From Treponema sp. (lineage in GTDB: Bacteria > Spirochaetota > Spirochaetia > Treponematales > Treponemataceae): a DNA stretch of 64,000 nt. Positions 1-64,000 of the stretch are shown piece by piece (the first letter of the stretch is position 1; each line of letters starts with the position of its first letter). The stretch spans positions 1,700 to 65,699 of the forward strand of contig JAEEYO010000013.1 of the NCBI GenBank assembly GCA_016288205.1, in the 5' to 3' direction. The translations under genes and the position numbers were made by a program. The notes under the pieces are model-generated. The model was not told the DNA's origin and did not search any database. It saw nothing but the letters and a program-made list of their open reading frames with translations.

Positions 1-85
1 CATCAATCACAGTGACATCATTTCCCTTTCCATCTTCCATCAGTGTGGCAATCTCAAGTGCCTTCTGCTCATCTGTTTTTTCCAT
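1..85 (-). CDS. rsfS: Ribosome silencing factor RsfS (iojap family), N-terminal fragment; the gene continues beyond the window start
   Basis: Reverse translation of 1-85 gives MEKTDEQKALEIATLMEDGKGNDVTVID, which is typical of an RsfS N-terminus. It sits downstream of nadD-yqeK, as in the conserved yqeK-rsfS arrangement. Confidence 0.55.
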   Translation of the reverse strand, partial: MEKTDEQKALEIATLMEDGKGNDVTVID

Positions 86-113
86 TTTCTACCTCCAGTA
101 TCAAATCATCCAT

Positions 114-1439
114 TTAGTCATGTCCCATTGTGGAAACATCAGGCTCGCCGGACTCCACCGAACCGCCAACAGAATCAACTTCCGACTCCTCTTCCTTGTT
201 CGGGTTCTCATATCCGCCCTGAACATAACGTCCGTCCCAGTCCTTTCCAAGGATGATAGTAAAATCTGCGCTGGAAACCTCCGTCGCACCACTTGACGGT
301 CTGTGCTCCAGATTCTTACAATTGATGAAACTCGCAAGCGACTTCAATGCCTCGGTTGACGCTGACTGCATGTGATTTATAATCACGGTGTGCTCATAAT
401 CATTTCTGTCTGCATCCTGAGGCGGAAGAATGTCGTAGTTTCCGAGTCCCTTAAGCAAAATCGCCGTGTTTGCGGCCGCACCCTGAACCATGGTTCCGTT
501 CAAGACCTCAACCACATAGCGGTAGTTGGTTCCACCCTCGTTCACAAGTTCCTCTATTGACTTATCAACGACGTTCTTTATGAACTCACCGTTGTAAAGC
601 GGGAAAAGGAGCTTCTGCTGGGACGAGGGCAAAGTACGAAGACTTCCCTGCAAGACGTTCGGAACAAGGCGGTCGTTCTCCGTATTGATGTTGGACAGGT
701 GCTCCAAAAGTCTGTAAAGGATTTTCTGCGTGGACGATGTCTTGATTTTTTCCGCATACAGGGGAAAATTCTTTTTGTCAAGAAGCACGGACCTCTGCTC
801 ATGGAATGCGGTAAGAAGCGAAACCACAGCGTTCTGCCGCCGGTCCATCACATCGGTGTCCTCCTCCTCGCTCAGTTTATAGCTCATGTAGGTCTGGATC
901 TTATCACCGTCAAGAGTCACGGATCCACCAGGGAGCAGCCATCTTGCCGAACCGTCATCCGCCCTTACATCAACACCGTTCGGGACAAAAAGCTTCATGC
1001 CACCGAGCAAATCAGTGAGGAGTCCGAAATTGTCCAGAGTAATCTCAAGAGTGAACGAAATGTCCTTTCCAAGCAGCTTTCCCACTTCCAGAGCATAGGC
1101 ATCAATCCCCTTTTCGCGGTAGACGGCATCAATGCGGTCAGTACGCCCCTGTTTTCCGGATGCATCGGTCAGGCTCGCAAAAATGTCTCCCGTATTTCCC
1201 GGAATATTGAACAAAGCGACCTTATGCGTCTTCGGCGAATAGAATATGACATCCGTGGCAAGGGCATTTCCATCGTCATCAGAAATCACCAGCATGGTCT
1301 TTATTACATCAGTGCTTCTCAGGCTGTCCGACTCAGGATCGGCATTCAGTGACACGGCTATAAAAACGCCCGCCGCAACTATGACCGCAAGAATCAGCAC
1401 CAGAAAAACAACGCCTTTTTTATCAGTAGAAACTTTCAT
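114..1439 (-). CDS. LytR-CpsA-Psr (LCP) family cell-envelope protein with N-terminal membrane anchor and C-terminal LytR_C-like domain
   Basis: 441-aa ORF. It has an N-terminal TM helix (VVFLVLILAVIVAAGVFIAV), an LCP-like core (FNIPGNTGD...RIDAVY...GGMKLFVP) and a C-terminal VEVLNGTMVQGAA segment. Confidence 0.7.
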   Translation of the reverse strand: MKVSTDKKGVVFLVLILAVIVAAGVFIAVSLNADPESDSLRSTDVIKTMLVISDDDGNALATDVIFYSPKTHKVALFNIPGNTGDIFASLTDASGKQGRTDRIDAVYREKGIDAYALEVGKLLGKDISFTLEITLDNFGLLTDLLGGMKLFVPNGVDVRADDGSARWLLPGGSVTLDGDKIQTYMSYKLSEEEDTDVMDRRQNAVVSLLTAFHEQRSVLLDKKNFPLYAEKIKTSSTQKILYRLLEHLSNINTENDRLVPNVLQGSLRTLPSSQQKLLFPLYNGEFIKNVVDKSIEELVNEGGTNYRYVVEVLNGTMVQGAAANTAILLKGLGNYDILPPQDADRNDYEHTVIINHMQSASTEALKSLASFINCKNLEHRPSSGATEVSSADFTIILGKDWDGRYVQGGYENPNKEEESEVDSVGGSVESGEPDVSTMGHD

Positions 1440-1454
1440 TTTATAAACACCACC

Positions 1455-2030
1455 CTAATCAATGAGACTCTTCCTAAAATTGTACGACTCTTCCGCGACG
1501 GTCCTTCCGTGTGAGAGCAGATAATTGATATTCTCATCCACAACGGCAAGAACCAGTTGGTTAAGACTCAGCGAAAAAAGCCTGTCCAGATATTCCTGGG
1601 AGCTCTGGGGTCGTCCCGGCTCAATCTTATCGGCGGCGAAGACTATTTTCGCAAGGGGACACAAATCAGCTCCTCCAAGCGTGTGCCTTTCCACCGACTG
1701 AAGAATCTCCGCGTCCTGCACTCCGAAATCTTCCCTGAGCTTCACGGCAGCGGCCCTTCCATGCAAAAGCCCCGGTTTTTCCCGCTCCAAATCCGAAATG
1801 GGATTCCCGTCCCTGGATGCAATGCCAATCAGCGTCTCGTCATCAAAATCCTTGCAGATGTCATGCGCCATCCCGGCAAAATACCCCTTTTCGGCATCCT
1901 CACCGTAGATTTCGCACATCCTCCTGGCAGTCTCAGCCACACGGATTGAATGCTCGAACCTAGACGGACTTTCGGCACCCATGGCATATTTACGGACCCT
2001 GTCAAAAAGCTCCTTACTTATCGCTTCCAT
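1455..2030 (-). CDS. yqeK: HD-domain protein YqeK (bis(5'-nucleosyl)-tetraphosphatase family)
   Basis: 191-aa ORF with an HD motif context (HSIRVAETA...GMAHDICKD). It overlaps the nadD stop, which is the classic nadD-yqeK pairing. Confidence 0.8.
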   Translation of the reverse strand: MEAISKELFDRVRKYAMGAESPSRFEHSIRVAETARRMCEIYGEDAEKGYFAGMAHDICKDFDDETLIGIASRDGNPISDLEREKPGLLHGRAAAVKLREDFGVQDAEILQSVERHTLGGADLCPLAKIVFAADKIEPGRPQSSQEYLDRLFSLSLNQLVLAVVDENINYLLSHGRTVAEESYNFRKSLID

Positions 2031-2697
2031 ACAACCTTCTTTTTATAATATAACCGAAAACCGAAGAAGGTACAAGATACTTGAACGCCCTTCCCTCCGA
2101 AATCCTTGCGCGAATCTCCGTGGAACTAAGCACCAGCTCCGGATTTTTTACCGAAAGCGCGTTTTTGAACAAGGGATCGCCCGCAATGTCAAAAATCAAT
2201 TCCCCGGATGAGTCCCTTGTGGAATGGGGAACCGAGCCGTATCCGCCTGAATGTGCGTTCTCATGTCCTGAGCCGGAAGATTGCTCCTGTGGCCGCAGAG
2301 CCAAAATCAGGTCGCATTTTTTGGAAAGCTCTTCCGCCCTGTGCCAGAGATGGAAGCCCGGGATCAAGTCGTCGCCCATCACGAGGCCGATTTTTCCCTC
2401 AAGCTGCCCCGCATACTTTTCCTCAAGCGAGCAGATTGTGTCGTAGGTATAGGAGACTCCGCCACGGTCAATCTCACAGGACTCAGCGACAAACCTTGGA
2501 TCATCCTCGCACGCAAGACGCACCATCTCCAGCCTGTCCTCCGCCGAAACACTGTCCGCCATCTCCTTGTGGGGTGGCCTGAACGCGGGAACAAAAAGCA
2601 GCCTGTCATAGCCGAGCGACGTGCATACCTCATCAGCAAGAGCCAGATGCCCTATGTGCAGGGGATTGAATGTGCCTCCAAGAACCGCTATCCTCAT
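2014..2697 (-). CDS. nadD: Nicotinate-nucleotide adenylyltransferase
   Basis: The N-terminus MRIAVLGGTFNPLHIGHL carries the (H/T)xGH nucleotidyltransferase signature. Position after obg. Confidence 0.88.
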   Translation of the reverse strand: MRIAVLGGTFNPLHIGHLALADEVCTSLGYDRLLFVPAFRPPHKEMADSVSAEDRLEMVRLACEDDPRFVAESCEIDRGGVSYTYDTICSLEEKYAGQLEGKIGLVMGDDLIPGFHLWHRAEELSKKCDLILALRPQEQSSGSGHENAHSGGYGSVPHSTRDSSGELIFDIAGDPLFKNALSVKNPELVLSSTEIRARISEGRAFKYLVPSSVFGYIIKRRLYGSDK

Positions 2698-2700
2698 ATT

Positions 2701-3822
2701 TTACGCTTCGCTCCCCGGGAACTGCTCCTCCATGTCCGTGTCAACCGAGCGTCCCGCCAAAAATGAGTTCTTTTTCATTTCCTTGGCATTTTCAGCGATG
2801 GATTTGCGTCCGTCCTCCATTTTCTCAACCATCTCAACAATGGCCTTGCGGACCGGAGTGATGTTTGTCCTTGCTGCGACCGAAACCGTAATGACCGGGA
2901 TATTCGGCTCTGACTCGCGGATTTTTCTCCTGACTTCCTCAGCACGCTCCAGCGCACCCTCAATGTCAATCTTGTTGCAGAGAACAATTCTCGGTTTGTC
3001 CAAGAGACCGCCACCGAAGCCCTCAAGCTCCTTCAAAAGCGACTCGTAAGCCGTAAAACAAGAGTCGTCCGAGCAGTCAATCATAAAAAGGAGACCCGCC
3101 GTGCGTGAGATATGCTTCAAAAATCTGATTCCCAATCCCGCGCCCTCAGAGGCTCCCTCGATGATTCCGGGAATGTCGGCAATAATCAAATCCGTGTCCT
3201 GGTCCACATGAAGCACACCCAGATTCGGAACCTTTGTGGTAAAAGGATACGGTGCGATTTTTGGCCTGGCGTTGGTAAAAAGGTCGAGCAGGCTTGATTT
3301 TCCGGCATTCGGGAAACCAACAAGTCCCACGTCCGCCATGATGGAAAGCTCCACCTTCAAGTTTCTCTCCTGCCCGGGTTTACCTGGATGCGCGTATCTC
3401 GGAGCCTGATTCGTGCTGGACTTAAAATGCACGTTGCCCCATCCGCCTTTTCCTCCCTCAAGAAAAAGGAACTGCTCGTCCTCGCTCTCCGTCGTAAAAT
3501 CATGGACAAGCTCACCTGTCTCAGCGTCACGGATTGTGGTTCCCGGGGGAACAGGGATAATCACATCCTCGCCGTCCTTTCCATAGCGGTTCCAGCCCTG
3601 ACCGTCACCACCGTTCTTCGCCTTGAAAATGGGATGATAACGAAGGTGGGCAAGAGTACGGAGATTGCGTCTCACACAAAAAATGACACTGCCGCCCCTT
3701 CCACCGTCACCGCCGTTGGGTCCTCCGTTCGGAATATATTTCTCGCGTCGAAATGAGATGCAGCCGTTTCCGCCTTTTCCTGAGATTACCGTTATGTTCG
3801 CCTCGTCCGCAAATTGAATCAT
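2701..3822 (-). CDS. obg: GTPase Obg/CgtA
   Basis: Obg fold with a glycine-rich N-terminus (GKGGNGCISFRREKY...GGDGGRGGSVIF) and G motifs (GFPNAGKSS, DIPG, NKID). Part of the rplU-prp-rpmA-obg synteny. Confidence 0.95.
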   Translation of the reverse strand: MIQFADEANITVISGKGGNGCISFRREKYIPNGGPNGGDGGRGGSVIFCVRRNLRTLAHLRYHPIFKAKNGGDGQGWNRYGKDGEDVIIPVPPGTTIRDAETGELVHDFTTESEDEQFLFLEGGKGGWGNVHFKSSTNQAPRYAHPGKPGQERNLKVELSIMADVGLVGFPNAGKSSLLDLFTNARPKIAPYPFTTKVPNLGVLHVDQDTDLIIADIPGIIEGASEGAGLGIRFLKHISRTAGLLFMIDCSDDSCFTAYESLLKELEGFGGGLLDKPRIVLCNKIDIEGALERAEEVRRKIRESEPNIPVITVSVAARTNITPVRKAIVEMVEKMEDGRKSIAENAKEMKKNSFLAGRSVDTDMEEQFPGSEA

Positions 3823-3857
3823 GTCGCCCTCCTCCGCATCAAGACAATGTTGCCTCT

Positions 3858-3892
3858 AAAAAAAATACCCAGCATGAACAAATCACGCTGGG
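3858..3892 (-). terminator. Rho-independent terminator downstream of rpmA
   Basis: On the minus strand, a CCCAGC...GCTGGG stem is followed by an 8-nt T-run. Confidence 0.6.
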
Positions 3893-3955
3893 CATCGTGA
3901 AAACTAAGGATTCAAAGATTGTTCCTGAAACCCTTAAAAATCGAGATCCTATGGA

Positions 3956-4219
3956 TTAGTTAGCTTCCGCTACAGGCTCGACTGAAACGATCTTGCGGTT
4001 CTTGCGCTCACCATAGACAACCTTTCCGTCAGCAATGGCATACAGAGTATCGTCACCGCCGCGCTTTACATTGTCACCCGGATGAATGCGAGTTCCACGC
4101 TGTCTAACAAGGACAGAACCTGCGCTAACACTTTCTCCACCGTATTTCTTTACGCCCAATCTTTTAGCATTGGAATCACGTCCGTTCTTGGCACCGCTAC
4201 CACCTTTACTACGTCCCAT
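3956..4219 (-). CDS. rpmA: 50S ribosomal protein L27
   Basis: [28 protein letters not shown] aligns with the canonical L27 N-terminus. The start was moved to ATG 4219 because a GGAGG sits 5 nt upstream. The longer 112-aa ORF (to 4294) overlaps the prp stop. Confidence 0.9.
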
Positions 4220-4250
4220 TTTAATCCTCCACTGGAAAATCCAGTCTGTT

Positions 4251-4589
4251 TTATTCGGTAATTTCTCGCAGCTGCACGAACTCTGGATACTCACCGGAAA
4301 GCATTCTCATGCCAGTCCTGATAAAATCCGCCGCGCATTTCAACCGCTCATCAAGAGCAGAAGACGGACACTCAATCTCAACGGAAAATGCGAGACTTCC
4401 CCGCTTTGAAGCATCCGATAAAAGATTCAGTCCCTCGGTTTCTCCAAGAACCGCCATCGCCGTCCTGAGCAGATGTGACTCCGCAGCACAGACTATATCG
4501 CGTCCCCGAACACCCGAACCTGCATGACCTTCCGCCGAACATCGCTTGAACGCCCCCGTCCGGTCACACACCAAAAGAACTGACGTCAC
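4251..4589 (-). CDS. prp: Ribosomal-processing cysteine protease Prp (DUF464/YsxB family)
   Basis: The GHAGSG...[10 protein letters not shown] motif contains the His/Cys dyad context of Prp. The gene lies between rplU and rpmA. Confidence 0.8.
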
Positions 4590-4598
4590 AGAAGAACC

Positions 4599-4922
4599 TT
4601 ATGCCTCGATTTCCTTTACAGTCACCTTGGTATACTGCTCGCGATGACCGATGAGGCGGTGATAGTCCTTCTTGCTCTTATACTTCAGAACAAGCACTTT
4701 CTTGTCCTTGAAAGTCTCACCGACTTCTACCGTCACTTTTGCACCCTGCACATAAGGGGTTCCAACAGAAACCTTGTCTCCGTCGCTGACCAAGAGAACC
4801 GTGTCAATGGTAATCTTGTCACCGGGTTTGGCTTCCTTTTCCTCGTCAATGCGGCTTACAGTAAGAACGGCATCTTTTTCCGCCTTGTACTGATTGCCCT
4901 TATACTCAACGATTGCGTACAT
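4599..4922 (-). CDS. rplU: 50S ribosomal protein L21
   Basis: MYAIVEYKGNQYKAEKD is a canonical L21 N-terminus, and the length is 107 aa. Confidence 0.95.
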   Translation of the reverse strand: MYAIVEYKGNQYKAEKDAVLTVSRIDEEKEAKPGDKITIDTVLLVSDGDKVSVGTPYVQGAKVTVEVGETFKDKKVLVLKYKSKKDYHRLIGHREQYTKVTVKEIEA

Positions 4923-5012
4923 TTCATAACCTCTGATAATCTAATTTGCCGTAAGGAGTAACGGGTTCCCTACAAGCCACTTTTTATTGTAAAAAAACAA
5001 TAAATCTGATAG

Positions 5013-5042
5013 ATAATAACAGATTTCCCCCATCTTGGTCAA
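5013..5042 (-). promoter_or_regulatory. Candidate sigma70 promoter for rplU-prp-rpmA
   Basis: Minus strand reads TTGACC, an 18-nt spacer, then TATTAT. This would leave a leader of about 85 nt. Confidence 0.4.
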
Positions 5043-5089
5043 GTCATTTCGGCAAGATTTCCAGAAATTTGAGTGAAAAAAGTCCGAAT

Positions 5090-5134
5090 CTTTCCACTCT
5101 CATCTTTCCACTTTCCGTTTTCCACTTTCAACTC
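5090..5134 (-). repeat. Purine-tract intergenic repeat (GTTGAAAG/GTGGAAAAC/GGAAAG units), copy a
   Basis: Minus strand reads GAGTTGAAAGTGGAAAACGGAAAGTGGAAAGATGAGAGTGGAAAG. It starts inside the rluA-family stop codon. The last unit pairs with TTTTTCACTC at 5071-5080. Confidence 0.8.
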
Positions 5135-6093
5135 GAAAACCCTTTAGGCAAGGGAGCCACTATCTCCAGTCTCTCCCCGCTCACAGGATGGTCAAACGCA
5201 AGCGAAAAGGCATGGAGCATGATTCTTCCATTGTTCTCAGGAAATCCCACGGGACCGCCGTAAAGCTCATCCCCCACGATCGGAAGCCCCGAAAGCGACA
5301 GATGCACGCGGATTTGGTGGGTGCGCCCGGTCAAAAGAGTGCAATCAATGTACACATAGCCGCCGGATTTTTTCACCAACGTAAAATCAGTACGCGCAAA
5401 CTGACCGCCACGGCTCTCAGGCAGCACACCGATTTTGCATCTTGCGGATTTCGGCGAGACTCTTCCTATATAGTTCTCCACAAAAAAGCTTTCCTTGACT
5501 GGAGTTGATTTTTTCACGGCACACACGGCACGGTATTTTTTCACCGCCGTATGATTTTCGAACATCGCATGAACCGCATTGTTCACGCTCCGGCTCTTGG
5601 TAAAAAGAAGCGTCCCGGAAGTCTCCCTGTCAAGCCTGTGCATGATTCCCACGTAAGGCGGATTCCTGAGCGACGGATTTTTTTTCCAGAGATAGTCCAC
5701 CGCCGCCTGATGCATGTTGCCCCTTCCCTTCACAATGGTCTCCTCGGTCGGAAAAAAAGCGGGCTTATTTACCACGAGCAGAAAATCATCCTCAAAAAGA
5801 ACGTCCTTTTCGGTAAGAGTAAAATCAATGTCATCGGGCTGCTTCTCATAGAAAAATTTCTCCATGCTGATTTCGGCACGCACCTTGTCCCCGGCCCGCA
5901 AAATCAATGATGGAACCCTGCACTGCCTTCCGTTCACAAACACGGCCCCCGCCACAAGAAGACGACGGATTTTTGAATTTGAGACCTGCGCCTGAGACGC
6001 ATCACCCGACTCCGAAAGCACCAGGGGAATTTTCTCCTGCAAAAATGAGATAACTGGGACTGATTTTTCAATCTTCCATTCGAACGCCGCCAT
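5128..6093 (-). CDS. RluA-family 23S rRNA pseudouridine synthase with N-terminal S4-like domain
   Basis: The catalytic motif HRLDRETSGTLLF is present, along with GRTHQIRVHL. Length 321 aa. Confidence 0.88.
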   Translation of the reverse strand: MAAFEWKIEKSVPVISFLQEKIPLVLSESGDASQAQVSNSKIRRLLVAGAVFVNGRQCRVPSLILRAGDKVRAEISMEKFFYEKQPDDIDFTLTEKDVLFEDDFLLVVNKPAFFPTEETIVKGRGNMHQAAVDYLWKKNPSLRNPPYVGIMHRLDRETSGTLLFTKSRSVNNAVHAMFENHTAVKKYRAVCAVKKSTPVKESFFVENYIGRVSPKSARCKIGVLPESRGGQFARTDFTLVKKSGGYVYIDCTLLTGRTHQIRVHLSLSGLPIVGDELYGGPVGFPENNGRIMLHAFSLAFDHPVSGERLEIVAPLPKGFSS

Positions 6094-6215
6094 GGAGCCA
6101 TTTTACCGCAAAATTATTTTTATGGTCAATATAGCCGGAAGATTCTCCATTATCTCAAGTTTTAGCTTCAATGTGTCGATATTTTCATCATAAAACATCA
6201 TTCAGAGGGGATTAT

Positions 6216-6356
6216 ATGAGCCAGACGCTGACAAACCCGGCAGACGGAAACAAGAAAAAGCTCATGCCGCTGTTCATAAAAGCAGCCGTAGCACTTGCCG
6301 CCGTCGCAGTCATCTTGGTCCTGACAGTTCAGTTGTCCGAATCCATGATGATGTAA
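6216..6356 (+). CDS. Hypothetical small membrane protein (46 aa)
   Basis: An AGAGGGG RBS lies 6 nt before the ATG at 6216. There is one hydrophobic helix (LMPLFIKAAVALAAVAVILVLTV), and a terminator hairpin follows immediately. It is the only plus-strand ORF in a minus-strand region, so it may be spurious. Confidence 0.3.
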   Translation: MSQTLTNPADGNKKKLMPLFIKAAVALAAVAVILVLTVQLSESMMM

Positions 6357-6403
6357 AAAAATGGCCGTACAGTATGACATCATGCTGCACGGCTTCTTTT
6401 TTT
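6355..6403. terminator. Bidirectional rho-independent terminator (small ORF / lepA)
   Basis: Stem GCCGTACAG...CTGCACGGC with one mismatch, flanked by an A-run (6355-6361) and a T-run (6394-6403). Confidence 0.6.
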
Positions 6404-6424
6404 GGGACACATTTTCCGTCCGAA

Positions 6425-8230
6425 TCAGTTGTCTTCCTTTTCTTTAAGGACAGCAAGGAACGCGCTCTGTGGAAGCTCCACGTTTCCCGCCATCAGCATA
6501 CGCTTTTTACCGGCCTTCTGTTTTTCAAGCAGCTTTCTCTTTCGCGTAACGTCACCGCCATAGCATTTTGCAAGAACATCCTTACGCACAGGATTCACCG
6601 TCTCGCGCGCAATAATCTGACTTCCGATCGCACCCTGAATGGCCACCTTGAACTGCTGCCTTGCAATCTCACCCTTGAGCCTTTCGCAAACAGCCTTCGC
6701 CCTTTCCACAGCAGACGGTCTGTAGCACAACTGAGCCAAAGCATCAACCGGCTTTCCGTTAATCAGTATGTCAATCTTGATTAAATCCGTGGGACGGTAA
6801 TCGGTAAGCTCATAGTCAAAGCTCGCGTATCCTCGGCTGAAAGATTTCAGCTTGTCGTAAAAATCAAAGAGCACTTCCGCAAGAGGCATGTCGTAGGTCA
6901 GCTCCACGCGCTTTTCATCAAGATACTGCATGTTCTTCTGCGTGCCACGTTTCATGCGGCAAAGCTCCATGATGCTTCCAAGATATTCCGACGGAGTGAT
7001 TATGGTCGCATTGATGTAAGGCTCCTGGGATGACTCTATCTTGCCCTCGGGAAAATCAGCGGGATTGTCCACAAAAATCTCATCGTGCCCCGGAGTCTTC
7101 ACCTTGTAACGGACGCTCGGTGCCGTAAAAATAATCACCTGGTCGAAGTCCCTCTCAAGACGCTCCTGAATGATCTCAAGATGCAGGAGTCCCAAAAATC
7201 CGCAGCGGAATCCGTTGCCCAGAGCGAGCGAGTTATCCTTTTCGTAAACAAGGGACGCGTCGTTGAGCTTGAGTTTTTCCATGCTGTCCCGAAGCTCCTC
7301 ATAATCGTTCGAGTCGATGGGATAGATTGAAGAGAACACAACCGGCTTAACATCCTTGAATCCGGGAAGAGGCTCGTCGGCAGGTCTGGTCACGGCTGTA
7401 ATAGTGTCTCCCACGCTCACGTCCGAAACCGTCTTGATTCCCGCAATGATGTAACCGACATCCCCCGCTTCCAGAACCCCGGTGTCCTCGTACTTAATCT
7501 TGAAGATTCCGGCCTGCTCCACCTTGTATTCCGCACCGCTGCTCATAAGACGGATCTGCTCTCCCGCCTTGATTCTTCCGTCCACAACTCTCAGGTGGAC
7601 AATGACTCCGCGGTACTCATCATAATGGCAGTCAAAAATCAGTGCCTTCAAAGGAGCCTCAGCATCTCCCTGTGGCGGCGGAAATTTCGTGACGATTGCC
7701 TCCATCAAATCATCAATTCCCTGACCTGTCTTTGCGGAGACCAACTGCGCGTCGGAACTGTCAAGTCCAAGGTCATGGTCAATCTGATGTTTTACGCTCT
7801 CTATGTCCGCGCTCGCCAAATCAATTTTATTTACGACCGGAACTATGGTCAGATCATGCTCAAGCGCCATGTACATATTGCTCACGGTCTGGCTCTCAAC
7901 ACCCTGCGTCGCATCAATCAGCAAAAGGGCTCCCTCACAGGAAGCGATCGCACGGCTCACCTCGTAACTGAAATCCACATGGCCGGGAGTATCTACGAAA
8001 TTCAGCTCGTAATCATGTCCGTCCTTCGCGTGGTAAGGAATGGTGACGGCCTGACTCTTGATTGTGATTCCCCTCTCGCGCTCAATGTCCATGTTGTCCA
8101 GAATCTGATTCATCATCTGGCGGTCCTCAATGATTTTCGCCTTTTGGATGAGACGGTCTGCCAGCGTTGATTTTCCGTGATCGATGTGGGCGGTAATGCA
8201 AAAATTCCGCTTGTATTTTAAATCTACCAT
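6425..8230 (-). CDS. lepA: Elongation factor 4 (LepA)
   Basis: 601 aa. IRNFCITAHIDHGKSTLADR-type G1 motif (here NFCITAHIDHGKSTLADRL), DTPGHVDF, NKID, and the LepA C-terminal domain. Confidence 0.97.
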   Translation of the reverse strand: MVDLKYKRNFCITAHIDHGKSTLADRLIQKAKIIEDRQMMNQILDNMDIERERGITIKSQAVTIPYHAKDGHDYELNFVDTPGHVDFSYEVSRAIASCEGALLLIDATQGVESQTVSNMYMALEHDLTIVPVVNKIDLASADIESVKHQIDHDLGLDSSDAQLVSAKTGQGIDDLMEAIVTKFPPPQGDAEAPLKALIFDCHYDEYRGVIVHLRVVDGRIKAGEQIRLMSSGAEYKVEQAGIFKIKYEDTGVLEAGDVGYIIAGIKTVSDVSVGDTITAVTRPADEPLPGFKDVKPVVFSSIYPIDSNDYEELRDSMEKLKLNDASLVYEKDNSLALGNGFRCGFLGLLHLEIIQERLERDFDQVIIFTAPSVRYKVKTPGHDEIFVDNPADFPEGKIESSQEPYINATIITPSEYLGSIMELCRMKRGTQKNMQYLDEKRVELTYDMPLAEVLFDFYDKLKSFSRGYASFDYELTDYRPTDLIKIDILINGKPVDALAQLCYRPSAVERAKAVCERLKGEIARQQFKVAIQGAIGSQIIARETVNPVRKDVLAKCYGGDVTRKRKLLEKQKAGKKRMLMAGNVELPQSAFLAVLKEKEDN

Positions 8231-8242
8231 GAAATCAGTATA

Positions 8243-9916
8243 TCAGAAATAGCACTCGCTGTCCAGTGGAGCCCCAAGAGCCATTCCCACGTCAAGATAA
8301 CCGTTGCGCCTCTTTTTCGCATAGATCTGCACGACGAGAATTGAGTTTTCCTGCTGGAGCTCGGTTGACAAAATCTGCACGGGATCGCCCTCACTGAATC
8401 CGGCTTCGTCCGCGGAGGATCCCTTGATGATTTTTTTCACGCCGTAGAGTTTCTTATTCGATGTGGATGTGTGGACAAGCTCCATTCCGATAATCGGGAG
8501 CAGAGACGAGGAAAGCAGGTCATGCGTGTAGATTTCATGTCCCGGTGATTTGGGTCGCTTTTCCGTATAAAGAAAATGCTCGGATTTTTTTCCGTCAGAG
8601 TCCACCGCAGTAATCCGCACTATTGTCTCGGGCTGAGTTTGGAGCATAAAGAGATGCAGGTCGTCAAGTCCCTTGATTTCAACACCGTTGCAAGCGATGA
8701 TTTTCTTTCCCGCGAGAAGTCCGGACCTGTAGGCGCTTCCACCCGGCATGGAATAAATCACGTCAACTCCGTCGCTTTTGGTACCGGCACCCACGGGCTT
8801 GCTTGTCTTTCCATAGGCCTGCACCCAGGGATGAGCGCACTTTCCGCCGTTAAAAAGATACGGAAGCTCAGCCTTTAAATATTCCACGGGGATTGCAAAA
8901 TTGAGCCCCTGGAAATTTGCGACACCTGCAAAAACTATAGCCTGCACGAATCCCTTTTCATCAATCATTGGACCGCCTGAATTTCCTGCGTTCACGGCAG
9001 CGTCAATCTGGAAGACGTTTCCCATGGCAAGAAGATTTCTGTCCAGAGCCGAGACTATTCCTCGCGTCAAAGTCCTGTCAAGTCCAAGAGGAGAACCGAT
9101 CGCATAAACCGAATCTCCAATGGAAAGATCCTTGCTTGAGCCCAGGGGGAACACATACGGAGCGTCCACTTCGGTTTTCAAAAGGGCAAGGTCCATCAAA
9201 TCATCATAGCCCACAACCTTCGCGGGAATCTTCGTGTCGGGATCCTCGGCAAGACGTATATAAAGCTTTGCGAATCCGTTGTAGCTCGGGTCCACGCAGG
9301 ATGAGATTACATGATGGTTCGTGATTATGTATCCATTTTTGGAGATAAAAAATCCGCTTCCAAGGACGGAATCCGAGCGGCCCACTCCGCCCTCAACTTT
9401 TATCCCACGGTCAACGAAAACAGTGACGGTTCCCTTGATCATGTCGGAAAGTTTCGTAACTCCGCCTGTATTTACAGGAAGGGTCGGCATGGAGGATTTG
9501 ATTACGGACTCAAGGGCTTCCTCTCCAAAACTCAAGCCCCGGAAATCAGTGCATGCGGCTGTGACAAGGGAACGGTAGACGCGTCGTGCATCCACGTATT
9601 TTTTCTCGTCCCAAAATTCAATGCACTTGGCCTGTGTCTTGTGATAACATTCGTCGAGCAATTCCGAAACAGCGTCAAAGCCCTGGGTATTTTCCGAAAG
9701 GATTTTCGCGCGCCACAATGCCTTTACCGGATTCTCCTCCGCAATTTTTTTTATGGCGGAAATCTCATCGCGGACGACTTCCTCATCAGTGTAATTTATG
9801 TCGCTGAACAGCTCGGCCTTGTTCTTTGTGCTGCTGCATGAAATGACAATGGATAAAAATAAAAATGTAAAGAATGCGGCCTGAAGCATCAAGCCAAGGG
9901 TATATTTTTTTTTCAT
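8243..9916 (-). CDS. Trypsin-like serine protease lipoprotein (S1C/HtrA-like) with C-terminal PDZ-like regions
   Basis: Lipobox-like signal (LSIVISCSS). Catalytic-triad contexts are present: ITNHHV, DLALLK and GNSGGPMID. Confidence 0.75.
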   Translation of the reverse strand: MKKKYTLGLMLQAAFFTFLFLSIVISCSSTKNKAELFSDINYTDEEVVRDEISAIKKIAEENPVKALWRAKILSENTQGFDAVSELLDECYHKTQAKCIEFWDEKKYVDARRVYRSLVTAACTDFRGLSFGEEALESVIKSSMPTLPVNTGGVTKLSDMIKGTVTVFVDRGIKVEGGVGRSDSVLGSGFFISKNGYIITNHHVISSCVDPSYNGFAKLYIRLAEDPDTKIPAKVVGYDDLMDLALLKTEVDAPYVFPLGSSKDLSIGDSVYAIGSPLGLDRTLTRGIVSALDRNLLAMGNVFQIDAAVNAGNSGGPMIDEKGFVQAIVFAGVANFQGLNFAIPVEYLKAELPYLFNGGKCAHPWVQAYGKTSKPVGAGTKSDGVDVIYSMPGGSAYRSGLLAGKKIIACNGVEIKGLDDLHLFMLQTQPETIVRITAVDSDGKKSEHFLYTEKRPKSPGHEIYTHDLLSSSLLPIIGMELVHTSTSNKKLYGVKKIIKGSSADEAGFSEGDPVQILSTELQQENSILVVQIYAKKRRNGYLDVGMALGAPLDSECYF

Positions 9917-10006
9917 AAGATTTCACATCCTGCAAGAAAAACTCCTGCCTCAAAGCTTTTATAAAATAAACCTCCGAAGCAGGATCCAGTTACATCTTAC
10001 AGGAAC

Positions 10007-12229
10007 TTAAAATGTATTTCCGTTCAGAATGATTCCGTAGTTCACGCCGTCAAGACGAATTGCCTGTATATCCACGCCATTCACGCTGACCACAATGCTA
10101 TCTCCGGTTATGTTCTTTTTGTTCAGAGCCTGTATGACCGCCTTTGCCTGAGCGCTGTTGCCCTTGACTCCAATCCAGTAGAAGCGGTAGATTGCGTCCT
10201 CGCTTATGGGAAGCTCCTCAAACGCCGTCTTTACGCTGACCGGAACAGAGTTTTCCGAAACAACGCGAATCAAATCCGAGTTGGCTCCGAAGAACATTGT
10301 CTCCTCAACAACAGGGGCTTCCGGCTCGTTTTTCGGCATGGAATGTCTGTAGTAGCGGATGTCCCAGCTTCCGTCTCCGTCCGTATCCCATGAGCTGATT
10401 TTTCCGCCGCGGGCCAAATATTCCTCGGTAAAGTCCGGCACAGTATCAGGAACACCGGAGTCCACCTGAATCATCTTCAGATAATACTGAGAGCCGACAG
10501 AGGGAAGTCCAAAAAGATTTTCCATGATTGCCTGCTCGTCCCTGAGCGTATGAACGTCCATCTCGCCGGTCTTGTCGATTCCGTAAATCTCGGTAGTCTC
10601 GAAAACACCGTCGTCATTCGCGTCAACTACCCTCAGCACAGGATTTCCGTTTTCAAACTCTGCCTGCGCGTACTGCTTCTTTCCCTGGAAGTAACGTGCG
10701 AGCTGGATTTTTCCATAGAGAATGCTGAATGTGATTGAGGCTCCTTCCCTTTCTCCGCTCGGTACCGTAATGCTGGATGCCGCGTTGAAAAGTTTCGCCG
10801 TGTCAATTCCGTCACGAGGAGTTCTTTTTGAAACGTCGGATTCCGCAAGTCCTGCCGAAGAGACATAATCAGTGTTCAGAACCGGGTAATAGAAAGTGAA
10901 TCCGGCCTTTGCGCTCAGATTTTTGTCCGCAACCATTCTCAGGGGGCTCCACTGCAATCCTCCTGGAACCAGAGTATATGACTGGACATTTGCTCCGGTC
11001 TCATCCCTGAAATCCACGGTCCTCAAATCAGGATAGCGGCCCCATGTGAATTCCATGCGCTCAGAGTAAAGCACTCCACCAACCGGGGTTCCAAAATCAC
11101 AGTCCACGCTCCACTCATACACACCGTCCTGATTCTTGTCATAGTAAACGGTCTGCGGTCTTCCACGGCTGTACTGCACGTAGAGATTTATAATCTTGTC
11201 GCCGTCAGTATCCTTTCCAATAAGGCCGTTGTATGCCTTGAGATAGCTTGTCGTGAGTGACTTCACCTGCTCGTCCTCAAGAAGCGAAAGGAAATCGGAA
11301 AGCGCGTCATAAGAAATCTGGCTGTCCGCGAAACGTGAGATATAATCAAGAGCCTGCCTGTCCGAAATCAGATTGTACTGAAGGGCAAGAACCGCATAAA
11401 GAGGATGCTTGAGTCCCCTTGCGTTGAAAGAGCGCAACATATAGTCCCTGCTCTGTGCGTCGGCAAACGGAATGCAAAGTATCTCAAGCTCGGTGGTAAG
11501 TTCCGTGCTGTTCTCGTCGTAATAGGCTCCCTTGTGGTCCATAATCTGTGCGATAAAAAGGCGTGCCATTCTTGAGACATCGGCATTGACCACCGACGGA
11601 TTCTCATACTTAAAGAAAACCTGCGGGAAACGGATGTCGGAAGGATACATTCTTCGCGCAGTGTCAATCTTCACGCGGGCCATTTCCAATGATGTCTGGT
11701 CTCCGAGCCGGTAATATGCCTTTGCCCTGACGTACTCAGCGTCGGCAGAGTAAATGTAAGGCGCGTTCACATAGCACGGATTTCCTGCATACTTCGCGTT
11801 TCCGTCAATCACCGGGAAAACATCGGCGTATCTCTGGGTGTCACAGAGGATGTCGGCATAAAACACACGGGCAGCGTCACGATTGTAGTCCACCCATGTA
11901 TTTTCCTTAAGGGCGCGCTCCAGATATGCACTCGCAACGGCTTTGGTCTTTCCCAGATTTTTTTCGGCCACGGCGAGCATATACCACAAATCCGAGACGG
12001 CTCCATCGTAGGAAAGTCCCATGGAGATTTGGGAAACCACCGACTCCCACTCACCCTGCAACGCATAATCCTTGGCAAGTGTCAGACAACGGATTGCGGT
12101 CCGACGGTTCGCCATGCGCGCACTGTCCTCAAGAGGGTCGGGACGGCTCACATAATCCTGCGAAAATACGGGTGACGCAAAAGAAACAAGCGTAACAGCT
12201 GCTATGGTCAAAAAAATCTTTACTTTCAT
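10007..12229 (-). CDS. Exported protein with N-terminal TPR-like region and integrin/FG-GAP-type Ca-binding loops
   Basis: Signal peptide MKVKIFLTIAAVTLVSFASPVFSQ. Repeated Dx[DN]xDGxx[DE] loops are present (DKNQDGVYE, DANDDGVFE, DTDGDGSWD). I recognise no specific family. Confidence 0.5.
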   Translation of the reverse strand: MKVKIFLTIAAVTLVSFASPVFSQDYVSRPDPLEDSARMANRRTAIRCLTLAKDYALQGEWESVVSQISMGLSYDGAVSDLWYMLAVAEKNLGKTKAVASAYLERALKENTWVDYNRDAARVFYADILCDTQRYADVFPVIDGNAKYAGNPCYVNAPYIYSADAEYVRAKAYYRLGDQTSLEMARVKIDTARRMYPSDIRFPQVFFKYENPSVVNADVSRMARLFIAQIMDHKGAYYDENSTELTTELEILCIPFADAQSRDYMLRSFNARGLKHPLYAVLALQYNLISDRQALDYISRFADSQISYDALSDFLSLLEDEQVKSLTTSYLKAYNGLIGKDTDGDKIINLYVQYSRGRPQTVYYDKNQDGVYEWSVDCDFGTPVGGVLYSERMEFTWGRYPDLRTVDFRDETGANVQSYTLVPGGLQWSPLRMVADKNLSAKAGFTFYYPVLNTDYVSSAGLAESDVSKRTPRDGIDTAKLFNAASSITVPSGEREGASITFSILYGKIQLARYFQGKKQYAQAEFENGNPVLRVVDANDDGVFETTEIYGIDKTGEMDVHTLRDEQAIMENLFGLPSVGSQYYLKMIQVDSGVPDTVPDFTEEYLARGGKISSWDTDGDGSWDIRYYRHSMPKNEPEAPVVEETMFFGANSDLIRVVSENSVPVSVKTAFEELPISEDAIYRFYWIGVKGNSAQAKAVIQALNKKNITGDSIVVSVNGVDIQAIRLDGVNYGIILNGNTF

Positions 12230-12326
12230 ATCCTTTTCCTAAATTCCTTATCTATAATAATTGTATATAATCCTTGTATAATTCATTCATACTAAACAAA
12301 CACCGGACGACTGAAATCCGTAACAT

Positions 12327-13709
12327 TCAGTCCCTTACAATCCAGTCTTTGAACCCCAATGCCGAGCCCCATACGCACACAAGATGCTGCCCAGGCGACC
12401 TCAGCTCCTGAACCAAGGGAATCTCATCCTTGCACTCGGCGCATTTCCAGTCCTCAAAGACCTTTGAAACCGTCTTAAAAGAACCGTCCGCCGCACGGAT
12501 TTTATCTCCCGGCTGCCTGCTCCTGAACGCAAACGGAAATCCCAGATCATCAAGAACCAGCGACGCTTTCACATCGGCCCTTTTTGCCAGAAGCACGGTT
12601 TTGTTTCCCTGCACGGCGACTTTTACCTTCCAGTCTCCCGCAAGATACTCGCCGCTTTCTTCTATAATAACAAAAAAACCGTTTTCTGTCGCTGTTTTTT
12701 TCTGTTTTTGTACAAAAATCCTCGCGTCACGGCAAAAAATCGTGAGACCGGCGGCTTCCTCGGACCATCTTGAGGGATTTTTCGACTTTCGCGACACGGA
12801 CTCCACGACACTATAGGGAAACCGTGAGTCAGAGCCCACAGCCGAAATAGCCCGGTACAGAATCCTGCGCCTCAAGGCATCGCTCAGGATGGAAAAAAAG
12901 TACCTGTCAAAGGACACTTCCCCCTCGCTTTCAGACCATGCAATGCGGTCAAGAGCCTCATCGGTGGCATCCTCAAGAGCAAGGGAATCCTCACGCATTT
13001 TTTTGGAGAGAGCACCAACGGCGGTCTGCCATCCGGGAACCTCCTTATTCAACATCGGCATAATCCGGCTTCTTATACAGTTTCTGGCATAGGATGTGTC
13101 GAAATTCGTGGAGTCGGTCCTGTAAGCGATGCCCTGCACACTGAGATATTCCTCAACTTCGGCGCGGGTGAGTGAAAGGATTGGCCGCACGAATTTGTCA
13201 CGGACAGGCGGTATTCCGGAAAGAGCCGAACAGTCACCACCGGAAAGAAAGCGCATCAGAACGGTCTCCAGCTGGTCGTTGTAATTGTGCGCAAGACAAA
13301 GAAAATCCAGATTCGAGCAGCGGATGAAAGTCTCAAAAGACTCGTACCTGAGCCGACGTGCAGCATCTTCGGTTCCGGAATCCTTTTCCTCCGCAAGAGA
13401 CTCCACCTTTCCACGGGGAATGTCATGCCGCGCGCACTGAACGCCGAGTTTCCTGCAATAATCCTGGACAAAAAGAGCGTCTCCCTCGGTCTCGGAAGCC
13501 TCACGGATATTGTGGTTTACGGTTATGACTTTTAGCGTGATGTTTTCCGGCAGCACATGGACAAGGGCCGTCAGCATAGCAATGGAATCAGCACCACCGC
13601 TCACGGCCGCACCGACGTTTGCCCTTGAAGAAAAATCCAGCCCGAAAGAAATCAGAGAGTTTCTTACCCTATCCTCAAACAAAGTCCGAATATCCATATC
13701 AAATCCCAC
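12327..13709 (-). CDS. tilS: tRNA(Ile)-lysidine synthase
   Basis: PP-loop motif VSGGADSIAML, followed by LAHNYNDQLETVLMR. Confidence 0.88.
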   Translation of the reverse strand: MGFDMDIRTLFEDRVRNSLISFGLDFSSRANVGAAVSGGADSIAMLTALVHVLPENITLKVITVNHNIREASETEGDALFVQDYCRKLGVQCARHDIPRGKVESLAEEKDSGTEDAARRLRYESFETFIRCSNLDFLCLAHNYNDQLETVLMRFLSGGDCSALSGIPPVRDKFVRPILSLTRAEVEEYLSVQGIAYRTDSTNFDTSYARNCIRSRIMPMLNKEVPGWQTAVGALSKKMREDSLALEDATDEALDRIAWSESEGEVSFDRYFFSILSDALRRRILYRAISAVGSDSRFPYSVVESVSRKSKNPSRWSEEAAGLTIFCRDARIFVQKQKKTATENGFFVIIEESGEYLAGDWKVKVAVQGNKTVLLAKRADVKASLVLDDLGFPFAFRSRQPGDKIRAADGSFKTVSKVFEDWKCAECKDEIPLVQELRSPGQHLVCVWGSALGFKDWIVRD

Positions 13710-13718
13710 GGGGGAAAG

Positions 13719-16202
13719 CTATTTGCTGCCCTTCCATGTCCATCTGCAGGCATCCTCCGGTGGAAGCGGCTTGCTGAAATAATATCCCTGGATTACGTCG
13801 GCACCGAATTCCTTCAGACGCTCGAACTGCCATTCCTCCTCCACGCCCTCAATGACCATCTTCTTTCCCAAGTCATGCGTCAGATTAATCACGTCGCGGA
13901 TAAAAGCATCCTTGCCCTTCACCAGATAATTCACCACGAGCGAACGGTCAAGCTTCAAAATATCCACCGGAATATAGGTAAGATAACTCAACGAAGAATA
14001 TCCGGTTCCGAAATCATCCATAAGCAGCTTGATTCCCATGGCCTGGAACTGCACGAAAAGATTTCCCGCCTGCCATGTGCTTTCCATGAACAGACCCTCG
14101 GTAATCTCAATCTCCACGTACTTCGGATCGATGTCGTATTTTTTCAGGAGACCCTTGAGGAATTTGATGTAGCCCGCGTCGTTAATCTGATTGCTTGAGT
14201 AGTTGATTGAAATGGGATGAAGCTCAATGCCCTGCTCCCTCCACTCTGCCAGCTGCCTGATTGCAAGCTCCGTCGTAATTCGTCCGATCTGACTGATAAG
14301 ACCGCTCTGTTCTGCCACCGGAATGAATACCGCAGGAGAAATATTGTCGTCCTTTATGCGCACAAGGGCCTCATATCCCACAAGCTCCCTTGTCTGAACG
14401 TCCACCTTGGGCTGATACACCATGTAGAACCCGCCTTTTTCTATGGCGTTCATAACCTTTGTCCTTGTGATGTTGACCGTACGTGCGCTCTCCTCAAATT
14501 CTGAAGTAAAGACAGCCGCCGTATTTTTTCCATGCTCCTTCGCGGAGGATTTCGCAATCTCTGAATTGACGAACATGGAGTCCACGGTGGAATTTATATC
14601 CGAATTCACAAGTCCAATGCTTACGGTTGATTTCAGAGACTCCATGCCGACGGTCATCGGTGTCTTGAAAATCTCATGCACGCCCATAACCGCGGGACTG
14701 TCCTTGAGCACGTTCGCCTCAGAAACAAACATGATGAACTCATCGCCGCTGTACCTTGCAAGATAGTAATTGTTGTCCTCGGCATATCGCTTGAGCAGAC
14801 CGGCCGCGTGATGCAGATACTGATCTCCCACCGCATGTCCGTAAGTCTCGTTAAGGGTCTTGAAATTGTCAATGTCTATCCTGAGCATGGCGATGTGATG
14901 CTTGTTATTGAGCTCGCTTTCCAGATAGTGCTCTGCCGCATGTCTGTTGAAAGTACCGAGCGAAAGGTCATGGTCCACGTCGTACTGAAGCCGCACCTCC
15001 GCAGATTTGAGCATGGAATAATTCAGCATCATCGCGATGAAGATAAGTATAATTCCCAACAGAAAAAGACATACGGAGAAAACAAAGGCCTTGTATTGCT
15101 GGAAATATTTCACCGGTCTGTTCACAAAATTCGTCTTGGAAGGCAGCAATGACATGTCAAGCCCGAACTTTTTCACCTGCCCCCAGTCATAAGTGGTGAT
15201 TCCGCTCGTCTCCGTGTAAAGGGGAATCTTGGAAATGTCCTCGCCCCTAAGCACACGGTTCATGGTCTCACCCGCCATGCGGCACTGCTCCGGGAAATTC
15301 ATCATCGTTCCACCCACAATTCCCTGCCCGTGTCCCTCGGAGTAGTTACGGAAGACCGGAATGGCCGTATGGTCGATGATAAACTTGACGCTCTCCGGTA
15401 TGGTATATTTGTTTCCCTCAGAATCCTCGAACGCGGTCAAATAAATCAGAATCACATCGTTGCCCAGTTTCATCAGATGATTTCCGAATTCCTCGCGAGT
15501 CATAAGCGAAGTGTCCAGCCCGATGAACGTAAATTCAGGAAATTTATCCTCAAAGGAAAAGAAAGTCGCCTTGTCACCCAGCCCCGTTGCGGTCTCATCA
15601 AAAATACCGACAACCTTCGTGGCAAGAGGAAGAAGCTTGGAAGCCTGCTCAATGGTCTCATCCAGATAGGTCGCTTCCGAAAATCCTGTAATCAGGGGAT
15701 TCTTCACCGCCTCATTCGCCAGATTGATATTGTTTATGCCGTAAAAGACAATCGGGATTCCGGGAAAAAGCTCCTCCTGAAAGTCTAGCGCGAACTTAAG
15801 AGCCGCATCGTCCCCGCAGATTACGCCTGAATATGTTTTCTTGCTCCTTAAAAGACGCTCCTTGAAATAATCATGGAAAGCGCTCAAATCCTCGTCGCTC
15901 GCATAATTCTTTGTGTCCATGTAAATGACATCGTAGCTGATGTTATTCGAGTAAAGCCCCTCCTTGAGCCCCTCCTCCTGCGAGGGATAAGATGAATGTG
16001 TCGGTGAATATGAGTCAAGGAAAAGCACCTTAAAATCGGGCTTGGACGGCTCAAGCATCTGCTCAAGAACATCGGTCTCAGGATTCAGGATAGCAATATT
16101 GATGAGGAAACTCACAGAAAAAGCCACCAGTATTATGCCAAATGCAAAAAGAAAATTTCTAAGTGCAATTTTACCTTTATTATAATCCATCAACGACCTC
16201 AT
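13719..16202 (-). CDS. Membrane-bound c-di-GMP signalling protein: periplasmic sensor domain, TM, GGDEF (SGDEF variant) and EAL domains
   Basis: The GGDEF-domain motif reads RYSGDEF. EAL motifs are intact (YQPKV...EALVR, EIEITE, DDFGTGYSSL, KLDRS, EGVEE...QGYYFSKP). Two TM segments flank an extracytoplasmic domain of about 330 aa. Confidence 0.85.
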   Translation of the reverse strand: MRSLMDYNKGKIALRNFLFAFGIILVAFSVSFLINIAILNPETDVLEQMLEPSKPDFKVLFLDSYSPTHSSYPSQEEGLKEGLYSNNISYDVIYMDTKNYASDEDLSAFHDYFKERLLRSKKTYSGVICGDDAALKFALDFQEELFPGIPIVFYGINNINLANEAVKNPLITGFSEATYLDETIEQASKLLPLATKVVGIFDETATGLGDKATFFSFEDKFPEFTFIGLDTSLMTREEFGNHLMKLGNDVILIYLTAFEDSEGNKYTIPESVKFIIDHTAIPVFRNYSEGHGQGIVGGTMMNFPEQCRMAGETMNRVLRGEDISKIPLYTETSGITTYDWGQVKKFGLDMSLLPSKTNFVNRPVKYFQQYKAFVFSVCLFLLGIILIFIAMMLNYSMLKSAEVRLQYDVDHDLSLGTFNRHAAEHYLESELNNKHHIAMLRIDIDNFKTLNETYGHAVGDQYLHHAAGLLKRYAEDNNYYLARYSGDEFIMFVSEANVLKDSPAVMGVHEIFKTPMTVGMESLKSTVSIGLVNSDINSTVDSMFVNSEIAKSSAKEHGKNTAAVFTSEFEESARTVNITRTKVMNAIEKGGFYMVYQPKVDVQTRELVGYEALVRIKDDNISPAVFIPVAEQSGLISQIGRITTELAIRQLAEWREQGIELHPISINYSSNQINDAGYIKFLKGLLKKYDIDPKYVEIEITEGLFMESTWQAGNLFVQFQAMGIKLLMDDFGTGYSSLSYLTYIPVDILKLDRSLVVNYLVKGKDAFIRDVINLTHDLGKKMVIEGVEEEWQFERLKEFGADVIQGYYFSKPLPPEDACRWTWKGSK

Positions 16203-16364
16203 TTTCGAAGCAAAAAAACATTCATAAAATCAACTCCGAATATTACATATTATAATAATAGCACGGATTTAAAAAAAATAATAGATATTTTTGCTTTTTT
16301 AATGAATTTTTTAATAAGTAGCGTAAAAAAAATAATAAAAAAACATAATTTTTTAAATTTGCTC

Positions 16365-16393
16365 TTGACACAAAACGAAACAAACAATATACT
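16365..16393 (+). promoter_or_regulatory. Sigma70 promoter for tRNA-Leu
   Basis: TTGACA, a 17-nt spacer, then TATACT. It is preceded by about 150 bp of A/T-tract (UP-element-like) sequence. Confidence 0.65.
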
Positions 16394-16437
16394 ACATTCA
16401 TCATCAGATGAAAAACATCTGAGCACTTATGTGTAAT

Positions 16438-16519
16438 GCGGGGATGGTGGAATTGGTAGACACGCCAGCTTGAGGTGCTGGTGCTGCGAGGCGTGGCCGT
16501 TCAAGTCGGCTTCTCCGCA
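16438..16519 (+). tRNA. tRNA-Leu (anticodon GAG), class II with long variable arm; no encoded CCA
   Basis: Hand-folded cloverleaf. Acceptor stem GCGGGGA/TCTCCGC, anticodon stem CCAGC/GCTGG with loop TTGAGGT, and T-arm GGCCG-TTCAAGT-CGGCT. Confidence 0.85.
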
Positions 16520-16525
16520 CTTTTA

Positions 16526-16558
16526 AGGACTGCTCAAATCGGGTAGTCCTTTTTTTTA
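16526..16558 (+). terminator. Rho-independent terminator after tRNA-Leu
   Basis: Stem AGGACT...AGTCCT followed by T9. Confidence 0.65.
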
Positions 16559-16596
16559 TTCTCAGCGAACCTCTTTCACAGATTTCCTCTAAACAT

Positions 16597-16640
16597 AAAA
16601 AAAGACATGTCCGAAAGCCACAAAGCCAACGAACATGTCC
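16597..16640 (-). terminator. Candidate terminator after the 886-aa gene
   Basis: On the minus strand, GGACATGT pairs with ACATGTCT across a 22-nt loop and is followed by T7. The large loop lowers confidence. Confidence 0.35.
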
Positions 16641-16660
16641 TGTCCAATGATTTCGCAAAA

Positions 16661-19321
16661 TCAGCGCCCTAAAAGGCCCTTGCCCTTCTTTGTAATGCCG
16701 TCGAGCAAACCGCCCGCACCTTCCGAAGTTCCGTCCAGAATCTTGTCGGTAAGTCCTCCGAGTCCCTCCTTCAGATTGTCAGGAACCACATCCGAGACAG
16801 CGTCCTTAACTGCAGCCTTCGCCGCATCGGTCTTTTCCGCAATCACTTCCTCAGCCTTTGCCTTTGCCTCGTCAATCTTCTTGTTCGCCTCTTCCTTAAG
16901 TTTCGCCTCAATCTCAAGTTTTTTCTTCTCCAGGATTTTCTGTACGTCGGCAAGTTTCATGTTCTGCAAGTCGATGTCGCCCTCAATTCCAAGAAACTCC
17001 TTCGCCTTTACCAGATACTCGTTCTCCGAGTTGTTGAGTATGTCCTGGATTTTCGCAATGGCAGCCTTCTTCGCATCCCTTCCCGCTTCCAGCACAATGT
17101 TCACCAGAGCCTTAACGAACTGCTCGCCTATGTTTCCTTCCAAATCAAGATAGAGCCCGCGGTCCTTCGTGTACCCCACGTCATATCCGAAATCCAGATT
17201 GTCCACCGACGCAAGACCGATGTTGTAATATTTCGTCACAAGCTCGTTGTTGAATCCGTCGCTGGAAAGAGAAACGGGAGCAAGCTTGGCATATCCCTGA
17301 GCGGTAAATCCGGTCTCGTCCGCCGTCGCACCAAAAGAAATCAGCGCGTCACCCTTTACGGAAGGAACACCGCTCTTTGTCGCAATCCGGCTTCCGTCCA
17401 CATCCACCTTGTATCCGGTACCTGTATATTTCGCAGTGACAAGCGGATTCGTAGTCGCACGCCTGAAATCAAGCACAAGATTTCCATCATGACGCACATC
17501 CTTTATGTCAAGCGCAAGCTTAGCTTCGGTAGGTCTGTTGCGCACGTTCTGGTCGTTCGTAATCTCTGTGATGGAGCCGTCGAATCCAGTTCCTGAAACC
17601 TTCACGCGTTGAATCAAAAAGCTCGGATATGCCGCGGTAAAATAAAAATCGGTTCCGGGAGAACGCTTGCTCACTTTCTTCGGCTTTTCCTTTTTCTCCT
17701 TTGACGCGGATTTTGCCTTGAGTTCCCTTGCAAGCTCCAGTCCGTCCATCACATAGGGATAGTATTTTCCGAGCAGATTGCACACGAGGGTGTCAGCCGC
17801 ATGCATGGCAAGTCCGTCCAGATTCGCGATCGCACCCGTAATCGTGGTAAGACGCTCAACAATATAATCGTAGTCGCTTTTTGCTGTGTCCGCAACCTTT
17901 TTCGCCATGTCATTTACGGAGACCGCATCTTTTTTCACATCCTCCACGACAAGTTTCATCGCAGCCTCAAGAACCTTGCCCTGCTCCACAGCCGCAGAAA
18001 TTTTCTCCAGCGCGGATTTCAGCTCGGCCACATCGGATGCCTTTCGGATGTCGTACATCTTCACGTTGATTGTCTGCAGCTCCTTTACTGAATCAGCAAA
18101 GCGCATGACTTCCGCCTTCATCTCCTCCGGCTTGGCCTTCCATTTCTCCACAAGCTCCTGAGCCATCGCAATCGCTTCCTGAGCGACTTCCGGCGTGTTG
18201 ATGTTGTCCTGCAGAGTTTTGATTATGCTGTCAATGTCGCTTCCACCCAGCAAGTCATAGGCCTCGTTTTTGAGCTGCTCAATGGAGTTGTTTATCCTTG
18301 CCTTGATTTCCCTCACGAACGGAGACTCAGCCTTGGGCACATTCGGAAGCTCACAACTGTAAGTGCGGTCGGTGTTCCACGCAATTCCGCTGGCCTCAAG
18401 ATTTTCCGCGACAAAGCGTTTTTTCAGAAGCTGCACAAGATTGAAATCCACCTGGATGCGCTGCACCTCAAACAGATTCTTCATCACCGAATCCTTGTTG
18501 CCCACTTGAATTCTTCCTATTGTAATTGAGGTATCAAGAATCCTTACGTCCACCCAGTCAATGTCGGTCCTTGCCTTGAATATGCCCTCACATGCCGACT
18601 TTATTGCGTTGCGCACAATCCTGTTTTTATTCGCAAGCACAAAAGACACGGCACCGACCAAAAGCCCCACAAGCACTGCGAGCGGAATCAGGCGGACTCT
18701 GGCCTTGTTCTGTTTTTTGATTTCCTTCGCAATGAACTTGAACTTCTTGACTTCCTTTTTGGAAAACATGAGTTCCTGGGGTATGGCAAGTTTCGTCGGC
18801 TTCTTCGGATTTCCACCCTGCACAAAAAGCGCGCTGACAGATTTTCTGTCCTCAGGTATATAGATTTTCCTGATTATTTTCCGATGGAACGAGCGCGGGG
18901 AATAAGTGCCCTTGAAAATTGCAGGAAGCTTGTCCCTCGGAATGACCTTCTTGGACTCATCCTCCTCCTTTTTCAGCACTTCGTTTTCCTGAGCCACAAC
19001 ATCCTGCACGCCCGCGGACACAAGTTCCTTTTCCTCCAGGGAAATAACCATAGTCTCTTCTTCCGCAGGAGGTTCTTCCTCAGCAGGTGTTTCTCCCTCA
19101 TTAGTCTCAACCGACGCAGGTTCATCGCCCGGCACTGTTTCTTCGCTCGGTGCAGTTTCTTCGCTTGGCACAGATTCTTCATCCGCCTTGGCTTCTTCCT
19201 CACTGGTCTCAGCCGAAATTTCATCCGAAGTTATCTCGTTGAAATATGAGTCGTCGCCGTCGTCAAAACCCTCGGGGGGTATCTTTTTTTCATCGGGTTC
19301 AAGATTTTCGTTTTCTTCCAT
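16661..19321 (-). CDS. Large single-pass membrane protein of unknown function (possibly TIGR03545/AsmA-like)
   Basis: 886 aa. The N-terminal ~200 aa are E/D/S/P-rich. A K-rich stretch and a TM helix (LIPLAVLVGLLVGAVSFVLA) follow, then a ~600-aa domain and a C-terminal K/E/A-rich coiled coil. The family assignment is from memory only. Confidence 0.45.
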   Translation of the reverse strand: MEENENLEPDEKKIPPEGFDDGDDSYFNEITSDEISAETSEEEAKADEESVPSEETAPSEETVPGDEPASVETNEGETPAEEEPPAEEETMVISLEEKELVSAGVQDVVAQENEVLKKEEDESKKVIPRDKLPAIFKGTYSPRSFHRKIIRKIYIPEDRKSVSALFVQGGNPKKPTKLAIPQELMFSKKEVKKFKFIAKEIKKQNKARVRLIPLAVLVGLLVGAVSFVLANKNRIVRNAIKSACEGIFKARTDIDWVDVRILDTSITIGRIQVGNKDSVMKNLFEVQRIQVDFNLVQLLKKRFVAENLEASGIAWNTDRTYSCELPNVPKAESPFVREIKARINNSIEQLKNEAYDLLGGSDIDSIIKTLQDNINTPEVAQEAIAMAQELVEKWKAKPEEMKAEVMRFADSVKELQTINVKMYDIRKASDVAELKSALEKISAAVEQGKVLEAAMKLVVEDVKKDAVSVNDMAKKVADTAKSDYDYIVERLTTITGAIANLDGLAMHAADTLVCNLLGKYYPYVMDGLELARELKAKSASKEKKEKPKKVSKRSPGTDFYFTAAYPSFLIQRVKVSGTGFDGSITEITNDQNVRNRPTEAKLALDIKDVRHDGNLVLDFRRATTNPLVTAKYTGTGYKVDVDGSRIATKSGVPSVKGDALISFGATADETGFTAQGYAKLAPVSLSSDGFNNELVTKYYNIGLASVDNLDFGYDVGYTKDRGLYLDLEGNIGEQFVKALVNIVLEAGRDAKKAAIAKIQDILNNSENEYLVKAKEFLGIEGDIDLQNMKLADVQKILEKKKLEIEAKLKEEANKKIDEAKAKAEEVIAEKTDAAKAAVKDAVSDVVPDNLKEGLGGLTDKILDGTSEGAGGLLDGITKKGKGLLGR

Positions 19322-19331
19322 AATTTACCCC

Positions 19332-19844
19332 CTAGAATTCCTGAGCCAAGTCCGTGATTTTTCTGACAAGCGGAATCTTGCCAAACATCTTCACAATCTT
19401 CAGGTTCTTTAGTTTCGCGCCCAGATAGCGTCTCCACAAAAAAGTAAAGAGCATGGAAAAAAGAAAGAGCGGAATATACGACAAAATCAGGAAACCGAGG
19501 CTTCCCATCACGATGGAGTTGTTAATTTTTGTGAACGCCACAAAAGGAATGTTCATCACTTTTATCATCGGTGCCTGCATGTAGTCCCTCGTAAGAATCC
19601 AGCAGCCTATGGTGTCGAGCAACGGGTCGGCAAGATAAGCAAAAATCCCCACGATGATCGTCGTGAGCGAAAGGACTCCCCTCTGTATGCGCAGGAAAAA
19701 GACAAGCACGAAGAGTATGTACCAAAGCGCGTTGTTCTTTGGCATGAGACCAAAAAAGACTCCCCAGGCAAAGGCATGGGCAATCTCCGCCGGTGCAGTG
19801 TTTGAACTCATTGCACGGATAAATTTCACGAAGGCACCTAACAT
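19332..19844 (-). CDS. Small polytopic membrane protein, DUF2062/TIGR03546-like
   Basis: 170 aa with about 4 hydrophobic helices. The motif AHAFAWGVFFGLMP resembles DUF2062. It ends 10 bp upstream of the start of the 886-aa gene. Confidence 0.45.
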   Translation of the reverse strand: MLGAFVKFIRAMSSNTAPAEIAHAFAWGVFFGLMPKNNALWYILFVLVFFLRIQRGVLSLTTIIVGIFAYLADPLLDTIGCWILTRDYMQAPMIKVMNIPFVAFTKINNSIVMGSLGFLILSYIPLFLFSMLFTFLWRRYLGAKLKNLKIVKMFGKIPLVRKITDLAQEF

Positions 19845-19863
19845 AATTCCACTCTCTTTTTTA

Positions 19864-19905
19864 TATAAAAAAATGTACCTGAAAAAAGAAATTCAATTTT
19901 CAGGC
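19864..19905 (-). terminator. Candidate terminator after dapL
   Basis: On the minus strand, an AU-rich stem GCCTGAAAA...TTTTCAGGT is followed by ACATTTTTTTAT. Confidence 0.4.
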
Positions 19906-19919
19906 ACAGAACCCATTTT

Positions 19920-21149
19920 TCAAATCTTCAACAATGCAAGACGCTTGCAGGCCTCACGGACATCCTCACGATGACCGAAACAGCTGAACCTGAGATAGCT
20001 CTCACCGGCAGGACCGAATCCGCTTCCTGGCGTAGTCACAACACGACACTCATCAAGAATCTTGTCGAAAATGTCCCAGCTGCTCCATCCGGGGAAATGC
20101 ACCCACAGATAGGGAGAGTCACCGGTGTAATAAACCTTTACGCCGGCATTCTTGAAATTGTCGCGCTCAAGAGTCTCCTTCATCAGCTTGGCGTTGTCAA
20201 GGTAGTAGTCCACAAGTCCGCGTGTCTCCTTCATTCCCTCAAGGTCAAGGGCAGCAAGACCTCCCGCCTGTGCTATGTTGCTCGCACCGTTGAAAAGGGT
20301 CGTCATAACTCTGTTCCAGTCATCGCGCACTGAGCTTCCGTCAGCATAGCGCAAAGTTGAAGGAACGACGCTCCATCCCAACCGGACTCCGGTAAATCCG
20401 GCGAGCTTTGAGAATGAGTTGATTTCAATGGCGCACTTTCTGGCACCGCTTATTTCAAAGATTGTCTTGGGCAGCTTGTCGTCACGGATAAATGCGTAAT
20501 ATGCCGCGTCATAGATGATGATGCATCCGTTCTTAAGCGCATAGTCAACGAGCTTTTTAAGCTGGGACTTAGTGCTTGCGGCTCCCGTCGGATTGTTCGG
20601 GCTGCAAAAATAAATCAGTGAGTTCGGCTTGATTACCTCAAGGTTCGGGAAGAATCCGTTCTCGGCGGTACAGGGCAGATAGGTGACTCCCTTGTACTTG
20701 TCCTTGTTCGCCTTTCCTGCGGCACCGACAATAACGCTTCCGTCAACATACACGGGATACGCTGGGTCCTGCACGGCGATCGGAGTCTTGCGTCCGAAAA
20801 GAGTCTGGATTCTGGCAATGTCGCACTTTGCTCCGTCGGAAATAAAAATCTCTTCGGCACTGGCCATCTTCGGGTAAAGGACATCGGCAATCTTCTGTCT
20901 GAGCACGGCATTTCCCTGCTCGTCTCCGTATCCTGAGTAACCCGTTTTTTTACCGAGAGCGCGTGCGTAATCAACCATGGCACCTGAAATGTGTGGTGTC
21001 AGAGGTTCGGTTGTGTTTCCAATTCCCAAGCTGATTATTTTAGCATCGGGATGCTTTGCCTGATACGCCTTTCTTCTCTTCGCCACTTCCGGGAAAAGAT
21101 ATCCTGACGACAAATTTGCAAATCCTGCATTTCTTTCTACCATTTTCAC
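19920..21149 (-). CDS. dapL: LL-diaminopimelate aminotransferase
   Basis: 409 aa. The N-terminus (NAGFANLSSGYLFPEVAKRRKAY) and the NSFSK pyridoxal-lysine context are typical of DapL as found in spirochaetes, chlamydiae and plants. Confidence 0.85.
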   Translation of the reverse strand: MKMVERNAGFANLSSGYLFPEVAKRRKAYQAKHPDAKIISLGIGNTTEPLTPHISGAMVDYARALGKKTGYSGYGDEQGNAVLRQKIADVLYPKMASAEEIFISDGAKCDIARIQTLFGRKTPIAVQDPAYPVYVDGSVIVGAAGKANKDKYKGVTYLPCTAENGFFPNLEVIKPNSLIYFCSPNNPTGAASTKSQLKKLVDYALKNGCIIIYDAAYYAFIRDDKLPKTIFEISGARKCAIEINSFSKLAGFTGVRLGWSVVPSTLRYADGSSVRDDWNRVMTTLFNGASNIAQAGGLAALDLEGMKETRGLVDYYLDNAKLMKETLERDNFKNAGVKVYYTGDSPYLWVHFPGWSSWDIFDKILDECRVVTTPGSGFGPAGESYLRFSCFGHREDVREACKRLALLKI

Positions 21150-21272
21150 GCCTCTCTTTTTTCATTATATTAACAAAATAATTGCTTTTAACTCAAAGAC
21201 TCAAAAAGAATCTCCAACTTTAATTTGAACACAATCGGCACGAAAAGTCAAGATGGAATATGGAATTCGGAA

Positions 21273-22598
21273 CTAATAGCTGGAAGGAATCTGCAAAGTA
21301 AACATCGCATATTTGTTTTCCTCGCTTTCCACGCTTATCTTGCCCTTGTGAGCCACTGCAATGGACTGTGCTATGGCGAGTCCCAGACCATATCCTCCGG
21401 TTGCCCTTGCCCTGGATGAGTCCGAGCGGAAAAATCGGTTGAAAATCTTGTTCAGGTCCTCGGGAGAAATTCCGTGTCCGGTGTTGTATACTTTCACGAA
21501 GCAGCGGTTTCCTTCCTTTCCCGCGGTCACACGAATCAGCGAGCCGGGCTCAGAGTTTTTCAGAGCGTTGTCCACAAGCACGATGATTGCCTGCTTGATT
21601 TTCGCCTCATCACCCATGACGGGAAGCATATTTTTGCCTGTATTTATCTCCAGGGTCTTTTTCTGCTCAAACGCAACGCTTTCAAAAGGAAGAACCGCAT
21701 ACGCAGCAGCCTCGGACAAATCAAACGGAAGCCTGGCAAATTCGGTCTTTCCGGCATCATCCTTCGCAAGATAGAGCATGTCCTTTACCAGAGTTCCCAT
21801 CCTCTCGTTCTCAGTCTTGATGTAACCGAGCCACTTGTTGTCCGGAAACTCATGCTCAAGCACGTCAATATTCGCGGATATTACGGCCACAGGAGTCTTA
21901 AGCTCGTGCGACGCGTCCGCAATGAACTGTTTTTGGTTGATGAAGGCAGCCTGCACTGGCCGTATCACAAGCGCGGAGATCATGAGCGAAAGGAAAAACG
22001 CCACAACGAGACTCATGCCAAGGATGGAAGACGAAAAAGCCACGAAACTGTGCTGATGACCAATTTCGTTCATACGGTCAATGATCACAAGAAGATACCC
22101 GTAGTCCCTGCTCTCAATACCGTATGCAAGCCCGTTGTCTAAGCCGCCATTGTGCTTCGGAAATCTGGTCACAGTCATGCTGATAAAATCATCATCCACG
22201 ATTGCCTCTGAATAAACCGAAAAAGTGTGCAGAACATGATCCAGCTTTCCGTCCTTATCGAGCCTTGCAACATAATAGTCCTGAAATCCACGTCTGTGAT
22301 TGGAACCGAAAAGCCAATACTCAAATATGGACGACTCCTGGGGCGGAAGCGGCGGCTTATAAAACGAATCGTCGTCGGATGAGGCAGAATCCTTTTTTTG
22401 CCCCTCACGAGGTCTTGGCGTAAGATAACCCTCATTTTCCATAAGCTCAGTTATGAACACCCGGCAATCCCTTCGGTTAATCACCTTCAAATACAAATTC
22501 AAAAGCCCGATAAGGATTGAGAAAATTATGGCAAGCACCACCAGCACCATAAAGGTTATCTTGAACCTCAGGAGGATAAACACGTCCTTTTTTTTCAT
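21273..22598 (-). CDS. Two-component sensor histidine kinase
   Basis: H-box ADASHELKTPVAVI, an N/G-box region (DNALKNS...YNTGHGI...GGYGLGLAI), and two TM segments. Confidence 0.88.
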   Translation of the reverse strand: MKKKDVFILLRFKITFMVLVVLAIIFSILIGLLNLYLKVINRRDCRVFITELMENEGYLTPRPREGQKKDSASSDDDSFYKPPLPPQESSIFEYWLFGSNHRRGFQDYYVARLDKDGKLDHVLHTFSVYSEAIVDDDFISMTVTRFPKHNGGLDNGLAYGIESRDYGYLLVIIDRMNEIGHQHSFVAFSSSILGMSLVVAFFLSLMISALVIRPVQAAFINQKQFIADASHELKTPVAVISANIDVLEHEFPDNKWLGYIKTENERMGTLVKDMLYLAKDDAGKTEFARLPFDLSEAAAYAVLPFESVAFEQKKTLEINTGKNMLPVMGDEAKIKQAIIVLVDNALKNSEPGSLIRVTAGKEGNRCFVKVYNTGHGISPEDLNKIFNRFFRSDSSRARATGGYGLGLAIAQSIAVAHKGKISVESEENKYAMFTLQIPSSY

Positions 22599-22610
22599 CT
22601 GGCGAAAAAA

Positions 22611-23288
22611 CTACTTTCCTTCCTCCAGGGAATAACCGATGCCGCGGGCCGTCCTGATTTGGGTCTTCACCTTGAGCTGATCGATTTTCTTCCTTATGAA
22701 CGAGATGTAAACTTCCACATTGTTGTACTCAGCGTCCGAGTCACCGCCCCAGATTTTTTCGATGATGCGCTCCTTCTTGATAATCTGATGGGGATTCTCA
22801 AAAAGCAGGTCGATGATCTGGAATTCCTTGAGAGAAAGCTTGATTGCCTCACCGCCGACTTTCTGCAGCTCGCAGTTGTTTTTGTTCAGCGTAAGGTCGC
22901 CGAATGTGATTATATCTTCCTTCACGTCTGCCTTTCTGCGTGAGAGTGCGCGCACCCTTGCAAGAAGCTCGTCCGTACTGAACGGCTTTGTCATGTAATC
23001 ATCCGCACCGGAATCAAGTCCCTTCACCCTGTCCTGCACCTCATCCTTGGCAGTCAGCATGAGAATCGGCACCTGATTTTTTTCCTCCCTCAGCGCACGG
23101 AGAATTGAAATTCCATCCATGCCGGGAAGCATTATGTCCAGAATCACGACATCATAAATACCGCTCTGTGCGTACTGCAAACCCTCCGGTCCCGTATACA
23201 CAGCATCAATTCCATAGCGGTTCTTCTGGAAAATCTCGACCAAAGCCTGTGAAAGGCGGACCTCATCTTCAACAAGTAATATTCTCAT
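22611..23288 (-). CDS. OmpR-family response regulator
   Basis: MRILLVEDE receiver start, DIMLPGMDG, and a C-terminal winged helix (ARGIGYSL). The start was moved from GTG 23303 to ATG 23288. Confidence 0.9.
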   Translation of the reverse strand: MRILLVEDEVRLSQALVEIFQKNRYGIDAVYTGPEGLQYAQSGIYDVVILDIMLPGMDGISILRALREEKNQVPILMLTAKDEVQDRVKGLDSGADDYMTKPFSTDELLARVRALSRRKADVKEDIITFGDLTLNKNNCELQKVGGEAIKLSLKEFQIIDLLFENPHQIIKKERIIEKIWGGDSDAEYNNVEVYISFIRKKIDQLKVKTQIRTARGIGYSLEEGK

Positions 23289-23370
23289 ACTTCTATTATA
23301 CACCGTTAAAGAAAAGAATTCTTAAAAATTTATAATTTTTTGTTATATTTTGGAAGTTCCATGAAAATCG

Positions 23371-23868
23371 CTAAAGAATTTTAAAGAACTGCTCTATGTG
23401 AGGATGTTTTACCACCATGACCGAGCAATGCGATGAGCCGATAATCTCACTGTCCTGCATTCCCGCAAGACCATGCCTGAGCATAGAAGAAGTCCCGGAC
23501 TCCTCCCCGCCTCCGATCAGAAGCAGATCGGCCTTGTAGTCATCCGCCGCCTTCACAATCTCCGCCCAGACCGCACCGCTTCGCATCTCAGTCTCAATCT
23601 TGACTCCCTTTGCCTTGGCAAGACGCGCAACATACTCAAGTCCACGGTCTCCGTCGCGCTGAAGGTCATCCTTGAATTCCACGCCCTCCTCCTTCATGAG
23701 GAATTTCGTAAGCGTGAGCTTTTTGATTGTATCAGTGTCCACGACATAGACAACCTTGAGCTTGCACTTAAAGGACTTTGCCATCATAACGCCGTACATG
23801 AACGCATGAAGAGAAGATTTTGAACCGTTGTAAGCGACTAAAACCCGCTGAAAAAGAGGTTTTATCAT
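23371..23868 (-). CDS. Universal stress protein (UspA family)
   Basis: 165 aa. VLVAYNGS at the N-terminus and LLLIGGGEESG...GSSHCSVMVV at the C-terminus. The start overlaps the atpD stop (ATGA). Confidence 0.8.
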   Translation of the reverse strand: MIKPLFQRVLVAYNGSKSSLHAFMYGVMMAKSFKCKLKVVYVVDTDTIKKLTLTKFLMKEEGVEFKDDLQRDGDRGLEYVARLAKAKGVKIETEMRSGAVWAEIVKAADDYKADLLLIGGGEESGTSSMLRHGLAGMQDSEIIGSSHCSVMVVKHPHIEQFFKIL

Positions 23869-24491
23869 TTTGCCTCCTGCCTGTTTTTCAATGACTTAAG
23901 AACAAAAACATTGTCCCTTTCCCTTTCTTCCAGAACCGACTCAATATATGCGACGGTCTCCTTCGACTGAGGAATCACCATTTTGTCAAGGGCGTTAACC
24001 CGTCTCTGCGTCTTTTTAACTTCCATGGCAAGTCTCCAGACTATGGTCCTTATGCTCGCCATCTGGGTCAGCAAAGTCAAAAGCTCGAAAAAATCCTGCA
24101 TGACCTCATCGCTGTCGGGAAAAGTTCCAAGGAATGATGAAAAAAGCTCCCTCTTCGGCAGGGTCACGTCTATGGTCTCGAAATTGATTCCGCCGATTAC
24201 CACCGGTTTTTCAGTGAGCTCAAATTTATAGTTCACGGCATGTGCAATCCGCTCCACCCTGTCGCCACCAACTGCCATGAGCATGCGTTTCAACGCCGGA
24301 TAAGCCTTGGCGACACACTTGTCAATGCTGCCCTCAAGCAATTTCACCCTTTCCACAAGATGCATGAGCTCCATGACAAGAATCTCGCGCTTTTGCTCAA
24401 GCAGGTCATATCCCTCGGTGCTTACGGCAAGCTGTTCCTTTACGGTGAGAAGATTGGATTTAGTCGGCGCAATGTTCAGCCTGTTTGCCAT
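23865..24491 (-). CDS. atpD: V-type ATP synthase subunit D
   Basis: [15 protein letters not shown] and RRVNALD are typical of V/A-type D subunits. Position after subunit B. Confidence 0.9.
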   Translation of the reverse strand: MANRLNIAPTKSNLLTVKEQLAVSTEGYDLLEQKREILVMELMHLVERVKLLEGSIDKCVAKAYPALKRMLMAVGGDRVERIAHAVNYKFELTEKPVVIGGINFETIDVTLPKRELFSSFLGTFPDSDEVMQDFFELLTLLTQMASIRTIVWRLAMEVKKTQRRVNALDKMVIPQSKETVAYIESVLEERERDNVFVLKSLKNRQEAK

Positions 24492-25897
24492 CAGACCTCC
24501 TGAGTCTCAAAGACAGCCTCTTCCTTTTTCGGAAGATATTTCTCAATGAGCTCGTCCTTAATCCTGTAAAGCTCGTCGCGCGGAAGTATGGAAAGGATTT
24601 CCCATCCCAGGTCAAGGGTCTGCTCAATCGTGCGGTCCTCGTACTCACCCTGGCAGAAAAATTTCTCCTCAAGCTCCGTGCCGAATTTCAAATATTTTTT
24701 GTCCAGATCCGAAAGCTCTTCCTCACCGATGATTGCCGCAAGGTTACGGATGCTCTTTACCTTTGAGTAGGACGCGAAAAGCTGGGATGAAACAGCGCTG
24801 TGGTCCTCCCTCGTCATGCCCTCGCCAATACCGTCCTTCATAAGACGGCTCAAGCTTGGAAGACCGGAAACCGGCGGATACATTCCCTTCTGGCTCATCT
24901 CCCTGTCAAGAACAATCTGTCCCTCGGTGATGTAACCGGTCAGGTCAGGAATAGGATGGCTGATGTCATCGTTCGGCATGGTCAGAATCGGAATCTGCGT
25001 GATGCTTCCCGTGGATCCCTGGATTTTTCCGGCCCTCTCATAAAGCTCGGCAAGATTTGAATACAAATATCCCGGATATCCCTTTCTTCCCGGAACCTCT
25101 CCGCGTGTGGTGGAAATCTCGCGCAATGCCTCGCAGTAGTTGGTCATATCGGTCATTACGACAAGAACGTGCATGTTGCATTCAAATGCAAGATACTCAG
25201 CCGCAGTAAGGGCGCACCTCGGAGTGATGATTCTTTCGATTGAAGGAGCGTCCGCAAGAGACTGGAACATGACGACCTTGCTCAAAACACCGCTTTCCTC
25301 GAATGTGTGCTGGAAGAACTGGGCCACGTCATATTTAATTCCCATGCCCGCGAAAACCATTACGAATTCCTCGTCCGAATCCTTGAGTTTCGCCTGCCTG
25401 ATTATCTGAGCCGCAAGTCTGTTGTGGGGAAGTCCGTTGCCGCTGAAAATGGGAAGCTTCTGTCCGCGGATCAAAGTGTTCATTCCGTCAATGGAAGAAA
25501 TGCCCGTCTGGATAAAGTCCCTCGGATAAACACGCGCATAAGGATTTATCGGATTTCCGTTCACGTTCACCTTTTTGCTTGAGATGATGTCGGGATATCC
25601 GTCAATCGGCTCGCCAAGTCCGTTGAAAATGCGTCCGAGAAGCCCGCGTCCCACACGAAGCTCCATGGGTCGGTCAAGGAACTCAACCGTAGTGCCGTCA
25701 AGGTCCAGTCCGGTCGTGCTTCCGAAAATCTGAACCACAGCAGTCTCCTCATTTATGTCGATTATGCGCCCTGTCTTTTTCTCACCGTTTTTGTCGCGGA
25801 CATAGACAACCTCATCATAAAATGAATCCGGGGTACGTTTGACCACCACAATAGGTCCGTCCACAAGCTCCAGGCCGGTGTATTCAATTCCCTTCAT
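24491..25897 (-). CDS. atpB: V-type ATP synthase subunit B
   Basis: 468 aa with clear V/A-ATPase B-subunit homology ([26 protein letters not shown]). Confidence 0.96.
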
Positions 25898-25928
25898 ATT
25901 TAACCACCTCGCGTTCCGCTTTCAGCCG

Positions 25929-27704
25929 TCAGAGATTTTCCGACGAAGTTCTGTACAGTCTCTCCAGATCTCCCATCTGCTCTTCCAGATGATTGTGTAT
26001 CGTCGTGAGTCCGTCAATGTCATCGTTCGCAATCACCGACTTTGCCCTTACAATCTCGCTTCTGACCGGCACCTCTATAATCCTGAGCAGGGGACATCCC
26101 GCCTTGATTGCCTTGAGTGCGAGCTCGTAGAAATTCATAATCAGCATGAGGAGCTGAATCTGTTTCTCGGGCACGGAATACTGATCAATGTTGTCAAACG
26201 CGTTCTGCTGCAAAAATCCGTTCTTTATCATCTCCGCCACGGTCAAAATCAGACGGTCGCTTTCGGGAAGTGCGTCGGCTCCGATCAGGCGTACAATCTG
26301 CTGGAGTCTCTGCTCCTTTTTCAAGAGGTCCAGAGCCTTCAATCTGATTTCAGCCCACCTCGGGTCAAGACGGTCCCACCACCCCTTCACTTCCTCGGCA
26401 TATTCGGAATATGAGTCAATCCATCCGATCGCGGGATAGTGTCTGGCGTTTGCAAGTTCCCTGTCCAAGGCCCAGAAGCAGCGTATGAATCGCTTTGTGT
26501 GCTGGGTAACAGGCTCCGAAAAGTCACCACCCGGCGGAGAAACGGCACCGATTACGGAAACCGAGCCCTCTTTTCCACAAAGGGAATTCACGCGGCCAGC
26601 CCTTTCATAAAACTCCGCAAGCCTTGTCGGAAGATATGCGGGGAATCCCTCTTCGGCAGGCATTTCCTCCATGCGTCCTGAAAGTTCCCTCAAGGCCTCA
26701 GCCCATCGTGAGGTTGAGTCCGCCATGATTGCGACGTGCATTCCCATGTCCCTGTAATACTCCGCAAGCGTAATTCCTGCGTAAAGGGAAACTTCACGTG
26801 CTGCAACCGGCATGTTTGAGGTATTTGCAATGAGAATCGTGCGTTCCATGAGAGAGCGTCCCGTGCGTGGGTCAATCAGCTCGGGGAATTCGGTAAGTAC
26901 GTCGGTCATCTCGTTTCCGCGCTCACCGCAACCAATGTATACAATCAGATCCGCGTCGCACCATTTCGCTATGGCGTGCTGGGTCATGGTCTTTCCCGTA
27001 CCGAATCCACCGGGGATCGCTGCAGTGCCACCCTTGCTCAGGGGGAAGAAAACATCAATTACGCGCTGACCTGTGACAAGCGGCTCGGTGACTTCAAGTT
27101 TCTGTGCAAAAGGTCGTGGCTTACGAAGCGGCCAATACTGCGACATGAGGATTTTTTCACCCAAATCAGTCTCGCCAATCTCCGCGTCAACGGTATAGCT
27201 TCCCTTTCCCTTGAAAGAGACAAGTTTTTTTCCTTTTATATAAGGCGGCACCATGATTTTGTGCGTGATTGAGCCAGTCTCGGGAACAGTACCAAGCACC
27301 ATGCCCGGTTTGATTTCGCATCCGGAGTCAATTCCTTCCGCAGGCGTAAAGTCCCATTCTTTTTTTGCGTCAAGAGGCTCGGTTCTCTGTCCAGGAAGAA
27401 GAAAAGCTCCCCCGCTCTCGAACATCTGTTTCAGAGGACGCTGGATTCCGTCGTAAATCATGCCGACAAGTCCGGGACCAAGTTTGAGCGACAGAGGACG
27501 ACCGCTGCTCACGACATCCTCACCCACTTTCATTCCCGAATCATCCTCGTAAACTTCTATTGTGGCGTGTCCCTTTTCCTGACTGATTATTTCACCGATA
27601 AGACGGGCCTTTCCCACGTCAACAACATCATAAAGACCGCATCCGTCAAGTCCCTCGGCATAAACGATGGGTCCTGAAATCCTGGTGATTTTTCCGCTGA
27701 TCAT
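25929..27704 (-). CDS. atpA: V-type ATP synthase catalytic subunit A
   Basis: 591 aa with Walker A GGFGTGKT and [10 protein letters not shown]. Confidence 0.96.
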
Positions 27705-28345
27705 TCGCTTATCCTCCCGCCGAAGAGGGCATGTGCGAGCTCAAAATTGCTCTCATCCAGAATCTCCTGGATTTTTTCATCCAGAGTGAAACGGCAGACA
27801 AGCTCTCCCTCAGGACGCTCCACGCTCAGTATCACTCCGTCATGGAAGCGGAGTCCCTCCACAAAATCATCGGCAACAACTGTCTCGGGGACAGTCTCCA
27901 CGGTCTCAAGAGAATCGCCAAGGATTGAACGCAGCATCTTCTCCGCCTTGTCCCTTGAAAAAGCGATTATGCTCGCATGGACGGCTCCCTTGCCCAGAGA
28001 AGGAACGGCACGCTCAAGAAGCTTTTGAACCACCATGAGACGTTTTTCCTCACCGGCTTCCTCAAAATAAGAGTTTATTGCCTCAAGGACCGCAGCGTGA
28101 ACAAAAGACACCTCATAGCGTTCCTTTTCAAGAGGCAGGGCTGCCCCGATGTTTTTTCTGTACAGTTCCAGAAGGGAATCCGAAGCGCGCTGTGTCTGAA
28201 CACGGCTTTCCTCAAGACGCTTGTCAATTCCGCCAAGGATCTCTTTGCATGAGTCCTCTGCCCTGGAGAGAATTTTGTCCGCCTTTTTTTTGGCATCGGC
28301 AACTATTTCCCTGTCCAGGACGTCTGTTGAACGTATTTCTTCCAT
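27701..28345 (-). CDS. atpE: V-type ATP synthase subunit E
   Basis: 214 aa with a helical N-terminus rich in charged residues. Its position immediately upstream of subunit A, with a 4-bp overlap, supports the call. Confidence 0.7.
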
Positions 28346-28380
28346 ATCAAATCTTCCAAAAAATGCCTAATGAGAGACCG

Positions 28381-28716
28381 TTACACCTGAATGCCCACAG
28401 CCTCACGGATTGAGTCGGTCAGAGTCTTTCTTCCCTGAAGATGTCCCTGCAATCCGGGAATTTCCACAATCAAAGGAGCCTTTCCGCCCTTCTGCCAGTC
28501 AATCACTTCTTTTTCCAGCATGTTCGCGACATCCTCGGTCATAATAAGAACCTTGGGCCTGTCCTTTCCTGCGGGCCCCGCGACCTTTGAGGACTGACCT
28601 GTCATCAGCTTGAAGGCTTCCAGGGCATCTCCACGGTTGTTCGCCACTTCACCGCCCACACCGACCAGCTTGAAGGCCAGATACAGCTCCCGCTCGCCGA
28701 TAAAAAAGTACTCCAC
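28381..28716 (-). CDS. atpF: V-type ATP synthase subunit F
   Basis: 111 aa. The pattern IGERELYLAFKLVG...VLIMTEDV is typical of V-type F subunits. Confidence 0.75.
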   Translation of the reverse strand: MEYFFIGERELYLAFKLVGVGGEVANNRGDALEAFKLMTGQSSKVAGPAGKDRPKVLIMTEDVANMLEKEVIDWQKGGKAPLIVEIPGLQGHLQGRKTLTDSIREAVGIQV

Positions 28717-28725
28717 TCCGGGACC

Positions 28726-29067
28726 CTACATCAAGATGATGAAAAGTGCGACCAAGAATCCCCAAAGACAAATACCCTCGGCAAGTCCTACGAACGGAAG
28801 AGCCTTTCCTGAAATCTCTGCGTTCTCGCTCATAGCACCCATAGCGGCGGCACCAATCTTACCTACGGCCATACCACCACCGAGACATCCGATACCGACG
28901 GCAAGGGCAGCTGCAATGTACTTTATTGATGAACCCAATCCGCTGTCAGCCTGAGCCTCAACAGCAGCCTTCTCAGCCGCATCCGAAGACTGAGCAACAA
29001 CAGCCGCAACGGAAACAAGCGCCATCAGAACCGCCATAAAGAAAAACTTCTTAGTAGAACTCTTCAT
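28726..29067 (-). CDS. atpK: V-type ATP synthase proteolipid subunit K (single hairpin preceded by a signal-peptide-like helix)
   Basis: 113 aa. Glycine-rich helix IAAALAVGIGCLGGGMAVGKIGAAAMG and an ion-binding Glu in GLAEGICLWGFLVALFIIL. Confidence 0.8.
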   Translation of the reverse strand: MKSSTKKFFFMAVLMALVSVAAVVAQSSDAAEKAAVEAQADSGLGSSIKYIAAALAVGIGCLGGGMAVGKIGAAAMGAMSENAEISGKALPFVGLAEGICLWGFLVALFIILM

Positions 29068-29147
29068 ATTATACCTCTTATATCCAAAGAATCTATTTTC
29101 AACTGCCGCAAACTTAGCGTCAGATTTGAACCAATTTAACCGGCGTT

Positions 29148-31127
29148 TTAATCCACCGACTTGTACTTGAACGAGAAGGGCGTAAACTCACGTCCGGTCT
29201 CATTGAAGAACTTGCTGAAAAACTCGTAGTACTGCAAACGCACAACCTGAATGGCGACGATCATTCCCTCAAGCACAATGACAATCGCGTTTCCGATTAT
29301 GCTGATTGCAATCCCGCCCGGAAGAGGAGCGATTCCGACCATCTTCTCAATGATATATCCGAGTACCGCATGTGCAAGCGCGAACGCACCAACACGAAGG
29401 AAGCTGACCGTATTTGAAAGATAGGACGAGACAACCTCAATCAGCTCCACAATGCCTCCGATTACCGCACTGAGCACACCATTCTCAAGCACGGGCCTTT
29501 CCTTTTCCACAATGCGCTCGAAGGGCTCACCGAATGCCGTAAAGAAAAGAGACACTCCGATTATAATCCAGTCGTAAATGGCGGGACTGTGATTGAAGAA
29601 AGCAAGCCTCAGTGCAAACGCAATGACGTACCAGAAGAATACCGCGCCCGTAATACCGGTCTTTCCGAAAATGGCCTTACCCGGTTTTTTGAGCGAGAAC
29701 TGATTTATGATGTTGATTATGATTCCAACCGAGTTGATTATGAATCCCACTCCCACGGTGAATCCGAAGAAAATGAACATCCTCTTGATTGACTCAGCCC
29801 CGCCGGTCGGCATCATGGGAAGAATCTGGTTGCGCGGAGTACCGAACAAGCCCGTGACCCATCTCGCGAAAGGTGCCAGAATCTCTTCGTTGGCAAAGAA
29901 CTCGCCGGTCAAAAGTCCCATTATGGTGGAGGAAACACCGATGCAGACGAAAATCACACCGAATTTCTCCCAGCCCGCAAGCTTGATTTTTTTCGCGCAC
30001 ATCAGGATTCCAAGAATCAGGAATACAAGTCCCTGTCCCGCGTCCCCGAACATGATTCCGAAAAGCAGGGTAAAGAAGATTGCGACAAATGGCGTGGGAT
30101 CGACTGTTCCGTAAAGCGGCGAGCCATAGCTGAAAATCATCCTCTCGAATGCGGAAATGACTTTTCCATGCCTTAGCTGTACCGGCACCTGCTCCACACC
30201 AGAGCTTACGGTCGCAACCTCGTCTGGAAGATACTCACGGATTCCTGTCCTTCCCTCGGTGAGCTTGTCCAAATCACGGCCAACATCATGCGTGAGCCGC
30301 GCGGGCATCCATCCGTTGATTCTGTATACGAACTCGGTGGACTCAAGTTTGCCCTGAATCTCCGAAATCTGGCTTTCTACCGAATATACCTGCAAAAGAT
30401 GGAGCAGCCTGTCCTTGTGAGTCTCGGAGAAGCTCTTTTTCTCTTCCTGAATCTCCTTCAGCTCGGCCTCCACCGTCTCCTTCTGTTTTTTCAGGGTAAT
30501 CAACGCGTCCTCGGGAATTCCCTTGAAATCTTTCGGTATCTGAATCTCCACGAAATCCGCGTGCTTAAGCTCAGTGTCCACCGCAAAACGAGCCTTCTTT
30601 GAACATGCGACCAAAATGCTGCTCTTGTCCTCGCCCAACTGAACCACGGTGGCCCTTGAACCGACAGCAGCCTTGAGCATGTCGAATGAGGCGGGATCAA
30701 TCTTTCCGATTCGCATTGTGAGGAAAGAAAGGTTCTCCAGTTCGGAATAAGAGACGTTCAGATTTGAAAAAGCGATGGCCTCGGTCAGCGCGGAATTGAT
30801 TTTCTTAAGCTCATCGGATGCATTGAGTTCCCTTGTGTGAAGATCCTCCACGTCCGAAATCAGCTTAAGGGCCTCTTCCTCATCAGCCTCGGTGGGAATA
30901 TCCAGCTCCTCCACGTAAGATGTCAGATCCGGGATTGCGAGAGCCGCCCTTGTATGCTCCAATTTATTGAAGATTTCAGCGTCTGGATTCAGATTTCCGT
31001 CATCCGTTCCGCTCAGATTCTGCTGAAACTGAAACTGCCCCATCTTTCCCAGATATTTTAGCACCTGGTGGACATCCTCCTTGTAGACCATAAGCTCCAC
31101 AAGACGCATGGTTGTAGTTTTAGCCAT
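29148..31127 (-). CDS. atpI: V-type ATP synthase subunit I (a-subunit)
   Basis: 659 aa with a soluble N-terminal half and a polytopic C-terminal half containing the conserved LRLxALxLAH-type segment (FLRVGAFALAHAVL). Confidence 0.9.
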   Translation of the reverse strand: MAKTTTMRLVELMVYKEDVHQVLKYLGKMGQFQFQQNLSGTDDGNLNPDAEIFNKLEHTRAALAIPDLTSYVEELDIPTEADEEEALKLISDVEDLHTRELNASDELKKINSALTEAIAFSNLNVSYSELENLSFLTMRIGKIDPASFDMLKAAVGSRATVVQLGEDKSSILVACSKKARFAVDTELKHADFVEIQIPKDFKGIPEDALITLKKQKETVEAELKEIQEEKKSFSETHKDRLLHLLQVYSVESQISEIQGKLESTEFVYRINGWMPARLTHDVGRDLDKLTEGRTGIREYLPDEVATVSSGVEQVPVQLRHGKVISAFERMIFSYGSPLYGTVDPTPFVAIFFTLLFGIMFGDAGQGLVFLILGILMCAKKIKLAGWEKFGVIFVCIGVSSTIMGLLTGEFFANEEILAPFARWVTGLFGTPRNQILPMMPTGGAESIKRMFIFFGFTVGVGFIINSVGIIINIINQFSLKKPGKAIFGKTGITGAVFFWYVIAFALRLAFFNHSPAIYDWIIIGVSLFFTAFGEPFERIVEKERPVLENGVLSAVIGGIVELIEVVSSYLSNTVSFLRVGAFALAHAVLGYIIEKMVGIAPLPGGIAISIIGNAIVIVLEGMIVAIQVVRLQYYEFFSKFFNETGREFTPFSFKYKSVD

Positions 31128-32148
31128 TCTTCACCTCCGGGACACCCGCCACAGTCATAGCGTCCTCAACAGAAGCACTGAGTCTGAGACATTCGGATGC
31201 CGTTCGTATGTTGTCAAGTTCATGTCGTTTGATTATGTACCAGCAGATTATCGGACAAACCGTAAAAGGATGCTGGTGGAAAAGCCTGTACGCCTTCTGG
31301 ACGTAGCGAGCGTTATATGCGTTGGAAAGCCATCTCGTGTCCAAAGACCAGAGCGAGCCCTCATCGTGCGGATTAAGAAGATCGGCGTATTTCCAGTTGC
31401 GCCATTTTTCCCAGTCGTCCGCATCCCAGTCCAGGATTTTAAGGGCCTCGGCGGAAAGCACGTCCTTTGACTTTGAGGAAGATCCGTGAGCAAGATGCTC
31501 AATTACCTCGTCATTGTCCATGCGGTAAAAAATCTTCAGACGAAGAGCCCAGAGCACGTTTTCCATCTGGAATTTTTCGGTAAAAAGATCCAGAACAGCC
31601 TTTCCGGGTGCCCCACCAATCTTTCCGGCGGCCAAAAGAATCTCGTTCACGTACTGACAGTCCATCTTATAGTCGTTTGACTGCTGCTCCTCAATGGCTG
31701 GAATGGAATTGTACCAGGAGAGGGGACCACCGGATGTCATCGCGTTTATGTCAGGCCATTTGGAATAGTCAACCATACTGTACGGACCTATATCCGCAAT
31801 CTCAGGCATTTCTTTTTCATTGAAACAAAGGGCCGCCCCTATTTCCTTCATATTATCGTAATCGTAGAAATGCAGGAGGGCAATCAGGACATCGGCAGGT
31901 TTTTCGTAGTTTTCAATCAGACGGCGGTACTCGCTGACAAAGCGTCTTTCCGCTGTTTTTTCGAGCTCCCTTGCCAAAAGAGCCTCAGGTATTACGGGCA
32001 CTTCCCCCTTAAAAACGAGGGACCAGAGTTCCTGTAGAGAATGAACGTTAAAAAGTTCCCTTGCCCGCTTTCCAACAAAAGACCTGGCAAGTATACCGCT
32101 GGCTTTTGCATAAACATAAGCATCGGCGGCTGATTTGTCCATCGCCAT
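31120..32148 (-). CDS. atpC: V-type ATP synthase subunit C (d-subunit)
   Basis: 342-aa helical protein directly upstream of subunit I, overlapping it. Size and operon position match NtpC/AtpC. Confidence 0.7.
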   Translation of the reverse strand: MAMDKSAADAYVYAKASGILARSFVGKRARELFNVHSLQELWSLVFKGEVPVIPEALLARELEKTAERRFVSEYRRLIENYEKPADVLIALLHFYDYDNMKEIGAALCFNEKEMPEIADIGPYSMVDYSKWPDINAMTSGGPLSWYNSIPAIEEQQSNDYKMDCQYVNEILLAAGKIGGAPGKAVLDLFTEKFQMENVLWALRLKIFYRMDNDEVIEHLAHGSSSKSKDVLSAEALKILDWDADDWEKWRNWKYADLLNPHDEGSLWSLDTRWLSNAYNARYVQKAYRLFHQHPFTVCPIICWYIIKRHELDNIRTASECLRLSASVEDAMTVAGVPEVKNG

Positions 32149-32159
32149 TTCCGCCGTCC

Positions 32160-32465
32160 TTATGCGTAAAGTAGTTTTTCCAGCAGCTCGTTAAAAGCTG
32201 ACTTATCCTGCACTATTTTATGCAGCTCATCCTTGAAGGACCGTATCTCGGTGTCATGTCCCTCAGTGATTTTTGCTTTTTCATCATTGGCCTTTCGGTC
32301 AATTTCCGCCACAAGCTCAGAATAGCGTGCCTTGAATTCCTTTTCGGCTTCAGTCCTTGCAGCGGTAATTTTTGCATCAGCCTCCGTCTGGGCGTCTATG
32401 AGCGTCCGGGAAGCCTCCCGTTCAATATCCAGAAGATGCTGGATAATGTCCATTTCATCACTCAT
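32160..32465 (-). CDS. Coiled-coil peripheral-stalk-like protein (V-type ATPase subunit G/H-like)
   Basis: 101 aa, charged and fully helical (EADAKITAARTEAEKEFKARYSE). It is the first gene of the ATPase cluster. Confidence 0.5.
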   Translation of the reverse strand: MSDEMDIIQHLLDIEREASRTLIDAQTEADAKITAARTEAEKEFKARYSELVAEIDRKANDEKAKITEGHDTEIRSFKDELHKIVQDKSAFNELLEKLLYA

Positions 32466-32520
32466 TCAAAAACTCCTTTCCTAAGCTGGTCAAACGGTGC
32501 AGCATTTTTCAAAGGCAGAC

Positions 32521-32988
32521 TCAGACAGCGGCCGCTTCCTTATAGGCACACAGAAGGTCATAAACTTCCTGCGGGTTTTGTTTTTCCATCACTTCCTTGA
32601 CGAAAGCAGGATTCTGAAGAACAGAAGCAAGCTCCTTCAAAACCGAAAGATGCATCTCAGGCTGGGACGGATTGCAAAGAATCAAAAAGACAAGATATAC
32701 GGGAGCCTTGTCAAGAGAATCGTAGTCAATTCCCTTGCGACTGATTCCAATTGCACCGACCACATCTTTCGCGGACGCACAGTTTCCGTGTGGAACCGCT
32801 ATGTTGTGCATGATTCCGGTACTCATCTTCATTTCCCGCTCACGGAGGGCCTTAAGAGCTTCCTCCCTGTTGATTTCTGGCTGAATTCCCACTAAGGACT
32901 CAACCATTTCCTCAAAGAGCTCGTCCTTATCCGTACTTTCAAGATTCATAATAATCGTATTAGGCGAGAAAACCTTTTCAAGAATCAT
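32521..32988 (-). CDS. PTS EIIA type-2 domain protein (PtsN/EIIA-Ntr-like)
   Basis: 155 aa. The phospho-histidine context GIMHNIAVPHG and the C-terminal VYLVFLIL segment are typical of EIIA(Fru/Ntr). Confidence 0.8.
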   Translation of the reverse strand: MILEKVFSPNTIIMNLESTDKDELFEEMVESLVGIQPEINREEALKALREREMKMSTGIMHNIAVPHGNCASAKDVVGAIGISRKGIDYDSLDKAPVYLVFLILCNPSQPEMHLSVLKELASVLQNPAFVKEVMEKQNPQEVYDLLCAYKEAAAV

Positions 32989-33003
32989 AAAGACCTCTCT
33001 TAA

Positions 33004-33046
33004 TTAAAAATCAGGGCACTCCCGGAAATGTGGTGGGAAAGTGCCC
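33004..33046 (-). terminator. Candidate terminator after secG
   Basis: On the minus strand, a GGGCACT...AGTGCCC stem with a 19-nt loop is followed by TGATTTTTAATT. Confidence 0.45.
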
Positions 33047-33054
33047 GTCTCATT

Positions 33055-33486
33055 TTACTCAGCCGCACCAGTTTCTGCAGCGCTTGCCTCAGCCTCAATC
33101 TCCGCTTCTCCGGCATTAATCACAGCCTCTGGAACAGCGGTCTCAGCAGGAGCCTCTTCCTCAAACCAATCCTTCTTTTCGGCGGCAGCTCCGGATGATG
33201 TAGCACCCTGCACTTCCGACGCAGCTTGATTCATCTTCGCACCCTCATCTCCGACATTTCTGTTAAGGAACGAGAAAGCAAAAATGATGATGAAGAACAG
33301 AGCAACAAGAACTCCGGTAGTCTTTGTCAAAATACTTGCTGAATGTGAACCGAAAGCCGCTGACTGTCCGCCACCGAACGCACTGCCCATTCCGTTTCCT
33401 TCCTCGTTCTGCACAAGGACCAAAAGAACCAGCAAAATGGCGATAATTACAAAAACAACCAGCAGAATGCTCTTAATAATACTCAT
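33055..33486 (-). CDS. secG: Preprotein translocase subunit SecG (with acidic/Ala-rich C-terminal extension)
   Basis: Two TM helices separated by the glycine-rich loop GNGMGSAFGGGQSAAFG. Confidence 0.85.
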   Translation of the reverse strand: MSIIKSILLVVFVIIAILLVLLVLVQNEEGNGMGSAFGGGQSAAFGSHSASILTKTTGVLVALFFIIIFAFSFLNRNVGDEGAKMNQAASEVQGATSSGAAAEKKDWFEEEAPAETAVPEAVINAGEAEIEAEASAAETGAAE

Positions 33487-33599
33487 TTTTCATACTCCAA
33501 TGCCCTGCACACAGGCAGGACAAAAACAATTTTAAGGTTTTCCATCGGAAATACCCATAGGAAAGTATAATATCAAAATCCCCTATTCTAGTCAAGGGC

Positions 33600-34313
33600 T
33601 CAGACATTTTTGTTCACTATGCGGGTCTCATATTTTCCGGTGGCAATATCAATGTAGCGCACGAAAAGAGAAACCTTGTTCTCCTCGTTCAGATTGTCCC
33701 AAACAAGTTTCGTGAACTCATCGATTCCTCCGGTAATGTCCACAAGCGCGGGCTCTCCCTCAAAGCTCGGAAGCGGATTTCCGTCACCGATGTATGTGTG
33801 GATGAAGCGTCCCTCGCCGTTCTGCGGATTCTCATAGGCGAATGTGTAGCGCAGGCAGTTCTGCTCGTTACCGTTCTCGCTCTTCAGGATGCTCATCTCA
33901 TAGTCGAAAACTCCGTCGTCCACATGCAGCACAGCGGAAATGCGGGGAGTGAAATTGGGACTGTCCGGCTCAAAGCGTCTCTTCCTGAGTGAAAGTTCAA
34001 AAGTCTTTCCTTCCTTCATTCCGTCAAAAATCGTGTCGGTCTGGTCTCCGTTCGTCACAATCGTATCCTTTCCCAGAACACGTACCGGCGCGTAGATTAT
34101 GAGGCTCGGATCCGTGAGCTTGGAGGGATCGAAAGCCTGTGTGCGGATTCCTTCTCCGTCCTCAACGAAAACGCGGTTCCTGCTGTTAACGCTGCGTCCC
34201 ATGATAAAATAGGCTGTCACGGCATATTTTCCGTCCGCTGACTTTCCAACGACAATGCCCCTTCCCGGATAAGATGTTCCAGCGAGCTCTTTTGCCAGAG
34301 AGATTTTCTTCAT
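33600..34313 (-). CDS. purO: IMP cyclohydrolase, archaeal PurO type
   Basis: YPGRGIVVGKSADGKYAVTAYFIMGRSVNSRNRVF resembles the PurO (PF07826) N-terminal signature. The start was set to ATG 34313, which has a GGAG 5 nt upstream. Confidence 0.6.
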   Translation of the reverse strand: MKKISLAKELAGTSYPGRGIVVGKSADGKYAVTAYFIMGRSVNSRNRVFVEDGEGIRTQAFDPSKLTDPSLIIYAPVRVLGKDTIVTNGDQTDTIFDGMKEGKTFELSLRKRRFEPDSPNFTPRISAVLHVDDGVFDYEMSILKSENGNEQNCLRYTFAYENPQNGEGRFIHTYIGDGNPLPSFEGEPALVDITGGIDEFTKLVWDNLNEENKVSLFVRYIDIATGKYETRIVNKNV

Positions 34314-34399
34314 TTTAACTCCTTCCATAACCTCTATCTTTAAAGAGAAATACCAAGTTTAAACTCCAGCGAGTAAAAACTTGGCATTTAATTTTTTCC

Positions 34400-35665
34400 T
34401 TACTCAGTCGGACGAGTCTTGAAAGACTTACTTTCCAAAATTGCCTGGCCCTCGCCTACAGACTGCTCCATCATAGCGCGGACTTTAAGCGGCAGACCGA
34501 ACAGAGTGATGAATCCCTGAGCGTCCTTGTGGTCGTACAGATCGCCTGTCTTGAAACTTGCGATGCTCTCATTGTAGAGACTGTACTTTGAGTATGAGCC
34601 TGCTCCACGGATTGCACCCTTGCAGAGTTTTACCTTTGCCCATCCGGTTACGGTCTCCTCGGTCTTGTCAACGAACGCCATGCAGCTGTCAAAGAGAGTC
34701 GTAAACCACTTTCCGTCGTAAATCAGCTCGGCCACCTTGATTGAAAGCTGCTGCTTGTAATGATATGTGTCGCGGTCAAGGCAGATATGCTCCATCATCC
34801 TGTGCGCGAAGTAAAGGATTGCTCCACCTGGAGTCTCATAAACACCACGGCTCTTCATTCCAACGCAGCGGTTCTCGCAGATGTCAACAAGTCCAACACC
34901 ATTGCGTCCGCCAATCTCGTTCAATGTCGTAAGCAGCTCCAGAGCGCCCATCTTCTTTCCATTGACTGCAACCGGGATTCCCTTCTCGAAGTCAATCTGA
35001 ACGTACTCACCGTCGTTGGAAGCTTCCTCGGGCACAGTTGTATTCTTGAGCATGTGCTTGTAGTGAGGCTCGTTCTCTGTCTTCTCCAGCTCAAGTCCCT
35101 CGTGGCTAAGATGCCAGATGTTCTCGTCGCGGCTGTAAGACTGATCCTTCTTCATCGGAACCTCAAGTCCCCTCTCCTCAAGATAAGCAATCTCTGCCTC
35201 GCGGCTGTCCATGTTCCATTTGTCATCGCGCCATGCTGCAATTACCTTGATGTCGGGAGCAAAAGCCTTGATAGCAAGCTCAAAGCGGACCTGGTCGTTA
35301 CCCTTTCCCGTAGCTCCGTGGCAGATTGCGACGGCCTTTTCCTGACGTGCATACTCGACAAGGATTTTTCCAATCAAAGGACGGGCTGTGGAAGTTCCAA
35401 GCAGATACTCATCCTCATAAACGGCATTTGCTTTCAATGCGGGCCAGCAGTACTCGGAGATGTATTCCTCGCGGGCATCCACAACATAACAAGCGGAAGC
35501 ACCGGTCTTAAGAGCACGAGCCTTGATTGCAGCCCAGTCATCGCCCTGTCCCAAATCAATGCAGACAGCGATTACATCGTAGTCATAGTTCTCCTTGAGC
35601 CACGGAATGATTACCGTAGTGTCAAGACCGCCTGAATAAGCCAAAACAACCTTATCTTTCGCCAT
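34400..35665 (-). CDS. argG: Argininosuccinate synthase
   Basis: VVLAYSGGLDTTV ATP-binding motif. 421 aa with full-length similarity to ArgG. Confidence 0.96.
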   Translation of the reverse strand: MAKDKVVLAYSGGLDTTVIIPWLKENYDYDVIAVCIDLGQGDDWAAIKARALKTGASACYVVDAREEYISEYCWPALKANAVYEDEYLLGTSTARPLIGKILVEYARQEKAVAICHGATGKGNDQVRFELAIKAFAPDIKVIAAWRDDKWNMDSREAEIAYLEERGLEVPMKKDQSYSRDENIWHLSHEGLELEKTENEPHYKHMLKNTTVPEEASNDGEYVQIDFEKGIPVAVNGKKMGALELLTTLNEIGGRNGVGLVDICENRCVGMKSRGVYETPGGAILYFAHRMMEHICLDRDTYHYKQQLSIKVAELIYDGKWFTTLFDSCMAFVDKTEETVTGWAKVKLCKGAIRGAGSYSKYSLYNESIASFKTGDLYDHKDAQGFITLFGLPLKVRAMMEQSVGEGQAILESKSFKTRPTE

Positions 35666-35750
35666 AAAAAGACCTCGATATAAATGAAATTTTATGCATT
35701 CATTTTACAATTTTTATTATAAATATTCAAGTAGAAGAAGAGTTAAATTT

Positions 35751-35784
35751 AAAATAAAAAATCCCCCGCAGAAAACCACGGGGA
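35751..35784 (-). terminator. Candidate terminator after the flaA pair
   Basis: On the minus strand, a CCCCG...CGGGG stem with a 10-nt loop is followed by ATTTTTTATTTT. Confidence 0.45.
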
Positions 35785-35816
35785 ATTTTATCATCAGGAT
35801 TCACCTAATACCGATC

Positions 35817-36533
35817 TCACCAAGCATCATCCATGTCATCGGGATCTCTGTTCTCCAGATCATAGAGGTCTGTAACAGCGCGGAGATCATCGAAGTACAT
35901 GTAGTATGAGCCCTGTGCTTCCTCAGGATTGCAGTCTACACGGAATCCGACAATGCGAAGACCAGGCTTGTTTCCATAGTAAACGCTTGACTGAACGATT
36001 CCATGAACTCCATCGGGGGAAGGAGGAATAGCTGTTGTAAGCTTCTTCCAACCGGAGAACTCAAGGTCTCCCATCCAGATTTCGAAGTTATGTCCGTTGT
36101 AATCCTGGACCAAAAGCCACAGGTCATGTCCCATGTTGCGTCCGCAGACCCAAACAGAAACAGTCTTGGTGATTCCCTCAATCGCAATCGGGCGAGCTGC
36201 CTTGATATAGAATGAGTTTACACCACGGCGGAAGAACTCAGTCTTAACACCGAAAACTCTTGTATCCTCAAGCTCCTGGCTACCAGCATCATCAAGAGGA
36301 TCCTTAGCAGCGGGACCACCCTCAAAGAGGCGACCAGAAATTACACCGTAATCAGAAGAGATGTGAACTGACCATGAGCCCTCACGCTCGAAACGATCAA
36401 CACTTACCTCACGAAGAGCCTGACGTGCGCTATCGTTTCCGATGTTTGAAGCATCAGGATCAGAAAGGCTCTGTGCAAAAGCACCGGCTGTAGCAACTGC
36501 CAATGCCATAAAAGCTACGATTATCTTTTTCAT
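35817..36533 (-). CDS. flaA: Flagellar filament outer-layer (sheath) protein FlaA family, short paralogue
   Basis: Signal peptide MKKIIVAFMALAVATAGAFAQ. The pattern SVWVCGRNMGHDLWLLVQDYNGHNFEIWMGDLEFSGWKKL matches the FlaA family (PF04620) as I remember it. Confidence 0.6.
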   Translation of the reverse strand: MKKIIVAFMALAVATAGAFAQSLSDPDASNIGNDSARQALREVSVDRFEREGSWSVHISSDYGVISGRLFEGGPAAKDPLDDAGSQELEDTRVFGVKTEFFRRGVNSFYIKAARPIAIEGITKTVSVWVCGRNMGHDLWLLVQDYNGHNFEIWMGDLEFSGWKKLTTAIPPSPDGVHGIVQSSVYYGNKPGLRIVGFRVDCNPEEAQGSYYMYFDDLRAVTDLYDLENRDPDDMDDAW

Positions 36534-36551
36534 CTTGTACCGCCTTCTTTA

Positions 36552-37259
36552 TTAGTTATTGTCACCGAAATCGGCGTCTTTCAGGTCGTAACCGTCATAT
36601 ACATTAGACAATGTGTTTGTTGTGAACTTGAGCTGGTCGAAGTAAACCACATAGTTATCAACAGCCTCGCTTACATCTGTGCGGATCCTGAAACCGACGA
36701 ATGTCATGTCAGGGCGACCAGAGCGAAGGCGTGAGTGCTGGCGGATATATGTCGGCACGTTAATGACGATGTTTCTCCATCCCTGGAACATAAGGTTTCC
36801 GGCGGGAAGAACATGAACACGTCCGTCTGCATCGCGAACGAGAACTTCCAGTCTGTAGTTGTAGTTGGCACCCCATACCCAGAAATCAATCTGTGTAACT
36901 GTTCCTACGAAAGGAATCTCGTGCTCTTTTCCCTCAGAATCCTGGGGATAAACCTCAAACCAGTTGTCTCCCTTGCGGTCGAAAGCAACTTTTGCACCGA
37001 GCACCAAAGCGGTGGGATCAGTGTCTTTGTGATAAGGACGGAGAGAATTAGGAATTCCCTCAAATGACTTTACGATAGGATATCCGTCAGCTATAAAGCG
37101 GCTGGCACGGGCACCCCAAGTCCAATCCATCTCATCCGGTGTATCGAAATTATCGATAACGATTGTCTCTACGGCCTTTGCACTTGGCTGTGCTGCTGCG
37201 GGAAGGCAGAAAGCAAACGCAAGAATAAGGCTTCCTAAAATGACTACGCCCTTTTTCAT
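36552..37259 (-). CDS. flaA: Flagellar filament outer-layer (sheath) protein FlaA family, short paralogue
   Basis: Signal peptide ending AAAQ. It contains DFWVWGANYNYRLEVLVRDADGRVHVLPAGNLMFQGWRNI and is a paralogue of the adjacent gene. Confidence 0.6.
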   Translation of the reverse strand: MKKGVVILGSLILAFAFCLPAAAQPSAKAVETIVIDNFDTPDEMDWTWGARASRFIADGYPIVKSFEGIPNSLRPYHKDTDPTALVLGAKVAFDRKGDNWFEVYPQDSEGKEHEIPFVGTVTQIDFWVWGANYNYRLEVLVRDADGRVHVLPAGNLMFQGWRNIVINVPTYIRQHSRLRSGRPDMTFVGFRIRTDVSEAVDNYVVYFDQLKFTTNTLSNVYDGYDLKDADFGDNN

Positions 37260-37394
37260 TCAATTCTCCTTGAATTGTAGATTTCCTGTTTTACATGGAA
37301 CCTATTTATTTACTTTTCGGCATGATTCCCCAAAATCTTTAATGCGAGGTTTCCTTGTACAACCTTGCATGAATCTTGAAGTCTCACATCATCC

Positions 37395-37423
37395 ATTATA
37401 TTTCGCACTTTGAGATTTGTCAA
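37395..37423 (-). promoter_or_regulatory. Consensus sigma70 promoter upstream of the flaA pair
   Basis: Minus strand reads TTGACA, a 17-nt spacer, then TATAAT. This implies a leader of about 130 nt. Confidence 0.65.
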
Positions 37424-37485
37424 ACGTTTTTAATGATTATGCAAAAGATTTTTTTAATTTTTTTGCAACCAGCCGGAAATTCTCC

Positions 37486-37812
37486 TTACTGATTTCTGGA
37501 TTTCAACATGTCCAGCACAATCCTAAACGCCGACCCTTCTTTTTTCATCTCTCGGGAACCTCTGGTAATATTGCACAGGGACATGCCGTATTTGCGGGCG
37601 ATCTCCCTCTGCGTAGTACCGGCGTCAAGCTCCTTTACCAGATGCCATCTGTTCGAAAAATCCTTGAGCTCAGCTGTGGTGAACAGGCATCCAAAAAAAC
37701 TGTAAATCAGCTCTTTGTCGTCAATCTCTGACAACAACGTACAGATTTCCATTATCGCATCTTCATTCTGCTCATTTTCCAGCGAATCTGTATTTTTTGT
37801 CCTCATCTCCAC
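37486..37812 (-). CDS. TrpR-related YerC/YecD-family DNA-binding protein
   Basis: 108 aa. RWHLVKELDAGTTQREIARKYGMSLCNITRGSRE is the YerC/TrpR helix-turn-helix signature. Confidence 0.75.
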   Translation of the reverse strand: MEMRTKNTDSLENEQNEDAIMEICTLLSEIDDKELIYSFFGCLFTTAELKDFSNRWHLVKELDAGTTQREIARKYGMSLCNITRGSREMKKEGSAFRIVLDMLKSRNQ

Positions 37813-37876
37813 CTCTAAAGGCCGCTGAAATCAAGGAAGTCCCGAAGACATATCCGCCCGGAACTTCCCAACCGAC

Positions 37877-38431
37877 TTATTTTTTCGGAGGAGCGATTGT
37901 AACGACCAGACTCTCAGGATTTGAGAGAACAGTCACCTTGTCGCCGAGATTCAAGTCCTTGATTGCGAACTTTCCACCAATGTCCAGCGGAGAAACGTCT
38001 GCGCTCACGAATGCGGGCATATCAGCAGGAAGAGCCTTGAGCTTCACATCGGGAACGTGCTTTACCATGAAGCCACCCTTGAGAACACCGGCGGGGTTTC
38101 CACTGATGCGGATCTTGAGCACGGCTGTTATCGGCTTGTTACCGCTGACGATGTGGAAATCGGCATGGAGGTTCTTGTCGGTCTTGATGTCATACTCAGT
38201 GTCCTTGATATATGCCTGATTGTCCTTTCCGTCAATCTTCAGGTTTACAAGTGTAGTTTTTGTGATTGAGCGCCATGCCTTTGAAAACTCCAGGGCATCC
38301 ACTTCAAGCATGATTGACTCACCCTTCTCGTTGTAGGCGATTGCAGGAAGTTTACCCTCAGCACGGATTCGCTTTGCAGCAACTTTACCAGACAGGCTGC
38401 GAGTCTTTGCATTAATTACAAACTGTTCCAT
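37877..38431 (-). CDS. rplY: 50S ribosomal protein L25/general stress protein Ctc
   Basis: 184 aa. N-terminus AKTRSLSGKVAAKRIRAEGKLPAIAYN. Confidence 0.9.
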   Translation of the reverse strand: MEQFVINAKTRSLSGKVAAKRIRAEGKLPAIAYNEKGESIMLEVDALEFSKAWRSITKTTLVNLKIDGKDNQAYIKDTEYDIKTDKNLHADFHIVSGNKPITAVLKIRISGNPAGVLKGGFMVKHVPDVKLKALPADMPAFVSADVSPLDIGGKFAIKDLNLGDKVTVLSNPESLVVTIAPPKK

Positions 38432-38464
38432 TTCTCAGAACTCCTTTAAAATTGTTGTTTAAAC

Positions 38465-38537
38465 CTGGGACGGCTGGATTCGAACCAGCGGAATGACGGC
38501 ACCAAAAGCCGTTGTCTTACCACTTGACGACGTCCCA
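38465..38537 (-). tRNA. tRNA-Gln (anticodon TTG); no encoded CCA
   Basis: Hand-folded. Acceptor stem TGGGACG/CGTCCCA (U1:A72), anticodon stem ACGGC/GCCGT with loop TTTTGGT, and T-loop GGTTCGAATCC. Confidence 0.85.
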
Positions 38538-38573
38538 AAAGAGCAAAGTCATTGACAGGAGGCGGAGACTGAA

Positions 38574-38858
38574 TTACTCGTCTGCACCAACTACCCCGTC
38601 CTCAACATGTCCCGCGAGATACTCGGAGACAATCTTTTCCTGAAGGGAATTGCGGAACTCAGGGCTAATCGGATGAGCAACATCCTTGTACTCACCGTTA
38701 GCAGTCTTTCTGCTGGGCATGGCTATAAAAAGCCCGCTCTTTCCCTCGATTATCTTAACATTATGAACAACAAAGCAGTCATCAAACGTAATCGTAACAT
38801 AAGCCTTAAGCTTGTTGTCACCCTCAACCTTGCGGATCCTTATTTCAGTAACCTGCAT
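38574..38858 (-). CDS. spoVG: Septation protein SpoVG
   Basis: MQVTEIRIRKVEGDNKLKAYVTITFDDCFVVHNVKIIEGKSGLFIAMPSRK is canonical SpoVG. The start was trimmed from the 143-aa ORF, which would otherwise overlap ispE. Confidence 0.92.
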   Translation of the reverse strand: MQVTEIRIRKVEGDNKLKAYVTITFDDCFVVHNVKIIEGKSGLFIAMPSRKTANGEYKDVAHPISPEFRNSLQEKIVSEYLAGHVEDGVVGADE

Positions 38859-38883
38859 ACTCTCCATCTCCTGTATGAATTTA

Positions 38884-39774
38884 TCAAACAAGTACGGATT
38901 CCCACTGACCGGATAGTAAGTCTTTCGCCAGCAAAGCCCTGCGTCTATCACTAAAGACCCCGAATATAGTAGAACCCGACCCTGACATATCAACAAAATC
39001 CGCACCGGAAGCCCTCAAAGCATCCAATGCCTGCTGAATTTTGGGATACCGTTCCGCAACAGGAGCTGCAAAATCATTAATGAAAGACCATTCCCGTACC
39101 GACCTGCAGTAAGTTTTCTCCAGAGATTCCGCAACGCGGCTCTCACGGTTCCCAGGATGCAGGAGCTGCCATTCATCCACAAGTGCATACGCGTCCTTAG
39201 TGGAAACTGACACGCCCGGAAAAACCAACAGAATCGAACAATCAGTCCGGCTTTCTATCGGCTCAATTACTTCCCCGCGTCCCCTTACAACAGCGGTAAA
39301 ACTCTCCCATTCCGAAAGCTTCCCTTCCCTTTCCTCCAGTGCCCTGGTAAAAAAGAAAACGTCGCTTCCAACCTGCCCCGAAATTTCTTCCAAAGCAGAA
39401 TGTTTCAAATGTGTGCCGAAAATAATATCGATGGATTTTAAAAAAGAAGATGAATCACTGGATCCGCCCCCCAATCCACCGCCGGCAGGAATATGCTTCT
39501 TCACTTTTACGTGAACATTTTCCCTTATGCCAGTCAGCACGCAGAAAGCTTTGTATGTCCTTTGAAAAGTATTGTCTTCCGGCAGATTCATACCCTCACA
39601 GTCCACAACGCACCGGCCGTCATTTCCGCCGTCCCTGTGAACGCTTATTTCATCACAAAGATTGACGAGCGTAAAAATGCTTTCGATGTCGTGAAAACCG
39701 TCAGCCCTTTTCGGAAAAACCCTGAGTCCAAGGTTGATTTTCGCGGGTGCCAAAGCGGTAATACTTTCTAACAT
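38884..39774 (-). CDS. ispE: 4-diphosphocytidyl-2-C-methyl-D-erythritol kinase
   Basis: APAKINLGLRV N-terminus and the GHMP kinase motif PAGGGLGGGSSD. Confidence 0.92.
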   Translation of the reverse strand: MLESITALAPAKINLGLRVFPKRADGFHDIESIFTLVNLCDEISVHRDGGNDGRCVVDCEGMNLPEDNTFQRTYKAFCVLTGIRENVHVKVKKHIPAGGGLGGGSSDSSSFLKSIDIIFGTHLKHSALEEISGQVGSDVFFFTRALEEREGKLSEWESFTAVVRGRGEVIEPIESRTDCSILLVFPGVSVSTKDAYALVDEWQLLHPGNRESRVAESLEKTYCRSVREWSFINDFAAPVAERYPKIQQALDALRASGADFVDMSGSGSTIFGVFSDRRRALLAKDLLSGQWESVLV

Positions 39775-39813
39775 ACACTATGCATTATACAAATTTGCAA
39801 AATAATGTCAAGA

Positions 39814-39900
39814 GGGAAAGCAAGTTGAAAGTTGAAAGTTGAAAACGGAAAGTGGAGAGTGGAAAGCTGGACATTTCTCACTCCTCACTCCTGACTTCTG
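39814..39900 (+). repeat. Purine-tract intergenic repeat, copy b, with downstream pyrimidine-rich partner segment
   Basis: Plus strand reads GGGAAAGCAAGTTGAAAGTTGAAAGTTGAAAACGGAAAGTGGAGAGTGGAAAG, then TTCTCACTCCTCACTCCTGACTTCTG. It lies between the MCP stop and the ispE start. Confidence 0.8.
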
Positions 39901-39910
39901 CCCTAAACTC

Positions 39911-41797
39911 CTACAGCTTAAACGTAGCGATCTCGGCTGCAAGCGCGTTAATGTCATCCTGATTCTTCGAAGACGAGCGTGAGACCAAATCCATGGCGGA
40001 AGAAATATCCGTGACGCTCGCAGAAATGGACGTCATGCTCTCGTTGATTCTTCTCGTAACGTCGGAAAGATTTCCCATCTCAAGAGCGACCTGCTCCGCA
40101 CCATTAAGCATCTCCGTAGAGCCGTCCTTAACGGAAACAGTCGCCTCGCTAATCTGACGCATCGCATCAAGGACCTGCTTGTTTCCCTCGTTCTGCTCAG
40201 ACATGGCGTTCATAACGACGGACTCCTGATTCTTTACAATCTGTGCGACGCTGTAAATCGTGTCGAATTTCTCCTGAACTTCCATAATACTCTGCGCAAT
40301 GTTCGTAAGGGCACCGGAAAGCGACTTAAGACTCGTCTTGATTGCCTTACCCTGCTTGTTGGACTGCTCGGCAAGCTTACGGATTTCATCGGCAACAACA
40401 GCAAATCCCTTACCGGCCTCACCCGCATGAGCTGACTCAATGGCCGCGTTCATGGCAAGAAGGTTTGTCTGGCTAGCGATTGTCTGAATGATATTTGATG
40501 CGTCCATAAGACCGGACGACTGCTTGATGACATCCTCAGCGATGACAACGGATTTTTTAACGGCGTTGCGTCCCTCGTCCGAAGCGACTCCCAGCTCATT
40601 TACTGCGGCGGAGTTTTTCTCAAGAACCTGAGTTACCGAATTGATGTTGGCAACCATCTCGTCAACGGCAGCGGAAGACTGATTCACGCATGCTGACTGT
40701 CCCTCGATGCTATCGTTAAGCTCACGGATGCGTCCCAGAATCTGATTTACTGACGCATGTGACTCCTCGACGACGGCGGACTGGTTCTCCATCTCCATCT
40801 CAACGTTCTGAACCGCGGAAGTAATATTGCTCACGCTGCCACCAGCCCTGTCCATGTTCTGGGACAAATCCCCGGCGGTACGAATTGAAGCCGATGCGGA
40901 ATCCTTCATGTTCATAAGAAGTCCCTGCATCATCTCTCGGAAAAGGTTGACGTTGTTGATGAGGTCACCCATCTCATTTCTGAGCGTAAGCGGAACCGGA
41001 GTCATGTCATACTTTCTGTCCGCAAGTTTTCCTGTAAACTCACTGAGCTGCCCGATTCCGTTCTTGATTCCGTTAAGACTGTTGTAAATATTGAAGACGG
41101 TCGCAATTCCACCGATTGTGGCAAGCGGGATGAGTTTTCCATAAAGAGTCGCGGAGATATTCTTCAGGTTCGCCGGAACAAAAAGCGGAGAACAAATCAG
41201 CGTGATAAGACCGATTACGGCAAAAGCGATGATGATTGTGGTGCGGAACATGATGTGCATGACATAAACGCCTTTGGTCGCGGGAAGCCAGCTCAACGAC
41301 TTCTCCAGATTCAGCATGAAAAGAAGATAGAAGAAAGTCGCAACCGTAAACGTAACTCCGTTGATAAGGAAGATCCAGAAGGAAAGACCGCTTGCCCCTC
41401 CGAAATTCTGATACGTAAATCCACGCTGAGGCGCACGCACGGTTATAAAATACGCAAGTCCAAGCTCAAAGCCAATGATCACAAGGACCAGCAACATGAA
41501 ATAGTACTTGACGAAATGAAGCAGTCCCATGACATCAATCTTTCCCGCATCATATTTCTTGACCTGCGCGACGTAAGTATAATACACGGCAGTAGGCACG
41601 CAACCGGCAACCACAAGCAAAAACACCCAGTACAGCGGGTCTCCCACCAACCTTACGAATTCCTGAACGCTCAGCGCACCGACATACATTCCAATGGGTC
41701 CGACAAAAATAATCGGAATGGCGAACGTAAAAAGGATAGGGATAAAAATCGAGCGATTGAACGCGGCATGATTTCCTGAACTGATAGTGTCTGACAT
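39911..41797 (-). CDS. Methyl-accepting chemotaxis protein
   Basis: Polytopic N-terminus, a HAMP region, and the highly conserved signalling hairpin ([37 protein letters not shown]). The start was set to ATG 41797, which has a GGGAGG 8 nt upstream. Confidence 0.92.
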
Positions 41798-41883
41798 GAT
41801 AGGGGCCTCCCACACGGCTCTAAAAACTTTAATTAATTGCGAAGCAATTTGAGCACAGCAAAGATGCAATCACAGTGCAATAT

Positions 41884-41912
41884 AGGATAATACAAAAAAA
41901 AGATTTTGTCAA
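41884..41912 (-). promoter_or_regulatory. Candidate sigma70 promoter for the MCP gene
   Basis: Minus strand reads TTGACA, a 17-nt spacer, then TATCCT. Confidence 0.35.
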
Positions 41913-41971
41913 TGAAGTTGCCAATGATTTTTACGCTTGAAAAGGATAAGATGATTTATAGAAGAAAATTA

Positions 41972-42043
41972 CGGTCCCTACGGGAGTTGAACCCATCTTT
42001 AAAGATTGAGAATCTTTCGTCCTAGCCGATAGACGAAGGGACC
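41972..42043 (-). tRNA. tRNA-Glu (anticodon CTC); no encoded CCA
   Basis: Hand-folded. Acceptor stem GGTCCCT/AGGGACC, anticodon stem AAAGA/TCTTT with loop TTCTCAA, and T-loop GGTTCAACTCC. Confidence 0.8.
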
Positions 42044-42051
42044 AATATAAG

Positions 42052-42122
42052 TTCCCCAAGGAGGATTCGAACCCCCACAGTCAGAACCAGAATCTGAAGT
42101 GCTACCATTACACAATCGGGGA
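42052..42122 (-). tRNA. tRNA-Gln (anticodon CTG); no encoded CCA
   Basis: Hand-folded. Acceptor stem TCCCCGA/TTGGGGA (U1:A72, one G-U pair), anticodon stem TCAGA/TCTGA with loop TTCTGGT, and T-loop GGTTCGAATCC. Confidence 0.8.
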
Positions 42123-42138
42123 ATGTGTTGATGAAAGT

Positions 42139-42167
42139 ACTATATAACATTGCACATTTTATGTCAA
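42139..42167 (-). promoter_or_regulatory. Sigma70 promoter for the tRNA-Gln/tRNA-Glu pair
   Basis: Minus strand reads TTGACA, a 17-nt spacer, then TATAGT. The -10 hexamer ends about 17 nt upstream of the tRNA-Gln 5' end. Confidence 0.6.
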
Positions 42168-42234
42168 GGACTTTTACAAAAAAATCACAATTTTTTTCAG
42201 AAAAATTTTCACCTCCACCTGAGCGACTAACAGC

Positions 42235-44196
42235 CTACACAAGCTCCTCGGATTTGGCTTCCCAGTCGGAGTTGAGTTTTTCCAAAATCTCGTTGATTTC
42301 TGAAATGGATGCCTGAACCGCGCGGGATTTCTCACCGTCAGAATACACGGCGGGGTCGGCCATCTGTGCCTCAAGGGATTTCAGTTCCTCTTCCCTCTTC
42401 GCAATCTCAGCCTCAATCTTTTCAATCTCACGCTCAATCTTGCGTCTGTCCGCAGAAGCTTTTTTCTGCTCCTCCCACGATGTCTTTGTCGCGCTGGCAG
42501 GGGCTTCCTTCTGTGGCTCAGTCTTTGCTCCCTGATTTTGTGCCACCACATTCAAAGGAGACTCAACGATTCCGTTCTCCTCATCCTCAAGACGACGCAT
42601 ATAGTAGGCATAATCTCCGGGGAAATTCCTCCATGTGCCGGGATGCAGCTCCAGAACCCTGGTCGCAAGGCTTTCAATGAACCCGCGGTCGTGGCTTACG
42701 AAAACAACGGTTCCGCCGTAATCCTTAAGCGCCTCAAGAAGAACGTCCTTTGAGTGCATGTCAAGATGGTTCGTCGGCTCGTCAAGCACAAGCAGATTCA
42801 CGGGCCTGAGCAAAAGCTCCAGAAGTGCAATGCGGCTCTTCTCACCACCGGAAAGCACGTCAATGCTCTTGAAGACATCATCGCCCCGGAAAAGGAAGGC
42901 ACCCAGCATGTCGCGGATTTTCGGAATCAGATGCAGAGGACACTTTTTTTCCATATAATCAAGCACGCTCTCGCTGCCGGTGATTTTCTCAGCTGAATCC
43001 TGGGAGAAATACCCCACGCTCACTCCGGCACCAAGCTTCACATTGCCGCTGTAGTCAGAATCAACTCCGGCAACAATCCTGAGCAAGGTCGATTTACCAG
43101 CGCCGTTCCGTCCTGCGACAACAAGCCGCTCCCCTTTTTCAAGCACAAAATCCAGATTGTGGATTATGTCGGGACCGCCGTAATTCTTGCAAAGTCCCTC
43201 CAGAGTAAGGACAAGCTGACCAGAGTGCGGGGCCTCCGGGAAAGTAAAGTGGATTTTCTTAAGGCTCTCGGGAATCTCAATGCGCACGATTTTGTCAAGC
43301 TGCTTCTGCCTGTCCTGTGCCTGAGCCGCCTTTGTCGCCTTATAACCGAACCTGCGTATAAAATCCTCAAGATGCTGAATCTCCTGCTGCTGCTGCTCAT
43401 AAGCCGCAATCAGAGACTCAAGCTCAACCTTGCGGACCTCCTCATAATGAGTGAAATTTCCGGGGTATCTTTTCAGTGTGCCGTTAAAAAGCTCGTACAC
43501 CTCGTTGATTGTGTGGTCAAGAAAATAGCGGTCGTGGCTGACCAAAAGAAATCCGCCCTTAAAATCAGCAAGAAATTTCTCAAGCCAGTTGCGCGCCTCA
43601 ATGTCAAGATAGTTAGTCGGCTCGTCCAAAAGCAGGATGTCGGGACCGCACATAAGGGCCTTTGCCAATGCGATTCTCATCTGCCATCCGCCGGAAAAAA
43701 GCTCGGTCTGCTTGTTAAAATCCTCGCGGGAAAATCCAAGACCAATCAGGACGCTTTCGGCAAGCATCTCACGCCTGTACCAACCGGAGTCCTCAAGTTT
43801 CGAAAGCAATGCGGCATGTTCCTCGGCAAGTTTTCCAGCCTGCTCGTGATGATTCTGATTCGTCAGGCTCTCCATCTCCGCACCAAGCTCGTCAATCCGG
43901 GTCTGCATCTCGTAGCCCCACAAAAACGCCTTGTCCGCCTCCTCAATCAGCGTGCATCCCTGGTGGACCAATCCGCTCTGGGGAAGATAGGCAATCCGTG
44001 CGTCCTTCTGTGCGATTCTTTGTCCGCTGTCAGGCTCCATCAGCCCCGCCATGACTTTTATGAGGGTGGATTTTCCGGCACCGTTCGCACCTGTCAAAGC
44101 CGCCTTGCTTCCCGCCTGCAAATTTACGGAAACATCCTTCAAAATGTCGCGGTCGCCGAATGCGAGAGATACCTTGGAAAACTGTACGAATGCCAT
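42235..44196 (-). CDS. ABC-F family ATPase (Uup/YheS-like, two ABC domains plus C-terminal coiled coil)
   Basis: Two Walker A motifs (GANGAGKST, GRNGAGKST), two signature motifs (FSGGWQMR, LSGGEKSR), no TM domain, and a K/E-rich tail. Confidence 0.92.
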   Translation of the reverse strand: MAFVQFSKVSLAFGDRDILKDVSVNLQAGSKAALTGANGAGKSTLIKVMAGLMEPDSGQRIAQKDARIAYLPQSGLVHQGCTLIEEADKAFLWGYEMQTRIDELGAEMESLTNQNHHEQAGKLAEEHAALLSKLEDSGWYRREMLAESVLIGLGFSREDFNKQTELFSGGWQMRIALAKALMCGPDILLLDEPTNYLDIEARNWLEKFLADFKGGFLLVSHDRYFLDHTINEVYELFNGTLKRYPGNFTHYEEVRKVELESLIAAYEQQQQEIQHLEDFIRRFGYKATKAAQAQDRQKQLDKIVRIEIPESLKKIHFTFPEAPHSGQLVLTLEGLCKNYGGPDIIHNLDFVLEKGERLVVAGRNGAGKSTLLRIVAGVDSDYSGNVKLGAGVSVGYFSQDSAEKITGSESVLDYMEKKCPLHLIPKIRDMLGAFLFRGDDVFKSIDVLSGGEKSRIALLELLLRPVNLLVLDEPTNHLDMHSKDVLLEALKDYGGTVVFVSHDRGFIESLATRVLELHPGTWRNFPGDYAYYMRRLEDEENGIVESPLNVVAQNQGAKTEPQKEAPASATKTSWEEQKKASADRRKIEREIEKIEAEIAKREEELKSLEAQMADPAVYSDGEKSRAVQASISEINEILEKLNSDWEAKSEELV

Positions 44197-44223
44197 TTTC
44201 AGCCCCTGGTTTTAATTGTGGTT

Positions 44224-45558
44224 TTAGTTGTGGAAGTACATGACCTGCGCGCCAGAAGGCTCCGTCACATTCGCAACATCGCGTCCGGTCGAAGGATCCG
44301 TCGTTACAATGACACGCGCAACGGCAAGTCTGAGTCCACCGGCCTCCATCTTATAGAAGAAATTCACGTCCCTCGCGTCTCCGTTGAACGCAAAGCTCAG
44401 GATTCCGTCCCATTTTCCGCGCAGATTCTTCGGCACAAAGTACTTGGACTCAACCGTTCCCGATGTCTTCGCGTCCATGCTGATAACTCCGGGCTGAAGG
44501 TTCTCGAATCCAGTCCAGCGGAAGAGATTGTTTCCGGAGAAATTCATGTTTCCGTAGTTGGAGCTGCTGTAGCTCGGTCCGAATTTCACCAGGCTTGAGT
44601 ACACCTTTTCGCGCCTTGATTTTTCCGACGCAATCAGAGTGGGCACGTCATCCTCAATGGTAATGAAATAAACGCTGAAAGGCCGTCCCGTGTCGTCGGT
44701 GTAGCGAATCAGTATGGTGCTCTCATTTCGTATGGTCATCTGGATGGACGTGTTGTTGAAGCGGTAGATGTGGTCGCCAGTCTTTGTCACACCCTCGTAC
44801 GGAACCTCAATGTCAACGTTGGAGAGCTTGAGCTTAAGCATACCGGTGTCGCTTCCGGGATCGAATCCGTAATCATCCTGCATGTATTTCAAATCAATCT
44901 CGCGGTTGTTGATCATCTTCGCGTAATACTCCGGGTACCACAGCGTTGCAAGGGCAATGTCAAGCAGGTCGTCCTTTTCCTGAATGTCCACAAGCACTTC
45001 CTCGGTAAATTCATAAGAACCGTCGCCGGCCATCTGGAACGTGCGGAGATTGTAGCTGAAACACCATCCGGACACACCCGTGGACGTAAGCACCTGATAC
45101 CAGTCTCCCTCAAGCTTCTGCCGTCCCACCGTAGGAATGTCGCCTTCCCCGGTAACAATCGTCCTGATTATCTCTCCCTTACGCAAACGGTAGACCTGTT
45201 TCGCTATGTTCGTAGGCTCCTTGCGGATTGGAAGTCCGTCAATTATGGAAACCGCATACTGCTGATTGTAAGCCGCGCGTGAGGCAGCAAGTTTCTTCGC
45301 CTTTCCCTTGGACGTTGGAGCCGTAATCTTCCACAGGGGAATCTCCACTCTGTCCTCGCTGTCGGGAACTCCGATCAGGTAGGTCTTGGATATGTTTGAC
45401 TTCATGAATACTGGGACGACCTTTCCATCCGGAATCTGCCGCTCAGGGATATTCCACAAAACAACGCTGTAACCGATTACACCGCTGGAACAAGAGACAA
45501 GGGCCGTCAAAAAAGAAAATGCAAGGACGGCAAAAAATGCTGTATTAAATCGTTTCAT
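44224..45558 (-). CDS. Lipoprotein of unknown function with a bacterial SH3-like segment
   Basis: Lipobox LTALVSCSS. The SH3b-like stretch is GLPIRKEPTNIAKQVYRLRKGEIIRTI...GDWYQVLTSTGVSGWCFSYNL. Confidence 0.5.
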   Translation of the reverse strand: MKRFNTAFFAVLAFSFLTALVSCSSGVIGYSVVLWNIPERQIPDGKVVPVFMKSNISKTYLIGVPDSEDRVEIPLWKITAPTSKGKAKKLAASRAAYNQQYAVSIIDGLPIRKEPTNIAKQVYRLRKGEIIRTIVTGEGDIPTVGRQKLEGDWYQVLTSTGVSGWCFSYNLRTFQMAGDGSYEFTEEVLVDIQEKDDLLDIALATLWYPEYYAKMINNREIDLKYMQDDYGFDPGSDTGMLKLKLSNVDIEVPYEGVTKTGDHIYRFNNTSIQMTIRNESTILIRYTDDTGRPFSVYFITIEDDVPTLIASEKSRREKVYSSLVKFGPSYSSSNYGNMNFSGNNLFRWTGFENLQPGVISMDAKTSGTVESKYFVPKNLRGKWDGILSFAFNGDARDVNFFYKMEAGGLRLAVARVIVTTDPSTGRDVANVTEPSGAQVMYFHN

Positions 45559-45594
45559 GGGAGGGATTATATCAAATTTAAAGAAAATATTCTA

Positions 45595-45739
45595 GTGGAA
45601 AGATGAAAGTGGAAAACGGAAAGTGGAAAACGGAAAGTGGAAAACGGAAAGTGGAAAACGGAAAGTGGAAAACGGAAAGTGGAAAGTGGAAAGTGGAAAG
45701 ATGAGAAGCGGGAAAATAGAATCTCACTTCTCACCTTCC
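45595..45739 (+). repeat. Purine-tract repeat, copy c: tandem array with terminal hairpin
   Basis: GTGGAAAGATGAAA, then 5 exact copies of GTGGAAAACGGAAA, then 3 copies of GTGGAAA(G), then TGAGAAG...CTTCTCA hairpin arms. It lies in the intergenic region between two minus-strand genes. Confidence 0.9.
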
Positions 45740-45748
45740 AATTGTCAA

Positions 45749-47365
45749 TTACATCTTTGACCTGGCAACGCGGAATCCGTTGTAGTCGTGGCGTGAGTCA
45801 GGGTCATTGAGTCCACGGCATGCATTGCGGCAGTTTCTTGACCAGCTTGAGTGTCCACCACCACGGAGAACTCTGTCATCATCGTAGTCACCGGAAGCTC
45901 CCGTCGGATTTGTCTGTGCGTAGCTTGAGTAATCTCCATGGATGTCCCAAACCCATTCCCAGACGTTTCCTGTCATGTCGTAGATTCCAAGCTCGTTCGG
46001 CTCTTTTTCACCAACATCATGCGTACTGTACGCGTTGTCATCATACCAAGCAACGGAATCAATATCGGAGCTTCCGCTGTACTTGTAGCCTCTTGAACGG
46101 TTTCCTCCACGTGCCGCATATTCCCATTCAGCCTCGGTCGGAAGACGATATCCGTTTGCGGATCTGTCCATGCGGATGTCACCGCGGATTGTATTTCCAC
46201 GGCAGGGTGTGTAGCTCCATGAAGAGGGATCCGTAACGCCGTCAATGGTGTAAACCGGAGCAAGACCTTCCATAATACTGAGCTTGTTGCAGAAAACAAG
46301 GATGTCGTACCAGCTAACATTCTCTACAGGACGCAAATCACCGTCATACTCGCTGGGTCTGTTTCCCATAACGCTTTCCCACTGCTCCTGGGTCACTTCC
46401 GTCGCACCCATGTAGAACGTGTCCAGTGTGACAGAATGGATCGGAACCTCATCATCATCTCCGTCCTCGTCTCCCATCCTGAATGTGCCGCCCTCAACGA
46501 GAATGAACTTCATCTTTGCCTTGAATTTCATTCCGACGACACGCACCGCATTAGCCTTTTGTGACTGCCCGAAAGCGACGAGCTCCACACCGTCAAGGCT
46601 CACGGGAATCACGTCCCTTCCGTTCACGAGATTGATTGCTTTAAGGACCACGGTGGACTTACCTGCATCGATGAGTCTCATGTTCTCGCGGCTCACGTTC
46701 GTTACGGACCATGAGTACATATAGCGGCTCTCGTCACTGATTGGATCGAAGCCCCACTTGAGCTCGGTCTCTGGAAGATTGAAAAGCAGCTTTCCCTTTG
46801 CGTTTACAAGCTTGGCGGAAACCGTGTACTTTCTGTCCTCGGGATTATTCTTGAGCGGAAGCCTGTCGCTTCTGTAGCCGGCCCAGTCCTCAGTCCATGC
46901 CGCACGCCATCCTGAATACACGACATTTTTCAGCTCCGCATATTTGTTTGAAAGACCCTTGGTGATTGAGGCAGAATAGCTCGCCGTCTTTGCAGCCATG
47001 TCAAGTCTTCCTTTCACGAAACCGTTGCTCTTAAAATAGTAGGGACAGTGCAGGTTCCAGAAATCATCGTACTCCTCCGCAATAGCCATCCAACCGTCGT
47101 AAATGTCAAACTCGTCCATCTCGCCATATCCTGGCTTTCCGCTTTTAAGGGTGTCGGCAAGTTTCTCGTAAGCCTCATAAGCACCCTCAGCCTTTTCGCT
47201 CGGCTCAGCTTCCATTGCATCATAGTAGGAAGAAAGCGCGTTCACCCACTTTCCCTGCTCCTCAAATGATTTTGCCTCCGCAAATTTTTTCTGATACGTC
47301 GCATTCTGTGCAAAAAGTCCCGCCGCCACAAACAGGACGGAAAGAAATGTCACAATTTTCTTCAT
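45749..47365 (-). CDS. Exported protein with C-terminal formylglycine-generating-enzyme (SUMF1/EgtB/PvdO, PF03781) domain
   Basis: Contains GGTFRMGDEDG, VSWYDILVFCNKLS, YRLPTEAEWEYAARGG, GNVWEWVWD and RVLRGGG. The start was set to ATG 47365 (MKKIVTFLSVLFVAAGLFAQ, with GGAGG upstream). Confidence 0.82.
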   Translation of the reverse strand: MKKIVTFLSVLFVAAGLFAQNATYQKKFAEAKSFEEQGKWVNALSSYYDAMEAEPSEKAEGAYEAYEKLADTLKSGKPGYGEMDEFDIYDGWMAIAEEYDDFWNLHCPYYFKSNGFVKGRLDMAAKTASYSASITKGLSNKYAELKNVVYSGWRAAWTEDWAGYRSDRLPLKNNPEDRKYTVSAKLVNAKGKLLFNLPETELKWGFDPISDESRYMYSWSVTNVSRENMRLIDAGKSTVVLKAINLVNGRDVIPVSLDGVELVAFGQSQKANAVRVVGMKFKAKMKFILVEGGTFRMGDEDGDDDEVPIHSVTLDTFYMGATEVTQEQWESVMGNRPSEYDGDLRPVENVSWYDILVFCNKLSIMEGLAPVYTIDGVTDPSSWSYTPCRGNTIRGDIRMDRSANGYRLPTEAEWEYAARGGNRSRGYKYSGSSDIDSVAWYDDNAYSTHDVGEKEPNELGIYDMTGNVWEWVWDIHGDYSSYAQTNPTGASGDYDDDRVLRGGGHSSWSRNCRNACRGLNDPDSRHDYNGFRVARSKM

Positions 47366-47501
47366 ATATACCTCCACTTTTTTATAAAAGAGCAAGTTTA
47401 AAAACCCTCAGACTTTTGAAACCTTCTCTAACCACAATCTGATTACATCATAATCAAGTATGTCCAATATGTCAATTATCAAAAAATTATTGGCTCCCCT
47501 C

Positions 47502-47530
47502 TTGACATAAAATCAAAAGTAACTGATAAT
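47502..47530 (+). promoter_or_regulatory. Sigma70 promoter of the alpha-galactosidase locus
   Basis: TTGACA, a 17-nt spacer, then GATAAT, about 60 nt upstream of the ATG at 47592. Confidence 0.6.
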
Positions 47531-47543
47531 GAGAATATCTAGA

Positions 47544-47560
47544 TGATAGTGTTACTATCA
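47544..47560 (+). promoter_or_regulatory. Palindromic operator candidate (TGATAG-N5-CTATCA), probably the site for the locus-encoded TetR
   Basis: Perfect 6-bp inverted arms sit 14 nt downstream of the -10. ACTGATAA direct repeats flank the palindrome at 47522-47529 and 47562-47569. Confidence 0.45.
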
Positions 47561-47591
47561 CACTGATAACGTCAATATAACGAGGTGGCCT

Positions 47592-49586
47592 ATGAGAATC
47601 CCAAATACGGCGGAATCAATGAGCGCGCGACCCGAAAGCGTGGAAGGATGCGGAAATTTCTTTGAATACTCATTTCGCTACAGTGGAAAAACTGAGGGCG
47701 ACGGACTTTCAAGAGAGGACAGGGAAAACCGCATTGTCAAAGAATTTTCCATTGACGAGCTGATAAAACTCGCCGTGCCTAAATCCGCACAGGACAAATG
47801 CAGGGCCGAAGATTTTTTCTTCTACGGCTCAGGCTGGCAGTCATGGGGATTCGGTGGAGAAATCGAGCCGGGCAAATATCTGAAAAAATACATCCCTCTC
47901 ATTCCTCAGTGGAAGCATTACATCACTTTTCCGGGAAAGGCTCCGGATTCTGTATTTGACAAAAAAACCTCATCCGAAAAAATCCTCCGCGGCCAGTTCG
48001 TAATTTACCTCAGATGGGAAAACACCTACCTCGTGCTCGCCTCAACCGGAACATGCACGGAACTCGAAAACGGAAGCGTCCCCCCGGTGCAATTTTATGT
48101 GGACAGGGAATCAAGACGGATTGCGGTAAGCACATACTCGGACGGAAAGCGTTGGAAAGGCGGAGAATTGATTGCACAAATCTGTGTGTTCAGCGCGGAC
48201 TCATTTTTCGGTCTCAAAAATGGAATACAAAATCTTTTCGGCGACAGTTCCAGCGCAAGATTCGACTACCTGAATTTCCTCAGCAGCAGCACGGACGAAA
48301 TCAAAAGCGCGGGATGGGAATCCTGGTACAATCATTATGCGGACATAGACGAAAAATCCATCATGCGAGATTTGGACGAGCTTGGAAAAGGCGACAACAT
48401 AATCAGCGTGGAATACTCGCGGAGAGACAGGCCTGTTGTTTTCCAGGTTGACGACGGATGGGAAAAAGGACTCGGAGACTGGGAGGCAAACCTTGACCGC
48501 TTTCCCTCCGGCATGGAAAATCTCGCGGATGCAATCTCCAAAAAAGGATATATTCCCGGACTCTGGATTGCACCTTTCATTGTGGACCTCAGAAGCGACT
48601 TCGCAAAAAAACACCGCGACTGGATTTTACGAGGGGAAAACGGAAGCCTGATTCCCGCAGGAATGAATCCGCTCTGGGGAAAATTCCAGCTGATAAATCC
48701 CTACTCCTTTTACTGTCTTGACCTGAGCCGTGACGACGTCCTTGAGTATCTGGATGATTTAATGGAAAAGATAATCAACCGCTGGGGATTCCGCTACATC
48801 AAGCTGGATTTCATGTACGCCGGAATGATTCACGGAAAATTCGCGAACGGAGGAGCAGCCTTCATCTGGTACGAGAGGGCCATAAAAAAACTCACCAAGC
48901 GATGGGTCAACGTGCGGGGCGACAGGGTTGCTTACCTCGGTTGTGGTGTTCCGCTTGAGCCGTCTTACAAAACCTTTCCGCTCTCAAGAATCGGGCCGGA
49001 CACAAAAGAAGACTGGGACGTAAAGCTGATGCGTCGAATCCGATTCCCGGCAAGGACCGGTGCAAAGCCGAATCTCCAGAGCACACTCGGACACGCTTTC
49101 TGGGATCAGGGAATTTTCATCAACGACCCCGACGTAATTTTCATGCGCTTCAACAACATCAGTTTGGACGACGAGGAAAAGGAACTGATTGCGCTCGTGA
49201 ACCGACTTTTCGCAAGCCAGATTATGTACTCCGACAGTCCCGCCGACGCAGGAAGTGCCGAAGCTGATTTTACATCGCAGGTTCTCGGACTCTACTCTAT
49301 TTTTGAAGGAGAGGAATTCGGTCTTGTGAATTGCAGCAGCGAGACCTACCTGATTTTCAGCCGCAGCGGAAAATATTGCGGAATGATAAATCTGAGCGAA
49401 AAACCATTCACAAAATATATGGATGAAATTCTTGCACAGACCTTCGCCGCAACAGGACGCAAACCCGAAAGCGACAACCTGATTTTAAAACCCGTGGTTG
49501 ACAGATGCGTGGTCGCAGGAGATTTGTACACCGCAAGAAAACACACAATCTCAATTTTTGAAATTCAAGCAGAGGAAGGAGAATGA
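47592..49586 (+). CDS. GH36 alpha-galactosidase (Thermotoga GalA-like subgroup)
   Basis: GWESWYNHY, FQVDDGWEKGLGDWEAN...FPSGM, GLWIAPF, the nucleophile context YIKLDFMY, and RIGPD. A GAGGTGG RBS is present. Confidence 0.8.
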   Translation: MRIPNTAESMSARPESVEGCGNFFEYSFRYSGKTEGDGLSREDRENRIVKEFSIDELIKLAVPKSAQDKCRAEDFFFYGSGWQSWGFGGEIEPGKYLKKYIPLIPQWKHYITFPGKAPDSVFDKKTSSEKILRGQFVIYLRWENTYLVLASTGTCTELENGSVPPVQFYVDRESRRIAVSTYSDGKRWKGGELIAQICVFSADSFFGLKNGIQNLFGDSSSARFDYLNFLSSSTDEIKSAGWESWYNHYADIDEKSIMRDLDELGKGDNIISVEYSRRDRPVVFQVDDGWEKGLGDWEANLDRFPSGMENLADAISKKGYIPGLWIAPFIVDLRSDFAKKHRDWILRGENGSLIPAGMNPLWGKFQLINPYSFYCLDLSRDDVLEYLDDLMEKIINRWGFRYIKLDFMYAGMIHGKFANGGAAFIWYERAIKKLTKRWVNVRGDRVAYLGCGVPLEPSYKTFPLSRIGPDTKEDWDVKLMRRIRFPARTGAKPNLQSTLGHAFWDQGIFINDPDVIFMRFNNISLDDEEKELIALVNRLFASQIMYSDSPADAGSAEADFTSQVLGLYSIFEGEEFGLVNCSSETYLIFSRSGKYCGMINLSEKPFTKYMDEILAQTFAATGRKPESDNLILKPVVDRCVVAGDLYTARKHTISIFEIQAEEGE

Positions 49587-49588
49587 TT

Positions 49589-51103
49589 ATGGAAGACAAA
49601 AGCTCAGTGATTTTTGGAAATGCCATTCCGGCAAGCGTCGTGAAAAAGGCGGAGAAAGCACAGAAAAAATACATCAAAAAATTCGGGGACGACAGAAACA
49701 AAGCCTATCATCTTTCGGCGGATGACAACGAGGTTCTCAGTCCGTGCATGGGCGTAAAAGTATTTCATCTCTCGGACAAAGCTCTCGCATCGCTTCCCGA
49801 AAAACCTCTCATCATCGGAAACATCCGCATGGGATTCGGACACTACCGCATCTCAATGGCCATGGCATCCTGTGCACGTGCAATGGGATTCACACCGCTC
49901 TGGCTTGACCTGAACTCATTCCCGGAGACCACTTGCACAAAAATAATCGGAGCGCAAAATGATTTGTATTCCAAGGCATCTCGCATCTCGCAAAAATCAA
50001 AGCTCTTCAATAAATTTGTGTGGGAGCCGCTGAACTACACGGGATTCAAAAAACTCACCTACAACTGCGGCGATCAAAAAAACGCGGAGCTGATGGTTCC
50101 TCTTTTTACCGACCTTCCAAAAGACACGCCGTACATCGCGACTCACGTGTGGCCGTCCCAGGCTGCGATCCATGCAGGAATGACTCACGTTGTAAATGCA
50201 ATTCCCGACAACTGGCCCATGGCGCTTCATCTTTCCGAGGGAGCGCTTCACACTGTGCAGACACCCAACGCATATTTCGGTTACAGGACACTCTCTGGAT
50301 TCGATGAAAAGAAAGTTTTAAATCCAATGGGAAAAGACGACATTGTTTTCACTGGGCACTACATCGATCACGAGATGGTCGTGAATGCGGAAAAAGATTG
50401 CGAGGCGAGAATCAAAAGGATGAAAAACGGAAAGCCCGTGAGATTCCTTCTTTCCATAGGAGGAGCCGGAGCGCAGGGAGACTATTTTGCAGGATTGATC
50501 CGCACATTGATTCCGTACATCAAAGAGAAAAAAGCGGTGCTCTATCTGAACGTGGGAGATTACGAAAAGGTCTGGGAAATGTTCCGCGAAAAAATCCCGG
50601 GAATAGAAAATCTTTCGGTGACACATTTCAACGACTGGAACGCGACAAAAAAATTCTGCAGCGATGCCATGAACGATTCTGAATGTACAAGCGATGTCTC
50701 AAACGGAATCCATGTCTTCTGCCACAAGGATATTTTCGCCGCCGTCTATGCGACAAATCTCCTGATCCGTGCGTCCGACATTCTGATGACGAAACCCTCG
50801 GAGCTTGCGTTCTACCCGGTTCCAAAACTGATGATACAGCACGTGGGCGGACATGAAAAATGGGGAGCAATCAGGGCTGCGGAAGTCGGTGACGGTACCC
50901 CCGAGTGTCCGAATCTGGAGCATGCACAGAGCATGATTCGACAATTCATTGAGTTCCCGGAGCTTGTGGTCCAAATGTGCGATGCAATCATTGCGGCAAA
51001 AAAGGCCGGAATCTACAACGGTGCGTATCATGCTGTGGAGCTTGCGGCGGGACTTACCGGGGTGGACGGGAACGGCTCGGAGTATGCTTATGCAGGCCGC
51101 TGA
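49589..51103 (+). CDS. Putative GT-B glycosyltransferase (MGDG-synthase/GT28-like)
   Basis: The N-terminal IIGNIRMGFGHYRISMAMA resembles the G-x-GH motif. LLSIGGAGAQ and MTKPSELAFYPVPKLM...GHEKWGA resemble the C-terminal nucleotide-sugar domain. The start could be 49583 or 49589; 49589 has better GGAG spacing. Confidence 0.4.
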   Translation: MEDKSSVIFGNAIPASVVKKAEKAQKKYIKKFGDDRNKAYHLSADDNEVLSPCMGVKVFHLSDKALASLPEKPLIIGNIRMGFGHYRISMAMASCARAMGFTPLWLDLNSFPETTCTKIIGAQNDLYSKASRISQKSKLFNKFVWEPLNYTGFKKLTYNCGDQKNAELMVPLFTDLPKDTPYIATHVWPSQAAIHAGMTHVVNAIPDNWPMALHLSEGALHTVQTPNAYFGYRTLSGFDEKKVLNPMGKDDIVFTGHYIDHEMVVNAEKDCEARIKRMKNGKPVRFLLSIGGAGAQGDYFAGLIRTLIPYIKEKKAVLYLNVGDYEKVWEMFREKIPGIENLSVTHFNDWNATKKFCSDAMNDSECTSDVSNGIHVFCHKDIFAAVYATNLLIRASDILMTKPSELAFYPVPKLMIQHVGGHEKWGAIRAAEVGDGTPECPNLEHAQSMIRQFIEFPELVVQMCDAIIAAKKAGIYNGAYHAVELAAGLTGVDGNGSEYAYAGR

Positions 51104-51770
51104 ACGAAGAAGGATCGAGCAGGAAAATCTGAAGGCGGAGAGAATCCGGCATATCGTTGAGTGCACCTTCGGTCTCTTTGCCGAAAAAGGGATTGAAGGA
51201 ATCAGCATGAACGAAATTGCGGAGGAGGCTGAGATCGGAGTCGCATCCCTTTACAGATATTTTTCCTGCAAGGAGGATTTGGTCATTGAGGCGGCACTCT
51301 ATGCGTGGGAAATGGAGAAGGAAATTTTCAGCAAGGCATTTTCCTCAGGCAGCGATGAGTCGAGCGGCTACACCCAGCTTGAGGCAATCCTCCAGATTTT
51401 TCCTGAGGCACTTCTTTCGCAGGGTCCCTTTTTCCGCTTCGTGTATTATTTCGACGCATACATAAAGCGTGAGAATGTCGGTGCGGATCATCTCTCAAAA
51501 TATGAGAATACCATCGCGGGACTCAAGGAGATTGTGGTCGCTGCAATCAGCAAAGGAAGAAAGGACGGCTCCATTTCGTTCGGAGGAAAAAAAGATTCGG
51601 AGCTTGCCTTGTCGAGTGATGACGAGATTTATTTTACGGTTATGCATTCACTTTTCAGTCTTGCACAAAAGCTTTCTCTGTCCGGGGAAATGCTGAACAT
51701 GAATCTGGAAGTGAGGCCCGAAAAACAAATGTCCCTAGCAATCACTTTTTTTCTGAACGCAATTAAATGA
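51090..51770 (+). CDS. TetR/AcrR-family transcriptional regulator
   Basis: Helix-turn-helix region FGLFAEKGIEGISMNEIAEEAEIGVASLYRYFSCKEDLV. The start (51084 or 51090) overlaps the end of the upstream gene. Confidence 0.85.
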   Translation: MQAAERRRIEQENLKAERIRHIVECTFGLFAEKGIEGISMNEIAEEAEIGVASLYRYFSCKEDLVIEAALYAWEMEKEIFSKAFSSGSDESSGYTQLEAILQIFPEALLSQGPFFRFVYYFDAYIKRENVGADHLSKYENTIAGLKEIVVAAISKGRKDGSISFGGKKDSELALSSDDEIYFTVMHSLFSLAQKLSLSGEMLNMNLEVRPEKQMSLAITFFLNAIK

Positions 51771-51813
51771 TTAATATGGAAACCATGCAACCATAAATCT
51801 TAAGGAGGATTTT

Positions 51814-53214
51814 ATGAAGACATTGAGCAAAGGAAAGATCTGGCTTTTCGCCGTGGGTCAGTTCGGATGGGCGCTTCTTTCAGGACTGATTGGAAGCTGG
51901 CTTGTTAGTTTTTACTTACCAAGTGCGGAGGCAATCAGCTCGGGACAAAAGATTTTCATTCCGCAGGGAACGGTCATTCTGGGATTCCTTACCGTAATCG
52001 GTGGCATCACTGCTCTGGGACGCATTTTCGACGCAATCACGGATCCGCTCATCGCTTCTCTTTCCGACAAATGTAAATCAAAAAAAGGACGGCGCATTCC
52101 CTTTATGAAATGGGCTGCACTTCCTCTCGCTCTCACTACCCTGCTTGTCTTCTGCGCACCATTTGACGGAGGAGCAAAATCAGGATCGGTCCTCAACTCA
52201 ATCTGGGTTTGTCTTACCGTGCTCATGTATTATTTTTTCATCACAATGTACTGCACTCCATACACGGCACTTTATTCTGAAATCACACACAGCGAAAAAG
52301 AAAGAATGCTCGCATCATCCGCCATCTCGCTGACATTCATACTTGGTACGGGCATTGGATATTTGGGACCGGTAATCTGGGGATCGCTCACACCGGTTTT
52401 GGGAGACCGTGTTCTTGCAATCCGCGTGACATTCGCAATCTTCGCGGTGGTGGCATTGCTGTGCATGTATGTTCCGGTTCTCGCAATCAACGAAAAAGAT
52501 TATGTGGACACGGCACCAAGCCACACGTCAATGTTCAAGTCGCTCAAGATGACTTTCAAGAACAAATCATTCCGCGTCTTTGTCGGCTCCGATATTTTTT
52601 ACTGGCTCGGACTCACAATGTTCCAGACGGGAATCCCATATTTTGTCACTTCACTGATCGGACTTCCCGAGGCGTTCCAGTCAATGTTCCTTGTGCTGAT
52701 GACGGTTCTTTCCTTGGTCTTCTATCCCGGAATCAACTCGGTCACGGCAAAGGTCGGAAAAAAGAAAATGGTGATTTTTGCATTCGCCATGTTCACAGCA
52801 GTCTTTGCATTCACGGCGTTCACAGGATTCGGAAAAGACGGAAATCTGATTAACACACCCTTCGGACCTGCCACGGCAATGCAGCTTTTCCAAGGCATCC
52901 TGATGATTGTGTGCGGCTCACTTCCAATGGCAATCTTCGGAATCCTTCCTCAGGCAATGGTCGCTGATTGTGCGGAGTATGACCAGAAACAGACCGGTGA
53001 AAGCAGACAGGGAATGTTCTTCGCGGCACGCACATTCTGCTTTAAGTTGGGTCAGGCACTCGCGATGGTCCTGTTCACTTCCCTTGCCACACTCGGCAGC
53101 GGTGGATTCGGTTACAGAGTCGCGGCAATCACTGCGGCGGTTCTCTGTGCGATCGGTGGAATCATCCTTGTGTTCTATAATGAAAAATTGATTCTGGGGA
53201 AGACAAGCGAGTGA
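51814..53214 (+). CDS. Glycoside-pentoside-hexuronide (GPH):cation symporter family transporter
   Basis: 466 aa with about 12 TM helices. The signature loop is DAITDPLIASLSDKCKSKKGRRIPFM. Confidence 0.85.
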   Translation: MKTLSKGKIWLFAVGQFGWALLSGLIGSWLVSFYLPSAEAISSGQKIFIPQGTVILGFLTVIGGITALGRIFDAITDPLIASLSDKCKSKKGRRIPFMKWAALPLALTTLLVFCAPFDGGAKSGSVLNSIWVCLTVLMYYFFITMYCTPYTALYSEITHSEKERMLASSAISLTFILGTGIGYLGPVIWGSLTPVLGDRVLAIRVTFAIFAVVALLCMYVPVLAINEKDYVDTAPSHTSMFKSLKMTFKNKSFRVFVGSDIFYWLGLTMFQTGIPYFVTSLIGLPEAFQSMFLVLMTVLSLVFYPGINSVTAKVGKKKMVIFAFAMFTAVFAFTAFTGFGKDGNLINTPFGPATAMQLFQGILMIVCGSLPMAIFGILPQAMVADCAEYDQKQTGESRQGMFFAARTFCFKLGQALAMVLFTSLATLGSGGFGYRVAAITAAVLCAIGGIILVFYNEKLILGKTSE

Positions 53215-53216
53215 TA

Positions 53217-53261
53217 GTTGAAGGATGAGAAATGATAGGTGGAAGGAAAAATTCTTTCCAC
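53217..53261. repeat. Purine-tract repeat, copy f, forming a compact hairpin between convergent genes
   Basis: GTTGAAGGATGAGAAATGATAG, then GTGGAAGGAA-AAA-TTCTTTCCAC (a 10-bp stem with one G-U pair). It fills the gap between the GPH stop and the EamA stop. Confidence 0.75.
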
Positions 53262-54149
53262 TTATCGCTCTCTCTTCTCTTTTCGCCCATTGTAAATAAA
53301 TACCAAAACTGCAATGCCAATGATCAGTGCATATCCCAAAATGCTCAGCAAATCCGGGATCTGACGGAAAGCAATGAAACCGAGGATGGCGCTGAAAATC
53401 ACCATGAAATATTCGTAGATGCTCACCTTGGAAGCAGGTGCGTTGAAGTATGCCCCGGTAATTCCGAACTGACCGCCGCTCGCTGAAAGTCCAGCCAAAA
53501 TAAGAAATAGAAATTGCTTCAAAGACATGGGACTCCAGAACACAATCATAAGCGGAAGACAGAGCAAACATGAGAACACGGAGAAAAACAAAATGATTAT
53601 GCTGCCGTGCACTTTATAGACATGACACTTTCTTACAAAAGAATACGCGAATCCCGCACCCGCACCGCCAAGAAATCCTGCGAGGCCAGGAAGAACCTTG
53701 GTAAAATCAAATGACGGCTTCATCACAAGGAGCGCACCGGTAAACGCACCGCACAAAGAAAGGATTGAGACAGTGCCCGGTTTCTCTCCAAGGAAAATGA
53801 AGCTTCCCAGAATTGAAAAAAACGGAGACATCTTGTTGAGCATGGAAGCATCCGAAATGGGGATATGGTCCAGCGCATAAAAATTCCCGAAGATTCCCAC
53901 GGTTCCGCACAGCGCACGCAGAAGGATAAATTTAAATGCAGGCCTCTCCACTTTCATCGCATCAGGATTTTTTCTCCACTCACGCAATGCGATTACAAAA
54001 GCAAAGAGAGCCGCAATCAGATTCCTGAAAAATGCTTTCTCAAAAAATGGCAAATCACCGGCAGCATGTACGAACATCCCCATGAGCGCAAAGCAAAATG
54101 ATGAGAATATCGCAAAAAAAATTGCCCTCGCAAGATTATTTTTTGTCAT
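53262..54149 (-). CDS. EamA/DMT-family transporter
   Basis: 295 aa with about 10 TM helices and the duplicated EamA architecture. Confidence 0.8.
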   Translation of the reverse strand: MTKNNLARAIFFAIFSSFCFALMGMFVHAAGDLPFFEKAFFRNLIAALFAFVIALREWRKNPDAMKVERPAFKFILLRALCGTVGIFGNFYALDHIPISDASMLNKMSPFFSILGSFIFLGEKPGTVSILSLCGAFTGALLVMKPSFDFTKVLPGLAGFLGGAGAGFAYSFVRKCHVYKVHGSIIILFFSVFSCLLCLPLMIVFWSPMSLKQFLFLILAGLSASGGQFGITGAYFNAPASKVSIYEYFMVIFSAILGFIAFRQIPDLLSILGYALIIGIAVLVFIYNGRKEKRER

Positions 54150-54159
54150 CGCAGGGAGC

Positions 54160-55470
54160 TTAATTTTTCTCCGACTTCATTGGACGCACCAAAAAGAGGG
54201 ACAGGCACATTGCAACGGCATACAAAATCGTGGTCACAATCAGCACATTCTGATAACCCGCCGGATTTGCCTTTACTCCTGCGACATCAACAAACTGACC
54301 AGTGTGATTTACGATAAAAGAAGCGAGCTGATTTCCCGAAAGACCTGCAAAAGCCCATGCTGAAAGAGTGATTCCGTGGATTGCAGAAATATTGCCCATG
54401 CCATAATGATCCGAAAGAAGAGTCGGCACGTTTGAGAATCCTCCACCATAACCTGCGTTCACAATGAAGATGAGCAGAAGCACGAACAAAGTCAAGACAA
54501 TGCTTCCGGCACCCCTTGCAATTCCGCCGGTAAAGAGGACTACCAGAGTAAAGCCGATGGAAAGGGCAAAAATAATCTTGTAAACGGTGTTGCGGTCCTT
54601 CATCTGATCTGCGAGCGCGGAAAAACCAAGGCGTCCACCAGCGTTAAAAAGAGCTGAAATTGTTGAAATGTAACCCGCAATGCTGCCAAGACCCACGCAT
54701 TTCACAATCATCTTTTCCTGGGAGATAATCGCAAGTCCGCAAGTGATGTTGATGTAGAACATGAGCCAGATTCCAATGTATGAGCTAAGCGGCTCAACCT
54801 TAAGGGAAGCAAGGATTCCGTTTTCCTTCGTCCTTTTCTGAGGCTCAACCCAGCCCTCTGGTTTTGCGAGCATAAAATGCCCCACCATCATCATCACAAA
54901 ATAGACGAGCGCAAGGATGTAGAACATTTTGTAGATTCCCTCTCTGCCCATCTTGTCAAGAATCGCCTGCATGATTGGGGATGCAATAGCCTTGGCCGCA
55001 CCGAAACCAGCCACGGCAAGACCCGTCGCAAGTCCCTTTTTATCCTTGAACCACAGCATAAGAGTCTTTACCGGAGAAAGATATCCCGTTCCAAGACCAA
55101 TGCCCATTATAAATCCGTAGCTGACATAAATGCCGATCAAAGCAAGAACACTGGGATTTCCAGCCTGCAAGCACCTTCCGCCGTACCAGATGAAAAAACC
55201 GGTTCCAGCCATTCCAAGCGCAAAAGCAATCGACGCAATCAGCGATGACTTATGTATGTTTTTTTCCACAAGTCCGCCCAAAAAAGCCGCCGACATGCCA
55301 AGGAAGAAAATCGCAAAGCTGAACGCCCATTCAACCGCACCCTTTGAAAATCCGATATAATTCGCAATTTCCTGACTGAACATAGACCAACAGTATACAG
55401 TTCCAATGCTGCAATGAAGGAGAAGCGCAGGAATTGCACCGCGTATCCACTTATTCTGAATGTTTTTCAT
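54160..55470 (-). CDS. MFS transporter (oxalate/formate antiporter-like OFA family)
   Basis: WIRGAIPALLLHCSIGTVYCWSMF is a typical OFA N-terminus, with about 12 TM helices. The start was trimmed to ATG 55470. Confidence 0.75.
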   Translation of the reverse strand: MKNIQNKWIRGAIPALLLHCSIGTVYCWSMFSQEIANYIGFSKGAVEWAFSFAIFFLGMSAAFLGGLVEKNIHKSSLIASIAFALGMAGTGFFIWYGGRCLQAGNPSVLALIGIYVSYGFIMGIGLGTGYLSPVKTLMLWFKDKKGLATGLAVAGFGAAKAIASPIMQAILDKMGREGIYKMFYILALVYFVMMMVGHFMLAKPEGWVEPQKRTKENGILASLKVEPLSSYIGIWLMFYINITCGLAIISQEKMIVKCVGLGSIAGYISTISALFNAGGRLGFSALADQMKDRNTVYKIIFALSIGFTLVVLFTGGIARGAGSIVLTLFVLLLIFIVNAGYGGGFSNVPTLLSDHYGMGNISAIHGITLSAWAFAGLSGNQLASFIVNHTGQFVDVAGVKANPAGYQNVLIVTTILYAVAMCLSLFLVRPMKSEKN

Positions 55471-55584
55471 GATAATAAAGACCTCATTATAATATATCGG
55501 AAGAATTATATCATTTTTTCTAAAGAATGAACATAGGATAAACACAAGATTATAGAAAGCAAGCGCAAATCTAAAAAAATTCAT

Positions 55585-55613
55585 TTGTCAAACGGAGTTT
55601 TATGGTGTACAAT
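55585..55613 (+). promoter_or_regulatory. Candidate sigma70 promoter immediately upstream of the TGS-uridine kinase gene
   Basis: TTGTCA, a 17-nt spacer, then TACAAT. The -10 ends 7 nt before the ATG at 55621. Confidence 0.4.
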
Positions 55614-55620
55614 GTTAAAT

Positions 55621-57273
55621 ATGAAGAAGATTACTATTACATTCCCCGATGGCTCGTCCATCCAGGTTGATGACGAAATCAGACCCATGACCTTGCTCAA
55701 CAGGCTGGGACCGCAGGATAAAAAAATCATGGCCGTAAAGGTCAACAACGAGATTCTTCCGCTGGATTCCGTGGTGGACATAAGCTGCACTATGGAGCCG
55801 GTTTTTGAGGAGACCAAGGACGGCGCAAGGATTTACCGTCGCTCGCTTTGTTTTTTACTCGCAACCGCGGCACACAATCTCTTTCCGGGTGCAAGACTTC
55901 TCGTGGGTCACTCCCTGGACTACGGCTATTACTACACGCTGGACACAGGCAAGCCCATCTCGCCCGAACAGATTGCACAGCTCAAGGATGAGATGCTCAA
56001 AATCGTAAAGGACGACGAGCCGATTCTCACGGACTATATCTCATATCAGGAAGCATGCTCGATGTTCGAAAATCTGGGACTGATTGAGACACGCAAGCAG
56101 CTGAACTACCGCACGCCATCCCGCGTAAAAATCAACACGCTGAAGGGATTCTCCGACCTTTATTTCGGTCCCTTGGTTGGAAGCACCGCCGAGCTTGATG
56201 TCTTTGACCTCATGCCGTATCAGGAAGGATTCCTCCTCCGCTATCCCAAGCACGAGACTCCCGACCGCCTCCCGGAATTCCAGGACCAGCCGAAGCTCTT
56301 TGAAATCTACAAGCGGTACAAGGACTGGGGAAAACGCCTCAACGTAACATCCGCCGCAAGCCTTAACCAGCTGATTCACGAAAGAAAAGTGAATGATTTC
56401 ATCGACATAACCGAAACCCTCCAGGTAAAATGCATTGCCGACATCGCCGACCAGATTCACAGCCGCAAAACCGCAAGGGTCGTCCTGATTGCAGGTCCCT
56501 CGTCTTCTGGAAAAACCACGACGAGCAAAAAACTCGCATTGCAGCTGCAGGCCATCGGATATGTTCCCAAGGTAATCAGCCTTGACTCATACTACCGTGG
56601 ACGCGCCGAGACACCGAAGGATGAGAATGGAAATTATGACTACGAGTGTCTTGAGGCTTTGGACGTAAAGCAGATTAATGAAGATTTGCTCTCGCTTTTT
56701 GACGGAAAGACAATCGACGTGCCATGCTACGACTTCCACGAGGGAAAGCGCTATTACAAGGGAGAGACCATGAACCTCGGTCCAAACGACATCCTCATTA
56801 TGGAAGGAATCCACGGACTGAATGACAAGCTCACTCCCCTCGTACCGCCGGAACTCAAATTCAAGATTTATCTTTCCGCACTGACCCAGCTGAATCTTGA
56901 CGACCACAACCGAATTGCCACGAGCGACAACCGTCTTATCCGGCGAATCGTAAGGGACGCACAGTTCAGGGGAAAGAGCGCGGCAGGTACAATCTCCATG
57001 TGGGATTCCGTGCAGAAGGGTGAACGGCTCCATATCTTCCCGTTCCAGAACAATGCGGATGCCATGCTCAACACGGCCCTTGACTACGAGCTTTCCGTGC
57101 TTAAAGTCTATGCGGCGCCGCTTCTGAGATGCGTCACTCCAATGGAAAAAGAATATGGAGAGGCATGCCGTCTTCTGACCTTCCTTGACAACTTCAGCAC
57201 CATTCCGGCAACCGCGGTTCCAAGTCAGTCAATAATCAGGGAGTTTATTGGAGGATCTGCGTTCCACTACTGA
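55621..57273 (+). CDS. Fusion protein: ThrRS-like TGS plus second-additional-domain N-terminus and uridine kinase/PRK-family C-terminus
   Basis: The N-terminus KITITFPDGSSIQVD...AVKVNNEILPLD...YRRSLCFLLATAAHNLFP is ThrRS-N-like. The P-loop is LIAGPSSSGKTT, and the PRK-family core is IMEGIHGLN. Alternative in-frame starts exist at 55585 and 55612. Confidence 0.75.
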   Translation: MKKITITFPDGSSIQVDDEIRPMTLLNRLGPQDKKIMAVKVNNEILPLDSVVDISCTMEPVFEETKDGARIYRRSLCFLLATAAHNLFPGARLLVGHSLDYGYYYTLDTGKPISPEQIAQLKDEMLKIVKDDEPILTDYISYQEACSMFENLGLIETRKQLNYRTPSRVKINTLKGFSDLYFGPLVGSTAELDVFDLMPYQEGFLLRYPKHETPDRLPEFQDQPKLFEIYKRYKDWGKRLNVTSAASLNQLIHERKVNDFIDITETLQVKCIADIADQIHSRKTARVVLIAGPSSSGKTTTSKKLALQLQAIGYVPKVISLDSYYRGRAETPKDENGNYDYECLEALDVKQINEDLLSLFDGKTIDVPCYDFHEGKRYYKGETMNLGPNDILIMEGIHGLNDKLTPLVPPELKFKIYLSALTQLNLDDHNRIATSDNRLIRRIVRDAQFRGKSAAGTISMWDSVQKGERLHIFPFQNNADAMLNTALDYELSVLKVYAAPLLRCVTPMEKEYGEACRLLTFLDNFSTIPATAVPSQSIIREFIGGSAFHY

Positions 57274-57276
57274 TAA

Positions 57277-57305
57277 GTGGAAAGATGAAAGTGGAGAGTG
57301 GAAAG
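57277..57305 (+). repeat. Purine-tract repeat, copy d
   Basis: GTGGAAAGATGAAAGTGGAGAGTGGAAAG begins 3 nt after the stop of the uridine kinase fusion gene. Confidence 0.8.
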
Positions 57306-57374
57306 ATTTGAAATGACATATTGAACGTAGCAAAATATCTTTGAAGTGATTCTTTACTGCGTTCAGAATGAAAT

Positions 57375-57417
57375 CTCTCCGTTTTCAGCTTTCAACTTTC
57401 CGTTTTCCGCTTTCCAC
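57375..57417 (-). repeat. Purine-tract repeat, copy e (inverted relative to copy d)
   Basis: Minus strand reads GTGGAAAGCGGAAAACGGAAAGTTGAAAGCTGAAAACGGAGAG. It overlaps the last 10 codons and the stop of fliJ. Confidence 0.8.
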
Positions 57418-57843
57418 TTTTGCATGCTGCTGGGATGTCACGACATCATCCACAATCTTTTCGTCCTGCTTGTTCATGGCCGCCTGCCATTCCTCATACT
57501 TGTGCTTTTTGAGTTTGTCCAGGACCTTCACCTTTTGCATACACTGACGAACCACTTCCCTTTTCTTTTCGGCGAGCAGCTGGAGTTCTGCAAGCTCAGC
57601 GAGGAGACCTTCTTTTTTTTGATCAAGGAAAATAAAATAATCCTGAGTCTGATGCCAAACATTAAACTCAGATGAACTGTCGGAATAAGATGAGAAATTA
57701 ACACGCTCCTGCGCAATCTGCTCAAGAGACCTGTTCACGCGTGCAATCTCGGCGTTTACTTTGCCCAAATCAAGCTCTGCCTGATCGAGCTCAAAATTCC
57801 GGAGGTCCAAAATTTTCTGCATTGAAAAAACAAAATGCTTCAT
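57385..57843 (-). CDS. fliJ: Flagellar export chaperone FliJ
   Basis: 152-aa coiled-coil protein directly downstream of fliI. The N-terminus FSMQKILDLRNFELDQAELDL is FliJ-like. Confidence 0.7.
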   Translation of the reverse strand: MKHFVFSMQKILDLRNFELDQAELDLGKVNAEIARVNRSLEQIAQERVNFSSYSDSSSEFNVWHQTQDYFIFLDQKKEGLLAELAELQLLAEKKREVVRQCMQKVKVLDKLKKHKYEEWQAAMNKQDEKIVDDVVTSQQHAKVESGKRKVES

Positions 57844-57918
57844 TTTTCGCCTCCGAAATCAATGTGCAAAATGAGAAGGAGTTTTCAAAAATCGTCCGAT
57901 CCTTGAAACTCCCCCGCC

Positions 57919-59301
57919 CTATTTTGCGAGAATATCAAAAGTTGGATGAGCGTTGGCAGGACTTTCCACGTACTCTTCCTTTGGAATATTAATTCCGGTG
58001 AGTGCAGAAAGTTTTTCCAGCGTATCATCAATCGTAAGATGCTCGGATTCATCCTGACAAAGGAATTCCTCGATCGCAGGATGCTTGTCAATGGCCTCGT
58101 CAACCTCAGGAGAATTTCCCTTCTGATAAACACCAGCGAGAATCATTTCCTCCTGCTCGGCATAATCGGCCATCCATTTTTTTACCTGAGTAACCGCCTT
58201 CAAAGTCTGAGGTCCGGAGACCCTTCTGTGAAGACGGGAAATGCTCTTTGCCACATCAATCGCAGGATAATGCTGCTTCATCTGGAGATCCCTGCTCAGA
58301 ACGATATGTCCGTCCAAAGTTCCGCGCACCTTGTCCGTAATCGGCTCGTCCATGTCATCACCGTCAACAAGCACTGTGTAAAATGCGGTAATGGATCCCT
58401 TCGCATTGGTTCCTGTTCTTTCAAGCAGTTTCGGAATCATGTCGAAAACGGAGGGCGGATATCCTCTCTGCGCTGGAGGCTCACCGGTAGCAAGTCCGAT
58501 TTCCCTCTGTGCATGAGCAAATCGAGTCACGCTGTCCATCATCAGCATTACGTCATTTCCCTGGTCGCGGAAATACTCGGCAACTGCGGTACAAACATAG
58601 GCTGCACGGAGACGGGCGATTGAAGGCTGGTCGCTTGTCGCCACTACGACAACTGAGCGCTTGAGTCCTTCCTTTCCGAGGTCCCTTTCAATAAAGTCCA
58701 GAACCTCACGACCACGTTCTCCAATGAGTCCGATTACATTTATGTCCGCGTTTGTATTGCGTGCGATTGTAGAAATCAAAGTTGACTTACCCACACCGGA
58801 GCCAGCGAAAATTCCGATTCTCTGTCCCTTGCCGACAGTCAGAAGCGAGTCAATGGCACGAACACCGGTTACGATTCTTTTGTTAACGGGTTTTCTTTCA
58901 AGCGGATTCGGAGGACTTGCAAGAGCCGGATAGAATGTCTTTGTAGCAATGTCTCCCCTGCCGTCAAACGGATGTCCTGTCGCATCGATGATTCTTCCAA
59001 GCAGCTTTTCACCGACGGGAACTTCCAGAACGTTTCCGCTGGCCGTCACCTGCGCACCCGCCTCAATTCCCTTGGTCTCTCCGAAAACCATGAGCCTTAC
59101 GGTGTTTCCCTCAAGACCCACGACCTCAGCAAGGACCGAAGTATTTTCACTAAGAACCTCAATGCGGCAGATTTCGCCAATAACACAGCGGGGACCGTTG
59201 CTTTCAATCATCAGTCCCTTAACGGCAGTCACCGCGCCCGTGTATTTAATTGTGTCCGTATCTTTTACGGCCTGTATGTATTTGTCAAAAAAGTTTCCCA
59301 T
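57919..59301 (-). CDS. fliI: Flagellum-specific ATPase FliI
   Basis: Walker A GSGVGKST with F1/V1-like fold motifs. It lies between fliH and fliJ. Confidence 0.95.
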   Translation of the reverse strand: MGNFFDKYIQAVKDTDTIKYTGAVTAVKGLMIESNGPRCVIGEICRIEVLSENTSVLAEVVGLEGNTVRLMVFGETKGIEAGAQVTASGNVLEVPVGEKLLGRIIDATGHPFDGRGDIATKTFYPALASPPNPLERKPVNKRIVTGVRAIDSLLTVGKGQRIGIFAGSGVGKSTLISTIARNTNADINVIGLIGERGREVLDFIERDLGKEGLKRSVVVVATSDQPSIARLRAAYVCTAVAEYFRDQGNDVMLMMDSVTRFAHAQREIGLATGEPPAQRGYPPSVFDMIPKLLERTGTNAKGSITAFYTVLVDGDDMDEPITDKVRGTLDGHIVLSRDLQMKQHYPAIDVAKSISRLHRRVSGPQTLKAVTQVKKWMADYAEQEEMILAGVYQKGNSPEVDEAIDKHPAIEEFLCQDESEHLTIDDTLEKLSALTGINIPKEEYVESPANAHPTFDILAK

Positions 59302-59328
59302 TGGTCCCCACCCTTTCCAACGGATTTT

Positions 59329-60261
59329 TTAGAGATCCGGATTCGGAACTTCAGATTTGTTGACAGACTTAATCGGAGAAATTCCCAGGATCTTGGTCTC
59401 AAGTTCAGCAAGCTGGCTGGAGATACGTGCGTCGATTGCGCCGAAATCAGTTTCAACAATGCATCCGCCGCGATCAACAGAGCTGTCCTCAACCACATGC
59501 ACGTTCTTGATGTTTTCCACCTGAGTGATAAAATCCCTCGTGTGATCTGTGGTCAGCTTTACGTCCGCAAGATTTACGCGAAGCACAACATCTCCGCGTC
59601 CCTTTACTTTCTTGAGAGCCTGAACCACGTTGGACATGATTACGCTCTTCTGACTGTCGCTCATGATTTTTACAACCTTACGCGTCATCAAAAGAACCAG
59701 GTCCACAATCTGGCCCTCAGTCTGGTCAAGGATTTCCTGCCTCTTGTCCTGCACTCCCTCAATCATCTTGTGGAGTCTTTCAACAAGGCGCTCTGCCTCC
59801 TGATTTCCAACCTGATATCCTTCCTCGTGTCCCTTGTCAAAACCGTCCTTCTGAGCTTTGTCAAAAATACGCTGCTCCTCATCGTGGGCGGTCTTAACAA
59901 TCTGCTCTGCCTCAGCCTTAGCCTTGTCCAAAACAGCCTGGGCCTCAACCTCCGCATTGTTCTTGATTACGGAAGCCTGGTCGCTCTGTTTCTTAACCTC
60001 ATTAAAAGCCGCGCTCTCAGCGTTCTTTATAATGCTGTCAGCATCAGACTGAGCCTTGGCAAGCATCTGGGACTTTTCAATCTCCCATTTCTTTTTGAAT
60101 TCCTCAGCCTCAAGACGAAGCTGGTCGGCAGTAGGACCTGTGTATTCTGGAATTTCTTCCTCGACCTCCTCCTCCGGGATGACAAACTCTTTTGTCAGCT
60201 TTAAAGAAAGCGGCCCGTCCTGCATTTTAATCTGATTCGGTCTGAATACTGTCTGTGCCAT
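59329..60261 (-). CDS. fliH: Flagellar assembly protein FliH
   Basis: Charged coiled-coil N-terminus and a FliH C-terminal domain (GGCIVETDFGAIDARISSQL). The start was moved from GTG 60273 to ATG 60261, which has a GGAG 7 nt upstream. Confidence 0.88.
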   Translation of the reverse strand: MAQTVFRPNQIKMQDGPLSLKLTKEFVIPEEEVEEEIPEYTGPTADQLRLEAEEFKKKWEIEKSQMLAKAQSDADSIIKNAESAAFNEVKKQSDQASVIKNNAEVEAQAVLDKAKAEAEQIVKTAHDEEQRIFDKAQKDGFDKGHEEGYQVGNQEAERLVERLHKMIEGVQDKRQEILDQTEGQIVDLVLLMTRKVVKIMSDSQKSVIMSNVVQALKKVKGRGDVVLRVNLADVKLTTDHTRDFITQVENIKNVHVVEDSSVDRGGCIVETDFGAIDARISSQLAELETKILGISPIKSVNKSEVPNPDL

Positions 60262-60291
60262 ATTTTTCTCCACTCATTGCGATAAAATAAA

Positions 60292-61386
60292 CTAGCTGAT
60301 GTACTCGTCGCCTTCGCCACGTGCGATGACGATTTCACCGGAATCCTCAAGACGCCGGATGACGCTAACGACTTTCTGCTGGGCTTCTTCAACATCCTTC
60401 AAGCGGACAGGACCCATGTACTCCATGTCTTCCTTAAGCATTGTCGCCTGTCTCTTGGACATGTTGCGGAAGATTTTGTCCTGAACCTCGGTATCCACGG
60501 ATTTAAGTGCCTTGGCCAACTGCTGTGCGTCAACCTCACGCAGCACTTTCTGAATATCGCGGTCTCCAATCATGACAATATCTTCGAACACGAACATGCG
60601 CTTCTTGATTTCCTCTGCCAGCTCCGGATCGTCCTCTTCCAAAGTCTCGATGATGGCCTTTTCGGAAGAACGGTCAATATTGTTAAGAATCTCAACGATG
60701 CTGTCAACACCACCGGCGGCAGTGTAATCTTCGTTGGACAGAGTTGAAAGCTTCTTCTCAAGAACACGCTCAACCTCACGAAGAACGTCAGGTGATGTAC
60801 GGTCCATTGTAGCAAGACGCTTTGAAACCTCGGGCTGAATCTCATCAGGAAGTCCTGAAAGAATCTGAGCCGCCTTCGCAGGTTCAAGATACGCAAGAAT
60901 CAATGCGATGGTCTGCGGATACTCCTGCTGCACGAAGTTGAGCAAGTGTGTAGGATCCGTGCGTCGGATAAAGTCGAACGGACGAACCTGCAGAGAGCTT
61001 GTCAAGCGGTTGATAATATCAATTGCTTTCTGGCTTCCCAAGGATTTTTCAAGAAGCTCGCGGGCATAATCAATACCACCAGTGGTGATAAAGTTCTGAG
61101 CCTGCATGAGCTCCTGGAATTCTTCAAGAACCTGATCCTTGAAATCCGCGTCGATTGTCTCAAGACGTGCAATCTCAAAGGTCAGTGTCTCAACCTCATC
61201 CTCACGGAGGTGCTTCATTACTTCCGATGAAACCTCTGTTCCCAGAGCCACCAGGAAGATTGCTGCCTTCTGTCTTCCGTTCAGATTCTTATAGTCCTTT
61301 GTTGTTCCCTTCTTCTTTCCGCTACTCTGTGTATGCTGCTTAAGCGCCTGTTTTGCATTGGCTGATGTGCTGTCTTCTTCTGCCAT
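60292..61386 (-). CDS. fliG: Flagellar motor switch protein FliG (with N-terminal extension)
   Basis: GRQKAAIFLVALG, the EHPQ-like segment (QEYPQTIALILAYL), and a C-terminal torque helix region (MSKRQATMLKEDM). Confidence 0.95.
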   Translation of the reverse strand: MAEEDSTSANAKQALKQHTQSSGKKKGTTKDYKNLNGRQKAAIFLVALGTEVSSEVMKHLREDEVETLTFEIARLETIDADFKDQVLEEFQELMQAQNFITTGGIDYARELLEKSLGSQKAIDIINRLTSSLQVRPFDFIRRTDPTHLLNFVQQEYPQTIALILAYLEPAKAAQILSGLPDEIQPEVSKRLATMDRTSPDVLREVERVLEKKLSTLSNEDYTAAGGVDSIVEILNNIDRSSEKAIIETLEEDDPELAEEIKKRMFVFEDIVMIGDRDIQKVLREVDAQQLAKALKSVDTEVQDKIFRNMSKRQATMLKEDMEYMGPVRLKDVEEAQQKVVSVIRRLEDSGEIVIARGEGDEYIS

Positions 61387-61389
61387 ATA

Positions 61390-63099
61390 CTACTCCTCCA
61401 TAAGCCAAGTGCGGAGGAGCATTGCAACATCCTCCGGATGGTTCTTTGCCATTGCGATGGCATTTTCCTGCAGTTCCGCACGTTTTCTCTCTTCGACAGA
61501 GAGCGTAACTTCCATACCCTGTTCCTTTGCATCCCAGAGTGCCTGTTCTCTTTCCTGCTGCTGGCGTCTGAGCATCTCTTCCTCGCGGAGTCTTCTGCGT
61601 CTCTCCAGCTCCTTGGAAATAAGGCGGATCACGATGAACAGTACCAAGATGATTGCTAGTGCGATAAGTGAATAGAAGATAACCTTCTTCGTGTTCTGTG
61701 CCTTGATGAATTTCTCGTCCTCAGCACGGAACTCCTCGTAATGATCGAAGGGCACGTTCGTTACAACAACCGAGTCACCACGAACCGCATTGTAACCTAC
61801 CGCATTCTGAACAAGCTTAGTTACCTGGGCAAGCTCCTCGTCGCTGATAGGAACATAAGTTCTCTCATATCCACCGCTGTCGGAAAGCCTGATTTTTCCA
61901 TTCTCGTCATAGAGCGGATACTGCCATCTTCCGTCAATGTTCACTGAAACTGTCACACGGTCAATGCTCGGAGCCTCTTTAGCCTGAGTATGCTTCGTGT
62001 TGACAACATAATTTCTCTTAACACCATTCTCGGTGGTCTCTGTAATGACATTGGACATATCGCTGTACACCGGGGGATTCTGTCCCTCGACTCCAGCGGG
62101 TCCCTCAGGATTGAATCCTGTTCCGGTAGCCTTTTTGTCCACGGTCTCTTCCGAAATGACAAGGCTCTGAACAACCTCACTGTCGTCATAAGGTGTGGTC
62201 GGATTGTCATCCTTGAGTTTGATTCCGTAATGCTCTTCGGCTGTGGAAGATTTTTCAGCCATGTCCATGTCAATCTTCATGTTGGCAATCTTCACACGCT
62301 TCACGCCGTATGTATTCTGCAATGACTTCAATACGGAAGCTGAATACTCAGACTCAAGCTTGCGGATAAGCTTCTGCTGCTTGTCGGTGATGCTGGTCTT
62401 CTCAAGCTCATCAAGTCCCTCGAAGTCGTTAATTTCTTCATTTGTGTCGCCGTTTACAATCGTGATGTTCTCTTCAAGAAGTCCCTCGACGCTGCGCATA
62501 ACCAGATGCTGGATTCCCTTTACCTTCGCGCGGCTTGCAAGAACATCGCTGCCCTGCTTTGCAAAAAGGATTACGGATGCCTGGGTCGGATTCTGATCAT
62601 CGGCAAACACGGATTCCTCAGGAAGTGACAGGGTAACATGCGCCGCCCTGATTCCATCAAGCTGCTCCAAATGCTGCTGGACCGCCGCTTCCTGTGCTCT
62701 CTGCCAGTTCACAGTGTCGTCAAATTTTGTCCTTGACCAACGCTGAGTGTCAAATAGAGAATACGGATCCTTCTCGGTAGGCTCATAACCTTCCGAAACA
62801 AGGATGCTGCGGTATCTGGTAGCGATGGTATCATTATCTACAGTAATGTAGCCCTCGCCGTCCACATCAGCCTTGATGCCGTCCTTCTGGAGTCTGTTCA
62901 CGATTTGATGACGCTGTGATGCGTCCACAGGTGAGTTAAAGAGCCTGACAGCAGCCTTGTTGCCGGAAACTGCGAGCAGAACAACTACCGCCGCAATGAC
63001 CAGTACGATGATGCCGATCAGGATTACTTTCTGGACGATTGTCCACTTTCCCCACTTTTCTTTTATGGTTCCAAACGTTTTTTTAAACCATTCGTTCAT
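61390..63099 (-). CDS. fliF: Flagellar M-ring protein FliF
   Basis: 569 aa with N-terminal and C-terminal TM helices and a C-terminal FliG-binding tail. Its position between fliE and fliG also fits. Confidence 0.93.
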   Translation of the reverse strand: MNEWFKKTFGTIKEKWGKWTIVQKVILIGIIVLVIAAVVVLLAVSGNKAAVRLFNSPVDASQRHQIVNRLQKDGIKADVDGEGYITVDNDTIATRYRSILVSEGYEPTEKDPYSLFDTQRWSRTKFDDTVNWQRAQEAAVQQHLEQLDGIRAAHVTLSLPEESVFADDQNPTQASVILFAKQGSDVLASRAKVKGIQHLVMRSVEGLLEENITIVNGDTNEEINDFEGLDELEKTSITDKQQKLIRKLESEYSASVLKSLQNTYGVKRVKIANMKIDMDMAEKSSTAEEHYGIKLKDDNPTTPYDDSEVVQSLVISEETVDKKATGTGFNPEGPAGVEGQNPPVYSDMSNVITETTENGVKRNYVVNTKHTQAKEAPSIDRVTVSVNIDGRWQYPLYDENGKIRLSDSGGYERTYVPISDEELAQVTKLVQNAVGYNAVRGDSVVVTNVPFDHYEEFRAEDEKFIKAQNTKKVIFYSLIALAIILVLFIVIRLISKELERRRRLREEEMLRRQQQEREQALWDAKEQGMEVTLSVEERKRAELQENAIAMAKNHPEDVAMLLRTWLMEE

Positions 63100-63232
63100 T
63101 TTTCCCCTCCCTGAACGAACTTTCTCTTAACTTCATAGCATTTTCCCACTCACTATGCCGCTAATAAAATTAGTATAGCACAGCTTTCAATTATTGAAAA
63201 GGGCTTTTTTCCCTTTTGCCGGAATTTTTTTA

Positions 63233-63598
63233 CTATCTGTTCTGAGAAAGATCGTTCCAACCAGAGATTAATCTATCAATTACAGTCTGAGCGAGATTCA
63301 AGGACATCTGAGCCTTTGCCATCGCTGTCGTCACGTCATGTATATCCACGCTGTCAGGGTCGGTGATCACCTTTTCCTGGATTGCGGAAACATTGACTTG
63401 CTGTGCGTTCATTGAGGAAACGGCATCAAGCAGATAGGACTCAAAAGATCCCTTTACCTTCTCACCTTCCACAGGAGAGTTCGAAAGATTTCCAAATCCA
63501 TCCATGTGCAGGTCTTTGGAAAGGTCTGTCATGCGACCCGTTCCTACATGCGCCGGATGTGTTCTGTTCAGCTCAAGGCTTCCAATCGTCATATCCAT
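63233..63598 (-). CDS. fliE: Flagellar hook-basal body complex protein FliE
   Basis: 121 aa. The C-terminus DIHDVTTAMAKAQMSLNLAQTVIDRLISGWNDL is FliE-like. Confidence 0.88.
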   Translation of the reverse strand: MDMTIGSLELNRTHPAHVGTGRMTDLSKDLHMDGFGNLSNSPVEGEKVKGSFESYLLDAVSSMNAQQVNVSAIQEKVITDPDSVDIHDVTTAMAKAQMSLNLAQTVIDRLISGWNDLSQNR

Positions 63599-63656
63599 AA
63601 AGATTCTCCTAAACTCCTAACTTATTTTAACTAGTTTTAACTAAAATATGCTAAAA

Positions 63657-64000
63657 TCAGCTTCCAATTTCCAATGCCGCGGCGAACATTTCCTTGCTTC
63701 CCTGGATTACGCTGCTGTTTGCCTCGTAAGCACGGTTGGCTGAAATCATGTCCACCATCTCATTCACGATGTTCACGTTCGGATACTCAACATATCCCTT
63801 GTTCGGACCGGACTGGATTGCGTCGGGATGGGTTGGATCGTAAACCATGCGTCCCTGTGTGGTGTCCTTGACAATCTCACGAACGCGCACTCCCCTTCCA
63901 GGACCGTTATCCATATCAGAGGAAACAAAAGGACTCCTCATCACGGGATGCTCGGATGCCACAGGCTCAAAAATCACAGTCTGTTTGCGGTATGCTCCGC
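63657..64000 (-). CDS. flgC: Flagellar basal-body rod protein FlgC, C-terminal part; the gene continues beyond the window end
   Basis: The frame is open to the window edge (..GAYRKQTVIFEP..). The C-terminus NIVNEMVDMISANRAYEANSSVI is canonical FlgC. Confidence 0.9.
   Translation of the reverse strand, partial: GAYRKQTVIFEPVASEHPVMRSPFVSSDMDNGPGRGVRVREIVKDTTQGRMVYDPTHPDAIQSGPNKGYVEYPNVNIVNEMVDMISANRAYEANSSVIQGSKEMFAAALEIGS

Follow-up and report, generated by a model that had tools for sequence, protein, structure and literature searches.

A tandem heptanucleotide array in Treponema as a probable member of a dispersed repeat family that forms hairpin arms at transcription-unit boundaries

Tandem heptanucleotide repeats are widespread in bacterial genomes. 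Here, we report that a purine-rich array in a 64-kb stretch of Treponema DNA, which we refer to as the window, is probably one member of a family of heptanucleotide simple-sequence repeats, with units of the form NNKGARA, that serve as hairpin arms at the boundaries of transcription units. Tandem heptamers as a class are the most abundant long simple-sequence or intergenic periodic repeat in many prokaryotes, for which a slippage origin has been proposed and for whose function there is 'no clear clue' (PMC4679880 citing Mrazek 2007; 10.1101/309039). Tandem intergenic heptanucleotide repeats are thus already described as a kind, and the GTGGAAA/ACGGAAA family reported here is a new sequence family within that kind. 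Our literature search found no description of it; searches with the literal repeat strings found no tandem strings in a bacterial context and returned GTGGAAAG as part of the U6 promoter and of single-guide RNA primers.

The focal array (positions 45595–45706, plus strand) consists of 16 head-to-tail heptads and is purine-rich on the plus strand. Read on that strand without interruption, its units are GTGGAAA, GATGAAA, five copies of the pair GTGGAAA ACGGAAA, three further copies of GTGGAAA and a final GATGAGA. The wider region reads GTGGAAAGATGAAA, five exact copies of GTGGAAAACGGAAA, three copies of GTGGAAA and GATGAGAAG..CTTCTCACCTTCC, with 15 GGA motifs in the 145 nt between 45595 and 45739; reading the letters bears out the five exact 14-mers, the three GTGGAAA units and the 15 GGA motifs of a preliminary description that had been made from the sequence alone. 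Tandem Repeats Finder reports the array with a period of 14 (7.6 copies, 94% matches, score 177) and also with a period of 7 (15.3 copies). The 7-nt period is strict, unit positions 4–7 (GARA) are conserved and positions 1–3 vary, and units of the GTGGAAA type are open in all six reading frames. As minus-strand RNA, the array is a 112-nt tract containing 48% U, 37.5% C and 4.5% G, and the minus strand carries 33 YC dimers. The units are contiguous and have no unique spacers between them, which rules out a CRISPR array, and they hold GG only, which rules out a G-quadruplex repeat as defined by at least four runs of at least three G.

The array is located between two minus-strand genes, an upstream gene for an FGE-sulfatase-domain protein (45749–47395, stop codon 45749–45751) and a downstream gene for an SH3-domain lipoprotein (44224–45558), which served as the anchor for strain comparison. 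Along the minus strand, the order is the stop codon, 8 nt, a hairpin, the 112-nt array tract, a promoter-like site, 7 nt and the ATG. The hairpin (45694–45740, minus-strand RNA) pairs a 5′ arm, GGAAGGUGAGAAGUGAGA, which corresponds to two degenerate purine heptads, with a 3′ arm, CUUCUCAUCUUUCC, which continues into the array. Its predicted fold has a free energy of −23.8 kcal/mol (z = −4.79), and none of 200 shuffled sequences was as stable; the 7-bp stem with bulged extensions noted in the preliminary description is therefore real and belongs to the minus strand. The tail of this hairpin, ACUUUCCACUUUCC, is U/C-rich but is not a U-run, and a simple terminator scan did not call the hairpin. 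The promoter-like site (TAGAAT-17 nt-TATAAT, 45566–45594, minus strand), whose function we infer from its sequence, directly abuts the array. Only 7 nt separate its −10 element from the ATG at 45558, suggesting a leaderless or near-leaderless messenger RNA for the SH3 gene. The array itself occupies the non-coding strand, 36 nt upstream of the SH3-gene start codon. The FGE-sulfatase neighbour raised the possibility of a connection to diversity-generating retroelements, which was dropped because the neighbours of the other arrays are unrelated.

Defining an array as at least three tandem heptads of the class RHKGARA, we found five arrays in the window (16, 6, 6, 6 and 4 units), compared with 0.01 expected from order-2 Markov simulations, and 30 occurrences of GTGGAAAR compared with 6.45 expected. 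The window is 91% coding and 9% non-coding, and each of the five arrays either lies in non-coding sequence or spans a stop codon, so a composition artefact, which the preliminary description had named as the outcome that would undo a repeat family, is excluded and the dispersed family that it had proposed is borne out. Two further copies in that description fared less well. At 53217–53261, a degenerate-heptad hairpin is present (53233–53267, 16 pairs, GGTGGAAGGAA/TTCTTTCCAC; z = −4.78), between convergent genes for MFS and EamA transporters, but there is no clean array; the simple terminator scan calls this hairpin and no other member of the family. Near 42208, there are just two loose units, which do not rise above chance.

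The four other arrays occupy comparable positions. The six heptads at 5091–5132 (minus strand) run in the sense orientation of an RluD-like gene (5128–6093), the TGA stop of which falls inside the first heptad, GTTGAAA; they are followed by an 11-bp local hairpin and then by a promoter-like site for rplU at 5042–5013. The six heptads at 39824–39865 (plus strand) lie on the non-coding strand between a gene for a methyl-accepting chemotaxis protein (MCP; stop at 39911) and ispE (start at 39774). They end 12 nt upstream of the −35 element of a perfect TTGACA-16-TATAAT site (39811–39784, minus strand), and the −10 element of this ispE promoter-like site is positioned 9 nt before the ispE ATG. A pyrimidine partner arm (39877–39896, plus strand) consists of 2.9 copies of CTCACTC, and the array gains −22.3 kcal/mol by pairing with downstream sequence, compared with −3.7 kcal/mol with upstream sequence. 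The remaining two arrays are the arms of one long hairpin (57272–57420; z = −6.3 and −6.6 on the two strands). Its 5′ arm, four heptads at 57277–57304 (plus strand), begins 3 nt past the stop of a uridine-kinase-like gene (55585–57273), and its partner arm, six heptads at 57376–57417 (minus strand), runs in the sense orientation of fliJ (57385–57843) and supplies the final 11 codons of that gene together with its TGA stop. The FliJ model stops at residue 138 of 152, so the array-encoded codons lie beyond the model end. Between the arms is an inner palindromic core (57322–57365), a relative of which replaces the small focal hairpin in one strain variant (see below). A stable stem-loop just downstream of a gene is thus found at three sites in the window (z = −4.8 to −6.6); the regions around the arrays at 39824 and 5091 fold no better than shuffled sequences (z = −0.25 and −0.61, respectively).

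The placement of the arrays follows a strand rule that is known from another heptamer family. The preliminary description had placed every copy directly after a stop codon or between convergent genes, in an orientation that was not constant. The arrays are indeed non-coding or lie over a stop, but the focal array and that at 39824 do not directly follow a stop on the sense strand of a gene; both occupy the non-coding strand between two minus-strand genes that run in the same direction, 42–45 nt beyond the stop of the upstream gene. In Xanthomonas, most GGGAATC arrays have 4 units, and each genome holds 70–75 convergent plus/minus pairs (PMC4692102). The G-rich strand of these arrays is the coding strand where they overlap a stop codon or lie no more than 50 bp from one, and the non-coding strand where they lie within 50 bp upstream of open reading frames (PMC4692102). 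The changing orientation in the window fits this rule, with the coding strand used after stops and the non-coding strand used upstream of starts, and the puzzle of orientation is resolved because the focal array, on the non-coding strand and 36 nt from a start codon, obeys it. The length and sequence of the Xanthomonas GGGAATC and Nostoc GGGGA(C/T)T heptamers also vary strongly among close relatives (Rehm et al. 2015, PMC4692102). The family in the window therefore shares with these heptamers its 7-nt unit, a mode of four units, convergent pairs, the strand rule at stops and starts and variation between relatives. It differs from them in having GG rather than GGG, in its unit sequence and host phyla, and in the in-frame genic copies seen in some hosts. 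As units with GG only show the same four-unit, convergent, stop-proximal architecture, this architecture cannot depend on G-quadruplexes.

Comparison of strains reveals rapid turnover of the arrays. Six other contigs encode an identical 444-amino-acid SH3 protein, and the number and type of array units next to it differ: the focal array is the same as in the window in one of the six, and in the rest the units are of other types (such as TTTCATC alternating with TTTCCAC) and number from about 8 to more than 12. Four of the six contigs terminate within the array. On the ispE side, four contigs with an identical IspE protein have intergenic lengths of 136, 129 and 114 nt (differences of 7 and 22 nt). 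Because identical flanking proteins accompany different unit numbers and types, the focal array is a slippage-type variable-number tandem repeat (VNTR), which gives direct support, beside both SH3 and IspE, to the slippage-prone VNTR suggested in the preliminary description. Replication slippage or unequal exchange probably adds, removes and exchanges units, 7 or 14 nt at a time, and the 16-unit focal array would then represent one expanded hairpin arm. A relative with a 93%-identical SH3 protein has a different upstream gene, keeps the promoter-like site and carries about three degenerate heptads (TTTCAAATTTTCGTTCCGCAC) at the position of the array, which look like a seed that was later expanded in the lineage of the window; the promoter-like site is present in all the strain variants as well as in this relative, which lacks the array. 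In one strain variant (L112), a non-homologous 24-bp hairpin (z = −4.47), related to the palindromic core at 57322–57365, stands in place of the small focal hairpin. The occurrence of non-homologous hairpins at one post-stop site in two strains indicates that the combination of a hairpin and a U/C-rich array persists even as its sequence is exchanged. Look-ups of strains with the uridine-kinase-like and RluD-like proteins found no records, and a metagenome scan found two relatives only.

A classical phase-variation contingency locus was rejected for the focal array, which lies neither in an open reading frame nor between the −35 and −10 elements, but upstream of −35. Because the array is periodic and upstream of −35, gain or loss of copies should leave the on/off state of the SH3 gene unaffected. 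At fliJ and the RluD-like gene, such a change touches only the last codons or the stop.

A scan of species-representative genomes with GTGGAAAACGGAAAGTGGAAA returned at least 110 loci. Among the matches listed, at least 60 loci are in Bacteroidota (mostly metagenome-assembled genomes from the rumen), at least 22 in Acidobacteriota (Pyrinomonadaceae and Chloracidobacterium), at least 15 in CPR bacteria (Peregrinibacteria, Peribacteria and Gracilibacteria), at least 5 in Treponema, at least 4 in Firmicutes and at least 4 in other groups, and the same heptad units recur in four phyla. Arrays of sister units (ATTGAAA, GTTGAAA, ATGGAAA, GAGGAAA and similar) and inverted doublets of arrays are common at the matched loci. 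Array length has its mode at four units: among the matches listed, the arrays that were not selected by the probe comprise 23 of three units, 50 of four, 7 of five and 5 of six. The arms are also polarized. Of the 197 arrays examined among the matches listed, 68 are stabilized by 15 kcal/mol or more when paired with the 70 nt downstream and 6 when paired with the 70 nt upstream, so that the purine arm pairs downstream and not upstream (Wilcoxon p = 2.5e-16, 197 arrays). Coding context at the matched loci was called by frame-spanning and stop-codon tests with random-position controls, with sense stops counted when they close frames of at least 100 codons. On this basis, 46 of the 203 purine arms among the matches listed start within 15 nt of a sense stop (7.3 expected), and the antisense edge of a purine arm is near a stop in 13 cases (7.6 expected). 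The 21-mer was absent from 2.9 million viral contigs, and (GTGGAAA)3 was present in only 15 viral contigs; phages were rejected as the vector of the repeats on account of the absence of the 21-mer.

In rumen Bacteroidales, heptad arms also occur in frame within real, essential genes, an arrangement not observed in the window. An MBOAT/DltB-like protein gene contains two inverted pairs of arms, and a Mur ligase gene contains two arm pairs around native conserved segments, one of which bears an SPGIP motif; the native coding sequence between the Mur ligase arms shows that these were not acquired in a single insertion. In two orthologues that are 80% identical, the arms are at equal positions and the unit types differ on both sides (GTGGAAA-type compared with GTTAAGA-type), with complementarity kept. 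Such co-variation of in-frame arms can arise only if pairing is selected for or if the arms are copied, for example by quasi-palindrome template switching, and argues that the arms are more than passive microsatellites.

Together, these features define a canonical module in which a stop codon would be followed by a purine arm of about four heptads, a loop and a pyrimidine arm, a polarity that would correspond to the A-tract, stem and U-tract of a bidirectional intrinsic terminator. At the focal locus, a polymerase transcribing the minus strand would leave the FGE-sulfatase gene, meet the stable hairpin and then produce the 112-nt U/C-rich, G-poor RNA. The termination factor Rho loads on C-rich, G-poor tracts. 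Either the hairpin or Rho, loaded on the C-rich tract, may thus terminate or insulate transcription ahead of the SH3-gene promoter. A terminator-like or insulator role of the module is plausible on sequence grounds because of the polarity of the arms, the occupation of equivalent gaps and the succession of a hairpin and a C-rich, G-poor tract. The window contains three strong canonical terminators (3896–3864, minus strand; 16525–16551, plus strand; 35789–35758, minus strand), all with an A-tract, stem and T-tract and all in gaps without heptad elements, and five gaps carry heptad elements in place of canonical terminators. Against this role, the focal hairpin has no clean U-run, two of the sites fold no better than shuffled sequences, and a terminator inside the essential Bacteroidales genes would be harmful unless masked by translation. 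The preliminary description had hypothesized a lineage-specific, REP-like element acting as a terminator or on mRNA stability. Position, hairpin statistics and arm polarity favour the terminator-like part of that hypothesis, and the rest falls away, as the element is neither REP-like nor, with occurrences in four phyla, lineage-specific. The alternative in that description of a CU-rich tract transcribed from the minus strand is the reading that matches the gene layout, in which the minus strand is the transcribed one.

Other readings of the arrays can be weighed against the same observations. The arrays may lack a cellular role and be neutral or selfish products of slippage and quasi-palindrome template switching, which would make and homogenize arms wherever they are tolerated, at gene ends, in linkers and in loops. 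Extreme turnover among strains, the close relative with an intact promoter and no array, the joint change of in-gene arms on both sides that template switching predicts and the lack of any heptamer family with a known function (10.1101/309039) all agree with this reading, which we consider possible although on balance unlikely, because tolerance alone predicts neither the 5′-purine/3′-pyrimidine polarity nor the six-fold excess of arms after sense stops, and because non-homologous sequences maintain a hairpin at one site in two strains and lengths peak at four units instead of decaying geometrically. It is rather unlikely, in our assessment, that the NNKGAAA heptad hairpins constitute one cross-phylum system as opposed to independent simple repeats. 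Pointing in that direction are the module of about 28 nt, the recurrence of the same units in rumen Bacteroidales, Acidobacteriota (Blastocatellia-type), CPR bacteria and Treponema, the stop-proximal sites as well as the in-frame sites in essential genes, and arms that change together and stay complementary. Copying by a transposase in trans, as for a mobile hairpin element of the MITE, REPIN or PATE-like kind, would account for the defined module size (about 28 nt), for the inverted doublets and for the occurrence in several phyla. The mode of four units, the frequency of inverted doublets, the in-frame copies within genes, the exchange of a hairpin module at the focal locus, the identical unit types across four phyla among the matches listed and the few viral contigs with (GTGGAAA)3 could be counted in its favour. 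We nevertheless regard it as distinctly unlikely: the arrays show no terminal inverted repeats, target-site duplications or conserved flanks and have no linked transposase, single units are not palindromic, unlike REPs, the Mur ligase arms surround native conserved coding sequence, and the 21-mer is missing from the viral contigs. The absence of terminal inverted repeats, duplications and spacers at the arrays also agrees with the preliminary description, in which no described MITE type was recognized and a CRISPR array was excluded.

Two readings invoke a binding protein. Each heptad could hold one copy of a single-strand-binding protein, such as a cold-shock-domain protein on the U/C-rich strand, and the array would then be a multivalent platform that tunes the stability of neighbouring messenger RNAs or the activity of the abutting promoter. 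The strict 7-nt periodicity with a conserved GARA and variable positions 1–3 would suit such a platform, as would the direct contact of the focal array with the −35 element and the 12-nt distance of the 39824 array from its own; each CspB protein binds a single T-rich heptamer, and the binders proposed for TAACTGA repeats are Csp, S1 and CsrA (PMC4679880). Yet the arms are mostly base-paired rather than single-stranded, and the free swapping of unit types among strains and orthologues argues against sequence-specific recognition; both the platform and its proposed effect on mRNA stability or promoter activity seem improbable to us. The preliminary description had also raised the idea of a small RNA, transcribed from the plus strand, whose 15 GGA motifs titrate CsrA. 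The density of 15 such motifs per 145 nt and the similarity of ACGGA and GUGGA to the ANGGA core recall CsrB/RsmZ-type sponges, which likewise pack many GGA motifs into a short stretch, and spirochaetes do encode CsrA. The array differs from these sponges in having no dedicated promoter or terminator, in lying on the wrong strand for the gene layout and in its hypervariable copy number. No plus-strand promoter-like site faces it between 44100 and 45594, it is antisense to both neighbouring genes, and the plus-strand RNA is predicted to be unstructured, with its GGA motifs outside hairpin loops. Searches of Rfam at the gathering threshold and at permissive E-values returned only tRNAs and far-sub-threshold matches to miRNA-like hairpins, with no match to CsrB, RsmZ or another such family, and a search of the 64-kb window for a CsrA signature found none. 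Among the matches listed, the heptad family abounds in Bacteroidales and CPR bacteria, groups in which, to our knowledge, CsrA is not found. Lacking support on every one of these points, and varying widely in copy number between strains, a CsrA sponge is highly improbable.

Among described repeats, the cyanobacterial STRR sequences resemble the heptad family in being tandem intergenic heptamers with a proposed slippage origin and a use in fingerprinting, and differ in unit sequence (CCCCAGT and others in STRR) (Mazel 1990 and Mrazek 2007 via PMC4692102 and PMC4679880; SPADE survey, 10.1101/309039). The TAACTGA repeats, common to Beggiatoaceae, Cyanobacteria and Bacteroidetes and suspected of horizontal transfer (MacGregor 2015, PMC4679880), likewise form a heptamer family across distant phyla, with long arrays beside other heptamers in some Bacteroidetes (PMC4679880). 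In contrast to GTGGAAA-type units, which are open, TAACTGA repeats have stops in every frame, and they lie mostly just upstream of starts in the forward orientation. Bidirectional intrinsic terminators share with the heptad module its position at the ends of transcription units and the succession, on both strands, of an A-rich 5′ side, a stem and a U-rich 3′ side, whereas heptad stems extend to 28 bp at about 40% GC, with interleaved A/U triplets and neither a separate GC-rich stem nor an uninterrupted U-run. We know of no description of this hairpin polarity, or of the stop-codon rule, for STRR. REP, BIME and REPIN sequences are also short, dispersed, extragenic repeats that follow genes and form hairpins as inverted doublets. 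However, REPs are genus-specific imperfect palindromes of 20–40 nt with a conserved head and are mobilized by RAYT transposases, and the heptads are direct, non-palindromic and cross-phylum, with complementarity only between arm pairs and no RAYT gene linked to them; units of this kind, direct 7-nt repeats, accord with the preliminary description, in which no described REP or BIME type was recognized. Rickettsia palindromic elements, which are insertions of 100–150 bp, resemble the Bacteroidales heptad copies in being in frame within protein-coding genes and translated, but in the Bacteroidales genes it is two 28-nt arms that surround native coding sequence.

For Treponema, the arrays are probable markers of transcription-unit ends in a genome that is poor in canonical terminators. 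They offer ready VNTR markers for strain typing, and the focal array is a cause of assembly breaks, as seen in the four of six contigs that end inside it. No intergenic periodic repeat is commoner in prokaryotes than tandem heptamers, and the G-poor family in the window reproduces an architecture that has been attributed to G-quadruplexes in Xanthomonas. The 5′-purine/3′-pyrimidine polarity provides a testable terminator hypothesis, and the co-varying in-frame arms of Bacteroidales provide a second handle on mechanism. The value of the finding lies in the cross-phylum distribution, the G-quadruplex-independent architecture and these handles of polarity and co-variation rather than in the locus itself. 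If the heptad hairpins were one cross-phylum system, they would imply an unrecognized copying or homogenizing mechanism, such as dedicated template switching or an enzyme, as well as a selected RNA or DNA structure, and could explain the prokaryotic excess of tandem heptamers.

The two plus-strand arrays that lie upstream of the SH3-domain lipoprotein gene (45595-45706, the focal array) and of ispE (39824-39865) are each followed by closely spaced start signals. At 45556-45594 (-), a TATAAT -10 element stands 7 nt ahead of the ATG of the lipoprotein gene, with the spacer CCCTCCC; at 39772-39811 (-), the same hexamer stands 9 nt ahead of the ATG of ispE, with the spacer GCATAGTGT. Because the -10 elements are this close to the ATG and neither spacer contains a Shine-Dalgarno sequence, the arrangement suggests that both genes are transcribed as leaderless or near-leaderless mRNAs. 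Elsewhere in the window, there are three tRNA genes, at 38465-38537, 41972-42043 and 42052-42122 (-). A TTGACA-17-TATAGT site (42167-42139) stands ahead of the 41972-42122 pair and lies immediately downstream of the loose copy of GGTGGAGGTGAAAA at 42208-42221. An 886-amino-acid open reading frame (ORF; 16661..19321, minus strand) contains 15-nt and 18-nt units, TCTTCCTCAGCAGGAGGT and CAGTTTCTTCGCTCGGCA, repeated in tandem at 19056-19180, which presumably code for a repetitive protein segment.

Between the arms of the long hairpin formed by the 57277 and 57376 arrays lies a palindromic core of around 44 nt (57322-57365; TGAACGTAGC...ACTGCGTTCA). In one strain variant of the focal locus (L112, 520-585), the small hairpin is replaced by a related core; hairpin modules thus appear to be exchanged between loci. 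Heptad families also adjoin one another, forming mosaics over long intergenic stretches in the Bacteroidetes MAG RUG12038 and a Prevotella MAG (L008 5650-5860, L051 6800-6930, L052 7190-7400 and L027 2000-2110), and these families include GTGGAAA, ATTGAAA, GGTGAAA, GAGTGGC, GTTAAGA and TTCTAAA. Among IMG/VR viral contigs, 15 (L123-L137) contain (GTGGAAA)3, some in several copies (L124, L137), and the mixed 21-mer GTGGAAAACGGAAAGTGGAAA has no match in any viral contig of that set.

Two of the minus-strand arrays supply the stop codons of the genes that they end. The 57376 array encodes, over 57385-57417, the last 11 codons of the fliJ ORF (KVESGKRKVES*), with the TGA provided by a GCTGAAA unit, and the first GTTGAAA unit of the 5091 array provides, over 5128-5132, the end of an RluD-like gene with its TGA; a three-fold repeat of T-containing units places stops in all three frames. 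In other genomes, heptads occur inside coding sequence. Complementary arms are found in frame in Mur ligase and MBOAT/DltB-like genes of rumen Bacteroidales MAGs (L065 1285-2598, plus strand; L074, minus strand; L037 1536-3038, minus strand), and in a Mur ligase orthologue pair (80% identical) the unit type has switched jointly in both arms of a pair, from GTGGAAA-type to GTTAAGA-type. Treponema MAG loci carry arrays in ORFs (L061 3519-5765 and L036 6910-7671, both minus strand). In Treponema MAGs, an array sits exactly at the fusion junction of a fused CobT-CobU-like ORF, and a RelB/DinJ-like protein has two arrays in its acidic tail; gene-end arrays can thus become coding linkers.
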